From Pavona decussata (taxonomy: Eukaryota): a stretch of 64,000 nt of DNA. The notes below the pieces were generated by a model that was not told the origin of the DNA, made no database searches, and saw only the letters and a program-made list of their open reading frames with translations. The number at the start of each line of letters is the position of its first letter. The stretch's first letter is position 1. Positions 1 to 64,000 of the stretch are shown piece by piece. The position numbers were made by a program, and so were the translations under genes. The DNA lies in assembly GCA_977016875.1 (NCBI GenBank), contig CDRNST010000219.1, positions 434,001-498,000 of the forward strand, written 5' to 3'.

Positions 1-1500
1 TAGTTTCCAGTTCTTTTTCCGACACATGCAGCAGTCCAAATAACTGAATACACAAAAAGAAATAAACAAAAGCTTATAAAGAGGAAGATGGCGGGGACAC
101 CGGTTGGGGAACTGTGGGAAATAAGGTTGACGGGCTCATAACTTTCCCTTTTTTTCACCGTTTAACAATAACAACATACACTTCAGTTTGCGCGCCCCTT
201 GCCATTCAGTAAGCCCAGACGTGATTATGTGCAAGGCCTTGTCAGCCTTGTGACATGCAGGAGTTGATACATCTCAGCTTTCTGTGTCCTGTCAGGGACT
301 GTAGGTAAAAACAAGAGTCAACAGAGTTTGCACTAGTAGCGTTCTACTGAACATCATGTTCTGGAAATACGTTCACTATCGGGGAAAACGGTTTTGTTAT
401 TTGAGTGCAGAATAGTCATTATGTGATGATCCAGGGCGCATAAGAATCTGTGACGGGCATTTCTTGCTCGACCTGGTAACCATGGATGCTTTCAGTAAGA
501 GCCGGTCTTTGAAATCTCAGTTGAAGTGTGACGTAGGCGGGGAGCCGCGGAAGAGTTGAATTTTTTCTGGTAAATGACGGTGGATCTTCATAGCCCGTCC
601 TTTTCACTAGGTGTTAAATGAACTTTTCGTATGCATCAGCAGAAGCTTAGAGCCTGACCATAATCGGTTTATTTTAACTTTATCATCTGTTTCGTCTGCT
701 CTCTTAAAGGTACGATTTGTAGATCAATCATTCCTTGATCTTTGGTTAGTGACTGAAATGCCAGGCCACTGTGTCAGTAAGCACAGGGAACTTTCGCCTC
801 AACTTTCAAATTTTTGCCATTTTTATGAGGGGCATTGCGCTGAAACTAAACCTGCGATTTTGTATTTGTTGCGTTGACATACTTTCTTCCGAACAACTGA
901 AGCAAATTCCTTTTTCAGTCACAACACCACGTCCTCCCAGAAGTTTCCAAAGAACAAATTGCAGAAAGACGAGAAAATTTAGATGTTGCCTATAATTCTG
1001 GCTGATATGAACCATGAAACAATTTGAATGGATCTCATCCTCCTTTCCTTTTTCAACGTTGCTTTCTCCGACAACAACAACAACAACAAATTTTATTTTA
1101 ATACCACACTGGAATATAGAGGAAATAAATGAGTAAACTATACTTATGCAAGGGAAAATGCCACCTAGAAAATAACTAATAAGCTAGACGTCTAGCTAGG
1201 AGGCATAAGAATAATTACATCAGTGTATGTATAAATGTCAAAAGTAGTCGTAACAGGGAGGAACAAGACAGTACAAAAAATAAAAATAAAACACACACAA
1301 AAGACTTTTAAGTAAAATTGTGAGGAAAAAAAGGAGGAAATGTTGAAAGATTGTTTTCTCCACAAAACATGTTCCATTCTAATAACGGTTACGATAAAAC
1401 AACATTGAGTCAGCATTGAGTGAGAAGAGGGGTGTTTAAAATAATATTTGACCCAGATTGTAGGTATATTAACAGTATGATGGATAAATTTAGCACTCAC

Positions 1501-2427
1501 TTTGTTAACATATTCGATGAGCTTATCCAGATTTTTATACCAAGTGTTGGCATTCTGGTATTGGAAATCTCCACCCATGGTCATCAGGATATGGTTTGTC
1601 TTGTAGTGTGCGGCTTGATCGAATGCTGCTTGCACAAATCTGTCCACTCTATCCTCGACATTGTAATCAAACAGGTTCCGGTCATCTTGTATAGGGGGGT
1701 CCGTACACGACTGATCATAACAAAACCCGCGGGGAGGGAAATATTTGTTGTAAAGTACTCCTACAAAAATGTCGGAATCTTGTCCCAGATTTCTGCTTCC
1801 TCTCCATACTAATTCCATGCTTTGTTGCTCAAGGCGAAGCTTTTTATCAGCGTAATCGATACGACCCAAGAAGAAAGCATCGAATGACATTTGAGAAAAC
1901 ATGGAGGCTTGTTCATTGGAATGCCCGAACGGATCAATATGCCAGGCTATTCGTGGCCTAGCATCGGGACCGAATGTTTCTTCCACAAAGTTCAAACCGT
2001 AAGTCATCTGATCAATAATCGCGTTGTAATGTGTGGCGGCTTCATCGTTCATGCACCAACCTGCGTTTATAAACTCCAATCTTTTGCCTCTAACAAGTTC
2101 CTTCACCTTCGCTTGTGTAGCGTTGCTTTGTTCGTTCCACCATCGCTCGAAGAACGCGATTTCCACGTAAATGAAGCGCTTTTTAGGATCTGCAACTAAC
2201 TGGGGGATGACAGAATCTAAAATATACTGGACTCCAGCTCTAGCATTTGGGATGGAATTATTAGCGCCATAATAATATTCATCGACTGTTTTCAACCAGC
2301 CCACGTCGTCATGTGTGTGCGGAACAAGATGGACCTGCAGTTTATCTTCATCCAATCTCGACGAATCTCTATGTTCAAAACCAAAGCCAAGGCAAACCAA
2401 GGCTAACAACAAAAGGAAAGTGGACAT
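1501..2427 (-). CDS. MAN2B1: Lysosomal alpha-mannosidase (GH38) first exon, copy A: signal peptide + N-terminal catalytic domain
   Basis: ATG at 2427; hydrophobic leader; motifs HTHDDVGW (Zn ligands), WHIDPFGHS (nucleophile Asp), MTMGGDFQY (acid/base Asp). Homology ends at ...IEYVNK, followed by donor GTGAGT at 1500-1495. 927 nt, phase 0. The ORF-track tail to 1192 is intron read-through. Confidence 0.9.
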
Positions 2428-2585
2428 TATCGGGCAGTATTATCGAGGCTGCATTCCTTGTGTTACTTTCAGTTATAGTAAGCACACAGTCATGCTTTGG
2501 TCACGAGATAAAACTGTCATATCACAGCAATTTTTTTCTATGAATCGAATTTCAAATCACAGTGTATTTCTCAAAATCTTCCTTT

Positions 2586-2587
2586 TT

Positions 2588-2631
<44 letters not shown>
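2586..2631. repeat. (CTTT)n microsatellite
   Basis: Direct reading of the sequence. Confidence 0.9.
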
Positions 2632-3365
2632 ATAATAATAATAATAAAAATGATCGTTTATTCAACCTTTTTGCAGTATAAACTGAATTACAAGGCGGGT
2701 CATTAATTACGTACAAATATATCGGACACATAAATATAACTGTTAATGTTAATACATATCACATTTCGCTATTTTAAACAAGATTCTGGTATTTTATGGT
2801 GCAAAAATTTCCAAATCTGTTAGTTCTTGCGGAGGCAGCCACAAAAACAGATTCTCCTGTTCTAAGGGCATACGGTCTTGTGTTCGCAACTCTCGGCACT
2901 AAGCTTCGTAGCAGGTCGGAAGAGGGGTAACTTGGCTTGAGAAATGTTATACACGCATCCTCCCTCCTCTGGCACAGCAAGATTAAGCCTGACTTCTTAA
3001 GCGCGTCCTCATAGCACAGAGAAGGAAAGATAATTTTTAGCGCTCTCTTTTGTATTGACTCAATTTGATCACTTAAGTATTGCGTGAGGCCAGCCCAAGC
3101 GGGACTCGCATACTCGAAAACAGACCTGATGATACTACAATAGACAAGAACAAGTTGCCTATCAGTTAGTCCGCATTTCTTAAGGGCGCGTATTGCATAC
3201 AGCCGATTGTGAAGTTATCGGACAGGTGAACCGCTAACAGCTTGTAACAGGAAACCTTTTCCATCAGAGAGCTTCCAACCAGTAGAGGGGCTGGGGGAAA
3301 CGGGCAATACTGCAAAAAGCTAATGCACATTTCCTTGCATTTTTTACCGTTAAGAACCATTCCCC
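2630..3365 (-). mobile_element. 5'-truncated non-LTR retrotransposon (L2/CR1-group LINE) 3' end
   Basis: Broken frames encode ...KCKEMCISF...YKLLAVHLSDN / RLYAIRALKKCG...YCSIIRSVFEYASPAW...IESIQKRAL (post-RT region); (ATT)n tail near 2632-2646. Confidence 0.85.
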
Positions 3366-4360
3366 TAGAGGAAGCAAACGAGTAAATATCCGAAACAGTA
3401 AAATTCTTTTTTTCTTTCTTCCTTTCTTTCTTTCTTTCCTTCTTTTAAAACTCGACATGACAGAATATTTCGAAACAGATTGATACGGAAGCGTGATTTT
3501 TCAAGTTCAAGAAGAGCATTTTGATCTTTTTTCTCAATCGTGCAGTTAAAATCTTTCAGTCATCGACCGCCTTTTTCAAAGTTGCCTCGTTGCTATCCAG
3601 TCACGTGAACTCATTTCTAGGCTGCAATCGTTTAATTTTTTGTTTTAGTTTTGAATTACCGTGGCACATGCTGTCCAAACTTGATAACCGTCCTTCCTGG
3701 CTGTTACAGTTTTGATTAAAGTTCGATCTGCTCTAGACTTTACCGGCCCGCATTCGCATATTGAAAGCCGCGCCCACGCACACTAGGAGTAAAGATCAAT
3801 TTCGAAAATGGTCGAAGCCTGTGAAGGCGAGTAAACTTCATTGGAAATCCATAAAAAATTAAAGAGGGAGGTCTGAAGACGGCCTGCAATTTGTTGAAAA
3901 TTTTTTTTCGAATCAGAGCAAGGTATGAATTTCCCATCGTGACAAGAAAAAGACGTGTGGAGATCAATCTCTCCAGTTTCCTCGCGTTTATTTTTGCGTT
4001 TAAATCCCGCACTATCTTAAGGTGGCTGGCGCAATATGGCTCAGGTTTCCTGTGGCGTTTTCAGAGCTCCAGAGCCGATTTCCGAATTTCGGATGCGCGG
4101 GAAATGGGGCAAGAGCAAAACAAAGACATCTTTGTTTTGCTCTCGCCCCACTTCCCACGCAACCAAACTTCGGAGAACGCTGAAAACCCAACTGAAACAC
4201 TTGCTACGCAGACTAATTACTTTTCAGCTCTTATACTTTGTCGGACATGTCGGATCATTACTATTATTCTTTATCAGTTGATAATACAAATGATAATAGT
4301 TTCAAACAAATGCCTAAACATTGGCGAACAAGTTATGCAGTGTTTAAAACACGAGCAGCA

Positions 4361-4423
4361 GTGTTTTATCGGGATTTAAAACCACTCGGCTGCGCCTCGT
4401 GGTTTTAAATCCCAATAAAACAC
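4361..4423. repeat. Palindromic core of a non-autonomous DNA element
   Basis: GTGTTTTATCGGGATTTAAAACCAC...GTGGTTTTAAATCCCAATAAAACAC inverted repeat; the same motif recurs at ~4565-4605. Confidence 0.6.
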
Positions 4424-4886
4424 GTGCTGTGAGTTTTTTGAACGGCTTCAAAAACATTCCTGGAAAAGCGTGTGTCAAGAGCGTTCACAACAATGATGCT
4501 TTTATGAACGTTGGAAATTAGCATTCGAGAAAAACATCAAACACCGCATACTAATAAGGAGGAGGTTTTATCGGGTTTTAAAAACACTGACGTGATGTTT
4601 TATCGACCATTTGATAGGTCAATGGGCTTATGAATTATTAATGAGTTTTGAAGTTGTTTTCTCGACATCAAATTGGGGGTGTTTGTTATCGAAGTGGTTA
4701 TAACTAAAAAGCGAGCTCGGTTACCCTCATCTTTTATTATACATATAGAACTCCAATCAGCTTGTTTAGATACAACTTTTCACAAAGTTAAAACAATTCT
4801 GGGGAAGGGTTTCAGAGCCACCTTAAATTTTAAGGCAAGGCTTTTAACAATCTGGCACCTTCGTACAATCGTAATTTACTGATACC

Positions 4887-5600
4887 ATGCACTCCATCTC
4901 GTCAGCTACGCTCAAAATTACAAGGGACCACCACCAGTTCCTACACCTGAAGAACTTGTCGGAATATTTTTCAAATGTGTTGACCAGCCACCTACACGAG
5001 GGTTCGACCCTTCTGTACATCAAAGGCCTCACAGGACTGCTAACGAGGTTGCTCAAAAAACAGGGCATACAAGTTACCAATAAACCTCTCTAAACAAACT
5101 CGAACAAGAATCCCCGGCTCCCAAATTTCGTCCTGTAAAAGTACATCAATGTAGCGTCGTCTACAAAATTCCCTGCACCACATGTTCGTGGAGCTACATT
5201 GGTGAAGCGAGAGGGTCGTTTAGCACCAGGAAAAAAGAACATGCTGGAAACATGAAAATATGCGCCAAAGGTACTAATTTTGCTAACCACGCTTGGTCCA
5301 AAAGCCACCAGATTGCCAAATGCCTCATTCATTGACAAGTCCAATTATCGCCACCTTAAGACCCTTGAGTCCTGGCATACTGCGAAAACTGTTGACGCTG
5401 ACAATAACTCATGTCCACTCCCTAATCAATTCCTTATTCTTCTTAATAAATAATGTTTTTTACAGTTATCACTTCTATTGTACATTTTTTGTATTCATTA
5501 GTCCTCATTTCATATTCTCTTTATATTTTATCCGTTGAAGACAGCAGGATGGTTATCGACAGCATATACCTTTTCAATTTTTTAACCAGAGAACGTTTTA
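4887..5600 (+). mobile_element. Penelope-like element fragment: GIY-YIG endonuclease and 3' end, degenerate
   Basis: Frameshifted translation ...YIKGLTGLLTRLLKKQGI... then VVYKIPCTTCSWSYIGEARGSFSTRKKEH...ANHAW...LESWHT, a PLE-type GIY-YIG domain. Confidence 0.85.
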
Positions 5601-6629
5601 AACTTTTAACCATCTTTCTTACGAATAACTATTGTTGGGCCGTTTATTCTCATACGATTTACAGTGTAGTACAGACTGAAGTACAGTCTTTAGACAGTGC
5701 TTATTTTTAGCATGGGTAGTACGATCTAGCTGGCAAATGGAAGGCTTTTAAAATTCCTTTAAAAGATTGGACGTTTCTGATATCACGGCTAAAGCTGTTC
5801 CATAGTAAGGTCCAAAGTAGCGAAGCGAACCAGACGTAACTGGCAGCGCAATGAACCAATCAGAACTCGAAGGAAATACAAATAACTGGCGCCAAACGCG
5901 GGGAAGCACCTGCGAGCAAATCACGATTGGTCTTGCTTTTGCTTCTCATTGGTTGAGAAATTGGCGCGAGTTTTGCTGACACACTCGACTAAAGCGCGCG
6001 AGAGAAACCTCTGGTCTCCATAGTAATAAGTTCGTTAAAAAGAAGAAAGAACAGTACTTAATTAAACCTTATTTTTACGGTAACAAAATTATCTAATACA
6101 CAGAAAATGAATTTTCTTTGAAACTTTGATCAACACGTGCGTGACTGAAATCAATTTGCTTCACTGACCGGTGTCTTGTGGCATGTCACGCCTCTTGAAT
6201 CTATTTATAGAACAAGTTCTCATCCTTTTTGGCTACTTCTGACGGAAGCAGTTCATATTGTATCCTTCCTTTGCTGAAAACAAATGACACACCGCGGTCG
6301 CGTGCCAAGAGGAAATGCTAGAAGTAAGAAATAGAAAATATATTTTGTTTGAAAATATAGCTTTGGAGTCTTTTAAAAGACCTTTGTGTAAGCTAAAATG
6401 GTTTCCCTCGAGCCGTTTGTTTAAGTGAATTTCCCAGGTTTCTTTGACACATTAACCGATGTTAATTAAGTTTTCATGTTAAAAAAATACCGGAAGATTG
6501 AGGACTGAAATTTCCGTGTAAAAGTTAGCAGAATTTATAAAATAAAATTGGTCGTTAACAAAAAGGCATTTTCTCCTGTTGAGGTGAATGTACGTTTTTC
6601 TGCGGGGAAACACATCTTGGCTCCGGCAC

Positions 6630-6847
6630 ATGACAGAATCTAACACATACTGGACACCAGCATGTTGGATGGAATTATTAGCCCAATAATAATATTCATC
6701 CACTGTTTTCAACCAGCCCACGTCGTCATGTGTGTGCGGAACAAGGTGGACCTGTAGTTTATCCTCGTTCTTCACTGATCCGTCAAACTTACAATCGAAG
6801 GCGGAAACTAAACCAAAAATCGTCACAAAAAAGACCACAGCTAACAT
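6630..6847 (-). pseudogene. 5' fragment of a third, divergent alpha-mannosidase first exon (MLAVVFF... leader), cut by a duplication breakpoint
   Basis: Different signal peptide, then [43 protein letters not shown]. Homology stops abruptly at ~6630, where the sequence switches to the copy of 13852-14805. Conserved Gly is replaced by Trp. Confidence 0.8.
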
Positions 6848-8566
6848 TTCCTACAGTTAAAGTAACACGAATCCGTGTTCGGTGAGCTCATTTACATCTC
6901 TGAGAAAGTCATACTTGAATCACAAGATCACGAGGTATTTTTTTATTTTTGTAAATTCCAAATGAAAGAGCCTGGCACTACTAGTTTCCAGTTCTTTTTC
7001 CGACACATGCAGCAGTCGAAAAACCTGAATACACAAAAAGAAATAAATAAAAGCTTATAAAGAGGAAGATGGCGGGGACACGGGTTGGGGAACTGTGGGA
7101 AATAAGGTTGACGGGCTCATAACTTTCCCTTTTTTTTTTCACTGTTTAACAATAACAACATACACTTCAGTTTGCGCGCCCCTTGTCATTCAGTAAGCTA
7201 GCCCAGACGTGATTATGTGCAAGGCCTTGTCAGCCTTGTGATATGCAGGAGTTGATACATCTCAGCTTTCTGTGTCCTGTCAGAAACTGTAACTTAAACC
7301 AAGAGTCAACAGAGTTTGCACTAGTAGCGTTCTACTGAACATCATGTTCTGCGGAAAATACGTTCACGATCGGGGAAAACGGTTTTGTTATTCTTGAGTG
7401 CAGAATAGTCATGTGATGATCCAGGGCGCATAAAAATCTATGACAGGCATTTCTTGCTCGACCTGGTAACCATGGATGCTGTCAGTAAGGGATGGAAGCT
7501 GGTCTTTGAAATCTCAGTCGAAGTGTGACGTAGGCGAGGAACCGGGGAGGAGTTGATTTTTTTCTGGTAATTGACGGTGGATCTTCATAGCCCGTCCTTT
7601 TCACTAGGTGTTGAATGAACTTTTCGTATGCATCAGCAGAAGCTTAGAGCCTGACCATAATCGGTTTATTTTAACTTTGTCATTTGTTCCGTCGGCTCTG
7701 TTAAAGGAACGATTTGTTGATCAATTACTCCTTGATCTTTGGCTAGTGGCTGAATTTCCAGGTCACTGTGTCAGTAAGCACAGGGAACTTTCGCCTCAAC
7801 TTTCAAATTTTTGCGATTTTTATGAGGGGCATCGCTGAAACTAAACCTGCCAATTTGAAGTATTTGTGACGTTGATATACTTTCTTCCAAAAAACTATTG
7901 TGTGTCGTCTATAATGTATTTATGTTGTATTTTTTGGTTAATGACAAAATAAACGAATTTAATTTAATTTAATTGAAAAAAACTGAAGCAATTACTTCCT
8001 TTTTCAGTCACAACACCACGTCCTCCCCGAACTTTCCAAAGAACAAACTGCAGAAAGACGAGAAAATTTGATGTTGCCTATAATCCTGCACATAAACCTT
8101 GAAACAGTTTGAACGGATCTCATCCTCCTTCCCCTTTTCAACGTTGCTTTCTCCAACAACAAATTTTATTTTAACTACCACACTGAAATATAGAGGAAAT
8201 AAATGAGTAAACTCTACTTATGTAGGGTATAATGCCACCTAGAAATTAACTAATAAGCTAGTCTAGCTAAGAGGCATAACAATAATTACGTTGTATGTAT
8301 AAATGTCAAAAGTAGTCGTAACAGGGAGGCACAAGTACAAAAAATAAAACACACACAAAAGATTTTAAGTAAAATTGTGAGGAAAAAGGAGGACCTGTTA
8401 AAAGAATGTTGTCTCCACAAAACATGTTCCATTCCAACAACGGTTACGATAAAACAACATTGAGTCACCATTGAGTGGAGAGAGGGGTGTATAAAAAAAA
8501 TATTTGATCCGGATTGTAGGTATACAGAGGTATATTAACAGTATGATGGATAAATTTAGCACTCAC

Positions 8567-9487
8567 TTTGTTAACATATTCGATGAGCTTATCCAGATTT
8601 TTATACCAAGTGTTGGCATTCTCGTATTGGAAATCTTCACCCATGGTCATCAGCATATGGTTTGTCTTGTAATGTGCGGCTTGATCGAATGCTGCTTGCA
8701 CAAATCTGTCCACTCTTTCTTCGACATTGTAATCAAACAGGTTCCGGTCATCTTGTATAGGGGGGTCCGTACACGACTGATCATAACAAAACCCGAGGGG
8801 AGGGGCATAGTTATTGTAAAGTACTCCCGCAAAAATGTCGGAATCTTGTCCCAGATTTCTGCTTCCTCTCCATACTAATTCCATCCTTTGCTGCTCAAGG
8901 CGAAGCTTTTTATCAGCGTAATCGATACGACCCAAGAAGAAGCCATCGAATGACATTTGAGAAAACATGGAGGCTTGTTCATTGGAGTGTCCAAATGGAT
9001 CAATATGCCAAGCTATTCGTGGCCTAGCATCGGGACCGAATGTTTCTTCCACAAAGTTCAAACCGTAAGTCATCTGATCAATAATCGCGTTGTAATGTGT
9101 GGCGGCTTCATCGTTCATACACCAACCTGCGTTTATAAACTCCAATCTTTTCTCGCTAACAAGTTCCTTCACCTTCGCTTGCGTAGGTTCGCTTTGTTCG
9201 TTCCACCATCGCTCGAAGAACGCGATTTCCACGTAAATAAAGCGCTTTTTGGGATCTGCAACTAACTGGGGGATGACAGAATCTAAAATGTACTGGACTC
9301 CAGCATGCTGGATGGAATTATTAGCTCCATAATAATATTCATCCACTGTTTTCAACCAGCCCACGTCGTCATGTGTGTGCGGAACAAGGTGGACCTGCAG
9401 TTTATCTTCATCCAATCTCGACGAATCTCTGTGTTCAAAACCAAAGCCAAGGCAAACCAAGGCTAACAACAAGAGGAAAGTAGACAT
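8567..9487 (-). CDS. MAN2B1: Lysosomal alpha-mannosidase (GH38) first exon, copy B
   Basis: ATG at 9487; same motifs as copy A (HTHDD, IDPFGH, MGEDFQY); ends ...YVNK|GTGAGT at 8566; 921 nt, phase 0; about 95% aa identity to copy A by eye. Confidence 0.9.
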
Positions 9488-9591
9488 TATGGCAGTATTA
9501 TCGAGGCTGCATTCCTTGTGTTACTGCTATGGTAAGCACACGGTCTAGCTTTGGTCACGAGATAAAACTGTCATGTCATGGCAATTTTTTC

Positions 9592-9704
9592 TACGAACCG
9601 CATCACGAAGTCACGCAGTCCATCACAAGCAAAAGGCTTAACTGCATCACGCAGTCACATTAATTGCTTGCGATGAGCTGCGTGACTGCGTGATGCGGTT
9701 CGTA
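9592..9704. mobile_element. Short MITE with TA ends
   Basis: TACGAACCGCATCACG...CGTGATGCGGTTCGTA terminal inverted repeats; present upstream of copy B only. Confidence 0.75.
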
Positions 9705-10285
9705 ATGCACTTATTATTGGCTTTCCCGGGGGTTGACCCCCGGGACACCCCCGGGAAACCCTCGGGAACATGCGGGGAATTGTACATTTTTGACAATATT
9801 TTGGGCCCGTGGGGTGGAGACATTGTTTAGTTTTGGAAACAAACGCTTCAGACCCCAGGGATGCACCCCCGGGATTTGGTCATCATTGGTCAGCGGTACA
9901 TGGCATGTTAAAATGGGGTTGACAGAGCTGCGCGATTCCCACTGTGTGTCCGTTGTGTTGATCATGAAAGCCTTTTCAGTTTTGCTTTTACAAGTATGTC
10001 TTTCAGCGATTTTCCTTTTGTATAAGAGATTCTTCCTTAGATCAAAATGTGATGCGACTGCTCTGCGTCCTCTGCTTCATGGTGTTTGTCTTGATCATGA
10101 GGGGGAATTCTCAAATATACTGAATGGAGGGTTTCTTACTGATCATTCTGAGCCATAAGGATTAGTTTTTGATATGCCATTGTGTATGCTAGCTCTGTGG
10201 CATTTGTTAAGGCTTATCGGCTTGGATTGACTGCAAGATTGCAGGTAGCACTAAATAAATGTTATCTGTGAAGATACAGGATCAG

Positions 10286-10435
10286 TAGCCTGCGTAGCAG
10301 TTTTTTCCGTTTCGTTCAAGCCAAGCGGGGTAAGCGCGCGAGGGCATACTACTTTTTTGCTCCTTTTCCCCCAATGCCCTCGCGCGCTTACCCCGCTTGG
10401 CTTGAAGGAAACGGAAACGACTGCTACGCAGGCTA
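10286..10435. mobile_element. Palindromic MITE with TAG...CTA ends and 9-bp TSD (Academ/AcademH-like)
   Basis: TAGCCTGCGTAGCAG...CTGCTACGCAGGCTA; TSD CAGGATCAG at 10277-10285 and 10436-10444. Confidence 0.85.
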
Positions 10436-10636
10436 CAGGATCAGTGGATTTCTTAACTCGTGAATTCATGCTTATGCTATTGGTTCATATCTCTATTGTA
10501 TCTCTATTGTATCTCGCTCGAAGGAAACGGAAACGACTGCTACGCAGGCTGCAGGATCAGTGGATTTCTTAACTCGTGAATTTATGCTTATGCTATTGGT
10601 TCATATCTCTATTGTATCTCGCTGCGGGAAGATTGC

Positions 10637-10761
10637 TAGCCTCCCACGCAAACGTCCTTAGGGGTTCAATTCGTCACGCGTTTCCTTCACCGCGAACGGA
10701 AGGAAACGCGTGGGGAAGGAAACGCGTGACGAACCCCTAAGGACGTCTGCGTGGGAGGCTA
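10637..10761. mobile_element. Palindromic MITE with TAG...CTA ends and 9-bp TSD (Academ/AcademH-like)
   Basis: TAGCCTCCCACGCA...TGCGTGGGAGGCTA; TSD GAAGATTGC at 10628-10636 and 10762-10770. Confidence 0.85.
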
Positions 10762-11205
10762 GAAGATTGCAGGAATTTTTTTAATCACGGATATGAGTGT
10801 CTAACAGATCCTCGTCTTTACAAAGCTCGCTTCGGAGAGCTATAATGCTATAGCTTGTTGCGCTGTCTTTTAGTTCTCTGAGTTGCTTTTTATCTGAAAA
10901 ACAGCTATTGTGTTCTTAGAGCTGACATGTACCTCCATTATTTTGTGGCTTAGCTTGCATCTGCAGCAGATATTTAAAGCTAAGACATGTCTTGTGAGTC
11001 TCTAGGATGCTAGCGAAAAATGAAGGTATTCGGGCTCCTAAGCCCCTGGAGAGGGGGATTTGGCGTGACTCTTATGCCCAATTCCCCGGGGATTTAGAAG
11101 GTTTTTGTTTGATCGTTAAAACAAATCCTCGGGAAAGCCAATGATAAGTGCATTAAGTCCAACCCACAAATGACCCTTGCTCGCCAACGAGTCCTCAGTA
11201 GCTCA

Positions 11206-11565
11206 GTAAAAACCAGTGATAAACTGCGTTTGCAAGGACCACCGTGACAAAATAAAAGTACCGGATCCTGTAGTGAAGGATCTAATCAGCAAAAAAAATT
11301 GTAAAGCAAATAATCTAAAAAAAGAGCAAGGCTGATTTCACGGTCAGGGGAGTATATTTTCCAATATTTCGAAAGGCACGGCCTTTCTTCTTCAGGGTTT
11401 GTTTGAGACTGACCCTGTGGCAAGATACGTTACAATTTTTAACAGTTACAATAGATACCTAAAAAAAAAGACTAAAGTTACATAAACAAAAACGTTTTTC
11501 GAAATATTGGAAAATATACTTCCCTGACCGTGAAATCAGCCTTGCTCTTTTTTTAGATTATTTGC
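11206..11565 (-). mobile_element. Penelope-derived fragment with 69-bp inverted arms and a hammerhead motif, inserted into a tRNA-derived repeat
   Basis: Arms 11306-11374 and 11497-11565; near-perfect direct repeat CCTCAGT(A/G)GCTCA at 11193 and 11565; hammerhead core at 11361-11397 (-). Confidence 0.65.
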
Positions 11566-11690
11566 CTCAGTGGCTCAAAGGTTAGAGCATCCGATCTAGA
11601 ACACGGAGGGTCGTGGGTTCAAATCCCATCTGGGGCTCAGATTTTTTCTGTGTCCTCTTATGGTCGATTCTTTACATCTCCCTTTATTGC
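11566..11690 (+). mobile_element. tRNA-derived SINE/repeat head
   Basis: A-box-like TGGCTCAAAGGTTAGAGC and B-box GGGTTCAAATCCC (11615-11627); 5' end interrupted by the insertion above. Confidence 0.65.
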
Positions 11691-12294
11691 CGGCTTTCAG
11701 TGTCACGCCATTGCCGTGTGCGTGAAAAAAATATTGCAACCATTCCATGAATGAAGTCAAGAAATTGACATGTTATAGATGATATGTAAATAAGAAACCT
11801 GTCCAAGTGTCAGGTCTGTGCGGTATTCCATACTTGAATTATTTGACAAAATGTTTCACACAATTTTTTTAGAGCTCAGTATGGAGACGCCATGTTGGTG
11901 TTCCTCTGAGGAACACGAACATGGCGGCCGGAAATAGGAAAAAAGATCTGGGGTTCACTTTTGCCAGAAAAGAGGTTTGTTTTCCCTTGTGAATTTCCGA
12001 ATGTTAAGATAAATATTTCTCCTCAAACTTAAATTGTTTAGAATGCTGAAAATCACTCGAAGAGGCATTTTTTTAAAAGATACGGAACAGCCCTGTCACG
12101 GCCGTCCTCTTGATGTCACGCACGATGAAAACTCGGAAATTGAAACTCTTCTATTTTCAAAAGGAAGTACGACATCGAGCTAAGAAATTGTGAAAAGACA
12201 TATTTTTAGGTAATCTTTCCCTGGATGAAGGGAAAAATTTTGTAGGCCTCCCGGTTTTGAATTCTAGAATTTGGTGACGTCATGTGAAAACCGA
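11690..12294. mobile_element. MITE-like non-autonomous DNA element
   Basis: Imperfect TIRs CGGCTTTCAGTGTCACGCCA / TGACGTCATGTGAAAACCG; internal GCCATGTT...AACATGGC palindrome. Confidence 0.55.
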
Positions 12295-12316
12295 GAATTT
12301 CCTTTATAATACTAAC

Positions 12317-12446
12317 NNNNNNNNNNNNNNNNNNNNNNNNNNNNNNNNNNNNNNNNNNNNNNNNNNNNNNNNNNNNNNNNNNNNNNNNNNNNNNNNNNNN
12401 NNNNNNNNNNNNNNNNNNNNNNNNNNNNNNNNNNNNNNNNNNNNNN
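12317..12446. other. Assembly gap
   Basis: Run of N. Confidence 1.
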
Positions 12447-12479
12447 ATAACTTTTCAGTTTACAATTTGTTCTAAAACC

Positions 12480-12770
12480 TTCTGTGGACAGTGTCTAGGC
12501 AACAGTTCCTGGATTGGGAAAAAAATGTGTGTTTCATTGTCTTAATCTGTAGGATTTTTTGGTGATGTCGCAGTTCTGTGATATAATCCACTTCTGACAG
12601 TTTGTTAGTACTTTAGTGATATCTTTCTTGTGGGCTAGATCAGAGAGTTCTTTCTTTAGGGTGATGTTGAAATCTCCCAGAAGGTTAAACACCGCATTGG
12701 TTTGCTTGATCTCGTACTCAGGATAGAGTTTTCGGAGACCCAGTCTTAGATTTAGGTACTTTTCGACCTG
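12480..12770 (-). mobile_element. Probable 3' fragment of a non-LTR retroelement with a restriction-like endonuclease
   Basis: EKYLNLRLGLRKLYPEYEIKQTNAVFNLLG resembles the KY..L...L...Y...LG C-terminus of RLE domains. Confidence 0.45.
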
Positions 12771-12771
12771 A

Positions 12772-13673
12772 TTGATCACAACGTTTCAGTTGATACAGAA
12801 ATTCCTTCGACTAGATATCCCCCGCTGTATTGTGAACTGGGTAGCTGACTTTTTGACCAACAGACAACAGCGCGTTAAACTCTCTAAACAATGTTTCTCA
12901 GAATGGGGTCAAGTTCCAGCAGGTGTACCTCAGGGGACTAAGCTTGGGCCATGGCTCTTCTTACTCATGATTAACGACCTCAGCATTCCTGACTTTCTCA
13001 CTTGGAAATACGTTGACGACACCACTGTTGCGGAAATAGTTCCACGCGGCGCATCTAGTGAGATCCAAAAAGCGGCCGATAAAATAGTGGATTGGTCCAA
13101 GGATCAACGTATGCATCTTAATGAGGACAAATGCAAGGAAATAAGAATTCACTTTAAAAAGAACAAACACAGCCTCGATCCAGTTTCTATTGATGGCAAA
13201 GATCTGTCCGTGGTTGAGAACGCAAAGATCCTCGGCGTCAACATCTCCAACGATCTTAAGTGGAATGACCACGTAGAGCAAGCTATTAAAAAGGCCAACA
13301 AGAGACTGTATCTCCTGGTCCAACTGAGAAGGGCTGGTGTTGGGGCCAAAAGTCTAATAAAATTTTACTGCACGGTTATACGACCTGTTCTGGAGTATGG
13401 CGCCCAAGTGTTCCATCACAACCTTCAAGATTACCTCTGTGAAGACCTTGAGAGGGTTCAGACTAACGGGCTTTGTCCATAATTGCGCCTGATCTCCCAT
13501 ACCAGCTCTGGCTAGATTGTTTTGAATTGGAGAGCTTAAGAGTCCGACGTGAAAGGCTGTGTTGCAAACTAATCAATGAGATATTTGATGAACAACACAA
13601 TCTCCACAGCCTTCTGCCCACAAGACATCATTCATCATACAATCTCAGGCGACAAAGAACTTTTAGCCTGCCA
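12772..13673 (+). mobile_element. LINE (L2/CR1-group) reverse transcriptase fragment, frameshifted
   Basis: FLTNRQQRV, GVPQGTKLGPWLF, YVDD, LGVNISNDLKW, RPVLEYG motifs; frameshift near 13465; runs into an N gap. Confidence 0.92.
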
Positions 13674-13809
13674 NNNNNNNNNNNNNNNNNNNNNNNNNNN
13701 NNNNNNNNNNNNNNNNNNNNNNNNNNNNNNNNNNNNNNNNNNNNNNNNNNNNNNNNNNNNNNNNNNNNNNNNNNNNNNNNNNNNNNNNNNNNNNNNNNNN
13801 NNNNNNNNN
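13674..13809. other. Assembly gap
   Basis: Run of N. Confidence 1.
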
Positions 13810-15796
13810 GTGTGTGCGCAAATTTTTATTGATATGAATAACTATTTATTGTCATACAATTTACAGTGTAGTGCAGACTGAAGTACAGTGTTTATTTTTA
13901 GCATGGGTAATAAGATCTAGCTGGCAAATGGAAGGCTTTAATTCCGTTAAAAGATTGAACGTTTCTGATGTCACGGCTAAAGCTGTTCCATAGTAAGGTG
14001 CAAAGTAGCGAAGTGAACCGAACGTAACTGGCAGCGCAATGAACCAATCAGAACTCGAAGGAAATACAAATAACTGGCGCCAAACGCGGGGAAGCACCTG
14101 CGAGCAAATCACGATTGGTTTTGCTTTTGCTTCTCATTGGTTGAGAAATTGGCGCGAGTTTTGCTGTCCCACTCGACTAAAGCGCGCGAGAGAAACCTCT
14201 GGTCTGGTGGTAAAAAGATGAAAGAACAGTGCTTTATTAAACCTTATTTTTACGGTAACAAAATTTCAAATTCACAGAAAATGAAATTTCTTTGCAAATT
14301 TGATCAACATGTGCGTGACTGAAATCAAATTGCTTCAGTGACCGGTCAGTCTTGAGGCATCTCACGCCTCTTGAATCTATTTATAGAACAAGTTCTAATG
14401 CTTTTTGGCCTCTTCTGACGGAAGCAGTTGATATTATATCCTTTCTTTGTTGAAAACAAGTGACACACCGGAGTCGCGTGCCAACGAGGAAATGTTAGAA
14501 GTAAGAAATAGAAATACATTTTGTTTGAAAATATAGCTTTGGAGGCTTTTAAAAGACCTTTGTGTAAGCTAACATGGTTTCCCTCGGGCCGTCTGTTTAA
14601 GTGAATTTCTCAGGTTTCTTTGACACGTTAACCGATGTTAATAAATTTTAATGTTACAAAAATACCGGACGATTGAGGACTGAAATTTCCGTGTAAAAGT
14701 CAGCAAAATTTATAAACTAAAATTAGTCGTTAACAAAAAGGCATTTTCTCCTGTTGAAGTGACTGTACGTTTTTCTGAGGGGAAACACATCTTGGTTCCG
14801 GCACAGGAAATGTAAAAGGATTGTTCCTGGTTTCCTTTTGTTGCTAAGCACTTCCGACACATGCCTAATATTGCATTTGTATTCAGTTCCTTAAATATTC
14901 TGTTGCCATGCAGTATGAGATAGCACCGCTCATACAGGAACAAGAACTGAATTAAAAAAACAAAACCGCTTACTCCTAGATATTCAATTTGCCTTGTGGT
15001 GTTTGCCTTTTACGATCCGGATGCCTATCATATGCCCTTTCTTTGGTTACTTCATCATTCAGCTTCTTTCAAATTTTTGTTTACAAATTAAAGTTCATTA
15101 AAGTTTAATTCATCTAACGACAGTCACTTGAAAAAATGTGTTTGCAAATGGAATCGCTACTGAAATAATAATGAGAAAAAGAAGGTGTTTTTTCCGGAAG
15201 TAAAAAACCGATCAAACTAGTCACTGTTATTCTTTTAATAAAACGTAATGGGCTATATATAGGTCAAATTCATTTCTTCCTATGCGTGAGATAAATTAGC
15301 ATTACAATTAAATGTCAAAACATGAAGAACAATTAATGGTCACGCGCTTTTACCAATAGGAACAGGACGAATTTTAACGGAACTAAAAATTTTTCAGCAA
15401 ACCGAGACTTCCTTTAAACTATTAATGAATTTTCTTGTTTCCAAATCGCTCTCAAGTTTTCTCAAAATCGTTCTTAGTTGTTGAAAATCAAACCGTGTTT
15501 CGATCGCGTTTGTTACAATGCCCAAACCACTTTATTACGTAGAGTTAAATAGTGTTTTTTCATGCTCGAATAAGCCGTTTCCGTTAATGAATATTTTTCA
15601 CGATCCAGTGGGCACAGTATAAACATGTTTTTAACGCGTGTTTTAAGTTCTCAATTTATTCAATTCTAGCAAAGCCGATCATTAAAAAGAGCCAACTCCC
15701 ACGGCATCAGAACAACCGCATATTTCAGAAGTGAGAACATCCACGTAAAATGGTTAACTATTCTGGGCCACAAGGTTGGGTAAGAAACAAGCTGGT

Positions 15797-15803
15797 TATA
15801 AAA
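15797..15803 (+). promoter_or_regulatory. TATA box candidate for FGF-A
   Basis: TATAAAA about 100 nt upstream of the ATG at 15901. Confidence 0.5.
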
Positions 15804-15900
15804 GGGAACAGCTCTGCAGTGTTGATGGCAAAGCAAATAACCAGCACAAAAGAAAAACATCTCTTGAATCACAGAACTTCTGCTACAACTATCAGTCAAG

Positions 15901-15915
15901 ATGAAGTTACAACTG
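15901..15915 (+). CDS. FGF-A coding exon 1 (MKLQL)
   Basis: ATG...CTG|GTAAGT, phase 0; joined to 16248 it completes the signal peptide MKLQLSLLFPVLLTLGVCHS. Confidence 0.75.
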
Positions 15916-16247
15916 GTAAGTTAGTTGTTATTTATTTATTGTAGATTTTCAAGCTGTTGTTGCTACAATCTGATTATTGGCAATTGAAAGTTGAGCTGGG
16001 AATCCGCAGTTACATTCTGTGAACTTACTAAGCTATTTTCACGTGTTTAAAGCAGCAATTTATAATTCGGTAGGTGCATAGTTGCAGTAAACTGAGCTGG
16101 TGTTCAAACTCGTGCATTTTTTTGTGAAGGAAAATAAGAGAGTTTGCTCTCTGCTGCATCAAATAATTTGTCCGAGTGGAAGAATTGAATTGAGGGATAG
16201 GTTCCACAACTAAATATCAATCTGACTATCTGATTTTCTCTCTGCAG

Positions 16248-16542
16248 AGCTTACTTTTCCCAGTTCTTTTGACTTTGGGCGTTTGTCACTCAGCTGTACT
16301 CAAGGAGAATTCCCAGAATTCACTTGCGTCAACCGATCCTATTGTGGTCTGGAGACTCAAAAATCTGTTCTCAAATCGCCAGCGACGCTCTCATTTCACA
16401 GTAAACTCGCAGATAAGCAGCATCGCGTCAAAAAAGCCGTCCTTTGAAATTGATGTACGTCTTTTCGGCAAGACGCAGATGTTTCTTCAGATCGCTGCTG
16501 ACGGCACAGTCAACGGAACCTCGGACTGCACAAGTGCATACG
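16248..16542 (+). CDS. FGF-A coding exon 2
   Basis: Acceptor TTTTCTCTCTGCAG; encodes ...RQRR...VRLFGKTQMFLQIAADGTVNGT; donor G|GTAAG, phase 1. Confidence 0.9.
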
Positions 16543-17242
16543 GTAAGAGACATTTTCAACCATGCACTTCTTTCAGCATAACCTAGTGGCCAGAGAAATC
16601 AGAAAAACTATCTGATCCGTAAAGTTGGCTTGCAGTCCAATTAAGAAATAGACTAATCAAGAAAATTAAGATGCCTTGCAAAGTTGCCCTAGTCTGGGCC
16701 AGCGCGCGTTTTTCACTCATCAGTTGCCTAAAAGTTTTTAACAAAATCGACAAGAAAATTGATCTCTCTAGTATAATTAGCCAGCGCGGACAAGAGATCA
16801 TGACCGGGGAATTTTTCGGAAGACAACCCGGGTCCAGCCAGTGAGAATTGATCCTCCTCTGGCCATGTGATTTACTCGAGATCAACACAGGGAAATTCTC
16901 GGATCTAGTTTTTCCTTTTAGCTGTTTCAATATTTCAGGAAGTTAATGTTAGTACTTATTCTTGTTTTAATTCTATGGGCGAATCTCATTAGCCACCATT
17001 ATCTAGTCATACACGAATCACGAGGAACGAGAAAAACTCGCGATCTTAATACAGCAGGGAAATCGGCTGCAAAAATAACCTTGAAATTGTGGAGGTTTGT
17101 TGTGCGACCACACGTAAGAATCAACACGACATTTTTGCCAAAATTCTGGAGTTTTCTGACTAGAGTTGGCGAATTTTACCTTGTCATGTGAGGTAACATG
17201 GTCATCAATTATTAACGCTCTTTAACTTCCTTCATATTTTAG

Positions 17243-17346
17243 CCAAACTGCGGTTGCAATCGATGGCGATTGGTCACCAACGTATAAAGGCGACAGAAAC
17301 CGGCCGCTATGTAGCGATGGACAACAAAGGCAATCTGTATTCTACG
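17243..17346 (+). CDS. FGF-A coding exon 3 (104 nt)
   Basis: AKLRLQSMAIGHQRIKATETGRYVAMDNKGNLYST; AG/GT bounded; canonical FGF middle-exon length. Confidence 0.93.
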
Positions 17347-17816
17347 GTAAGATGAATTCTCTTTGAAGCAATCTTGCCTTGTCCAAGTTCGACTGACAAG
17401 CCATGCATGTAGTGCGTTGTTCCAAATAATTGGAAACGTTTTAAGATATTAATTTAATAAGTGAATTAGAAAAATTAATCAGAGTCCGCCCTAAAAACGT
17501 TTTATCGTTTTTGTTTGACGAATTCGATTAAAACACTTCGAAACTGAAATGCCATCAAAATTAAGGGATTTTGCCTTTTTCGTGCACCATCCATCCAATT
17601 AGGGTAATTTTCGGCGTGTTTGGTGCACGTGTCCACAAGACCCTCGCGTTGCCCACATCGTGGCATAATTCGCCATCTCTAACGTTTTAACGGTCAAAAA
17701 GATCTGTCCAAATAAAGATCAGTTTGGAAGGTCAAAATCTTCCATTTATATATTCAGTGAGTCCGCTGGCATTGTAACAACAATAACTTAATGAATATCA
17801 TTCTTTATTTTTCCAG

Positions 17817-18020
17817 ACTTCTCCCAACGACGAAACCATCTTCAAGCAAACAATGCAGAGCGACTCGTTCCACACCTTTGCGTCAGCGAAATACTACAGA
17901 AGAACAATATACGATTCTTTTATATCAATTGGTCGAAATGGTAAGGCAAGGAGTGGAGCAGGGACCAACAGCAGCCAGAATAAAGTCAAGTTTTTAATTT
18001 TCACGGCGGACAGTTGTTAG
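17817..18020 (+). CDS. FGF-A last coding exon (protein 205 aa)
   Basis: TSPNDETIFKQTMQSDSFHTFASAKYYRRTIYDSFISIGRNGKARSG...KVKFLIFTADSC*; acceptor TTTTTCCAG. Confidence 0.9.
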   Translation, partial: TSPNDETIFKQTMQSDSFHTFASAKYYRRTIYDSFISIGRNGKARSGAGTNSSQNKVKFLIFTADSC

Positions 18021-19403
18021 CAAATGCCAGTACCCAATGACATAGGACTTAGTAGGTAGATTTTATGAAGGAATTTTAAATTATGCTTAGTCACCGTAAA
18101 ACAAGCTGTACAACTGATAAAGTTGCTGAATAATTTTCAAGTATTTTTGGCGTGATTCAAGTGAGATAATTTCATCGGTTTTCTAAATTTCCCAGAAAGT
18201 GCTAGCGTCGACTGGCGTTCCCTTTCTCTCTGAAAAAACAAATCGAATTTTGATTAGCTAAGAAAAGGGAAAACCATTATGAAGATAGAAAAACGGTAAA
18301 AGCAATTGTGTCGCATTTGAAGGGAGCTTCCCGCCCTACGAATTTTATTAAGAATCTTCATTATTCCAGCCCCATGAAATGGGAGGCAAATTAGAGAGTT
18401 TTCCTTGGATTGCAAGGTGTGTGTGAATTACCGTAGTAGAGTAGATATATTTTTAAAAGCCAAGCGTCAAAAATTCTTGAATAATTTTGCGTGCCCCACT
18501 CTAATAAATTAAGTACAAAGTGTGTTTAAAATTGAGCCGGCTAAAAGGTTTTTAATTTATAACGTCTACTTTTCATAGTAAATGTTTATAATTAATTAAG
18601 CTGTTTCGAAAATGGCTTATGTCGTATGCTTTACACGTAAAGTACGATAAATTCCAGTTCCTTATATTTAAGGATAAATGTTATTGATATATATCAATAT
18701 TTATTTTGGAATGAAAAGAAGAAGTTTATTTAATAGGAATACGGTTGAAATTAGACACTGTGTGTGAATAATTCAGCGCAACTAGTATCATATTTATTCA
18801 TAATTTAAGCTTGAGTGCCTGAAATGAAATAAAAAAACAGTTGAAAAAGAAGAATAGTGTTAGATTGTTAGTACTGTAAACCAGGGTTCGGTTGCAAGCA
18901 CCGATACAATTTTCTGGGGTGGGGTGGGGTGGAGAAAAGGGGGAGACATATCAAAAAAAATATGGCCTCGAAACGATTTGAAAAAAAAAAAGAACACACA
19001 CACAGACGTTAAAAAGATTACCAGCCAAAAAAAACTATTAATTAAATGCGAAACAGTAGCCAACTTTTCTTTCCTATTTTCTCCGTTTGAGAAAGAACAA
19101 GCGAATTGTAGCGGACAAGCAGACGAGTAGCTGGGGAGAAGTGGGCCTGTTCGGATAGAGCCAACGTCCTCCTCCGTATGTAGTGGAAGATTTACCATTC
19201 ACGAAATGTCGACAGAAACACGTGGTCTATTCTCGGTTCTCTCTCACCGGTTCTAACCGTTTCTGGTCATGTACACGTCATGTACGCGATCCTAAAAGTG
19301 TCCTACTACTCTTACCCACAAACGTTATTAAACACACATATACTTACAAGGTCCTTCTAATAGGTGATTAAAGAAGCAGAGACCGATACAACGTAGAATT
19401 ACG

Positions 19404-19590
19404 TTTTAGAGGTTACTATAGTTGTACCTAAAGAAGGCTGGTTTGGCCAGCCGAAATATAGTAACCTCTAAAACCGTTGTGTCGATCTCTGTTTCTCTTA
19501 TCATTTGTATTTGTTAAGCCGATCAGATCAACAATTGATCCAACATATACCAGCAGGATTATCGTTCACGGTTGTTGCTTAGACTTTACT
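19404..19590 (+). mobile_element. Penelope-derived terminal fragment with a mutated hammerhead motif
   Basis: Inverted repeat 19404-19420 / 19457-19473; core CTAAAGA-A-GGCTGG..CCAGCC-GAAA-TATA. Confidence 0.55.
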
Positions 19591-19919
19591 TCTAATAGGC
19601 CATCTAACTGTGAACAAAATAATTTCATACTCTACTTAGTACTTAAATTCCTCATTCCCTTAATATGAAATCTTTCACAGGTTCAAATAGACAATGACAA
19701 AACGTAAGGGCATAATGCGAGTTGCGTGTAGAATTGTAAGGCTGGGTAACAATTCGATGTTTTACTGTATAGTATAACTGTACAGAATCGACGGTATTTG
19801 AAGAGGGCACGCAAAGCACGACTTCGGGTTTCAACTTTGTCAGTGCAACATTAATTTGTACAACATTGTTTGTGTATCTGCCATTATACAGTCTGAAAGT
19901 ATTGCCAGTATCAGATCAG

Positions 19920-20158
19920 GGGCCCGTTTCTCGAAAGTCCCGGTAAATTACCGGGCCCGATAAGCAGATTTTTAAACCTTTTTTCGCCGATTACACAGTG
20001 ATTACAGACATGGTACTTGGCCAATGTTTTCATAGAATTATAGGATTTTAAAATTTAGTATTCAAAGCTAACAAAAATTGACTTCTGTTAAGAAACATTT
20101 ATCACCAAACACACTTATCGGGCCCGGTAAGTTACCGGGACTTTCGAGAAACGGGCCC
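19920..20158. mobile_element. PIF/Harbinger-like MITE
   Basis: TIRs GGGCCCGTTTCTCGAAAGTCCCGGTAA / TTACCGGGACTTTCGAGAAACGGGCCC; 3-bp TSD CAG. Confidence 0.85.
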
Positions 20159-20817
20159 CAGAACCCCTAACGAAATTGTATGAACCCCGGCATTGAGGCA
20201 CGTTCATGGCACATAAATGTTATACATTGTTTTCTTGTGAATTGGCTTAATTTTTTTCGTGCCGGACTCTCCTACTCTTGACTCCGATGACTTGTCTCTT
20301 CATTGTGAACAGCTAAGCGTCCCCCATTAGCTGGCCTTTTCTCCCTTGCTTCATTGCCCGCACGAGGATACCGTGACGGTAGCAGACTGATCTAAACCAG
20401 CTGTGAACACCTAAGGAACTACACTTCTTTGCGCTTACCCGCCCTCAAAAATTCCGGTTTGCGGTTAAAAAAAAAGTCATTTGTATATTATTTCGGACGG
20501 TGATACTATATTAAGCGACCGCTATATTTGCAGGAAAAAAAATAAATAAAAAAAAACTATGTTTGCGCAATCGGATTGAGGGGAATTTTTATTTCATTCT
20601 ATTTTGCAAACATTAATAACAAACTAAATTATTAATGACAATAACTATAAACAGGAAAAAGACCATTCATACATGGAATAAAGTGCTTTTCTTTGCTCCC
20701 AGATCCGACCAAGGTCGCCAACAGGGATTGTATATCATCGATTTCAGTTTTTTGAAGAGACCTTCTTCTGCATTTTACTACGTTTTATTATGCCACCCAG
20801 ATTTCGAAGTAAATCTA

Positions 20818-20995
20818 CAGTGAAATACCGATTTTTCCACCTCTTGGGGAAACTGAAGTTAGTTTGAAAAATCGGAAGTTCCGAAAATCGGGGGTAAAAA
20901 TCTGACTGAAGTAAATCCAAGGGAGGCAACTTTTGGTTCGAAGAATCGGGGAGCCTTCGAGACATTAAATCGAGGGTTCGAATCAGATTCCACTG
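20818..20995. mobile_element. Tc1/mariner-type MITE
   Basis: TA|CAGTG...CACTG|TA ends with imperfect TIRs. Confidence 0.6.
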
Positions 20996-23900
20996 TAATT
21001 AGAGTTGATATAAAGTGATGCCGATTCTTCATTGCATTGCGCCATTGTTTTGATAAAAATCAAATTGGCTTCCGTTTTGAAAAGCTCTTTGGATATTCCG
21101 AAATTTCAGTCATGATGAAAAATGAAAAGAAAATTTGCATACATCTCAGACAAGTTAAAGTATCTCCCAGTGTAGTAAAGAAATTTACACGTAGCACTAA
21201 AAACTTGAAGAGCTATTCCAAGGTATCCTTTCAAAATTGCTAGTTGGACATGATGGAGAGGGGAAAATTTTGATAATAAAAATTGGCCTTTTTAAGCTGA
21301 CTATGCAACGAAAATTTAGCGATAAATCAGACGAGCAGTTCGATTACTGTATTTATTTAACAATTCCAAAAATCTAATTAGAATTCTATGTTCCTTCAAA
21401 AACGAATGCAAAGGATGACTCGAAAACTTGGTATGTATTGCCACCTATCGTTGAATTCAAGATTGCCTTTTGGATGCGAAAACTTGGTGGTTTCAGTCAA
21501 CTATACCTCTTCCCGGCCCCGTACTAAGTCAGAACAAACAGCGGGAAATTCATGGCGGGAATCAGATTTGAGCGACCGTTTTAAACTTCTGCAAATGTTT
21601 TTCTGTATAAAGTTAAAGTCCGAAAAGATTTCAGTTAAACCGAAATAAAATTTTTGATTTATACTGTGAACGTAAAACTGTACAACTGCTCTCTTTTAGC
21701 AATAATTAACATGCACAGCTACATAATAGACTGATCCTTAAATATAATTTTGTCTGTAAATTGTTTTGCTTGGTCACTTAAATTTTCAGTTTATAAAAAT
21801 TTCAGAAATGAAATATTAGGGAAATTAAATGACATCGAATTTTCCGGTTTTTCACAAACATCGCATTTCGATTAAAAAAATTGTTTTATATACAAGCTAC
21901 CGGTGCAATATGATGGAAGGAAAATTAATTGACTTTTGGATGCAACTGGAAAACAGATATACCGAATACCAATACTAATTTATTATTTCTCGAGCGTTTT
22001 ATACTAAGGCTCTAAAACGCTGAACAGAAATATTAACTATAAAATGATTAAAAACTGTGTGTATGTAGAAACTTTTCGTTAGGTTTTCATAATTATTTAC
22101 CAAAGGAATTTTGTCGTTAGCTGATCCTTTTGCAAATTCAACAACCCAGATGAGTATAGCCATTAGGCAAAGACTCGTTTTCCTCCCAAATTTAGCTGAA
22201 GCCATCAGAAATTAATTTGTTTTGGGGCAAATGTCAGGGACAATTTACTAGAAAAGTCGCCCTATTTACGACCGACCAATAGGAGCAGGGCAAGTTTGGG
22301 TTTTTGGCTTCAATTACAAAATGAAGGAAGTTTGCAAGTCAAAACATTACCAAGACACTTTGAAAAATAGCTCCAAACATCATGTTTTTATTTCGCCATC
22401 TGTTGATTTCTGTGGCTTCGAGGGTGGCGGTGCTAGTATAAAATGAGTTGTTATCGTCAAAACGTTGGGAAAATACTCCTAGTTATGTGATCGCTCCTGC
22501 ATGGAGTGAAGGTCAGTGGTTGGGGGTAGTTTTATGAGCGGTAACATCGACATTTTGTTTGTGTGTTAAAGGATTGCCTGTCGTCAGCCTTGACTGGCAA
22601 CCTTTTGATTACCGACAGCAGCTGATTTAACTGTGAACTGCGAAGGTGAGCCAAGATTGCTTTGAACTAGCATTTCTGAACAGTTTTGTAGTTTTTTTGC
22701 TTAGGAAAGTATGGATTGCCCCAGGGAATCTTTGTGATTCATCGGCCAGTGTGGATATTCAAAATGACTATAGTCTCTCGTCGATCGTGGTCTGCATTTT
22801 TTGTTGGCTATGAAGTAAAAAGCTACCTTAAAATGTCTGAAGAAAAAACGTTTTATTAGGAAAGCAGGGGATCTGGATAAATTGGACGAGTAATCTGACC
22901 ATGTATAGATGCCAGGCTTTGTCAACATGTATTCCTCCGCTGGATTATATTTGCCAAAAATTAAAAATTTCGACTGTTTTCCGACCGGGGGAAAAAGTAG
23001 ACGAGGCATCTTTAAATCAATAAATGTTAAGTAATGGTTCGCAAAAACACCCCCACTGATACAAAAGCCAATTTTGGAAAATTCCAATTTAGTTTTCGCA
23101 TATCAATTAGGTTATGTTATCGATCATTTACTGAAAAACTCAATTCGTGTTTCTCCCTGTTTTCTTTTCACGAGAATCGAAAAATGGCACAGCAGTCAAA
23201 AATGTAATTTAAACCTGCTGCCTCCATTCAAGTTTGGAAAATACATATTATCTTAAAGAATATTCAGAGGATCTTCTTTGCGTTAATCTTATCTGATCTA
23301 ATCTAACTTCTGAGATTCATACAGCTGTTTATATTCAGTGAAATTAATTCTTCTTGAGTTCACATATACCGCCGTATGTATACTGAAAACGCTTTCATTA
23401 ACATGTTCGCGCTTTTTCGTTGTTTTAAAAAGGAACCTGAAACATACCTCGAGATAAAGTTTACTAGAGAATTCGGAGTCATACAATTGCGACAAAACTA
23501 GTTCTCGAAATATTAACTTAATAAGGTAACAAGAGGCAGATAAATCTTTGGCCACATCTTCAGTTTTCCACGCGAGACGCGGTTTGTCTGCAAGACGGAA
23601 TCGAATAACGGTGACCGCTTTCACAAAATAATATTACCTTTCTAGCTTAATTCAAATTTCAAAGAGATATTGAAGCTTTTTTACTTTTTCAATAGAATTT
23701 TGGGTTCTTCGTAGCGCTGTTTTTCGCCAAAATAGATTTGTTGGTTTGGAAAAACCTGTAAAAAAAAGTAAAATACAAATGTTAGAAACGCTTTCCAAGT
23801 CTGTGAGAACTTTAGGACTTGAAGTGCTGAGTTATCACTTCAAAAGGAGTTTGAAGACGTTGTAGTTATTAAGGTGATTTGGATGCTAGAGCCATTTCAA

Positions 23901-25458
23901 TGTGTCTTATATAAAGGAATAGGAAACACACCCAAAACGGGACCAGGTGTGAATTGGTATTTGGGTTTTACTCTTTCAAAACGTTAGTCGGATGATTGGA
24001 AATGAGACATTTTATCGGGATGGGCTAAGGTGCTCTTTAACAGAAACGAGCAGCGAAGTCAATTTTTCTTACATATCAAATGCAAGTCAATATGAAACAC
24101 TATAACCTCAAGAACAAATTTTCGCCCCTTAATTCATTTGGATTGGTTTAGCGGCCAAGGTACATGAGCCATTCTACTATGCCCTGCAAATAAGGTAAAA
24201 GTGCGCGTCGAGAGAAAAGATAATTTCAGTAAATCAGCAAGATTTAGCGAGTTTTCCTGGTAATTTTTAAAAAAACAATTCAGATTCCACTCGTGCTTGT
24301 TGGATACGAGGTGACTCTATCTATCATCTTGCATACAACGCGTGCTCGTGGAATAACTGTTAAAATTTTGGACCCTGTACAATGTTCAGAAAGATAGTGA
24401 GGGCATGTATTGAAATGTTTGTAGCAAAGCTCTATCAAAATTCGAGTCGTGAGCGGAATTAATGATTGTAGTAGACGGCTTTGGCGCCATCTTTGATTAT
24501 GACGTGATGTGGCAGTCTTCAAGTCGTAAGTGTTATCCGGTAAGACGAGACAGTGCCAGTATTAAATTTATATGTCACAGAGTGGGAAAACTTTTACGAT
24601 TATGAGGCATCAAAACCACTCGCTTTTAAGAATTAATAATTTATGTAATATCCAGTCACGTATTGCTAAGTGGGAAGGCGTGTAAAAAAAGCGAGCTTTA
24701 ATGGAATTTTCAATTTCACAAGCTCATTCATTATATTAGTTGTAAGTAAAATGAATTTTACTTTAATTTTACTTGTGAGCTTTAATTACTCGGCGGAAAC
24801 AACGTCCAAAAATTGTCATCAACTGTCAGGTTTATTTTTCATTTGTTTAATTTTAGTAGGTTATTTGAGGGAAAATGTTGTCATGCGAGTCGAATTTCTT
24901 GAAAATAAAACTTGTTTTTTATGACGAGCTGAAATGAAAAACGTTATTGATTACAGATATTTGGATACTCGTAAAGTGTTTTTCAAGAGGCTTAAAAGGA
25001 AATGTAGTTAGAACTTTCCGCGAGACAAAAATTTTGAAATATCGATGAGAAATAGAAAGAAACTGAATACCATTTTCAGCTAACACAATGAGCACATTAA
25101 AAGTTGTGTGTGATTTTCTTATGATAATTACAGAGGTTCGAGAAACCAAAGCATCAAGCCAAAAAACAAGCTATTATTTTAACCACTCAACCAATTTTTA
25201 AATGCAGATTAATGGAAATTAAAGTCGAACCTCTCGACAGTTTTATTGTATTTCTTAAGTATCTGCGTCTCAACCGTATCTCCTTCTTACGTCATCACGT
25301 GTCGCAACAGTTTGGCGTCACGGGCTTTCCGCTTAAAACTTGGATTTATCCAAGATAAACTCAATTGATTCACAAAACTTTCATTCTTGGTTGTTTTAAA
25401 GGCGCTGCTCTTGGTAGAAAAGATACTCACCGCGGAAACCAGCGTATTTAAAGTACGG

Positions 25459-25720
25459 ATGAACAAAATGGTCGACGTGGAAGTCGGGGCACGACGCGGT
25501 AAAACGTACGAATGGATGCTAACCAAGTCGGCTCTGTTACAAGCTAAAACCGTGCAGTGGGCCGCAACCAAGATAAATCTGAATATTTTCTCCTTAAGAG
25601 ATGCTGCAGTGGAGGCGAGCACTGTGACAGACGTGAAGCTATTTGGTAAAAATCACTGGTTTCTTCGAATTCAAGAGGACGGCGATGTGAGTGGAACGCG
25701 AGAGCAAAGGAGCGACGAAG
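25459..25720 (+). CDS. FGF-B first coding exon (start uncertain)
   Basis: ...TDVKLFGKNHWFLRIQEDGDVSGTREQRSDE G|GTGAG, phase 1. First in-frame ATG is 25459; a possible acceptor lies at 25401. Confidence 0.8.
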
Positions 25721-26879
25721 GTGAGCCGCAATAAAGTTAATGGATGTTTCTTCTCAGGGTGAAAAAAGATACAACTTTTACATACAAGTTAAATCCAAAA
25801 AATTATCAGTATTAATAATAATTCTCAATATGGATTGCCGACATATTCACCAGGCAGGCGATGATTACCTGTAATAAGAAGAAAAGTAAGCCTAAGAAAT
25901 TTAATTTAACTCCACTCAACTTCAATGAAAAATTATTATTAATAAATTGAACTCTACGGGGCAAAACCTGCTCGATGAATCATTACAAAATGAAAATTTC
26001 TTATGCTATTGTATGAAAGGTAGGGCCTGCAAGAAAATGAAAACTTTTCAAAGATAAAAGTTTCATAGATCAAATGTAGGCAGTGATTTTGAGGAATAAA
26101 ACTATTTTAAATACAGCATGCATGGAACAACTCTTTCGATTACTTCATACAAAAACAAAATTTCTTATAATAAATCACTCGCTTCCGTTGCATTTGAACA
26201 TTAAAGTATTCGTTTAGCCAGCTCCTGCGTTTAGCTAACTTATGAGCGCAGGCATTGAAAAGAAATCAAATTTTCGGCGGAGGTCACGTATTGCATAAAT
26301 GTTACGTGCGGTCAAGAGCGGATCTTACTTGCACACGAGACAATATTTTGTTTCTAAATGTAACGATAAAAGAAATTATTTTCATTTGTTTTAAGTAACA
26401 AAAAAACAACAACAATGACAACGAAATGATGATGCATCGGCAAATAATTTTTTTTAAAACTTTAGCGATAAACATGTCAACAATTTAACCCTACTTATTA
26501 TTTAAAAGGCAAGCGTCAGGTTTTGATAAAGATTCCGAAACGACGAGTTAATGGTAGTCAAACGGGACGTTTGGACGAAACAAAAGTGTTTTGAGTTTGG
26601 AGACGATATTGCCTACTCAACTAGTGTGGTCACATCCCAGGCAATATTGATCGTTACTGAAAAATACGCTAGATTAACAATCTTGAACGAACTTTATTGA
26701 ACACGTTTCGTCATGATTGGCGTTGGTGCACTGAAAGCCGGTTACTAACAAATCAAACTACATTTTTCCCCAAATATCAAACTTTTGACACCGTGTGGGA
26801 TTGAAGGAAGGAGTAAACAGCGTTCGCATTTTCTGTATGAACTGCAAAAAAACCGCTAATAGCCTTCACTCAAAGGATT

Positions 26880-27345
26880 GTGGTGTTGTTTTAAATGCTG
26901 CACGTTGCACAAGGTGGTTCTTCGCTTTTGAGGCTGTGGATGTGTCCTTAAGTCTGAACATACATACTTGAAACTGTTGAAAAATATTACTTTCGTGTGA
27001 AACTGTTTGTTATGTTGTACAAGGCGATTCTAATAGCTGAGAACGTGGATTTGATTTCAAAGTCTGACTATTCAAATGCGACAATTCAAGCGAATATTAC
27101 AATCAAAATTAGACCCCATTACTCAATTCGCCCTGTGGCATTTTTAATCACCATATGCCGATGGTTCTAACTGAGCTGAACGTGCAATTGTCTATCGAGC
27201 CTAAAGCGTGACCATTCAAATGAGATTTAATGACCTGTACTTTCTTGTTGTACTGTTAATTACTCTCTATCGATGGTTCTGGCTAATCCGAAAGCCTAAC
27301 CCGATTCAAATGAATGCTATTGAGCAGAACTTTCCTGTGATGCCG
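26880..27345. repeat. Degenerate ~100-bp tandem repeat family; related copies inverted at ~35055-35550 and ~37180-37410
   Basis: Recurring ACCATTCAAATGA / TTTGAATGGTCACACTTTAGGATTTC units. Confidence 0.6.
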
Positions 27346-30232
27346 TTTGGCTTTGAAAGCAGTGCAACAGTAATATTTGGGTTGCGGTATTTTCAAGTTT
27401 TCACGCCAGACGCATACACTCCCACAACAATTTCCTGAGAGTATATCCGGTAGCTAGCCACTTCCTCTGTATATAGGAGTGAACTGAGGGAATTTTCCTT
27501 ACATCTATCAAACTGGACGGGAAGGAGTAAATGCATGACTAAAATAAGCAAGGCTGTCTCTTCCATCAAAATAATCGCGGAAAATTGACACAAATGGGAC
27601 AAACTCTACGCGGAAACGGAACTGTTACATCAGGCGCTCAACTTGGCCAGTTCGTTCAACGTTTGGAAATTTTCTGCTCGGGCGAGGCAGGAAAACACTG
27701 GCTTAAAATTGTCCCTCGTTTAATTTTCCTCTCGGCGAGCTAGAAACAGATCACGAGCGCGCGCCTGAGGTCGGCAACCTCGAGGCGAGGCGACAGGACA
27801 AGAAATTGGTAAGGTAGCCTGGAACCGAATTCAGCATCAAACGGCTGTTGTCTTTATGGCATAGTTAGCTCAGTTAATAATGCTTTAATAATAACTCTTT
27901 AACATAGTACAGATTAGGGATTACAATGGGATGCCGAAGGCTGGGGGTTATATGGCACAGGTGGTCAAGAGAAGAAAAATAAAACACGAAATAGAAAATG
28001 ACATTTACTTTCACTACGGCCTTTGTCTTATAATCATAGCATAACAGCGAAGGTTCATATAACGAAAATCGGCAATAGCTAACAATGTCATTCTAATTCC
28101 CTTTGTTGGAATGACTTCGCAACGACAAGTGCTTGAAGCAGTCACTGTAGATTACTTTGGTGTTGTGGCGAGAATACTGAGTTTGACTTGTTAATTTAAG
28201 TCATCTGCTGATAATTCGCAATCTGGCTAAGGTTCTAAGTTATGCAAACACTTACGAGGTTTTTACGCGGCAAGTGCATTCAACTTGATGAAACAAAACT
28301 CAAAAACATTATGCAATACTTGTATCTCTGGTTTACTGTGAGATCCTAGATAGTATTTCCATCGGCACTGCAGTCTCCAAAAAATAGTCTGGACGGTTTA
28401 TATTCTTATCCGGCTCCTAAACAGGCAGTTCAGCTGAATGAAAAGGAAATAAGCTTTGGGGAGAGCACGGTCTCCTTTCGTCGCCATGAAGTGTTTCCAG
28501 TGTATTTCGTTCGTTCTTCGTTTCCTCCTTTGTATTGTCTGCAGGGAAAGCTGATTCTTATGAGATTTTTATGGCGTTCTTTTTTGTATCAAATATGTGG
28601 TAAAACGTCTTGCATTATAGCGGAAAATACAATCAGTCGCGACTACCAATATTGCTTGAATGACATGGAACATTACTTACATGATGAATGCTCCCTCATT
28701 AAACACCTGTATAATAGGGCATATTTTATCACCATTTTTTGTGAAATTTCTATTATAACCCTATTTATATCTCAGACAACCCCAGTCTTGCTTTACTGTG
28801 GGCATCTCGTGTTTAGTTGAGTTTGTTTTATCTTTCATGTCTCGCCACACATCACAACTATAGCTTTGATTGATGATTCTATTTCTCTGCTTCTGACAAG
28901 ATTGCCCTTAGCTTAAAGGAGAAATAAAAAGATATTTTCTTTTCTCAGATCACTGGAAACTTTAATGCGTTTGTAATGCGGGCGAATTGACCGCATCAAA
29001 CCTTTCACCTCAGTGCCAGCTTTGGCACTGCACTGGAAGCTGTAGTGCTCTATCCGTTCCGTGTCAATTCAGTTCCCATAGTTTGTCCTAGCCGGAAAAT
29101 TCTTCTTCATTTCAACTAGGCTACACAAAGGAAGAACACGAGAGCGTTCAGTTATCATAACATCCCGATGAAAGGCCTCCACTTTCTGGTTAATTCAATG
29201 ACATTTTATTTTTCTATACTGTACTGACCATGCTTTTGTTTTCCATGGTAATGCTTCACAACGCCGAAACCCTCCGGCAACGAAAGATCTGGAACAATTT
29301 GATTACTGAACGAAAAGGAACGCAACATAGACTGATGACCTGCCAATTGGCAAATGATCTTTGGACGGTTCAATCAACGCAAATGGACGCGTTTTATTTT
29401 CTGCTGACGCTAATGCCACAAAACGGGCATAAACTGAAACGCACGAGTCTAAGGCGGACCATTCCGAGGCCATATGTGCAATATTCATAGTCTTTTATCT
29501 TAGGAGTCACATTCGTATCAAGTGTTAGGAAAGTTCTACTCCCTTCTACTGTCACTTTTTTGCGTTAATGTGGTATGCCCTATTGCAATTTGTAACGATA
29601 AACATCGTTTGCGAACTCATTAAACTAAAAGTAACTGAAACTACAGCAGCCGCCGCGAGTGTGTCGGCCGACTTCAAGTTGGTACGACCTTGAATGATCC
29701 GCACTCTTTGAACAAGACCATCTCTTCAAGATTTATAAGCTCTGTACTGATTCAAGGGATGCCATGAAAATATCTTCTCCCTCTTTGCGATTCCTCTTTT
29801 TTCATGGACGCTTACACTCAAAATGCTACACGAAAATGTTTAATTTCAGTTGCAAACTAATCCATTGAATTGAGGTGAAAGCGTCATGATCACCTCTCGC
29901 CAGATCGGTCAAGTATTGCTTAGCTAACCAAAACCTAGAACAACATTCAGTATAAAATAGCTTAAGAGAAAGGTGAAGGAAGCTTAAGCTGCTTCTCAAA
30001 TAACTGCTTGAATTAAATATAGGGATAGTGCAACTTTGCTGATTAATATAACTGCGGTGAAAGTTCTTTGTAGTTCATTATTGTATTGGAAGTTTGAAGT
30101 GGCAACTTCCATAGCATTTCAGTAATACTCGGGCTCTCTCCTGCAAATTCATTTTGCCTAGTCAGTTAGTGTATGAATCCAGACATTTATTTTGTAATTA
30201 TTGTCACTGATTCATGTTGAATTTCTTTACAG

Positions 30233-30336
30233 TGACCCTGCAGTTAGAATCAATCGGCAAAGGATTGGTTCACATTTACAGCCCTGAAGTCAACCGATAT
30301 ATTGCAATGGACAGCAATGGAAGACTGTTTTCAACG
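30233..30336 (+). CDS. FGF-B middle exon (104 nt)
   Basis: VTLQLESIGKGLVHIYSPEVNRYIAMDSNGRLFST; TTTACAG acceptor, GTAAA donor. Confidence 0.93.
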
Positions 30337-31559
30337 GTAAACATATCAATTCGTTTTTGTACTTTTAATGTTAATCATGGGGCGACTTAGCTAGCTACGT
30401 GTTTTAATCCGTTGCAATCCTGAGATAGGGTTATTTTAAAGAGAAAGGAAGTCGTAGGGTCCGGTTTTTTGCTAACAAAACATTAACAAACAGCTGACGA
30501 TCGTATATTGTATTGATCGTTCGCTATTTTCAGTTTATCATAGAATTTTCTGACAGGTAAATAATCAATAATAATAAACCTTATTTTTGTGTCAATTGCA
30601 AGTGAAACTTTAGCTATGGCAAAGAAACATCTTCGATCTGAGTAGGTGGAGAGTCAAGCAGCTTAGTGCCACTAAGCAAGCAAGCATTTCAGTGCAGTGT
30701 TTAATTGCCCTCTGCACATTGAGCGCTGTAGTGCCTTAATTTAAAAAGCGTATTTAACTAATTCTTTGATTGGCATTGCTGTGAAATATCCCGACGTCTG
30801 CAGCGAACACACAGTCCAAACTGACTTGAAAATCGCAAGAAATCACCAATAGTATGCACAGAGGTCGACAGATAGTCGACCAAAATCAGTCGATGTCTTT
30901 AGCAGATGTTTCTGTCTATTCAGGAACAACAAGGGCGAAGAATCCAGAATGCTTGATGGCTATACCGCAAGGAATCCGAAAATTCCAAGTCATAAAAAGC
31001 TTCTGATTTGTCGTGATCAGTTAATTTGAAGAGAAAGGTTTAATGATTTGGAACTGCAGGCTTAAAATCAGGAAGAAAACTCGAGACAAAGATTAACAGG
31101 AGAACGAGGAACCTGTTCTGTGCAACCGAACGAAGAGATTCTAAGGTGGTTAATTTTTCTCAAGGCTAAATTATAGCTAATCAAGGATAATACGAAATCA
31201 GTAAAAAGCTAGTTTTCTTGTTTAGATGTAAGTAGACCTACAGCCTGTACTATATACACTAGCAGTTGTGTCGTGTCTGTCAGCAAACGACACGTCGTGT
31301 GCGTTGTGTAGATCTGATGAAGCTGTGCTAAAACGGAATACATGACTCCGATAGCTTTTTTCTTTAAACCATTTGGGTTTCGCTTACTTAAGTGATATCT
31401 TGATGTAGGCTGAATATTAGAGAGGAATAAACTTTTCGACGTCAAAAATAGTTCGCAGCTCAAGAAACTTGTTACAACTACTTCAAACGCGACATGAAGT
31501 TTGAAGTTTATTTGCCTTTCATTCAAATATATTTACAATTTATTGAGTGGTTAATGTAT

Positions 31560-31845
31560 GGCGAGGTGACCTCTAGAAACCACCAGGCTTATAGTTGAGG
31601 CCACCTCGTACCTAAAAAATATATGCTTATATAGTTTGTGCAACAAGTGTGCGGCTTTGCCAATTCATTGTGATTATTTTATTAAAAACTCTAGCAGTTT
31701 ATACTTAAAGTTTGGAAAACTTGTCAGAGAAGTGATTGTAACAGGAAGGGAATTCCAGATCTTTGGGCCTTGGTAAAGAATTGTGAATTTTTTCAGATTA
31801 GTTCGGCAATGATGCACGCGATAGTTGTTGGCAGTTCTGGTGCAT
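31560..31845 (-). mobile_element. LINE 3'-end fragment in FGF-B intron 2
   Basis: Translation RTANNYRVHHCRTNLKKFTILYQGPKIWNSLPVTI, a typical L2-group ORF2 C-terminus. Confidence 0.7.
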
Positions 31846-33244
31846 CCGTTTAGATTGCATCAGTTATAACTCTGTCCTGGAAAATGTCTCAATCCTTTAG
31901 GCATTAATACTCAGGACCTAACAATACCATTTATGTGAAATACGCTTAAAATCGTGTTCTTGGTGTTCTCAGATTGTTAAGGCCTTAATTCCCAAAGGCA
32001 TATTTTTTAGGGTAACACAGTCTGATCTCATGGTCTTCGGATTCTTTAGCTCAAAATTCATGTCACAGAAAGTTTTACGGAAAAAAAATCTTATATTCTT
32101 CGAATTTCAGTAATTTCCTGACTGGTTAACAAAAATGTTAGCTGGCCTAATGTCCCATTTTGAACGGCATTTGCAAAATGAATTGGTTTATCACTGAGTG
32201 TTTGGAAATTTTGAAATGACGTTTGGCTGAAGGAAACTCAAGGTTACATCACAATACAATACGAATTTCTGAGGCAGTAAAGTCTTCCTGACAGATTTTA
32301 TAAAACGAATCCTAGACTGTCCCTGAATGCTGAGAGAAAGTGAAACATTAACAACGTAACGCTGTTACTGCTGCTGCTTAAACAGCTTAAAGCATTTTAG
32401 AATTAGAAGGAATGTACCAAATGTCAGAGTTGATACATCATAGTGTAGCTAAATTGTCCATGATTTTTGCATGGGCAAAGTGGTTTGAAATATGTTCTCT
32501 GTATGAGACGTTTTTAATGTGGTTGTTTGAGATAGACAATGTGAAATAAAGTTTCTTGTTTAAGCGAATAACAGGAAACAAAAAGAACACGGAGCTTTGA
32601 AGAGCGTAAACTACAAAACCTCCGGTGGATTAAAAGGAGCTAAGCACTCCATCGTTACGCCTCTCCTATTAAAGCATTCAATGGAAACATGACAGATTTT
32701 CCTTAGTTGCATTGTTAGCTATATATTTAGAGTTTTAAATATTCCAACATTATATTTTAACTTAATATTTTAATTGCACATTTTTCTGGCAGTTCTTTTT
32801 TTGTTTTACCAAAACAAAAATTATTAGCAAGCGTTGTTAGGCCGTTCCGTTCATTACATAACAGGTATTGCCGACCGGCGAAGGAAAGCAGATATTGATA
32901 TTGATGATTCTCTCACTGAACCATGTTCGTTCTTATTTCTGTTGCCCGGAATAGCACGCAATATTTGTCCACAGATAATTAAAAAAGATAATGTAAGCTG
33001 GGTTTGTTTTGAAACTAATAAGCAGACACTAAACTATTTGCCAATATCAGTATAATGACTGGTGCTTAATCATCTGCCATATAAAGAGAATAGTTCCATC
33101 ACTAATTTAAAACCGCAATGAGACAACCGTATATATTAGTTGTTACTGTAAAAATAAATCGGAGCGGTAACTAGCTAGCTTTCACAACAAACGGTTCAAA
33201 GACACCGATGATCGTAAATAATGTCTTATGTGAAGAAGCTTTAA

Positions 33245-33859
33245 AGTGCCCCTAACCCTTCAATTTGTTTTCTTTTGGTTGATTACCATATCTTTCAAGA
33301 ACTCATTTTCGAAAAAAATTTTGAGAAATATTGAATTCTTTTTTTTTTACGAGCGCTAGAAGTGAAGGCAGTCTTGTCGATATTTTCACCTATCGTTCGC
33401 ATTAGTCCCCCACTCGGCCAAATGTGGAGCGTGACGTAAGAAAAGGACATCGTGCAAAAATATCCGAAGATTCGCGGTAATGCTTCAATTGTAAACAGAG
33501 AAAATGGTTGGAAAATGTGTGGTTTTTGGATGCAGCAACTCTCGAAATGTAGAGAAAGGAATCAGCATGCATAAGATTCCTTCTGAATCCTTCTGAATCC
33601 TTCTGGTGTCCTTTTCTTACGTCACAGCTAAGAAAGTGTCAAATATCGGACGCTTCTCATTGGCTCGTTCCTAATGAGCCCACGAGAGAAAAATTTGTCC
33701 AGCGGGGCTTAAAGGGCGCACAAATTTAAAAATTTCAGTAACTTTTAGCGCTCGTAAAATAAAAAGGATTCAATATTTCTCAAAAATTTTTTCGAAAATG
33801 AGTTCTTGAAAGATATGAAAATCTACCACGAGAAAACAAATTGAAGGGTTAGGGGCACT
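33245..33859. mobile_element. Kolobok-like non-autonomous DNA transposon
   Basis: TTAA TSD; long TIRs starting AGTGCCCCTAACCCTTCAATTTGTTTTCT and continuing >100 bp. Confidence 0.85.
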
Positions 33860-34320
33860 TTAAGTTACCTCTTAAATTTGAAAACAAGGTTCTTTACAAA
33901 ACGAAATGAAATGAATCTACACCATAGCACAATACATGCACAATAAAGTGGAACAGGAGCTAAAAGAGAAGTTTGGCGAATGGAGAAAATGTGCAATTAA
34001 GTAAGAAAATTCTTTGCACCTATTACAAAACTATTTAAAGCAACCTGGAGCTATAGTTATCTCCCAAATGTCCATCAATATGAACACACGCGCGAACACA
34101 CGCGTGTATATTACACGCATGGCATTGAATTTTTAGCCTAATCAAAAATGGAGCAAAACGATTTTTCAAATCCTTTTTGCAAGCTCAACTATTTAGTTAA
34201 TTTTTCACAAAGCCCTTGAGAACACAAGTCACAATGGCGCCTGATATTGTTACTGTTGCGGTTGAATACACTGTGCATGACTGAGAGCACGTCTTTGGGA
34301 TCAGACAAGATATTTAGGAC

Positions 34321-34324
<4 letters not shown>

Positions 34325-34369
<45 letters not shown>

Positions 34370-34718
34370 GAGATACTCAGGTTTCCTATGGGTGGTTCCC
34401 GCTAATACAGGGATAATTTTGCGCGGTTTAAAACTATACGGAGAAAGCAGAACTTAGCAAGTGCTTTTGTTATCTCAAAAGAAAATTAGGGGTAACCATG
34501 CATTTTTCAGAGATAATTAAGCTTCAATTTAGGAAAAAAATCCCATACATTGCTTTATATTTTGGCGCTTTTTAGAGATATTACTGCTTAATTATCTCTG
34601 AAGAATGCGTGGTTACCCCCAATTTTCTTTTTGGATTCCAAGAGGCCTTGCTAAGATCTGTTTTTCCCGCATAGTTATAAGCCGCACAAAAATACTTCGG
34701 TATTAGTAGGCACCGTCC
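34325..34718. mobile_element. Kolobok-like MITE
   Basis: TTAA TSD; TIRs GGACGGTGCCTACTA / TAGTAGGCACCGTCC. Confidence 0.85.
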
Positions 34719-34789
34719 TTAAGTGACTGAAAATATCCCCGGGTGAGGAGGGGGACGGGAGTAAATGACACCCCTTTTCTCATGCATAA

Positions 34790-34919
34790 NNNNNNNNNNN
34801 NNNNNNNNNNNNNNNNNNNNNNNNNNNNNNNNNNNNNNNNNNNNNNNNNNNNNNNNNNNNNNNNNNNNNNNNNNNNNNNNNNNNNNNNNNNNNNNNNNNN
34901 NNNNNNNNNNNNNNNNNNN
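34790..34919. other. Assembly gap
   Basis: Run of N. Confidence 1.
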
Positions 34920-36074
34920 ACAGAAGAATCTTTTCTCTTCTTCTTGGTCGCAGGCGTAATCTGCAATTTCCGTCAGGAGTTTCTGCTAAGTTTTTGTTGC
35001 TCGTCTTAATTTAATTGTTACCTTTTCGGTTGTCAGTATATCTCTTCCAAAAACAGCACCACAGGAAATGATTGCTGATTGAGATCTTTCGTTTGAATGG
35101 TCAAACTTTAGGATTTCACCCAGAGACTCAAAAGTTACAGCCATCTCGTACACAATAACAAAAAGCCTCCCAGCTCAGTGGCTTTCATTTGAATAGTCAC
35201 ACTTTAGGATTTCATCCACCGTCTTAAAAGTTAGAACCAACTTGTACAGCATAATACCACAGGAAAGCACTGCTTAGAAGCTTTCGTTTGAATGGTCACA
35301 CTTTAGGATTTCTCTGCGCCTGGTTAAAAATCACCTCGTAAGTCAGCTGACCTTAGCTTCCTTGGCTTATTACAACATGCTTGCTGTAAAGACCGTCAGA
35401 AATCGAGAATTAAGTCAAAATATAACGTCAAATTAACCTTATTTTGGAAACAAAAATGAAGAAAACGAACAAGTACTAATAGACATGTTTTGACGAAAAG
35501 CTTTCATTTGAATAATCCAGTTTACTATTAGATTTGATCCAAAGACTTGAAAGTTAGTATAATTTGCTATAACTAGACTATCTTGGTAGTTGCCAATGTC
35601 CAGTGCTTCTCTTTACAGTGAATTTGACGGGTTATACTTTCATGATACCTGCAATTGGCAGGTCACTGGGCAGTTTAATAGTTTTTTCCGATGTTTATCG
35701 TGTCTTATGCTGTGAGGAAGGACTTGGCAATATAAACAATTTCTAAAATATTTCTCTGCCTTTTATGCGCAAAAACTAAAGATATAGATATCGCTAGTCT
35801 GTTGTTAGTACAGAATTGAAAGTCTAGTCATTTGAAACTTTTGATGTAGCTCGTCCGTCGTACATGTTTCAAATTAACCTTGATCAAATCTGACCTTGGA
35901 AGTTGAAAAACAATACTTTGTCAATTCCAATTTGTCTCTGAACCAATAACATTGTAAACAAACCAGGCATTATGCTTTGCAATCCGACCATTTAATTAAA
36001 TAAAGTATAAACGTGAGTCCGAAGAACTTCACCTCAGAAATCTAAGATTTAGATTACAAGGATGCGGGATTTAA

Positions 36075-36340
36075 CAGAGCGATATTTCGTTGTTTATTTC
36101 AACAACATCATCAGTCAATGATCACAAATAGAAAAGGTTACAAAAATATAAATAAACTAGTGATTTGAAATAAGAATTATGTTAGAACAATTGTAGGTCC
36201 CTGGACGCCTTTCGTCCCGGGTTCAGATTGGGCGTACGATGTTTAATCTTTAAGGCCTCTTTAAAAAGTAGTACACTCCAATGGTTTGCTTGAGCAATTA
36301 CAATGGTATTATCTTGTACTGTTTGTATATTGAATGATCC
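36075..36340 (-). mobile_element. Penelope-like 3' fragment: GIY-YIG C-terminus followed by a hammerhead motif
   Basis: ...LLFKEALKIKHRTPNLNPGRKASRDLQLF* (stop at 36182), then CTGATGA-T-GTTGTT..AACAAC-GAAA-TA-TC at 36114-36081. Confidence 0.8.
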
Positions 36341-36506
36341 CTTGTCTAGAGAGTGCGGGGAATCAAGATAGATTTCAAACAAGCTCCTAATAGGAGTTCC
36401 TGATAGGAGCACCCGGATTTCCTTTTTCCGAGTTTGCCTGTGTCACTCACTGAACACATCATTCATATCATTCTCAAGGGTTTACATGTACAGTACTTTC
36501 TTGCAG

Positions 36507-36695
36507 AGAAACAAGACAGACAGTACAATTTTCAAGCACGTGAAGGAGATGAACGGTTTTCACACGTTTTCTTCGCACAAATACTACCGGGACACACCCC
36601 ATGACATGTACATTGCATTGCAGAAGGACGGAATACCAAGGAAGGGAAACAAAACCTGCAGGCTTCATAAAGGATCTCAGTTTTTAGTCTTTTAA
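36507..36695 (+). CDS. FGF-B last coding exon
   Basis: RNKTDSTIFKHVKEMNGFHTFSSHKYYRDTPHDMYIALQKDGIPRKGNKTCRLHKGSQFLVF*; TTTCTTGCAG acceptor. Confidence 0.9.
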   Translation, partial: RNKTDSTIFKHVKEMNGFHTFSSHKYYRDTPHDMYIALQKDGIPRKGNKTCRLHKGSQFLVF

Positions 36696-39600
36696 CTCTG
36701 CCTTTAGAGTGAAAATGTAATTGATTCTCCGAAATAATTTAATCATAATTTTCAGTGAAGCTGTGAAGTTTATTTTATTTATCACAAAACATAACAAAAT
36801 AACTAAAATACATGGTTACATAAAAGAAAGAAAGTGGTGAGGAAGCCTAAAGGGAAACCATAAGGGTTTCTCAAAATACAACAGAGAATATATCAGGGCA
36901 TTTGTTAGGAGAATTCAATCTTGTTAGAGTTGCATTATCTGGTAAATTTGAAGACCGAAGTTTAATTACATATCTTGCTCAGAGGAAACTCAGCAATATT
37001 TTTGATTTTATGAAATGGCAAATTTCAAATGATGAAACAGCGTTGAAGAATTCACATCAGATGACTAAAGACGGGACAGGAATAAGCTGTTCTCAAGTTA
37101 TTGGTTACAACATAGAAATTAAGTTCGACTGAACGTTAGGGCATGAGTGCTGTATCACCAAGAAAGAATATAGAGTGGTGTTAGGTAAGAAAAATTTCAT
37201 CCACACACCACCTTGTGTTGTGTGATAAACTGTACTGCAGAAAGGTAGTGCTAAATACAGTAGCCTTGAATTTAATAGGCACACTTTAGGATTTGAAACA
37301 CAGATTCATTACAAAGTGACCATAACAGTACTTAGCATCATAGAAAACACCACAGTACTATTCAGCAACCCTTGAAATAGCTTCCTGTGGTTTGAGGTTT
37401 CATTCAATAACTAAATACGAAAATTGACAAATCAAAGTGAAATCAAAATGTTCACGGTTTATTATTCATACTGTAACAACAACAACAAAAAAAACTCTAA
37501 AGATATTACTTTACCAATTTGCCGTTATCTAAAATTATAGCTGTATTTATTTTGATTTTGAATACTGAACTTTTGATTGAAAATGATATTTTACTTGGAA
37601 AGAATTTCAGATTATTTATTATTTAAACGAACAAGAGGACAAAATTGAAGATATTGAAGGCATTTGAATGACATATATATAGTGAAGTGCACAGTACTAT
37701 ATGATAGTAGATTGTATTAATAACAATATTATTTATCCCAGGCATTGGTACACTTAGAAAAGCAATTGAATAGTATGTTTGCAAGTAGAGATTTAAATAA
37801 ATTGTCATATCATCGAAAAGACGTGTTGTTACTGATGTGTATGTCGGCTTTTACAGCAATGTTCAAATAGTTATTTTAACTCCGAAACCCGGGTTTTAAA
37901 ATTTTGGCTAAAAAGGATGACTTTTTATGAACTCTGGAGTTCAAATTCAAAGGATTATAGTACCTCCACTACTTAAATAAAAATTATTTTTTTCTCTTTT
38001 CTTAGCTAATTTACTTCCTCTGCAGTAGAAAATAATTCCTTTTAAAGTTATAATTATAACTCTAAATAAAGCAAACCTGTGTGCGCAATTACATCAGTCA
38101 TGATGGCATAACATTGGAGAAAAGTGATAATTATACAAATAAATGCCCATTAGAGAGCGATTTTCAATTAGCTAAACTTCACTTGAGTCAGTTTAAACTG
38201 TTTGAAAATTACAGTGGTCTTTAATTTATGACATTTACCAACATCGTTCATATCTGTAGGTCTGTTATTCCCAGGGTATTTGGTTTGTTCGATTCAGAAT
38301 GACACTAACTCTGCAAGAAGACTCTAGACTCTCAGATCTCGGAGACTTCTGTTGGAGTACTTCCCTCGGTTTTCTCACTGTGTTGATAACAATGACTTGT
38401 AACACCGAAACCTGTTTTACTTGGCGCTAAGGGTAGGATATATCATCCACACACACAGTACTAGTTGAACTTGAGACAAGTGTTCCAACTTAGCTCATTG
38501 TGTCTAAAGTTGTATCTACAAAAACTGTTGATATAACTACTTGTATAGCGTATATGATTTACTGTTGAAACGGCGAAGTTCATCACTCGAAATGTTACCC
38601 TTTTCTTCAGCACGGACATGAACGTTTTCAAGAATAAATCTATCTAAAAGAGCCAAACCCAGATATAAATACAATAGATTTGAGCTATGATTTCGTAAAG
38701 AAATTACTCTAGCTTCCATAAAAAGAAAAAAGAAAAATTAAATACTTATTAGTAGCCGAAGTAAAGAACAATGAAATCCTGAGCTACCCAGTCTGCGCCC
38801 CTCTACTAAAGAAACTACTAGAAATTGAACATTATCTGAAGAAACATTTCGAGGCCAGGAGAGTCCTTGCACAAATAAATGAATACTTCATAGTGAATTG
38901 CGTATAAAGATGACATTAATTTGGACTCATACCTCACATGAAAAGAACATCTTGTCCCGAGGGGGAATCGAGCCCACTTGTCCCCGGTTACTTGTCAGGT
39001 GTTGTACTCTACTCTATCGGAGCAACCACCTTGTCATTACTCTGGCGGGAAGACTTCAAGAGGAACAGTTCTCTTATTTGAAACAGGTTGATGTGATCAG
39101 CACCTATCACTCAACCCCCCCACCCCCCTCCTCCCTCCAAAAAGTATGTTGTTGAGAAGTTTCCGTGATCACTCAAGATTTTATGACAGCCATTAGGGAA
39201 GCGTTGTAAATGCCATCGCTCTTCAGTAAGTATTTATAAAACCTTATTAGACAGACATAAGGTTTTAAGGGTCGGAAATAATTTACTCACAGACACCAAA
39301 AAGCCAACTCTAGTGCTTGTAGGTTCAAGTTGTCTTTTGTTTTAATTGAACTAATTAAGCCTGTGGCCACCTCGAAGGCTATCACGTTTTTATGAAGGAA
39401 ACGGATTCAATGCATACTCACGCCAACACATCACGAAAATATAAACTTATGGGTAATGGCTAAATATGAAACCACCTTTGTTTTTTGTTTGCGTGTATGT
39501 GTCAAATAGGTTTCCTTGACTGAAGTACTCTATTTTGTTTCATTATTTTTTACCGTAAAAAAGTTACTTAGCACGATGTTTCTCCCTTGTTAGTTTCGTC

Positions 39601-42600
39601 GACTTTCTTTCTCTTCGTTCTCTTACCATTTCTTAAATTTACGTGATGTTAATAGATGCGTCCTTAGGTATTTAGTGATGTTTTTATTTTCTCAGTATTC
39701 TTTGTTTTCTGCCTGCCTGATTACGGTGATTATAGCTGAGAACATGTTCTATGGCGTCAATATAGATTAAGTTAAGTCATGCAACCTCAATTCATTTGAT
39801 CAATGTACCAAACAGTCTTCAAATAAATGCTTATGTCAAAACAACAGGGAATAGGCAGAACAATCATCAAAGAAACGAAATTAAACGATAAAAAGACAAA
39901 GTTGATTGAAACAGAGTTCTCGTGTAGGTGACTAAATCGTGACTTGGTGAAACTATTTAACACAATGAAACAACCCACGCCGCAATTAACAGAACAACAG
40001 CCGCATAACTTTGAGTCAATTTAGAATGCTTTACATTAGATGACTAATTACATCAGTTAAAGAGCTCTTAGTAATCTTCGTTGGCGTGCGTGACTTTTTC
40101 ACAGCATTTTAGCTGAAGTGGCAATTACAGCCACGGTATTTGAAAATTGTGGCAAATTAGGCTGCTCTCCTGGCAGTGGGTCAACGACTGACATGGAAAA
40201 GTTACTAATGAGGCATTTAAAAATTGTGCTAAATCATGGCGCAATTGGTCTCAGCTAATTGACCTGTGGAATTTTGACAAAATGTTTACTCTTCGTAAGG
40301 TGCGCACTCACTTATATAATTACCTATATCATCTGATTAACGTCTTGATTACTACTCCGTGTCAGCAGATAATATTTAGACGCTTCTGTAACATCGAGAC
40401 AAGACAAAACATTTGAAAACAACAAAGTTTTGTAAGTGAAAAATTGCTTCTATCGAATCAACGATGACGTGACTTTTTGACGGCAAACACGTGCGTGACA
40501 TCACATAATCTTCAGAAAATTTTATAAATTCTCAGGATTTTTTAAGGCAAGGGCCATTTTTACATTCTACGCATACTTTACATTTAGTTTAATTGTTTAA
40601 AAGCACTCAAATCACAGAAAAAACTTTTATAAGTGATTATTTATCGTGTTTTTTGGAACAGTAAATATGAATTCCACAACACGAACTTTAATATCTCCAT
40701 TGGTGCTTGTGGCTTGCTGGAAGATGTAAAATATTGGAGACGGTATACGGGATCATTAATTCATGATAATGTTATCTATTCTTCCTTTAAAGGGTATTCT
40801 GCATGTGTCATGAAATACAAACCATAGTATTTACATTCTGATTTTCTCATTGATTCGACACTAACATTTTAAGCAGAGAATACACTTCGTTTTTGCCAAA
40901 TATGGAAAAACCAGCGAAGCGAAAGTGTTTCAATTTTATTTTAATTTGACACAAAAATGGTACAAAAGGTAGTCAGTTGAAAAAAAAATTAATAGAAAAT
41001 CTTATCTCCAATATATTGTGTTCTACATTTCTACATGTATTGATCAATCGTTTTGTGATTTATCGACAGTCAGTGTGAATATATTATACACGTATCTGCT
41101 AATCTAGGGTGCAGCTAAGTGCATTTATCATGTTTTCTTGATAAGGGTTGAAACCTAGACTGGTCTAGAATCTCTGATTATTTGTCTTAAAATGAATACA
41201 ACAAGGATAGGAGAAAATTTAGAACTGATATAGTTTCTTGATCGCCAATTTTAAAGACTCATAGTGAGGTTGGAAGAAATGAGACTTGTTTTTTCTTGTT
41301 CGGTGAAATGTTCACAACATCGGAAGACCAATTTTCTCATTGGAAACTCGTAATATGTTTTCCATCTAATGTGTTTCGTGACGTTAGATGCTGCTACACT
41401 TTTGTCGTAGAATTTTCCATACAATTCGTGCTTTGATTTTATCACAAGGGGCTTAAAAGCAATCAGGCCGATCTTCAAAATAGCATGAGCATTAAATTGT
41501 CGAGATACCTCAGGAAATTAAAATTCTGCAAGAGGAACGAATCTGTATGATTTTAAGACCGTGAGTTTTCCTCAGGCTCACAAATACTACTACCATATAG
41601 TATGATCAGCAACTGCTCACAACATTTTAAGGGAAGACGTAACTGCTGCAAAGACTGACATTTTTTCAAGTTTATTTCAATTCAAAAAAATCCTACCTAA
41701 TTATAATATTAAGGCACGATAATAATCTGCATATTCTTTATCAATTTATTCGTCGAAATTTTCTCTTTCTCTACTTTTTAAGTACAAAATCGTTACATCG
41801 TCAGTAAAAATATAATCAGCATTCTTTCAGAAAACACTTAAAAAACCATCAGCAGTTTGATTATGGACAAAAACATCAAGAAAATGACAATAACTGTCTT
41901 ATTCCATCGGAATAAAATTATCGCTTCCATTTTGAAATACCGTCAATACGAGGGTCATAATGGTGTTGGTGCAGGATGATGGGAGCATGAAATGTAAACA
42001 TTCTGCAGGCCCTATGCGCAGCCCCACGTCTTTCTCAGACGACTGTGTGTGAATTTAGCATAACTTCTCTGTGAAATTGCAAAAAATTCAGAAATAGAAA
42101 ACAATAGACATGCGGTGTGTGGCTTTAAGTTTTCTCCAAGCGTGGTCAGCTGTGATTTTCTAACTATTTTTATGGCAAAAATATAAAGTCAATGAAATTC
42201 GTATCTGAGTGATCCGGAAAGTGGAACTTCAGCGTGACCGAATATCTCTCTAATTTAACCCCATTAGGACCCTAAAAGTATTACTAAACTATTGGTGTAT
42301 TTTTCGATTTATTTATTTATTTTTTTTTTTTTGTAATTTCCAAACAAATAGTTTGAGATACTCAAATACACCTGCCTTAAAACTTGGATAACTGTTTGAC
42401 AGTCCTTCAGTTTTATTTACTTCCTTTAAATAATAAATAATCTTTCTGCATTTGATTCTTTAAAATCAGCTTTGTCAATTATTAAATTGAATAAATAAAT
42501 CTGAACATGTGAGCAATAAATATCTAGACATCTAAATTATCAAAATATATTCTGCGCTTTATGTTCGTCGTTGGAAAGACCGACAAGATATCTGAAATAA

Positions 42601-42640
42601 ATTAATATTAATTAACATTCATAGCCTTCGCGAAGTGTCT

Positions 42641-42856
42641 TTATAAGGCTTCTCTAGCCAGCATAACAGAAAGCAGAGTTGTTCTATGATGTCTTGTAGT
42701 TTTCTTGCCATTTTTCATGTGTCCTGTCTTCCTCATAGATAGAAAGTGTAGCTGTCGGTGGTTTTGTTTAACTGTGAAGTATTTGTTGGAGGCAAATGTT
42801 TGAAATCCGCTGGGTTCATGAGTTTCTTGAAATACCGTTTCGTCAGTTGGATGTTC
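42641..42856 (-). CDS. FGF-C last coding exon
   Basis: EHPTDETVFQETHEPSGFQTFASNKYF...FLSMRKTGHMKNGKKT...*; CAG acceptor. Confidence 0.9.
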   Translation of the reverse strand, partial: EHPTDETVFQETHEPSGFQTFASNKYFTVKQNHRQLHFLSMRKTGHMKNGKKTTRHHRTTLLSVMLAREAL

Positions 42857-43800
42857 CTGCCAATAAATAAACAAACAACATTATAAGTATGAAATATTGG
42901 CAAGCAAAGCGTATCTATTGTACATGGAGTGAACGAGAAAATTAAAGTTCTCTACTGTGCCGAGGCTGTGATTTTTATTTTCAGGAATTTACAACGAATA
43001 TAGGTTGCGTTTCGTTGAACGCATTTCGAATCAAATACTTTTGTCACATGACAATAGATTTAACGCCGTAATTAATCATGCAGTTAATTTTCTTTCAATT
43101 TTCGTTTCATTTTGGTCTATTAACGACGCCTTCAATAAACAAGGTGGAATTGTTACCAAATTAACGTAAGAATATTAACGTGGGAAGCAATATTCGCCCC
43201 AGAGAACCATCGCACATTACACGAATCTCACCAAAAAAAATATCATGCATATTTGGTGGCTTCAAAAACGAACACTAAATTTTGGCTTCAGCTTACAAAT
43301 GAAGAGGAAAAAAGAGAAAGTTTCAACTGAAATTCCACTTGGCAGCTTTCTGACAGAATGGATAAACTGTTTTTCGTTTTGCGGCAGTCGAAATAATTTT
43401 CAGTTGAAGGAATGTCATTGAATATATGATCATTAGACATTTTACCAATTATTAGCGGCGTCTCAGCAAGCTAACATAGGAAAAGGTTAATTTGTTGACC
43501 CTCTTGATGCACTCAAGTTTTTCACTTAGTCTGTGGTATCAATTAAAACATCAGCCTCTTTACTCCGCTCTGAGCACTAAATCAGCTGGTCACTTGCCAA
43601 TGTTTGCTTTAAAGAAAACACTTCAATTGTTGACGAAACTTTTTTAGAACATTGTATCCCTTTGCATAAGCTGAAGAAAGATCCAATATTTGCTTGAATG
43701 AAGGTAGCAGGAGAAATAATATTTGATCTGCAGTTTGCATGGAATGCATTTATTTATTTCGGCCAAAGCATGAAAACAAACACCTCAGTTTTGTTCTTAC

Positions 43801-43904
43801 CGTGGTGAAGACTTTTCCGTTGGAAGCCATGGCGACGTATAGACAATGTTGTGGGCTATAAATTCGAACTAGACTTCTTCCGACAGAGCGTAACTGAAGC
43901 TTGA
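43801..43904 (-). CDS. FGF-C middle exon (104 nt)
   Basis: IKLQLRSVGRSLVRIYSPQHCLYVAMASNGKVFTT; TTGCAG acceptor, GTAAG donor. Confidence 0.93.
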
Positions 43905-44230
43905 CTGCAACCAATAATCATTGACATTACAATTAATAAATGAAGGCAATTACTAAGCTTTTTTAGGCACACAAGGGCAAGCGAATGAAGCTTGTAATTA
44001 CATTCAAACAACCAAAGCTTTTGTCAGTATTGACTCTCAAAACAGTCTGGAGGCTAATTGTCCCACCACAATGCATTGACAAATACAAAGACACATCTTT
44101 AAGTCATAAATCCCAGTCTTATTGCCTTATATTGTAATGGAACTCAAAACATGGATATGTGACTCATTGTGAGCAGTGTTATTGAGGCATAAATATTTCA
44201 ACGCAAGTAAAGCGAAACATGCTGACTTAC

Positions 44231-44531
44231 TGTCGGAGCTACGCGCATCTGACGTTCCGTTGATCTCGCCGTTGTCGTAAACAGCCAAAAACCAGCCATT
44301 TTTGTAGCAAAGAGAAACATCTGAAGCTGCAGTGTGTCCTGAGTTATGATTGCAGGGACGCGACCTTGCTGAGGGCGATATCGTTGGTTTTGCATGTCTC
44401 CGTTGTCTTTGAAGAATTCTTCTTAACCCTGTATGAACTGGCTGGGCTCCGGAGAGAGTGATTACGCTCATTAAAAGGAAAGCTGTCTGAATACCCTGAA
44501 ACGCAAGCGATACAAGTTGCATGAAAAACAT
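44231..44531 (-). CDS. FGF-C first coding exon (protein ~206 aa)
   Basis: Hydrophobic leader, RQRR, SDVSLCYKNGWFLAVYDNGEINGT; donor A|GTAAGT, phase 1. Confidence 0.88.
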
Positions 44532-47500
44532 ATCCTTCTACTTTTTCGAGGCGTGACAAATTTTTGATGCCTCGATGATCTTCTTTTATTATAACTCTTG
44601 TTTTATTTTTGGAGCCATTTCCTACAATAAAGAGCACCTCTTTATGTCTTTACGGATCACAGCTCATTCACTTAACTTGACGCTCCCGTCTCAATATCAA
44701 ATTAAAAACTCTCCTTAGTTCGTTTCACACATTAGCATAATACGCCGTGGGAGATTTTACTCGTAAACAAAGAAGAATGTGAAGAGAATCTAGGAGACGA
44801 TCTTTGTTCAAATGTCTAAATTTTGTACCAAAACGAGTCCATTTCCGCATTTTTATATTTTTGAAAGAAACGGTTAGCAATCTTAGGTGATAACTTGAAC
44901 TGTGCTAATTTGCAAAGTTAGCTGTTCCAAAAATAGCCTTTTAAGCAATTTTTAAGGAAAGTTTTTAATTAACTAGTTTAATTGGCCCAGGTTGTTGGCG
45001 AGGGAAGTTCCCTAATGAGCTTAAAACAGCGATTACAAGTCTGATGATGAAAGAATATCCAACACGCACAAGTCGGAACAAGTTAAATATTAAGAAACAC
45101 TTTCAAAGCCTTCAAAATCTACGAGGATCTTATAAACTTGATATTGGTTGTATACCACAAATAATAGGCTGCTTTAAATCGGAGCGATGACTTATCGTTT
45201 TCAGTTTTCGTTGAGTCTTGGTAAATTGAAAATCCGTATAATCAGCAAAAATATTACAATAACTTTCGTCTTCAAATGTTATGAAGAAGTTAAGGCCATT
45301 GGAAGAAAATTATTTTCATATTCAAATTAAACTCTACAAAAATGAAACTAGGTTTAAACTGTCTCTCTAAGTGTCACGCAGGATCATTAAAATTCTGAAG
45401 TATTAAAAAAAATCCAAAGATTTTTACCTTCAATAAACTCATTTTGAATTCCTTCTGTCTCTGCAAAGCTGTTATCTTCAGTTTTGAAAACCTGTGTTCG
45501 TCGGCAGAAGCAAACTTTGGGGGATTTATTTCTGTTTGCAAATTCACTCACTGACTAGCTCTTCGCGTGTCAAGATATCGCTATTAATAATATTCTTAGG
45601 CAACGTATGCCTCTTTATATATTTTCGGGGGTTTCCGGAGCAACCTAAAGTAACAAAGACGACGACGAAAATGACGTAATTGTTTAACTTTCTTTTGAAT
45701 TTTCCGCCATTTCATCACAGACTTGGAATGTACAACGAAATTTCCAGCTTAAAATTCGCGACAATGAAACTTCCTACAGATACAAAGAAACAGAAAAAGG
45801 GAAGCAAGCCACAAAATGCCTTCCTTTAGCTACCTACGCGCTGATTCCTGTCAATAAGTACTCACAAGCTTGGCCTGTTCTGATGAAATCAACTCATAGG
45901 CCGTCCCATGGGAAACTCTCTAAAACGGATATATCGACAGCACAGGTTTTACGTTTTCAAATGCTTTTACCTTGTATGGTGGACTAAAATTGCGGACGTA
46001 TGCTTAGGTCTGCACAAGTGGAAACTGTTTTTAACTTATTCATCTTCAGCAATATCACGGCAAGGCATTGTACAAGAATAGAGCACGCTTCAGTGAACTT
46101 AAATGGCGCGCCACAGTATTTGACGGAGAAATAACTTTTGCGAGGTTTTGTATTTACATGGGAACAATTAAGAGCATTTTGTACACATTTCGTCGCATTT
46201 GCTATGATCGCCTATTGAGATATACAAACCCCTGTGTTGTTTTCTCTTCAGAGCTTTCGGAAATACCTTGTTTGCTATACCTTACACCACGAGAACTTGT
46301 TAGTGCTAGTGCACGCGAGGCGATATTTTTACGAATTCTTGCTGCAAAATTATATTGCGCTACAACTCTCGCAGACTGAATCTCTCATGACAGCTAAGTG
46401 AACAGAACAACTAAGCTGTCCTTGAGACTCTTAACATTATCGCCAGATCGACATTGCGGACTTGCGTGTGTTGTTTACGATTTTTTGCAAGGAAAACTAA
46501 CTCAGTAAGGATCCTGATTTCAAGCTACGGTACTTCCTATGCACCACACGTGCAAGAAATGACGTTGAATACACTGAATTGCTGTATTTCCGAACAGAGT
46601 AAGGGCATGAACAAGCCTGTATATCGCATGCCTAACCTATTTCAAAGGACATTATATATTCCGTAAGCGGGGCGTCTAAATACAGCAGTTACAGGAATTT
46701 CTGTCGTAAAATAGACCCAAACTAAGTGCCAAAGAGCCAAACGTAAGTACTGAACAACTGCTTTTGGACGTTTTTACAAAGCATGGTCGTAAAAATTCCA
46801 CAATAAGTATGTACTTTTCTAAGAACTCGCATTGAAAGCGGATTCTCATACTATTTCCACCCACGGTGCTGACTGCGGTGGATTTAACCTTCCGTTTTCT
46901 TTTAGCCAATGTCTTAGGCTTAGTTCCGGCGGTTTTCTCTCTCAGATTTAACCTGTGGGTGCTGAAGGTTATTTGTTTATATCTTTTAATCCTTCCCGTG
47001 AAAGATTTACGTTTTCTGAGTTAAGCTGAAAGTACAATATCGCCTCAAGGATACTTCATCATGGTCTGCAACAATGCATGTCGGTACGGCCTGAATAAAA
47101 CGAATATACCAACGCTGCACCGCCGAGAATTAATCATATCATACCGAAAATAGTGATATCCAGTTTAGTTATATTGTTAGACAATGTCAGTGAGTAAGTG
47201 TCATTCTTGGAGTGTACGGTAGAAGTAGCTAGAACTGGCCGCGCGGAAAATGCCAAAGAAGCGGGTAAATGTTTTAAGATTAGGCATGTTATGCAAAGAA
47301 TTCAATGAGTCCTTAGGTTTATGCATAAAAACAAAAAAGTTCAAATTGGACGTGTTCTTTGAATGTAAACTTCATTTTAATCCGTCAGGAGTGTTTGTTA
47401 TGCCTAAGTCTTGATCAAATAAAAATTTTAGACACACATGTGTACAAACAAACGGCAAATTTAGTACAATGCGTAACAACTCGATAGATGCGTAACAACT

Positions 47501-50500
47501 CGATAGAAGTTGTTAAGTAAAATCACAAAATGGGCACGTGTGGAGTTCGACACACCCAGATGAACTGTTAATCTCTCACTTCCGTTTATTTGTTTCAAGT
47601 CTGTAGTCAAAAGAAATTTCTTTTGGAAAGAGAAACAATTCCCTTCACACCTTTGACCCTCCGACCACGAAAATTCAGACAATGTCTTTCAATTCGTGAT
47701 TCCAATTTCGTTTTTGATATCATCTGGTTAAATTTACGTCACCTTTTGATTTTTTAAATAGTTATGATTTTCCCGCCCCGCCAGTTAATCTATAAAAAAA
47801 TTTCCCACACGAATCTTTAAACACTTAAGTGATTTCACCCTTGAGCTAACATCAGGAGACTCGACGACATTTGAAAACCAAAAATAAATAATAGGCACGC
47901 GGAAAAAGGAAACCAATTAGTGTCAGGAACTTTCTCAGACATATACGCAACTTAATGTCTGTAACTAATATTACCAGATATACTAGATAATAAAAATTAT
48001 CAACTGTTGCGCAACCAAAGAAGTAGTGGAGAGTTAACTCTGAAGAAACAGCTCGCCTGCTACTAAGTCACGTGCCCGCACTTTAAGTGTGATTATGGAG
48101 TCCTTCACCAGATGTCAAAGCTTTTCATAAAACTCAAAGTGTTTATCGCGGATTTTAATGTATTATCCAATAACTTTCTCTGACTTGTCTCTGTCTAAAT
48201 CAGCGTCTTGCGCATGATCACAAATAACCATAAGCTCCTACAGGCAGGCCGTCTAGTTTGTTTCACGCGCGCCGCGAAGGCACACGCGCGAAGATGGCCG
48301 GTTAAAACTCGCGCGAAACAAACTAGAGTACCTGCCGTTATAACCAGGCAAACACGATGGCGTAAATTACTCTCCACTGAAGAAACATTCCTAAATCATT
48401 CCCTGCCGGATCAGATGCTGCTTCTTCCAAAATTGAAGGCATTGATGCCAAAGTTGGATGGCGATTTTGCCTAAAAAAATCAAAACTTGTAAAACTTGGT
48501 CTCTTTCACGTCAGCCTGTACTCGTGCGTTTTAGAATCGAGTTAAGAATTAAAATTTTCAGCAAGAGTAGTAATAAGCGGGATGCACTTTCAGCTAACTT
48601 GACAACACAAATATTAACATAACGTAACGTTTGCTACAAGTGTGAGAGTCGTTTCGCAGTCGGTCTGAGACTGAAAGGGATATAGATTTTAACCGTTTCG
48701 GTCTGAAACTTTGAAAATGGGTATGGATTCAGTATAGACCAGATCTGAAAATACGTCTGAATTTTAGAGGCCATGTCTGACAAAAAGGTAGCGAAAAGTT
48801 CCATATTTTGGTCCTGGAACGGGCAGGGTTTGAAGACCATATCCGTACACCCCTACCCGGCAAAAATTCCGAAGAATATTCACCGGGCATATTTTACAAG
48901 CCAGATATTACTTCTGATACCCACTGTGTTCTTGTCCCCGTTTGCATCAAAGAAAACTCGAATTTATGTAAACTAGGAGGGTAAAACAAAGGGTAGAGAC
49001 CAAGCTAAAATACGAATAAAGAACTTGTTGGATCAGGTTTCACACACCTACTCAAAAACTTTACCCACAAGAGTCAGGACGACGCGTTTACACACGACAC
49101 CGTGTCGGCCCGTTTCCTGAAAATTGGGCGTATCTCCGAAAAAATTGCAATGCGATAAAATCTTCTGTATCGGACCGAATTTTTAATTCTTATCAAACGG
49201 CCGTAAATCTTTCGGCGACAGACATTTACGGTCCGCGCTGTGGCATCTTCGTGCCGACAAATCGGAGCGACAAATTGCGCTGACTAATAGCAGATTGCCT
49301 GAACTGAAAAATGCTAATTTAAGTGCTCCGATCCATCTAAAATTTGTGTCAAGAGTGACCACAGTTGCGAAAGATATCGTTAAATTTAGTAGTGTGGCTA
49401 ATTCTTCACGAGGAAAAATCACTAAGATGGAACCATATTTCACGCGTGATTCAGGCCTAATTCAAGGAGTGGACCAAAAAAAAGGGCTTGAACAAAAGAT
49501 AAATAATTATTTCTTTTACCTCGGTATAAAGTTTAGTGTATTCGAATCGGATATTAGATATCAACTGATAATGGTTTCATTTTTGACAAAAATTTACAAC
49601 CCTTTTTTTTTGCTCTTTCTTGAATGTTCGTGAGTTTAAAACGGTAATAAATCGATTAACAGTTTCCCACACAAATCGTTGAGCACTTAATTGATTTCAC
49701 CCACGAGAACACTTAAAAAACTCGTTTGATAAAGTTGTAACTTTGCCATGGTCAGAGCAGACTGCGTGGGATGTAAGCATCAAGTTCTCTTGGCAGACTT
49801 GGCATGGGGGTCCCGAAAGGAACTCTTTGTGCTAACGTGGCGATTAAAACGCGGTGACATACACGGATTTCAAATCATCAAAAATATCTTGCCTGTATTA
49901 AGAATCCTTACGCACATATTTATTAACATTTTTGACATGCCAAAAAAAAAATAATAATAATAATAATAAAAAAAGAAAAGAATTGTCGGCATACATGCCA
50001 ACTCGGGGAGGAGTACAATAGCGACGAATTCACACGTACGCACGAAGCCCTGTCGAGGAAGTCTGCTTTGTCGGTAAAGCAGACGGGAACCACAAACTAT
50101 ATCGACTATACTTGAGACATACGTAAAACGTTAGAAATCGAAGACAATATAGAAGCACTTATGAAGCAAATTTCTAGGTCATTGCTGAAACGTGAGTATG
50201 CAAAATGCATAGGGTCGCTCACGGGAAACTGCTTTGTCAGAATTTCCTTTAAATTAGGATATGACATCTTTCTTATTGTGACCAACTTTTCAAGCGTGTT
50301 GTAAATATTAATTCTTATGACCTCGATAGAAATTATGGCACGCTTCTGTATAATTCTGCAGAGGTAGCGGTTTTTGGTAGTATGATGGATTATCAGACAG
50401 CCTAACTAATGTACATTTTTAGCTTCTTGTTAACCACTCAGTTTATGCATACAAATTTCACTTTAGACGCCCTTAAAACGCTGTATATGATATCGATTTA

Positions 50501-50872
50501 TATAACTAACTTTACTATGGCAAAAAAAACCCTCTCAAATTATAAAGCCCCAAGCGAGTTAATCAGCTCTGTTTAACACCGGCAGCGGCCATAACGCCAT
50601 AGCACCATACCAGAGCTGAGGGTGCTATCGATTGACCTTGATGTCGGCTAGACTAAAAACAAGAATACGAAATATATCTTCAATCTTCAAGAGTTATCCT
50701 GAGGCCTCAAAGTTAAAATTGGTTTTTGACATTAAGTTAATAGTATAACAAGAACATTCTGTCCAAACATAAGCCAGGATACAGTCTATTGAGTACACTC
50801 TATGGTAACGCATTTTACGGTGACGTAGCGGAATATGCGCAGTGTGTTATTCGGTCTTGTATATGTATGCAT

Positions 50873-50952
50873 CACCCTCGTTCCCAGGGTCTCGATATTT
50901 AAAATGGCGCCATCGGTGATTTCAGCGCCGGAAAGCCCTGGGGACGAGGTTG
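50873..50952. mobile_element. Short Academ-like MITE
   Basis: CACCCTCGTTCCCAGGG...CCCTGGGGACGAGGTTG inverted ends. Confidence 0.6.
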
Positions 50953-51983
50953 GCCATGCGTCATAGGAAGGGGCGGCCCAACCACTGACCATCAGAATAG
51001 CAGGCACTAGTTTCCAGGCGCCCGTTTGTGTCGACACCGAATAACAATCGCTACTGTCTTCACTTAGTCGTCACCGACTGTCCTCACCAATAAAGTCGTT
51101 TCTTGCCTGCTTCGCGAATGCACAGGCCCCTGATTTGTTCAAAGAGCAGATGATTTTATCCACTGGATAGATGGTCGCTATCGGGCAGATGAAATGTGTG
51201 CGCGAATTTCCCTATAGCCCTATAGCAACACGCAAAAGGCCTAAGCTTTAACATTTAAGATCATGCTGCCACCAGCATCCAGATTAAGATAAATCAATCT
51301 TTACATATCCACTGGGAGAAGCCTTCTTTAAATAAACTTCCCTCAAACATAATTTAAAACTCTGTATGCAAGCTCTTACGTAGTCACGCATTCTTTTATT
51401 GTTCTTGTTGCTATTTTCGTTTGAATATATTCCTGATCATGTGTTATTTAATTATTTCAAATTCAATTCTTTAACTTACTTCGTAACTAACGGTAACTGT
51501 TGTAGCGGTCGAAACATAAAATGCGTTGCGTTTTTCTTCAAAATAATAACTTGTTTCCCGCTATCAAAACCTTTTTTTTTTTAACAAAGGCTTGTAATAG
51601 GTCTAGTCAACATCATATTTTTAAAACTTACAAGCTACAAGGGGGTGAGTCCGAGGACGAAAGTGAACATTTAATTTGTCTTTAAAGCAACTAACATGTC
51701 GAATTTTATTTCTCAACGTCGCGATTTTCTTAAATAAGAGCAAGGTTTAGCCATACTGACAAGTTTGATTACATTGGGTGGTTTAGTCGATCGCCCATCT
51801 ACCCGTATATACAAGAAGATTAAACTCAACAGTAGGCTTTATAAGCTCCTTTTAGAAACCGTCATGAATAGTCGATGATCCCCCATTCACCATTCAACAA
51901 GTTAAATATTTTCCTCGTCCAACTCTTAAACAGGTGTAGGGTCTGTTGGGAAAAGAAAAATGAGAAACAGTTACTTACGCCAT

Positions 51984-52125
51984 CAATTTGAATTAGTATC
52001 ATTTAAAATATTGTAACCGTTTACTTAGCCTCCTACAGCCCCTGAAGAAGGTTAGTTCTGTCTAACCGAAATATTGGGCAATAAAATTACCCATTTTAGC
52101 TGTCCGATCAGCCTTGCATTTGGTT
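51984..52125 (+). mobile_element. 142-bp Penelope/retrozyme-like insertion carrying a hammerhead ribozyme
   Basis: 13-bp TSD TTACTTACGCCAT at 51971-51983 and 52126-52138; hammerhead at 52038-52079. Confidence 0.75.
52038..52079 (+). ncRNA. Minimal type I hammerhead ribozyme
   Basis: GCCC-CTGAAGA-A-GGTTAG(ttctgt)CTAACC-GAAA-TA-TT-GGGC: stems I and II pair perfectly; stem III is a short palindrome. Confidence 0.7.
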
Positions 52126-52883
52126 TTACTTACGCCATTGTATAGTTAAGGCCACAGGGTCGCTACTCCGCCGGACCGGCACAGGCGACGCGACAGTTAA
52201 TTTGCAGAAAAAAGTTGCATGAGAATTAAACAAGTTAAACTTTGCGCGGCAAAGCTCGGGATTGTTGCGTTGTCATGTGCTAGAGTGCCTACGCGTGTGA
52301 TTTTCGCCGCGCGCTAGCGGCGAACCTTTTAGGAAAAAAAGCATTGCTTGGGCAAGTAAAAAAAAAATCACTCATGAAGCCGCGACTTTAAGCGGCAGGT
52401 TTCTGTAGCATGAAGTGAATAGAATGTTACTGTTCTTCTCTGTATAAGACGTTGCATGGTCCATTACATGGCTACCCGGATGCTCTGTTGCTACCCATTA
52501 ATCCATTTATACACATAGGTTAATGACTACAGGAGAAAATGTTGAGTAACACTTCTTGTTGAAATAAAAAATACTATGGCAGAGACGAGGGAAGTCAATG
52601 AATTGTGGGTTGTATGTGGTTTGTGTAGTGAGCAGTGAAGCATTGCTATTGGTGGGATGGTACGATGGAAAACAAGAATAAATTACGTGGGGATTAAGAA
52701 TGCCACCATTTTCAAGTTCAATTAGAATAGAATGTCAGAATTCAAACACTTCGCTGACGAAACGTTGTTCGATTTTATCGTTGAATTTTACTTGCTTATA
52801 TGTTACCAAACCTTTACTTAAAAAAAGAAGTCACTTTCACATGAGAAAAACCAACAAGAACAATGGTAATAGCCACAGAAGGC

Positions 52884-53083
52884 TCACCTTGGTTCATCCT
52901 CTTCAACATCTTCCTTCCATAAACATTGTCCTTTATGGACCGCTGTAACTTCCTCTTTTCTCCCAAAACAGTTGTCTCGGCTCAAATAACACCTGTTTTT
53001 GTAAGTCCGACCGTTACTTCCACATACGGGATCGTAAAGTGTTTCGCATTTTTCCGGACAATTGTTTGAAGACAGTGTTAACA
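52884..53083 (-). CDS. Kazal-type serine protease inhibitor domain exon (other exons not identified)
   Basis: CPEKCETLYDPVCGSNGRTYKNRCYLSRDNC...HKGQC, six-Cys Kazal pattern; acceptor TTTTTATCGCAG, phase 1; ends at stop 52884 or donor AG|GTGAG at 52888. Confidence 0.85.
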
Positions 53084-54918
53084 CTGCGATAAAAACAACA
53101 CAATGGAGGTCAATACTTGGTCATCAAGACGACAACGATGGCCGTTTTAAACTAGAACTCAAGACGGACAATTTAGTTTTTAGACGAACAAGTCGACTTG
53201 GTATAAAAACTGGATGGACTGATTTTGTGATCGTCCCAACGGAGGGACAAATTTAGGTGACTTTTAAGTCCAGAATCTTGCCGAGCCGTCCCGTTTTAAC
53301 ACGAAAACGAATGGTTCGTATGAGACGACTTGTTTGTCCGAAATTTGACTGTCTATTGGCCGTCACGTCTAGTGCATGCATACGCAAATGGTTTTTTCAC
53401 TGTTCTTAACAACATTTGGTTAAAGTAATATAAAAGAACAGTTTTAAGTGGACTGTAGTAAATTAAACAACGATAATTGTAATTGTAATACTTTAACATT
53501 ATCAACCGATGTCAAACTGCATCATGCAATTAAGAGCTGGGTAGAGGCATTACACTAACTGGAATACTGTCTAATAGAAACATATGTGAAACAACACGAG
53601 CAAAAGTAAGTAAAAAGTAGCTTCTTAATTCACAAATTTAGAAACTTCCTGTTTAAATCGGACCATTGATCATAATGGTGGTTACATCAGCTGGTAGCTG
53701 AATCACGTTTCTGCTGGGCAGTTCTTGGAAAGAAGGAAAACTGAAATACATTCTTTGTGCTGCGGTGAACAACCTGAGGGCTGCAGCAGTTCTTTCCACC
53801 CCCTCAGGCCAATCAGCGGGGGTCCCAAGCCGATGTTACTTATTCAAGTCTGGGTCTAACCACAGTTCCGTACAGAGTTTTCCGTTACCGTCTTCGGTGG
53901 AAAACCAAAACTTCCGTCTAATTAACCCTTGAATCTTATTGGCACTCTTTCTCTTGGTGTTAACTCACTAGGTAGCGTTTCTTTTGACAGATCACATGTG
54001 ATTGCCATGATTTCTCAGAGGCCGTTAAGGTCTATATAAGAATTCTTATTTGAGAGCTGAAATTAATCCGCATTCAATTCCTATTTGCTTTGGATTTACT
54101 TTACTGCGATTATGATTGGTTTTAAAAACTCGCGTCATTTTCTTAACCATGCATCGGGCCAATTTATACGAAAACTGCTACTAAAAGCAGTTAGTTATAC
54201 ATGCGACTGGCTTTATATATCACTGACCTAACAGAGGTGATTATGAGATAAAAATGCGGCATACGAGGTACACATTAGCGAAAAACATGAAACTGGAGGC
54301 AAACGCAACAAAGTATGATCTCTTAAAGAGTACCAAGGGGCAGTAAAGTGTGTTAAACCTGTGGCAAACTTGGGACCATGCGCCTTAAAACAGACTCGTA
54401 TCCAGCCGCTATTCAGTTATTTGTTTGTGGAGCACGAGAAGATTGCATACGAGGGTGGATTGAGGCGCGTGGGGTGCCATGGGAAAGGACGAATGAAAAA
54501 ATAGCGACCTCGCCTCACAAACAATTAAATGGTGACTGGGTATGAGTCTGCCTAAAAATTAAGAATTGTCACCTGTGGGGAAACGTGTGAGAAGACTTTC
54601 GCAAGCACAAGCTTACTGATCCAAGAGAAAGTTTCTCTTGACTGAACTGAAAGAACGCACTGAATGACGGAGAATGACATTTTAATAAGCCGAGATACCA
54701 CTAATTAATGTTCAGTGCTAGACAGCATTTTCAAGTGTCATCTGCGATTTCATAGTTAGTCAATAATAGATAACAATAATAATGAATTAAGGCCACTTTT
54801 GAACCATCCAGTTTCCATTCCTCACTAAATGATGGTACAAAGGTGGCCCTCACCTCCTTTGCCCCACATTTTCAGTTTGTTCCCCAAGATTTGCATAACG
54901 TTTCCGCAAATATGTAGT

Positions 54919-55779
54919 CCCGGCATAGTAAATCGAACGTTCGAAAATCGAACTCAATCGAACTCAATCCGTGGATTGAGTTCGATTGAGTTCGGCAATC
55001 GAACGAAATCGAACACCAGACTTTCAGTGAGTTCGATTTCCGAACAAATCGAATTCAATCGAACAAATCGAACTAAATCGAACTCAATCCATCTGATTGT
55101 GTTCGATTGAGTTCGGAAACCGAATTCAATCGAACACAATTTAATTGATTGAGTTCGATTGGCTCTGGTAAACCTATACAAAGCAAGCCCAAAGCAAGCC
55201 CATCAAAGCAGGTTTTTCTTGTGCTTTGTTACAATTTATTCAATAACAGAAACCTCATTTATAAACTGTTCACGGCAGTTAAGAGAACAGAACAGAACAG
55301 AACAAAGCTATCATTATTCCCGCGGGCGTATTCCGAAATTGTCGTACCCTTTCCTTTTTTAGCTAACTTATAATTCCGGAGTGACAAATCGAAGGGTTGC
55401 TTTTATGCAAAAAGACAAGCAAATTACTAACTGCGACACAGGCAACGGCACACAGTATTTGAACCTTACAATCCACAGCGCATCTGAAGCCATTTCTGCG
55501 TAATTTCTTCGTTTACGAAAAACACGTGCGCTACACTCCGGACTGAAGTAACTCGAGCTTCCAAGATCTGGTTAGCGATTTTCAAAGCCTGTTTTACACA
55601 AATCACGAGTTCGAAAATCGAACGTTCGATTGGGTTCGATTGATTTTTTGTCTTTTCGGTGAGTTCGATTTCGTTCGATTGCCGAACTCAATCGAACTCA
55701 ATCCACGGATTGAGTTCGATTTCGTTCGATTGGGTTCGATTGAAATTTAGTTCGATTGGGTTCGATTTACTATGCCGGG
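54919..55779. mobile_element. Non-autonomous DNA transposon with dense subterminal repeats
   Basis: TIR CCCGGCATAGTAAATCGAAC / GTTCGATTTACTATGCCGGG; flanking direct repeat ATGTAGT; many AATCGAAC/GTTCGATT motifs at both ends. Confidence 0.88.
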
Positions 55780-56014
55780 ATGTAGTAAATCCAATTTTTC
55801 GTCTACTGTGCCGAACAATCAAAATCTGTGATATCCTTAGCAGGGTTTCAACACCAATTCAGTTTTAACCGAGGAAACATTAGCTTTGGGGAGGTTTTTT
55901 GGCAAATTTTAAAGAACTAGCTCCCTTTTTGATAGATCGGCGAAAAATTTTGACGTTACTCCAAACGTTTCAGACGAATTGGTTTAGATTAAGATACACA
56001 ATTAAGGATAAAAA

Positions 56015-56142
56015 TTAGCGAAGAAAACACAACGTTTCGATGTCGCCATGACATCATGGCGACACCGTCGGCATCATCATATTTGGTCACTTGAAAATAA
56101 TGTCATAGCGACATCGAAACGTTGTGTCAGTTTCTTCGCTAA
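56015..56142. mobile_element. Inverted Penelope-derived terminus with a degenerate hammerhead motif
   Basis: Arms TTAGCGAAGAAA..ACAACGTTTCGATGTCGC / GCGACATCGAAACGTTGT..TTTCTTCGCTAA; core TTGAAAA...GACATC-GAAA-CG-TT. Confidence 0.55.
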
Positions 56143-58086
56143 GTTTAAGTTTCCGACGATCTTGTGATATCTACCCACGAAAACCTTAGTTTCTTCATGC
56201 CAGAGGCGCGCTCCAGGCTGTTGGAATGAACTGATAGATTGAAGCTACAAAAGTTACAGAAGTTTGCCCGGCTTTTACCGATCCGGATCGCGAGGTCCAG
56301 GCATGGAGGTCGTTTTGTAAGGCGTCATTTTGCTACCTTCATCACATAATTGTTCCATACACTAGTGATTAAACCTACCGAAGCTGAAATGCGTGAAGAC
56401 GATCCAGCAAAGCGGGATTAAAGGCTTTCTCTTCATCTTTACTGTTACAATAATCCGTGAACTTTTTCGACAATATTCGAAGATATGCCGAAAATGTGAC
56501 AGTAACAACGTAACAGCGATCATATACGTTTTGAGATCTGGAAAATAAGGAGAAAGGATTTATAACAAATTTCCTTTGGATTCTTTTTAAGTCAGTGGGA
56601 ATTTTTAGCATGCGCGTGCAAACGAATCATCGTCAAAACGAAACCTCAAAACCGAGTTTGATTTTGCTATTTCTACGAGTTTGATCAAAGATTTATAGTT
56701 CGTTTATGGGATAATTACGTTCTTGAATTTTAAAGTAGTAAATTCTCTTTAAACAACAACTTAAAACTCAAGATCTGGGAGCTAAAAATAGAACATTTCT
56801 TAAGCTGCTTCTCCAATAAAACCCTTCCAGATCCATTGCCTGAAAATGAGCCGAGAGCTTTTTTATTGATGATAATATAACATTTACGGTAGTTCCTCGT
56901 TTTCTAATATTTCAACGAATTAAAAGTGGAAGGATATTATAAACAGCGAACTGTTGCAAAACTCTTTTTTACGTTGCAATGAATACTGTTACTCTTCGAA
57001 ATACTGTAATGGTTCGTTAAGCATGAAGTACAGCAATCAATCGTTTTACAGACAACAGAAAAAGATATCGAAGTTAACACTTTTCCTTACTTACCACTTT
57101 CTGTACGATTTCCGCGGGGTAAAATTCTCGATTTATTGCTGTAAAATCACCATCTGACGAGTATTGCAAATACAATGACAAGTGAAATTGAATTCGTCCC
57201 CGGCTGTGACATGCGTCAATCTTCCCAGGCAGTACATTTAAATGGTAATCACAATATTTATTCAAACACTTCAAAATAAATCGCCCCTGAACCAAAACGA
57301 CTATTGATTTGTAAATTAGCGATTTGTAAAGAAAAAAGCCGATGGAAACTCAGCTTTAGTCTGTCTGCGGAGAAGTCACTGATTAGGTTTTTTGTGAAAT
57401 GATCAAACATGCGCCATACATAAACTTAAGATCTTTTACTGGATATTAAAAATCATGGCGGATTTTATGTGTTCTGCAAATTTAATGGCGTCAAAAAGAG
57501 AACGAAATCTCTACGTAGCTTCAAGCAGATCTCAGCAGATCAAATCTGATTTCAGGGATGTAAGGAAATTTTTAAAGTTTTTATTTTTTCATTTCATTTT
57601 GCCATACTTTACAATACAAATTTAAGAAAAACAAATTTACAAACGAAACAAAAGAAGATGAAATGGCGGGGAAATCTAAAAGAAACCGCGAGATCAATGA
57701 AAACTTATATTTTCTTTCAAGACTCACGATTGAATGACTTACTCCAAGTTTGGGTCAAGAAGTAAAAACAAAAAGGAGCAAAAAAGAGAAAAATCAAAGA
57801 TCACAATTGTAGTATACTGCTGAAAGCAAACATCGAAAAAAAAGATTGTTCACAACCATTTACATAAATGTAATGACATTATTAAATTTTAAAACGGCTG
57901 TTTGTCACTAGCGACGTGAGGACAACAGTAATTCGGTCAGCGTGAAAAAGGACTCGGCGTGTAAAGTATAAGCACAGTTGCAAAAATTTTCTTTCCTTAT
58001 GTTTGTGTTTATGTCGCAGTAATTGCTGGTTTTAAACCGGATAAGAAGAGCTAGTCTCTCATTATCATTCACGCTCATGTTTGGGT

Positions 58087-58379
58087 CAGCCTCGTTCCCA
58101 TCTTTGGCACGTGGTCGAACGTGACGTCACCCGTTAAGCTGATCGGGAAGGAGCGCTTGAGACTGAAGGTATACATCTTGACCACATGTCCAAAATATTG
58201 GATGATTCTTCGTTGGAAAGCAAATTTTTCTCCAGCCGAAAAATCAGGGATAAAAGCTCCCCGATCAGGAATAAATTTGCCATTTTCTTTCAGGTCTCGC
58301 GCGACTGAGTTCGCTCCCAAGCCGCTGACAAGTAGCTCGGTTCACTCGACAAGCGCGATTCGGCCTGGGAACGAGGCTT
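58087..58379. mobile_element. Academ-like MITE
   Basis: AGCCTCGTTCCCA...TGGGAACGAGGCT inverted ends. Confidence 0.65.
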
Positions 58380-59643
58380 TGTTTGTCCGGACGGTCTTCG
58401 ACAATATTCCACAATTTTGGCAATTTTCCACACCAGCAAAGTCAATCCAATTGTGTGACTGTTGGTGCTGCTATTGCTGTTATAATTTACGTATTCAAAA
58501 CTTTGTTAAGTTAACAATTTACTTTAAAATAGTTTCTAATTTACAGAAAATATATAATCTGCATTTGAATACACTCGAGTTCTATTCATTATTGTATAGA
58601 GGATTTTGACGGCGGCCAAAACAATAAACAAGTTTCCCCTGGGAAACAAATTTTAGTTTTATGCAAACAATGTTTTATTGTTCTATACCTCAAACGCGGC
58701 CGTCGTAAAAATCGTCTATTACTAGACTCGTAGACTATCGTTGACTATCCTTTCCGAAATTTGCTTCGGTAAGACGAAATACTATACTTTAAAGTGAATT
58801 AAATTTTAAATATACTCTCTTAGGCCTATTTGACGGGTGTTTTCATGACATGGGTTGGTGGTACGACTCAAATTCCGGTGCAAGATTCAACTTTACATTC
58901 CGTTTACTTAAATCCTTTTGTTTTGTTCTGTGATGAAAGAATGAAAATGCAAGGGAATACGAAACAAACAGCCAGCCATACCGCGGTTCAAGGACGCGGG
59001 TATGAGGTTCGTACCGGGATGAACCCGAAAAGGTACTGATGAGGATTTGGACCGGAATCATGTCAACGAAGGCAGATTCACGAAATTGAACCGGGCTGAA
59101 TTTATATCCATGTAAAACACCCTCCTTAGAAACACGAGATTCTGCTGCAGTTTTTGTACAACAGCATAAATCTTGAAGAACTTGAGAGAGTTTGTGTTGT
59201 AGATTGCCTTAAATTCTTTATCATCTATGACTATTTTCCTTGCTTTAAAGACTTCTTCCTTTTTTCAACTATTTTGCCCTCTTTAATGGCTATTAAGTCC
59301 TGTTTAACAGGGGAGGGGCGCTTGGTTTTTTGTAATTCTTATCTAAGTTATCTCCTAACAGTATTTCAAAAACGCACGCCGTCACCACCAAAAACCTCTT
59401 AAAACCTGTTTTTGTCCGAAGCAGGACGTAGATATTGGCTATTTTAACGGGATCTGTGACACCGTCGACAGTCTAGCCCCAAAGGACTCATACAATGCAA
59501 TGCGACAGCCCTTGCGATGTACTTCTTCCAGAATTCTCCCCGATGCTTGCACGCGATCCAATACAAGGTGCGTTCGCCAAGCAGCCGCGCCTGCAAGGCT
59601 GGCTAGTGTCCAGTCCATCTCAGGATGAATTGCTGTGTTATTT

Positions 59644-59785
59644 CTACTTCCTCGCCAAGGCTAGCTTACAGCTCGCTGCTATCGTCATTATAAAAGGTCC
59701 TTCCTGTCCTGGGTAAAATGTAGATGGAATCACGTCATATGTTCCAGCAGGTACCTTGGTCAGCTGCTGCACGTAAAAGCCAGGC
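59644..59785 (-). CDS. CAPN7: Calpain-7 last coding exon
   Basis: PGFYVQQLTKVPAGTYDVIPSTFYPGQEGPF...* matches the CAPN7/PalB C-terminal calpain domain III. Confidence 0.92.
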
Positions 59786-60293
59786 CTGAAATAGAATGAA
59801 TTCATCACATGTGTGTCGTGGTCATGAAGGACAATCACATACCCATGAGCTCCCAGATGAGAAATGTAGTCTTAAGAGAAATATCTCATACATCAGGAAA
59901 TCTCAGTACTGAAAACTGATTTTTAAGCGTTGTGTGTCTGTTTTCTCGACATAGAAATCGACCTAAACTTGATCTCTCAATCGGCAAAAAAAAGCCACGA
60001 TGTTTGGAAATTTGCTTCGACTTTTTACTTGCCATACAGAGTACTCGTGGTATTTCATTTTATTTAAGTCATAAAGCCATTACTTTCTTTTATTCTGTTA
60101 AGCTTCTAAAGTTTCTAATTGATTATGACAAAGAAGTTACCAAATGAAATTAAAACCGCAACTTATTATAAAAATCATAGCGATCAACACTTTAAGCAAT
60201 GTTAAGAAAAATCCGAGTCCTTTACCGGCGGGCATTATCGGAAGTGGTCGGGAACATTCGGAAGACTTCTGTCACTGCTGGCTATCTAATTAC

Positions 60294-60380
60294 CTGTAAG
60301 TGTCAGAGAAAGCCTCGTACACAGGTTTCCCATCTGAGGCGCGGTCAACCGAACGAATTATTGCACCAACTGAAAATTGC
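60294..60380 (-). CDS. CAPN7: Calpain-7 exon
   Basis: QFSVGAIIRSVDRASDGKPVYEAFSDTYR; phase 2/2; AG/GT bounded. Confidence 0.85.
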
Positions 60381-60478
60381 CTAAAAAGGAATAAAAACAA
60401 GCAAAAGGGTAATTTTAACTTGGATGAGGTGCGCTAATTACATATGTAAGAACAATCCAGGACGAACAATATTCAACA

Positions 60479-60566
60479 TAGGCTCGATTTCCGCCGTCTC
60501 CCGGGTCCGGTCTGTGATCCTGAGTGCGGGCTCATTTTCCCGAACAGCGGCTGGTAATCGAGCCTA
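60479..60566. mobile_element. Academ-like MITE with 9-bp TSD
   Basis: TAGGCTCGATT...AATCGAGCCTA; TSD TATTCAACA at 60470-60478 and 60567-60575. Confidence 0.85.
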
Positions 60567-60603
60567 TATTCAACACTGAGACGAAAATTAGGGACCTTTA
60601 GAT

Positions 60604-60605
<2 letters not shown>

Positions 60606-60671
<66 letters not shown>

Positions 60672-60917
60672 CTTTATTTAAGAGTCAATGAATTTAGCGG
60701 AGAGCACAAATTGGGACACTTTCCAGATCGAATTGGAATTTAGAAGTGTTGGTTTTCGAAGAAAAGGGAAAACCGGGATACCCGGAGAAAACCTCTCGGA
60801 GCAAGGACGAGAACCAACAACAAACTCAACCCACATATGGCGCCGAGTCCGGCAATCGAACCCGGACCACATTGGTGGGAAGCGAGTGCTCGCACCACTG
60901 CGCAATCCCTGCTCTCC
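60606..60917 (-). mobile_element. Full-length tRNA-derived SINE with (TTTA)n tail
   Basis: On the minus strand: A box GCGCAGTGG, B box GGTTCGATTGCC, body, then (TTTA)n at 60606-60670. A related head fragment lies at ~63241-63292 (+). Confidence 0.85.
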
Positions 60918-61401
60918 ACTTGAGTAAGAGCACAAGATTAAGTTCAAGTAGGACTTCTCAAATCCAGTTAGCATGCTTTAGATAACTACTTTTCTACTGG
61001 TAAGCAACAGGAAAGGGCAAGAGCTCTGGGGACATGACTTGTTTGAAATTTGAAAGTCCGGCGTACTCCTGCTCAAACCCAAAGGTCGCTATTATCACAA
61101 AGACATCCAACATGGCGATGAATAAATGTAAAATGGTACAAAACTTGCAACGCTTCCCCTCTAAATGATTGCAGAACATGTCATGGCCCAATTTTTTAAC
61201 CAATGAAAACTTCAGAAAAAGTCACACATCAAAGGTAACGTATTTCACAGTGGGTTACAAATCTTGGTTGCTGAGAACTATGCCGTGTCTTGCAATTGCC
61301 TCGACTCGTGTAGGAATCGCGTAGGGGTTTTCCTCATATTCACCTGAAAAAAAGCACTTGTTAAAGCATGCCTGGAAAACTGCTTCATAATCAACACTTA
61401 C

Positions 61402-61544
61402 TTCGGACCACGCAGTTTAAGCAAAACTTCAGCTGTTTCTGTAGGCGAAGATGGTTTGAGCTGCATACGATAAACAGGATTATTGGTATGGGACGAGTAA
61501 TTGGGGCATCCGCCAGCTAGATTGCCTTTCCATTCACCAGTCAC
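61402..61544 (-). CDS. CAPN7: Calpain-7 exon
   Basis: VTGEWKGNLAGGCPNYSSHTNNPVY...LLKLRGP; phase 0/2. Confidence 0.92.
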
Positions 61545-61711
61545 CTGAACACAAACAATTTGAGAGTATTGTCAGGGAAATGAACAAATTAAAAGTTAAA
61601 CTTGGAGCCAGAGGTGATCATGCGTTGTACAAGAGTTTAACATAAGCCTTTTATTACAAGAAATTTAACCCCAATTTCGTTGGTCGAGTAAACAAGTTAA
61701 TCCGGTCATAC

Positions 61712-61774
61712 CTGTTTTTCAGCTGTGTATGGGACAGGAACGGCGGATAAACGGAATTCAGTGGATGAAAAGAC
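61712..61774 (-). CDS. CAPN7: Calpain-7 exon
   Basis: VFSSTEFRLSAVPVPYTAEKQ; phase 0/0. Confidence 0.88.
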
Positions 61775-62168
61775 CTGCAGTCCAACAACAGCAACAAAGT
61801 TTAAACGTCTCTTATCTTAAGACAAGTATGGTTACTATGGTGAGATGCGATGGTGTAAACCAAGCAAACCTGAAGCAAAACATCTAACACGTGACAAGCG
61901 TAGGAAAAAAATTGTGGAAAGCGTGGGAAAACGTGTAACCGGCAGAAAACGCGGGAAAACGTGTAAGCTGTCAAAAGCGCGGGAAAACACGTGACCTGTG
62001 GCAAAAACGAATGCAATGTTGCAGAGTATTTAAACCTGCAACAAACGGAAACAAATGAAACGAAAGTTTTAATTGCTTCCGAACAGCAGTGGAAAAGAGC
62101 TTTTAACTGACAAACGATAAAATAGGACGATAAGATGAAGTTATCAAGTGGAATGTAGGTGGACATGC

Positions 62169-62305
62169 CTTGATAGTGTAGTGAATGGTGTTGGTTTTCT
62201 CGTACTGAGAGACAACGAGAGTAAATCGCTTTGTTCCTTTGGGAGCGTTGAGCTTGGCCAAGTAAAACGGACTGTTGATTTTGGTGCCCTCTAAGAACGG
62301 GTTAT
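62169..62305 (-). CDS. CAPN7: Calpain-7 exon ending in a GC donor
   Basis: DNPFLEGTKINSPFYLAKL...FTLVVSQYEKTNTIHYTIK|GCATGT. Confidence 0.9.
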
Positions 62306-62741
62306 CTGAAAGGACAAATAAAAATTGAAATAAAATCAAGTATATGGAGATTACCAGAAAAGAGAACTGCGGAGAAGAATACCCTGACAGTGCTTTTAGC
62401 AAATTCAGTTGTTGCAAATACAAGAATGACGAAGCTGTTGTTGTTGTTGTTGTTGTTGTTGTTTTTTTTTTTGGCTTAAACAAGACTTGAACCATCGGTC
62501 TTAGGATTCTCGTTCAAACCATGAATTTTTGCAAGCCTCTTGATTTGCAACTGGTGAATACACAGAAAGCATTGCAAGGATCTTTATAAATTAGAAAATG
62601 TACAAGTGAAATCACCGATCATTATCGATAAGTTGAAACACAACGTCTTATCAAAGACGCCTGTCTGCTGTCTCAGCCCTAAAAATATATTCCTTCTTAA
62701 AAAAACTTTACTTCCAAGAAACAAACAGGTAATTCAATTAC

Positions 62742-62817
62742 CTGGATAAAACACTCTCCCACCATCTGATTTGTAGACATGAACTGTAATAAATTCTTTG
62801 TTCTCTGCAAAATCATC
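62742..62817 (-). CDS. CAPN7: Calpain-7 exon (upstream exons lie beyond the window)
   Basis: DDFAENKEFITVHVYKSDGGRVFYP; phase 0/1. Confidence 0.9.
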
Positions 62818-64000
62818 CTGTCAGATGGTACAATAACAATAACAATAACAATAACAATACTTTATTTCACCCCATTATTATTACAACAGAAAATATAAAT
62901 ATATACATACAATAGATGATAGGGGTGCTGGCTGCCCGAAATAACCTAAAAGTTAAAAATGCCAGGCAGCCAGCTGTAAGAAAAGATATCTAAATGTTAA
63001 GGTCAGGGACACAAGAACAAAAGCACATAACTACACACAAAAATAAAGTTAAACAGAGTTAAGTAAAGTACCAGTATATTAAAATGACCATAATTCTTAC
63101 GTTGCAAAACAGTATTATTTCTTATCTTAGAATTGCAAAATCGAAATCGAAGTACAGATGTCTAGTAATCAAAGACATTAATACACAATTACTAGTACAC
63201 CAAGGTTAATGCGCATTGTACTAATAACATCAAACAGGGGTCAGGGTTGGCGCAGTGGTGAGAGCGCTCGCTTCCCACTCCCAGGTTCGACCTTCAGGGC
63301 GCATCTACAGACAATTATCAAGGTAATTCAAAATTTTTTGTAGGCTACGTAATGAAAATCCAACAGTTCACACTGCTACAAAGAGCATTAATTAAAAGGA
63401 GTAAATAGGCCAAGTTTGACAATTTATGTTATAAAATAGCGAAGATGTCGTTCCGTAAAGCCAGGAATTATACAGACAATCGTAAGCAAAAATATTTTGA
63501 GACTTAAACGAAAGACTTTAAAAACCTGGCGTATGCGGGCTCCTTAACCTCCCGAAAAACTCTTTTACATTCACAAAATTCATTACCAAAAATTCAATTT
63601 TTGATAATTTTGAAAGCAAAAACATTTAAGTTTCCCAAGATTAAGAAACAACCGGCAATCTTTAGAAATTTAAAGGGACAAGAAAAAAAATTAATACCTT
63701 TCGAAGGCCGAAAGCTTTTCGGGAGCTTTGGGGAACGCATACCTGATCCTTTTACTAGGTGTCAATGCATTTTTATTACCTGTCCTACAAAGCGTGAACA
63801 AAGGATAATTATTACTATTTTCCAACATTTTCCACCCCTCAATGAAGAGGATTATCGGCCGGGCGGTCAACAGGGCACGGTTGTTCGAAAGCCGATTAAC
63901 TTTAATCCACGATTAAAAGTTAACCGAGGTTTTCTGCTCGCTCGTTACAATTGTTTCTAAACTCTAATGTTAAGCTTGTGGTAAAGAAAAGTCAAAGTCA

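Follow-up and report, generated by a model that had tools for sequence, protein, structure and literature searches.

The window analysed here, 64,000 nt in length, covers positions 434,001-498,000 of contig CDRNST010000219.1 (C219); coordinates without the C219 prefix are window positions. A gene for a lysosomal-type alpha-mannosidase (GH38) runs on the minus strand, with its elements in the order B, relic C, A, P and exons 2-4. B, A and P are first exons of 921-927 nt each (multiples of 3 for A and B), spaced by 2.5-7 kb on one strand, and the encoded proteins are 78-95% identical. The features of the locus are as follows.

8567..9487, minus strand: first exon B, distal type, leader MSTFLLLL (ORF 8465-9487 and its translation; 921 nt, 307 codons)
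8561..8566, minus strand: donor of exon B, phase-0 GTGAGT (sequence context only)
6630..6847, minus strand: relic C, which duplicates the first 217 nt of exon P, leader MLAVV (tblastn match to homologue residues 1-89 only)
1501..2427, minus strand: first exon A, distal type, leader MSTFLLLL (ORF 1192-2427; 927 nt, 309 codons)
1495..1500, minus strand: donor of exon A, phase-0 GTGAGT, used in RNA (joint L022 244/245 -> 5200/5201)
1..1494, minus strand: start of the intron of A-type transcripts (the joint skips 4955 nt, 4.96 kb)
C219:432950-433873, minus strand: first exon P, proximal type, leader MLAVV, intact, 127 nt left of the window
6630..9603, no strand: upstream copy of a duplicated segment (blastn self-alignment at 90.7-92.3%; partner at window -344..2550)
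13845..14808, no strand: far end of the upstream duplication unit (matches 5643-6633 at 90.3%)
12772..13482, plus strand: reverse-transcriptase fragment within 9603-13845 (Pfam RVT_1, E 1.3e-9)

Each intact first exon supplies a start codon of its own, a signal peptide and the residues of the enzyme up to ~308. This portion is in essence 'peptide a' of the bovine lysosomal mannosidase and includes two zinc ligands as well as the nucleophile and acid/base Asp residues. The first-pass annotation had described two exons of 921 and 927 nt with a leader, the GH38 region and GTGAGT donors, and the ORFs, the Pfam matches and the sequence context agree with that description. Exon B encodes the ATG, the signal peptide and the GH38 N-domain with its zinc ligands, nucleophile Asp and acid/base Asp; it matches Glyco_hydro_38N (PF01074) with E 3.8e-76 and aligns with 1O7D chain A over residues 24-306 (E 1e-125). 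Exon A matches the same Pfam family with E 2e-74 and carries a derived 2-residue insertion. Besides a hydrophobic leader, both exons encode the zinc motif HTHDD and the nucleophile motif IDPFGH; as regards lysosomal targeting, what the sequence shows is a leader resembling a signal peptide. Alignment to 1HTY and 1O7D located the equivalents of H90, D92, D204 and D341, whose catalytic roles are taken from PMC13204073, in all of A, B and P, while the position of the distal zinc ligand falls in the constant exons. A search with exon A returned representatives only, all at 65% identity or less.

The remainder of the enzyme is encoded once. On C219 the GH38 N-domain was matched at four places and the middle and C-terminal domains in one set only (PF07748/PF09261). 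With a full-length coral homologue as the tblastn query over C219:394-498 kb, residues 1-308 matched B, A and P, and residues 308-987 matched a single time, at C219:430548-423178. The same search gave no match to exons 2-4 within the window, as the first-pass annotation had reported for mannosidase exon 2, and the sequence left of the window held a further first exon (P) and the single constant set that the annotation had placed there (exons 2-4, C219:423.2-430.5 kb). The coral gene has four exons; when these were searched singly, PF01074 was found in exon 1, PF09261 in exons 2-3, and PF07748, PF21260 and PF17677 in the last exon, which together make up the lysosomal-type set of Glyco_hydro_38N, Alpha-mann_mid, Glyco_hydro_38C and Laman-like domains.

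The element starting at 6847 had been taken for a third, divergent first exon. Its MLAVV start is real, but the reading frame passes a breakpoint, enters unrelated sequence and stops at 6479. Since the copy is cut at a tandem-duplication breakpoint near 6630, it is a truncated relic that is unusable as a first exon, and the real third first exon is P. The upstream copy at 6630..9603 spans relic C, what used to be the P promoter region, and exon B together with 116 nt of its upstream sequence; within it, 6630..7896 aligns with -344..898 at 92.3%. Together with their partners, the segments 6630..9603 and 13845..14808 define tandem units of ~7 and 8.2 kb. A and B are later products of a tandem duplication of ~7 kb.

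The two exons are 95.4% identical over their length with a single in-frame indel of 6 nt, while the flanks, at 90.7-92.3% identity, have many indels; the earlier remark that the exons stayed intact as the surrounding DNA gained indels stands. High exon identity is also what an assembly or haplotype artefact would produce. The chance that the A/B duplication is such an artefact is close to nil, given the ~9% difference and numerous indels of the flanks and the distinct insertions of 3.1 and 4.2 kb that the flanks of the two copies carry (the 4.2-kb stretch 9603-13845 upstream of B is without a counterpart upstream of A). Moreover, the order B, C, A, P recurs in a close relative (dS 0.05) that was assembled independently.

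Splicing was followed in Logan contigs from four runs; the RNA nature of the contigs was inferred from intron-less GT..AG joints, no run being recorded as RNA. The donor of P (L022 2650) was joined to the exon-2 acceptor (L022 245) with GT..AG ends in all four runs. The donor of A (L022 5201, window 1501) was joined to the same acceptor in runs X1 and X6, which come from two studies. This joint, L022 244/245 -> 5200/5201, has CT..AC ends, equivalent to GT..AG on the minus strand, and the intron of A-type transcripts reaches leftward across exon P as far as the exon-2 acceptor, C219:430545. The frame is preserved across the junction, and exon 2 reads DGRVHAFYSTP... The run X1 contig is A-like at 10 of the 15 sites diagnostic of A versus B and has alleles in common with the A copy of the close relative. 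Exon B is set apart by C, T, C and A at 8623, 8637, 8654 and 8672, all of them no more than 110 nt from its donor. Of the two junctions that had been expected to reach one acceptor, the one from 1501 was thus observed, but none could be assigned to 8567; likewise, no RNA contig in the four runs was assignable to exon B. RNA coverage of exon A was confined to the donor-proximal 376-550 nt, with its ATG region empty in all four runs, and RNA contigs extended 147 nt upstream of the ATG of P. Joints into A or P from upstream were absent from these runs, and the first exons showed no acceptor use.

One run X7 contig reads through the donor of A into the intron. Two B-like letters made it a candidate B transcript, which was rejected; as the contig is without the 10-nt insertion and the other intron indels of B, it is an allele of A. 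Read-through of this kind bears on another explanation, in which the distal first exons would yield stand-alone truncated proteins of 330-410 aa. The ORF of A does run 102 codons beyond its donor, and two RefSeq models, one of 340 aa in Montipora capricornis and one of 328 aa in Pocillopora damicornis, end soon after the donor. However, the tails that A and B would gain by read-through differ from each other and lack conservation between species, the product would be without the middle and C-terminal domains encoded by the constant exons, spliced junctions are seen, and models of Pocillopora verrucosa and Stylophora have the same exon type in full-length proteins. We hold this explanation to be very unlikely.

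The distal (A/B) and proximal (P) exon types are present across scleractinian corals. A tandem pair of first exons is found in three further coral assemblies, one of which also shows the single constant set downstream. RefSeq isoforms X1 and X2 of Stylophora and of Oculina differ in residues 1 to ~314 only. Hydractinia was tried as an outgroup and dropped, having fallen within the distal clade on a branch of 0.89, and the tree was rebuilt without it. The distal exons form one clade (support 76-87/96-99), and a tree in which A, B and P of this genome were constrained to one clade was rejected (AU p 0.00025). The distal and proximal types are older than the scleractinian coral radiation. We also observed that the 5' half of the exon has been made uniform by gene conversion, the type-specific differences persisting in the 3' half. 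A cnidarian assembly at a greater distance carries at least 7 first exons of this kind on ENA contig ERZ26695794:ctg497423, 16 kb of that locus (615,965-631,905) being unread.

Could A and B be dead partial duplicates of the real first exon P, with the junctions from A to exon 2 produced by splicing noise and leaky transcription? Some observations point that way. In the close relative, B (L029) is a pseudo-exon with three stop codons and indels; an assembly error was considered and rejected there, and B was taken as a real pseudo-exon because two of the three stops are base substitutions and A and P of the same contig are clean. Given this pseudo-exon and the lack of a B contig in RNA, B may be dispensable. 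Exon A is substituted at otherwise invariant positions (QH -> PNARA, YENAN -> YQNAN) and has a higher dN/dS of ~0.4, which could reflect relaxation instead of new function. The A junction was found in two of the four runs at a contig depth below that of the P junction, although contig depth in these runs is unsuited to ranking isoforms. Against this stand the intact distal-type exons in every coral examined, with a between-species dN/dS of 0.05-0.11 at dS 0.7-1.7, which is impossible for unconstrained DNA (the proximal exons have the same dN/dS). In addition, nine distal exons hold one fixed residue signature, RefSeq models in two other genera splice distal exons to constant exons, and the dN/dS between A and B, 0.18-0.25, is below 0.5; by lineage, the changes number 11 synonymous and 14 nonsynonymous in A, and 8 and 5 in B. 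Death of both duplicates is therefore highly improbable.

We conclude, with a probability of roughly 0.85, that the locus is a multiple-variable-first-exon gene for a lysosomal-type (GH38) alpha-mannosidase with one constant set of exons 2-4. The proposal that at least three cassettes share one constant set left of the window is upheld by the layout, by the A and P junctions and by the RefSeq pairs, splicing being observed for A and P only. The array of this genome is small, with three cassettes of two ancient types, rather than a large repertoire. A transcript would start at one first exon, whose donor would be joined to the common exon-2 acceptor, as observed for A and P and presumed for B, and any first exons further downstream would leave as part of the intron. 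Each first exon would probably have a separate promoter.

The exon types differ mainly in the 3' half, at residues flanking the active-site Arg, Tyr and acid/base Asp, so that the choice of promoter would give enzymes with the same C-terminal body and different active-site surroundings. In the alignment to Drosophila Golgi mannosidase II, the type-specific residues adjoin R228, Y269 and D341 and also fall on the D270/D340 dyad. This dyad, which corresponds to N262/S318 in the lysosomal mannosidase, separates Golgi from lysosomal GH38 enzymes (PMC13204073). We found N/S, the lysosomal-type dyad, in P, A/E in B and F/G in A. The cassettes might accordingly differ in specificity or pH profile. 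That the first exons are functionally distinct cassettes, with promoter choice selecting mannosidases that differ in substrate, inhibitor or pH profile, is a tentative reading of the sequences to which we give somewhat less than even odds. On this reading, corals have three recurring dyad states, N/S, A/E and (F, M or Q)/G, that escape mixing by gene conversion, and the A/E and G-class states come up again in the distant cnidarian, whose array, with at least 7 cassettes, expanded separately. If true, the array would parallel, among glycosidases, the detoxification repertoire of UGT1A, perhaps with a link to digestion or to the handling of symbionts.

In the searchable literature, we found no alternative first exons described in any mannosidase or glycosidase, and no variable-first-exon cluster described in cnidarians. 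The organisation of the GCNT2 (IGnT), UGT1A and protocadherin clusters has been described as vertebrate-specific (PMC1885805); the coral locus would bring the same type to a cnidarian and to a glycoside hydrolase; reef-building corals have conserved it, and another cnidarian lineage has expanded it separately. The exchanged part holds the whole catalytic dyad as well as the subsite separating Golgi and lysosomal GH38 enzymes, which makes isoform-specific specificity a testable hypothesis. There are also consequences for annotation. For Montipora capricornis and Pocillopora damicornis, RefSeq currently lists distal first exons as truncated 'genes' in their own right, and read counts made per gene would merge isoforms with different active sites.

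Bovine and human MAN2B1 (1O7D) belong to the same family as the coral enzyme and have the same domain order. In vertebrates, MAN2B1 is divided into about 24 small exons with one first exon among them, compared to several first exons in the coral, where the distal cassettes have A/E or F/G at the dyad. As for the number of first exons, UGT1A has up to 13, this coral 3 intact ones and the distant cnidarian at least 7. In the UGT1A and UGT2A clusters, as in the coral gene, the substrate-facing N-terminal domain comes from the variable exon and the remainder from the constant exons; these clusters also resemble it in birth-and-death evolution, some species having pseudo-exons (PMC1885805). UGT divides the catalytic machinery in another way, the variable part of the coral gene holding both the nucleophile and the acid/base.

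Protocadherins differ from the coral gene in being adhesion receptors whose promoters are chosen stochastically in neurons. The clustered protocadherins (alpha, gamma) share with the coral gene the splicing of big variable first exons to constant exons; their variable exons have their own promoters and undergo gene conversion among them (PMC1885805).

Like the coral gene, GCNT2 has very similar first exons in tandem, two or three in number, and in GCNT2 each is spliced separately to a few constant exons. In both, a first exon provides the targeting segment at the N-terminus and the greater part of the catalytic domain of an enzyme that processes glycans, and copy number shifts by lineage-specific tandem duplication (PMC1885805). 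On the other hand, GCNT2 is a type II membrane glycosyltransferase and the coral enzyme a soluble GH38 hydrolase. A further contrast with GCNT2 lies within the coral exon itself, with its 5' half homogenised by gene conversion and its 3' half type-specific.

Two intact first exons of the distal type, A and B, lie in the window, and an intact first exon of the proximal type, P, lies to its left, followed by a single set of constant exons. The window corresponds to C219:434001-498000. The exon map was obtained by tblastn across C219:394-498 kb of contig CDRNST010000219.1 with a Montipora foliosa homologue (990 aa) as query.

Features of the mannosidase gene (minus strand; residues are those of the homologue)
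Window 8465-9487, minus: ORF containing exon B (ORF scan)
Window 1192-2427, minus: ORF containing exon A (ORF scan)
Window 8567-9487 = C219:442567-443487, minus: exon B, 921 nt, residues 12-308
Window 1501-2427 = C219:435501-436427, minus: exon A, 927 nt, residues 12-308
Window 6630-6847, minus, start 6847: relic C, residues 1-89 only
C219:432950-433873 = window -1050 to -127: exon P, 924 nt, MLAVV leader, donor GTAAGT, residues 1-308
C219:430348-430545, left of window: exon 2, residues 308-374
About C219:428700-428933, left of window: exon 3, residues ~355-432
C219:423154-424881, left of window: 575-codon ORF containing exon 4, residues 429-987

The first-pass annotation had described A and B correctly: GTGAGT in phase 0 directly follows both exons, and both match Pfam Glyco_hydro_38N (E 3.8e-76 for B and 2.3e-74 for A). 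It had also placed the constant exons outside the window, and indeed no exon 2, 3 or 4 was found there with the full-length homologue; exons 2-4 occur once, at C219:423154-430545, and the further first exon present on that side is exon P. The third first exon that it had placed at 6847 does have an MLAVV start, unlike A and B, but it is not intact, as the family match is limited to the first ~80 residues and ends at a duplication breakpoint. Whole-genome family searches gave four N-domain matches on this contig but a single set of middle domains and a single C-terminal domain. With one constant set and these first-exon matches, we therefore describe a gene of four exons, with three intact alternatives for the first and a single constant region. 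By alignment, exon 1 overall is the counterpart of peptide a of bovine lysosomal mannosidase (1O7D, chain A). Two more GH38 loci in the genome (C123:4.063-4.074 Mb and C334:3.280-3.293 Mb) consist of numerous small exons and have no relation to the array.

For splicing, Logan contigs from four runs, representing three samples and four studies, were aligned to C219:430301-436300 (L022), a stretch spanning exons 2 and P together with 800 nt of exon A. The RNA label of the runs is the tool's guess; introns were without contig depth, and the runs therefore hold cDNA. All four runs had a contig joining L022 positions 245 and 2650, with 2404 nt skipped and CT..AC ends, which on the gene strand corresponds to removal of a GT..AG intron between the P donor and exon 2. 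In runs X1 and X6, a further contig linked 5201, where the A donor lies (window 1501), to that same position 245, with 4955 nt skipped and again CT..AC ends. The A and P donors are both used with one exon-2 acceptor, and exon 2, reading DGRVHAFYSTP..., is in frame with A, B and P. The X1 junction contig carried the A letter at 10 of the 15 sites diagnostic for A versus B and had four more letters in common with the A copy of the close relative; therefore, it represents an allele of A. Of the two junctions to one acceptor anticipated earlier, that from 1501 was recovered; among the Logan contigs of the four runs, none could be assigned to B. Contig coverage of exon A was confined to the donor-proximal 376-550 nt, and one X7 contig continued past the A donor into the intron; Logan contig depth is unsuitable for ranking isoforms. 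Exon B is presumably used, and a promoter would be expected before each first exon.

In the intron between exons 2 and P, L022 401-1400 (C219:430701-431700) showed contig depth in the thousands in all four runs, along with internal joints, loose ends and numerous contigs of short length. The stretch resembles a multi-copy repeat family that is expressed.

Self-alignment matched window -344..2550 to 6630..9603 (91-92% identity) and 5643-6633 to 13845-14808 (90%), while the unit middles (2550-5643 versus 9603-13845) had nothing in common. The matches mark a tandem duplication whose units measure about 7 and 8.2 kb. The breakpoint falls 217 nt into exon P, which accounts for relic C (6630-6847) and makes exon B a copy of exon A. 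Exon P could be aligned to A and B solely across the exon, at 85-87% nucleotide identity, and the duplication separating P from A/B is therefore much older. Nothing upstream of exon A corresponds to the 4.2-kb stretch upstream of exon B (9603-13845), and beyond about 120 nt the two exons thus have different upstream surroundings. This stretch contains a reverse-transcriptase fragment (12772-13482, plus strand, Pfam RVT_1 E 1.3e-9); inverted matches at 10285-10436 and 11306-11565 (152 and 260-275 nt, 73-80% identity) may be hairpin-forming repeat elements.

Exons A and B differ at 42 nucleotides and 16 amino acids, with dN/dS of 0.18-0.25 at dS 0.10-0.14; their flanks diverge by about 9%. When polarised by other exons, the A lineage had 11 synonymous and 14 nonsynonymous changes (omega about 0.4) and the B lineage 8 and 5 (omega about 0.2). 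The order B, C, A, P recurs in a close relative that was assembled separately (L029) and is at dS 0.05 from this genome. There, the B counterpart (L029 3661-4567, ENA ERZ25073805 contig) has three in-frame stops, a 16-nt deletion, indels and a broken HTHDD, whereas those of A and P on that contig are intact. At least one close lineage can therefore do without exon B.

A comparison of first-exon and downstream-exon copies in other coral genomes had been proposed. Two tandem first exons were found in three further coral assemblies, and in one of these, L027, exons 2-4 follow directly after the proximal one. The RefSeq isoforms X1 and X2 of Stylophora pistillata differ at 57 positions and an isoform pair of Oculina patagonica at 65, all in the first 310-314 residues, with proteins identical thereafter; in each pair one leader is A/B-like and the other P-like. 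In another coral assembly (L025), the whole gene is repeated in tandem, and every copy has a last exon to itself.

Maximum-likelihood trees united all distal exons from these corals in one clade (76-87 ultrafast bootstrap, 96-99 SH-aLRT), with A + B sister to the Montipora distal exon (97-99/95-96). A single clade of A, B and P was rejected (AU p 0.00025). The distal clade takes in a 340-aa 'gene' of Montipora capricornis (P0305) and a 328-aa 'gene' of Pocillopora damicornis (P0333). Both RefSeq models, labelled 'lysosomal alpha-mannosidase-like', are distal first exons continued past the donor into the intron and were probably mis-annotated as separate genes.

Both exon types are under long-term constraint, with between-species dN/dS of 0.05-0.11 for distal and 0.06-0.11 for proximal exons. 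Within genomes, dS between distal and proximal exons was 0.13-0.24 in the 5' half and at least 0.9 in the 3' half in four of five genomes, the exception being L026, with low dS in both halves. The distal exon of L028 is chimeric: the 5' half resembles the proximal exon of that coral, and the 3' half carries the distal signature. Low 5' dS and this chimera therefore indicate that gene conversion homogenises the 5' half, and that the 3' half usually stays distinct. Between the two first exons of L028 lies a retroelement with integrase and reverse-transcriptase ORFs (14365-18350, ENA ERZ25067868 contig).

The type-specific residues gather in four motifs, FF[L/F]GRIDY, YN[N/G]Y[A/N]PP, DQ[S/F]C and MG[E/S]DF[Q/M]YENAN[T/L]WY. 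In an alignment to Drosophila Golgi mannosidase II (1HTY, published numbering = index + 30), the register was checked by D204, F206, R228, Y269 and D341, which fall on conserved columns. The variable residues lie two positions before R228, on either side of Y269, and at D340, adjoining D341. According to a recent review, D204 is the nucleophile and D341 the acid/base; D270/D340 correspond to N262/S318 in lysosomal mannosidase, a non-conserved pocket exploited for inhibitor selectivity (PMC13204073).

Residues at the D270/D340 dyad (alignment)
N/S: P and nearly all proximal exons
A/E: B and all nine other-species distal exons
F/G: A and its orthologue in the close relative
F/G: one proximal exon of another coral (L026)

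Thus, the three intact cassettes of this genome carry three different dyads. The cassettes may differ in enzyme behaviour; a role in the processing of symbiont or food glycans is speculation.

A larger array was found in two ENA holobiont assemblies of a distant cnidarian, whose last exon is 52-58% identical to those of corals. Six consecutive first exons lie about 3 kb apart with no constant exons between them. Five are complete (Met, hydrophobic leader, uninterrupted ORF, phase-0 GT donor) and the sixth is cut by the contig end. The longer contig has another first exon about 4.8 kb upstream of a single last exon; it was read as two stretches 16 kb apart, which makes the first-exon count a lower bound. 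These cassettes, 58-81% identical to each other save for one 96% pair, form their own clade, and the expansion is therefore distinct from that in corals. At the dyad they have M/G, M/G, Q/G, A/E, Q/S, N/S and N/S. In a distant cnidarian (L032), we observed a head-to-head pair of complete compact genes of the same family.

Two isoforms are already modelled by RefSeq in two coral genera, without comment; the layout of the gene and the location of the exon-type differences were observed directly here. Our literature search found such an arrangement neither for any mannosidase nor in cnidarians. Among known systems, the most similar are the vertebrate clusters of GCNT2, UGT1A/UGT2A and the protocadherins, and the variable-plus-constant organisation of Ugt1, Gcnt2 and Ugt2a has been reported as vertebrate-specific (PMC1885805).
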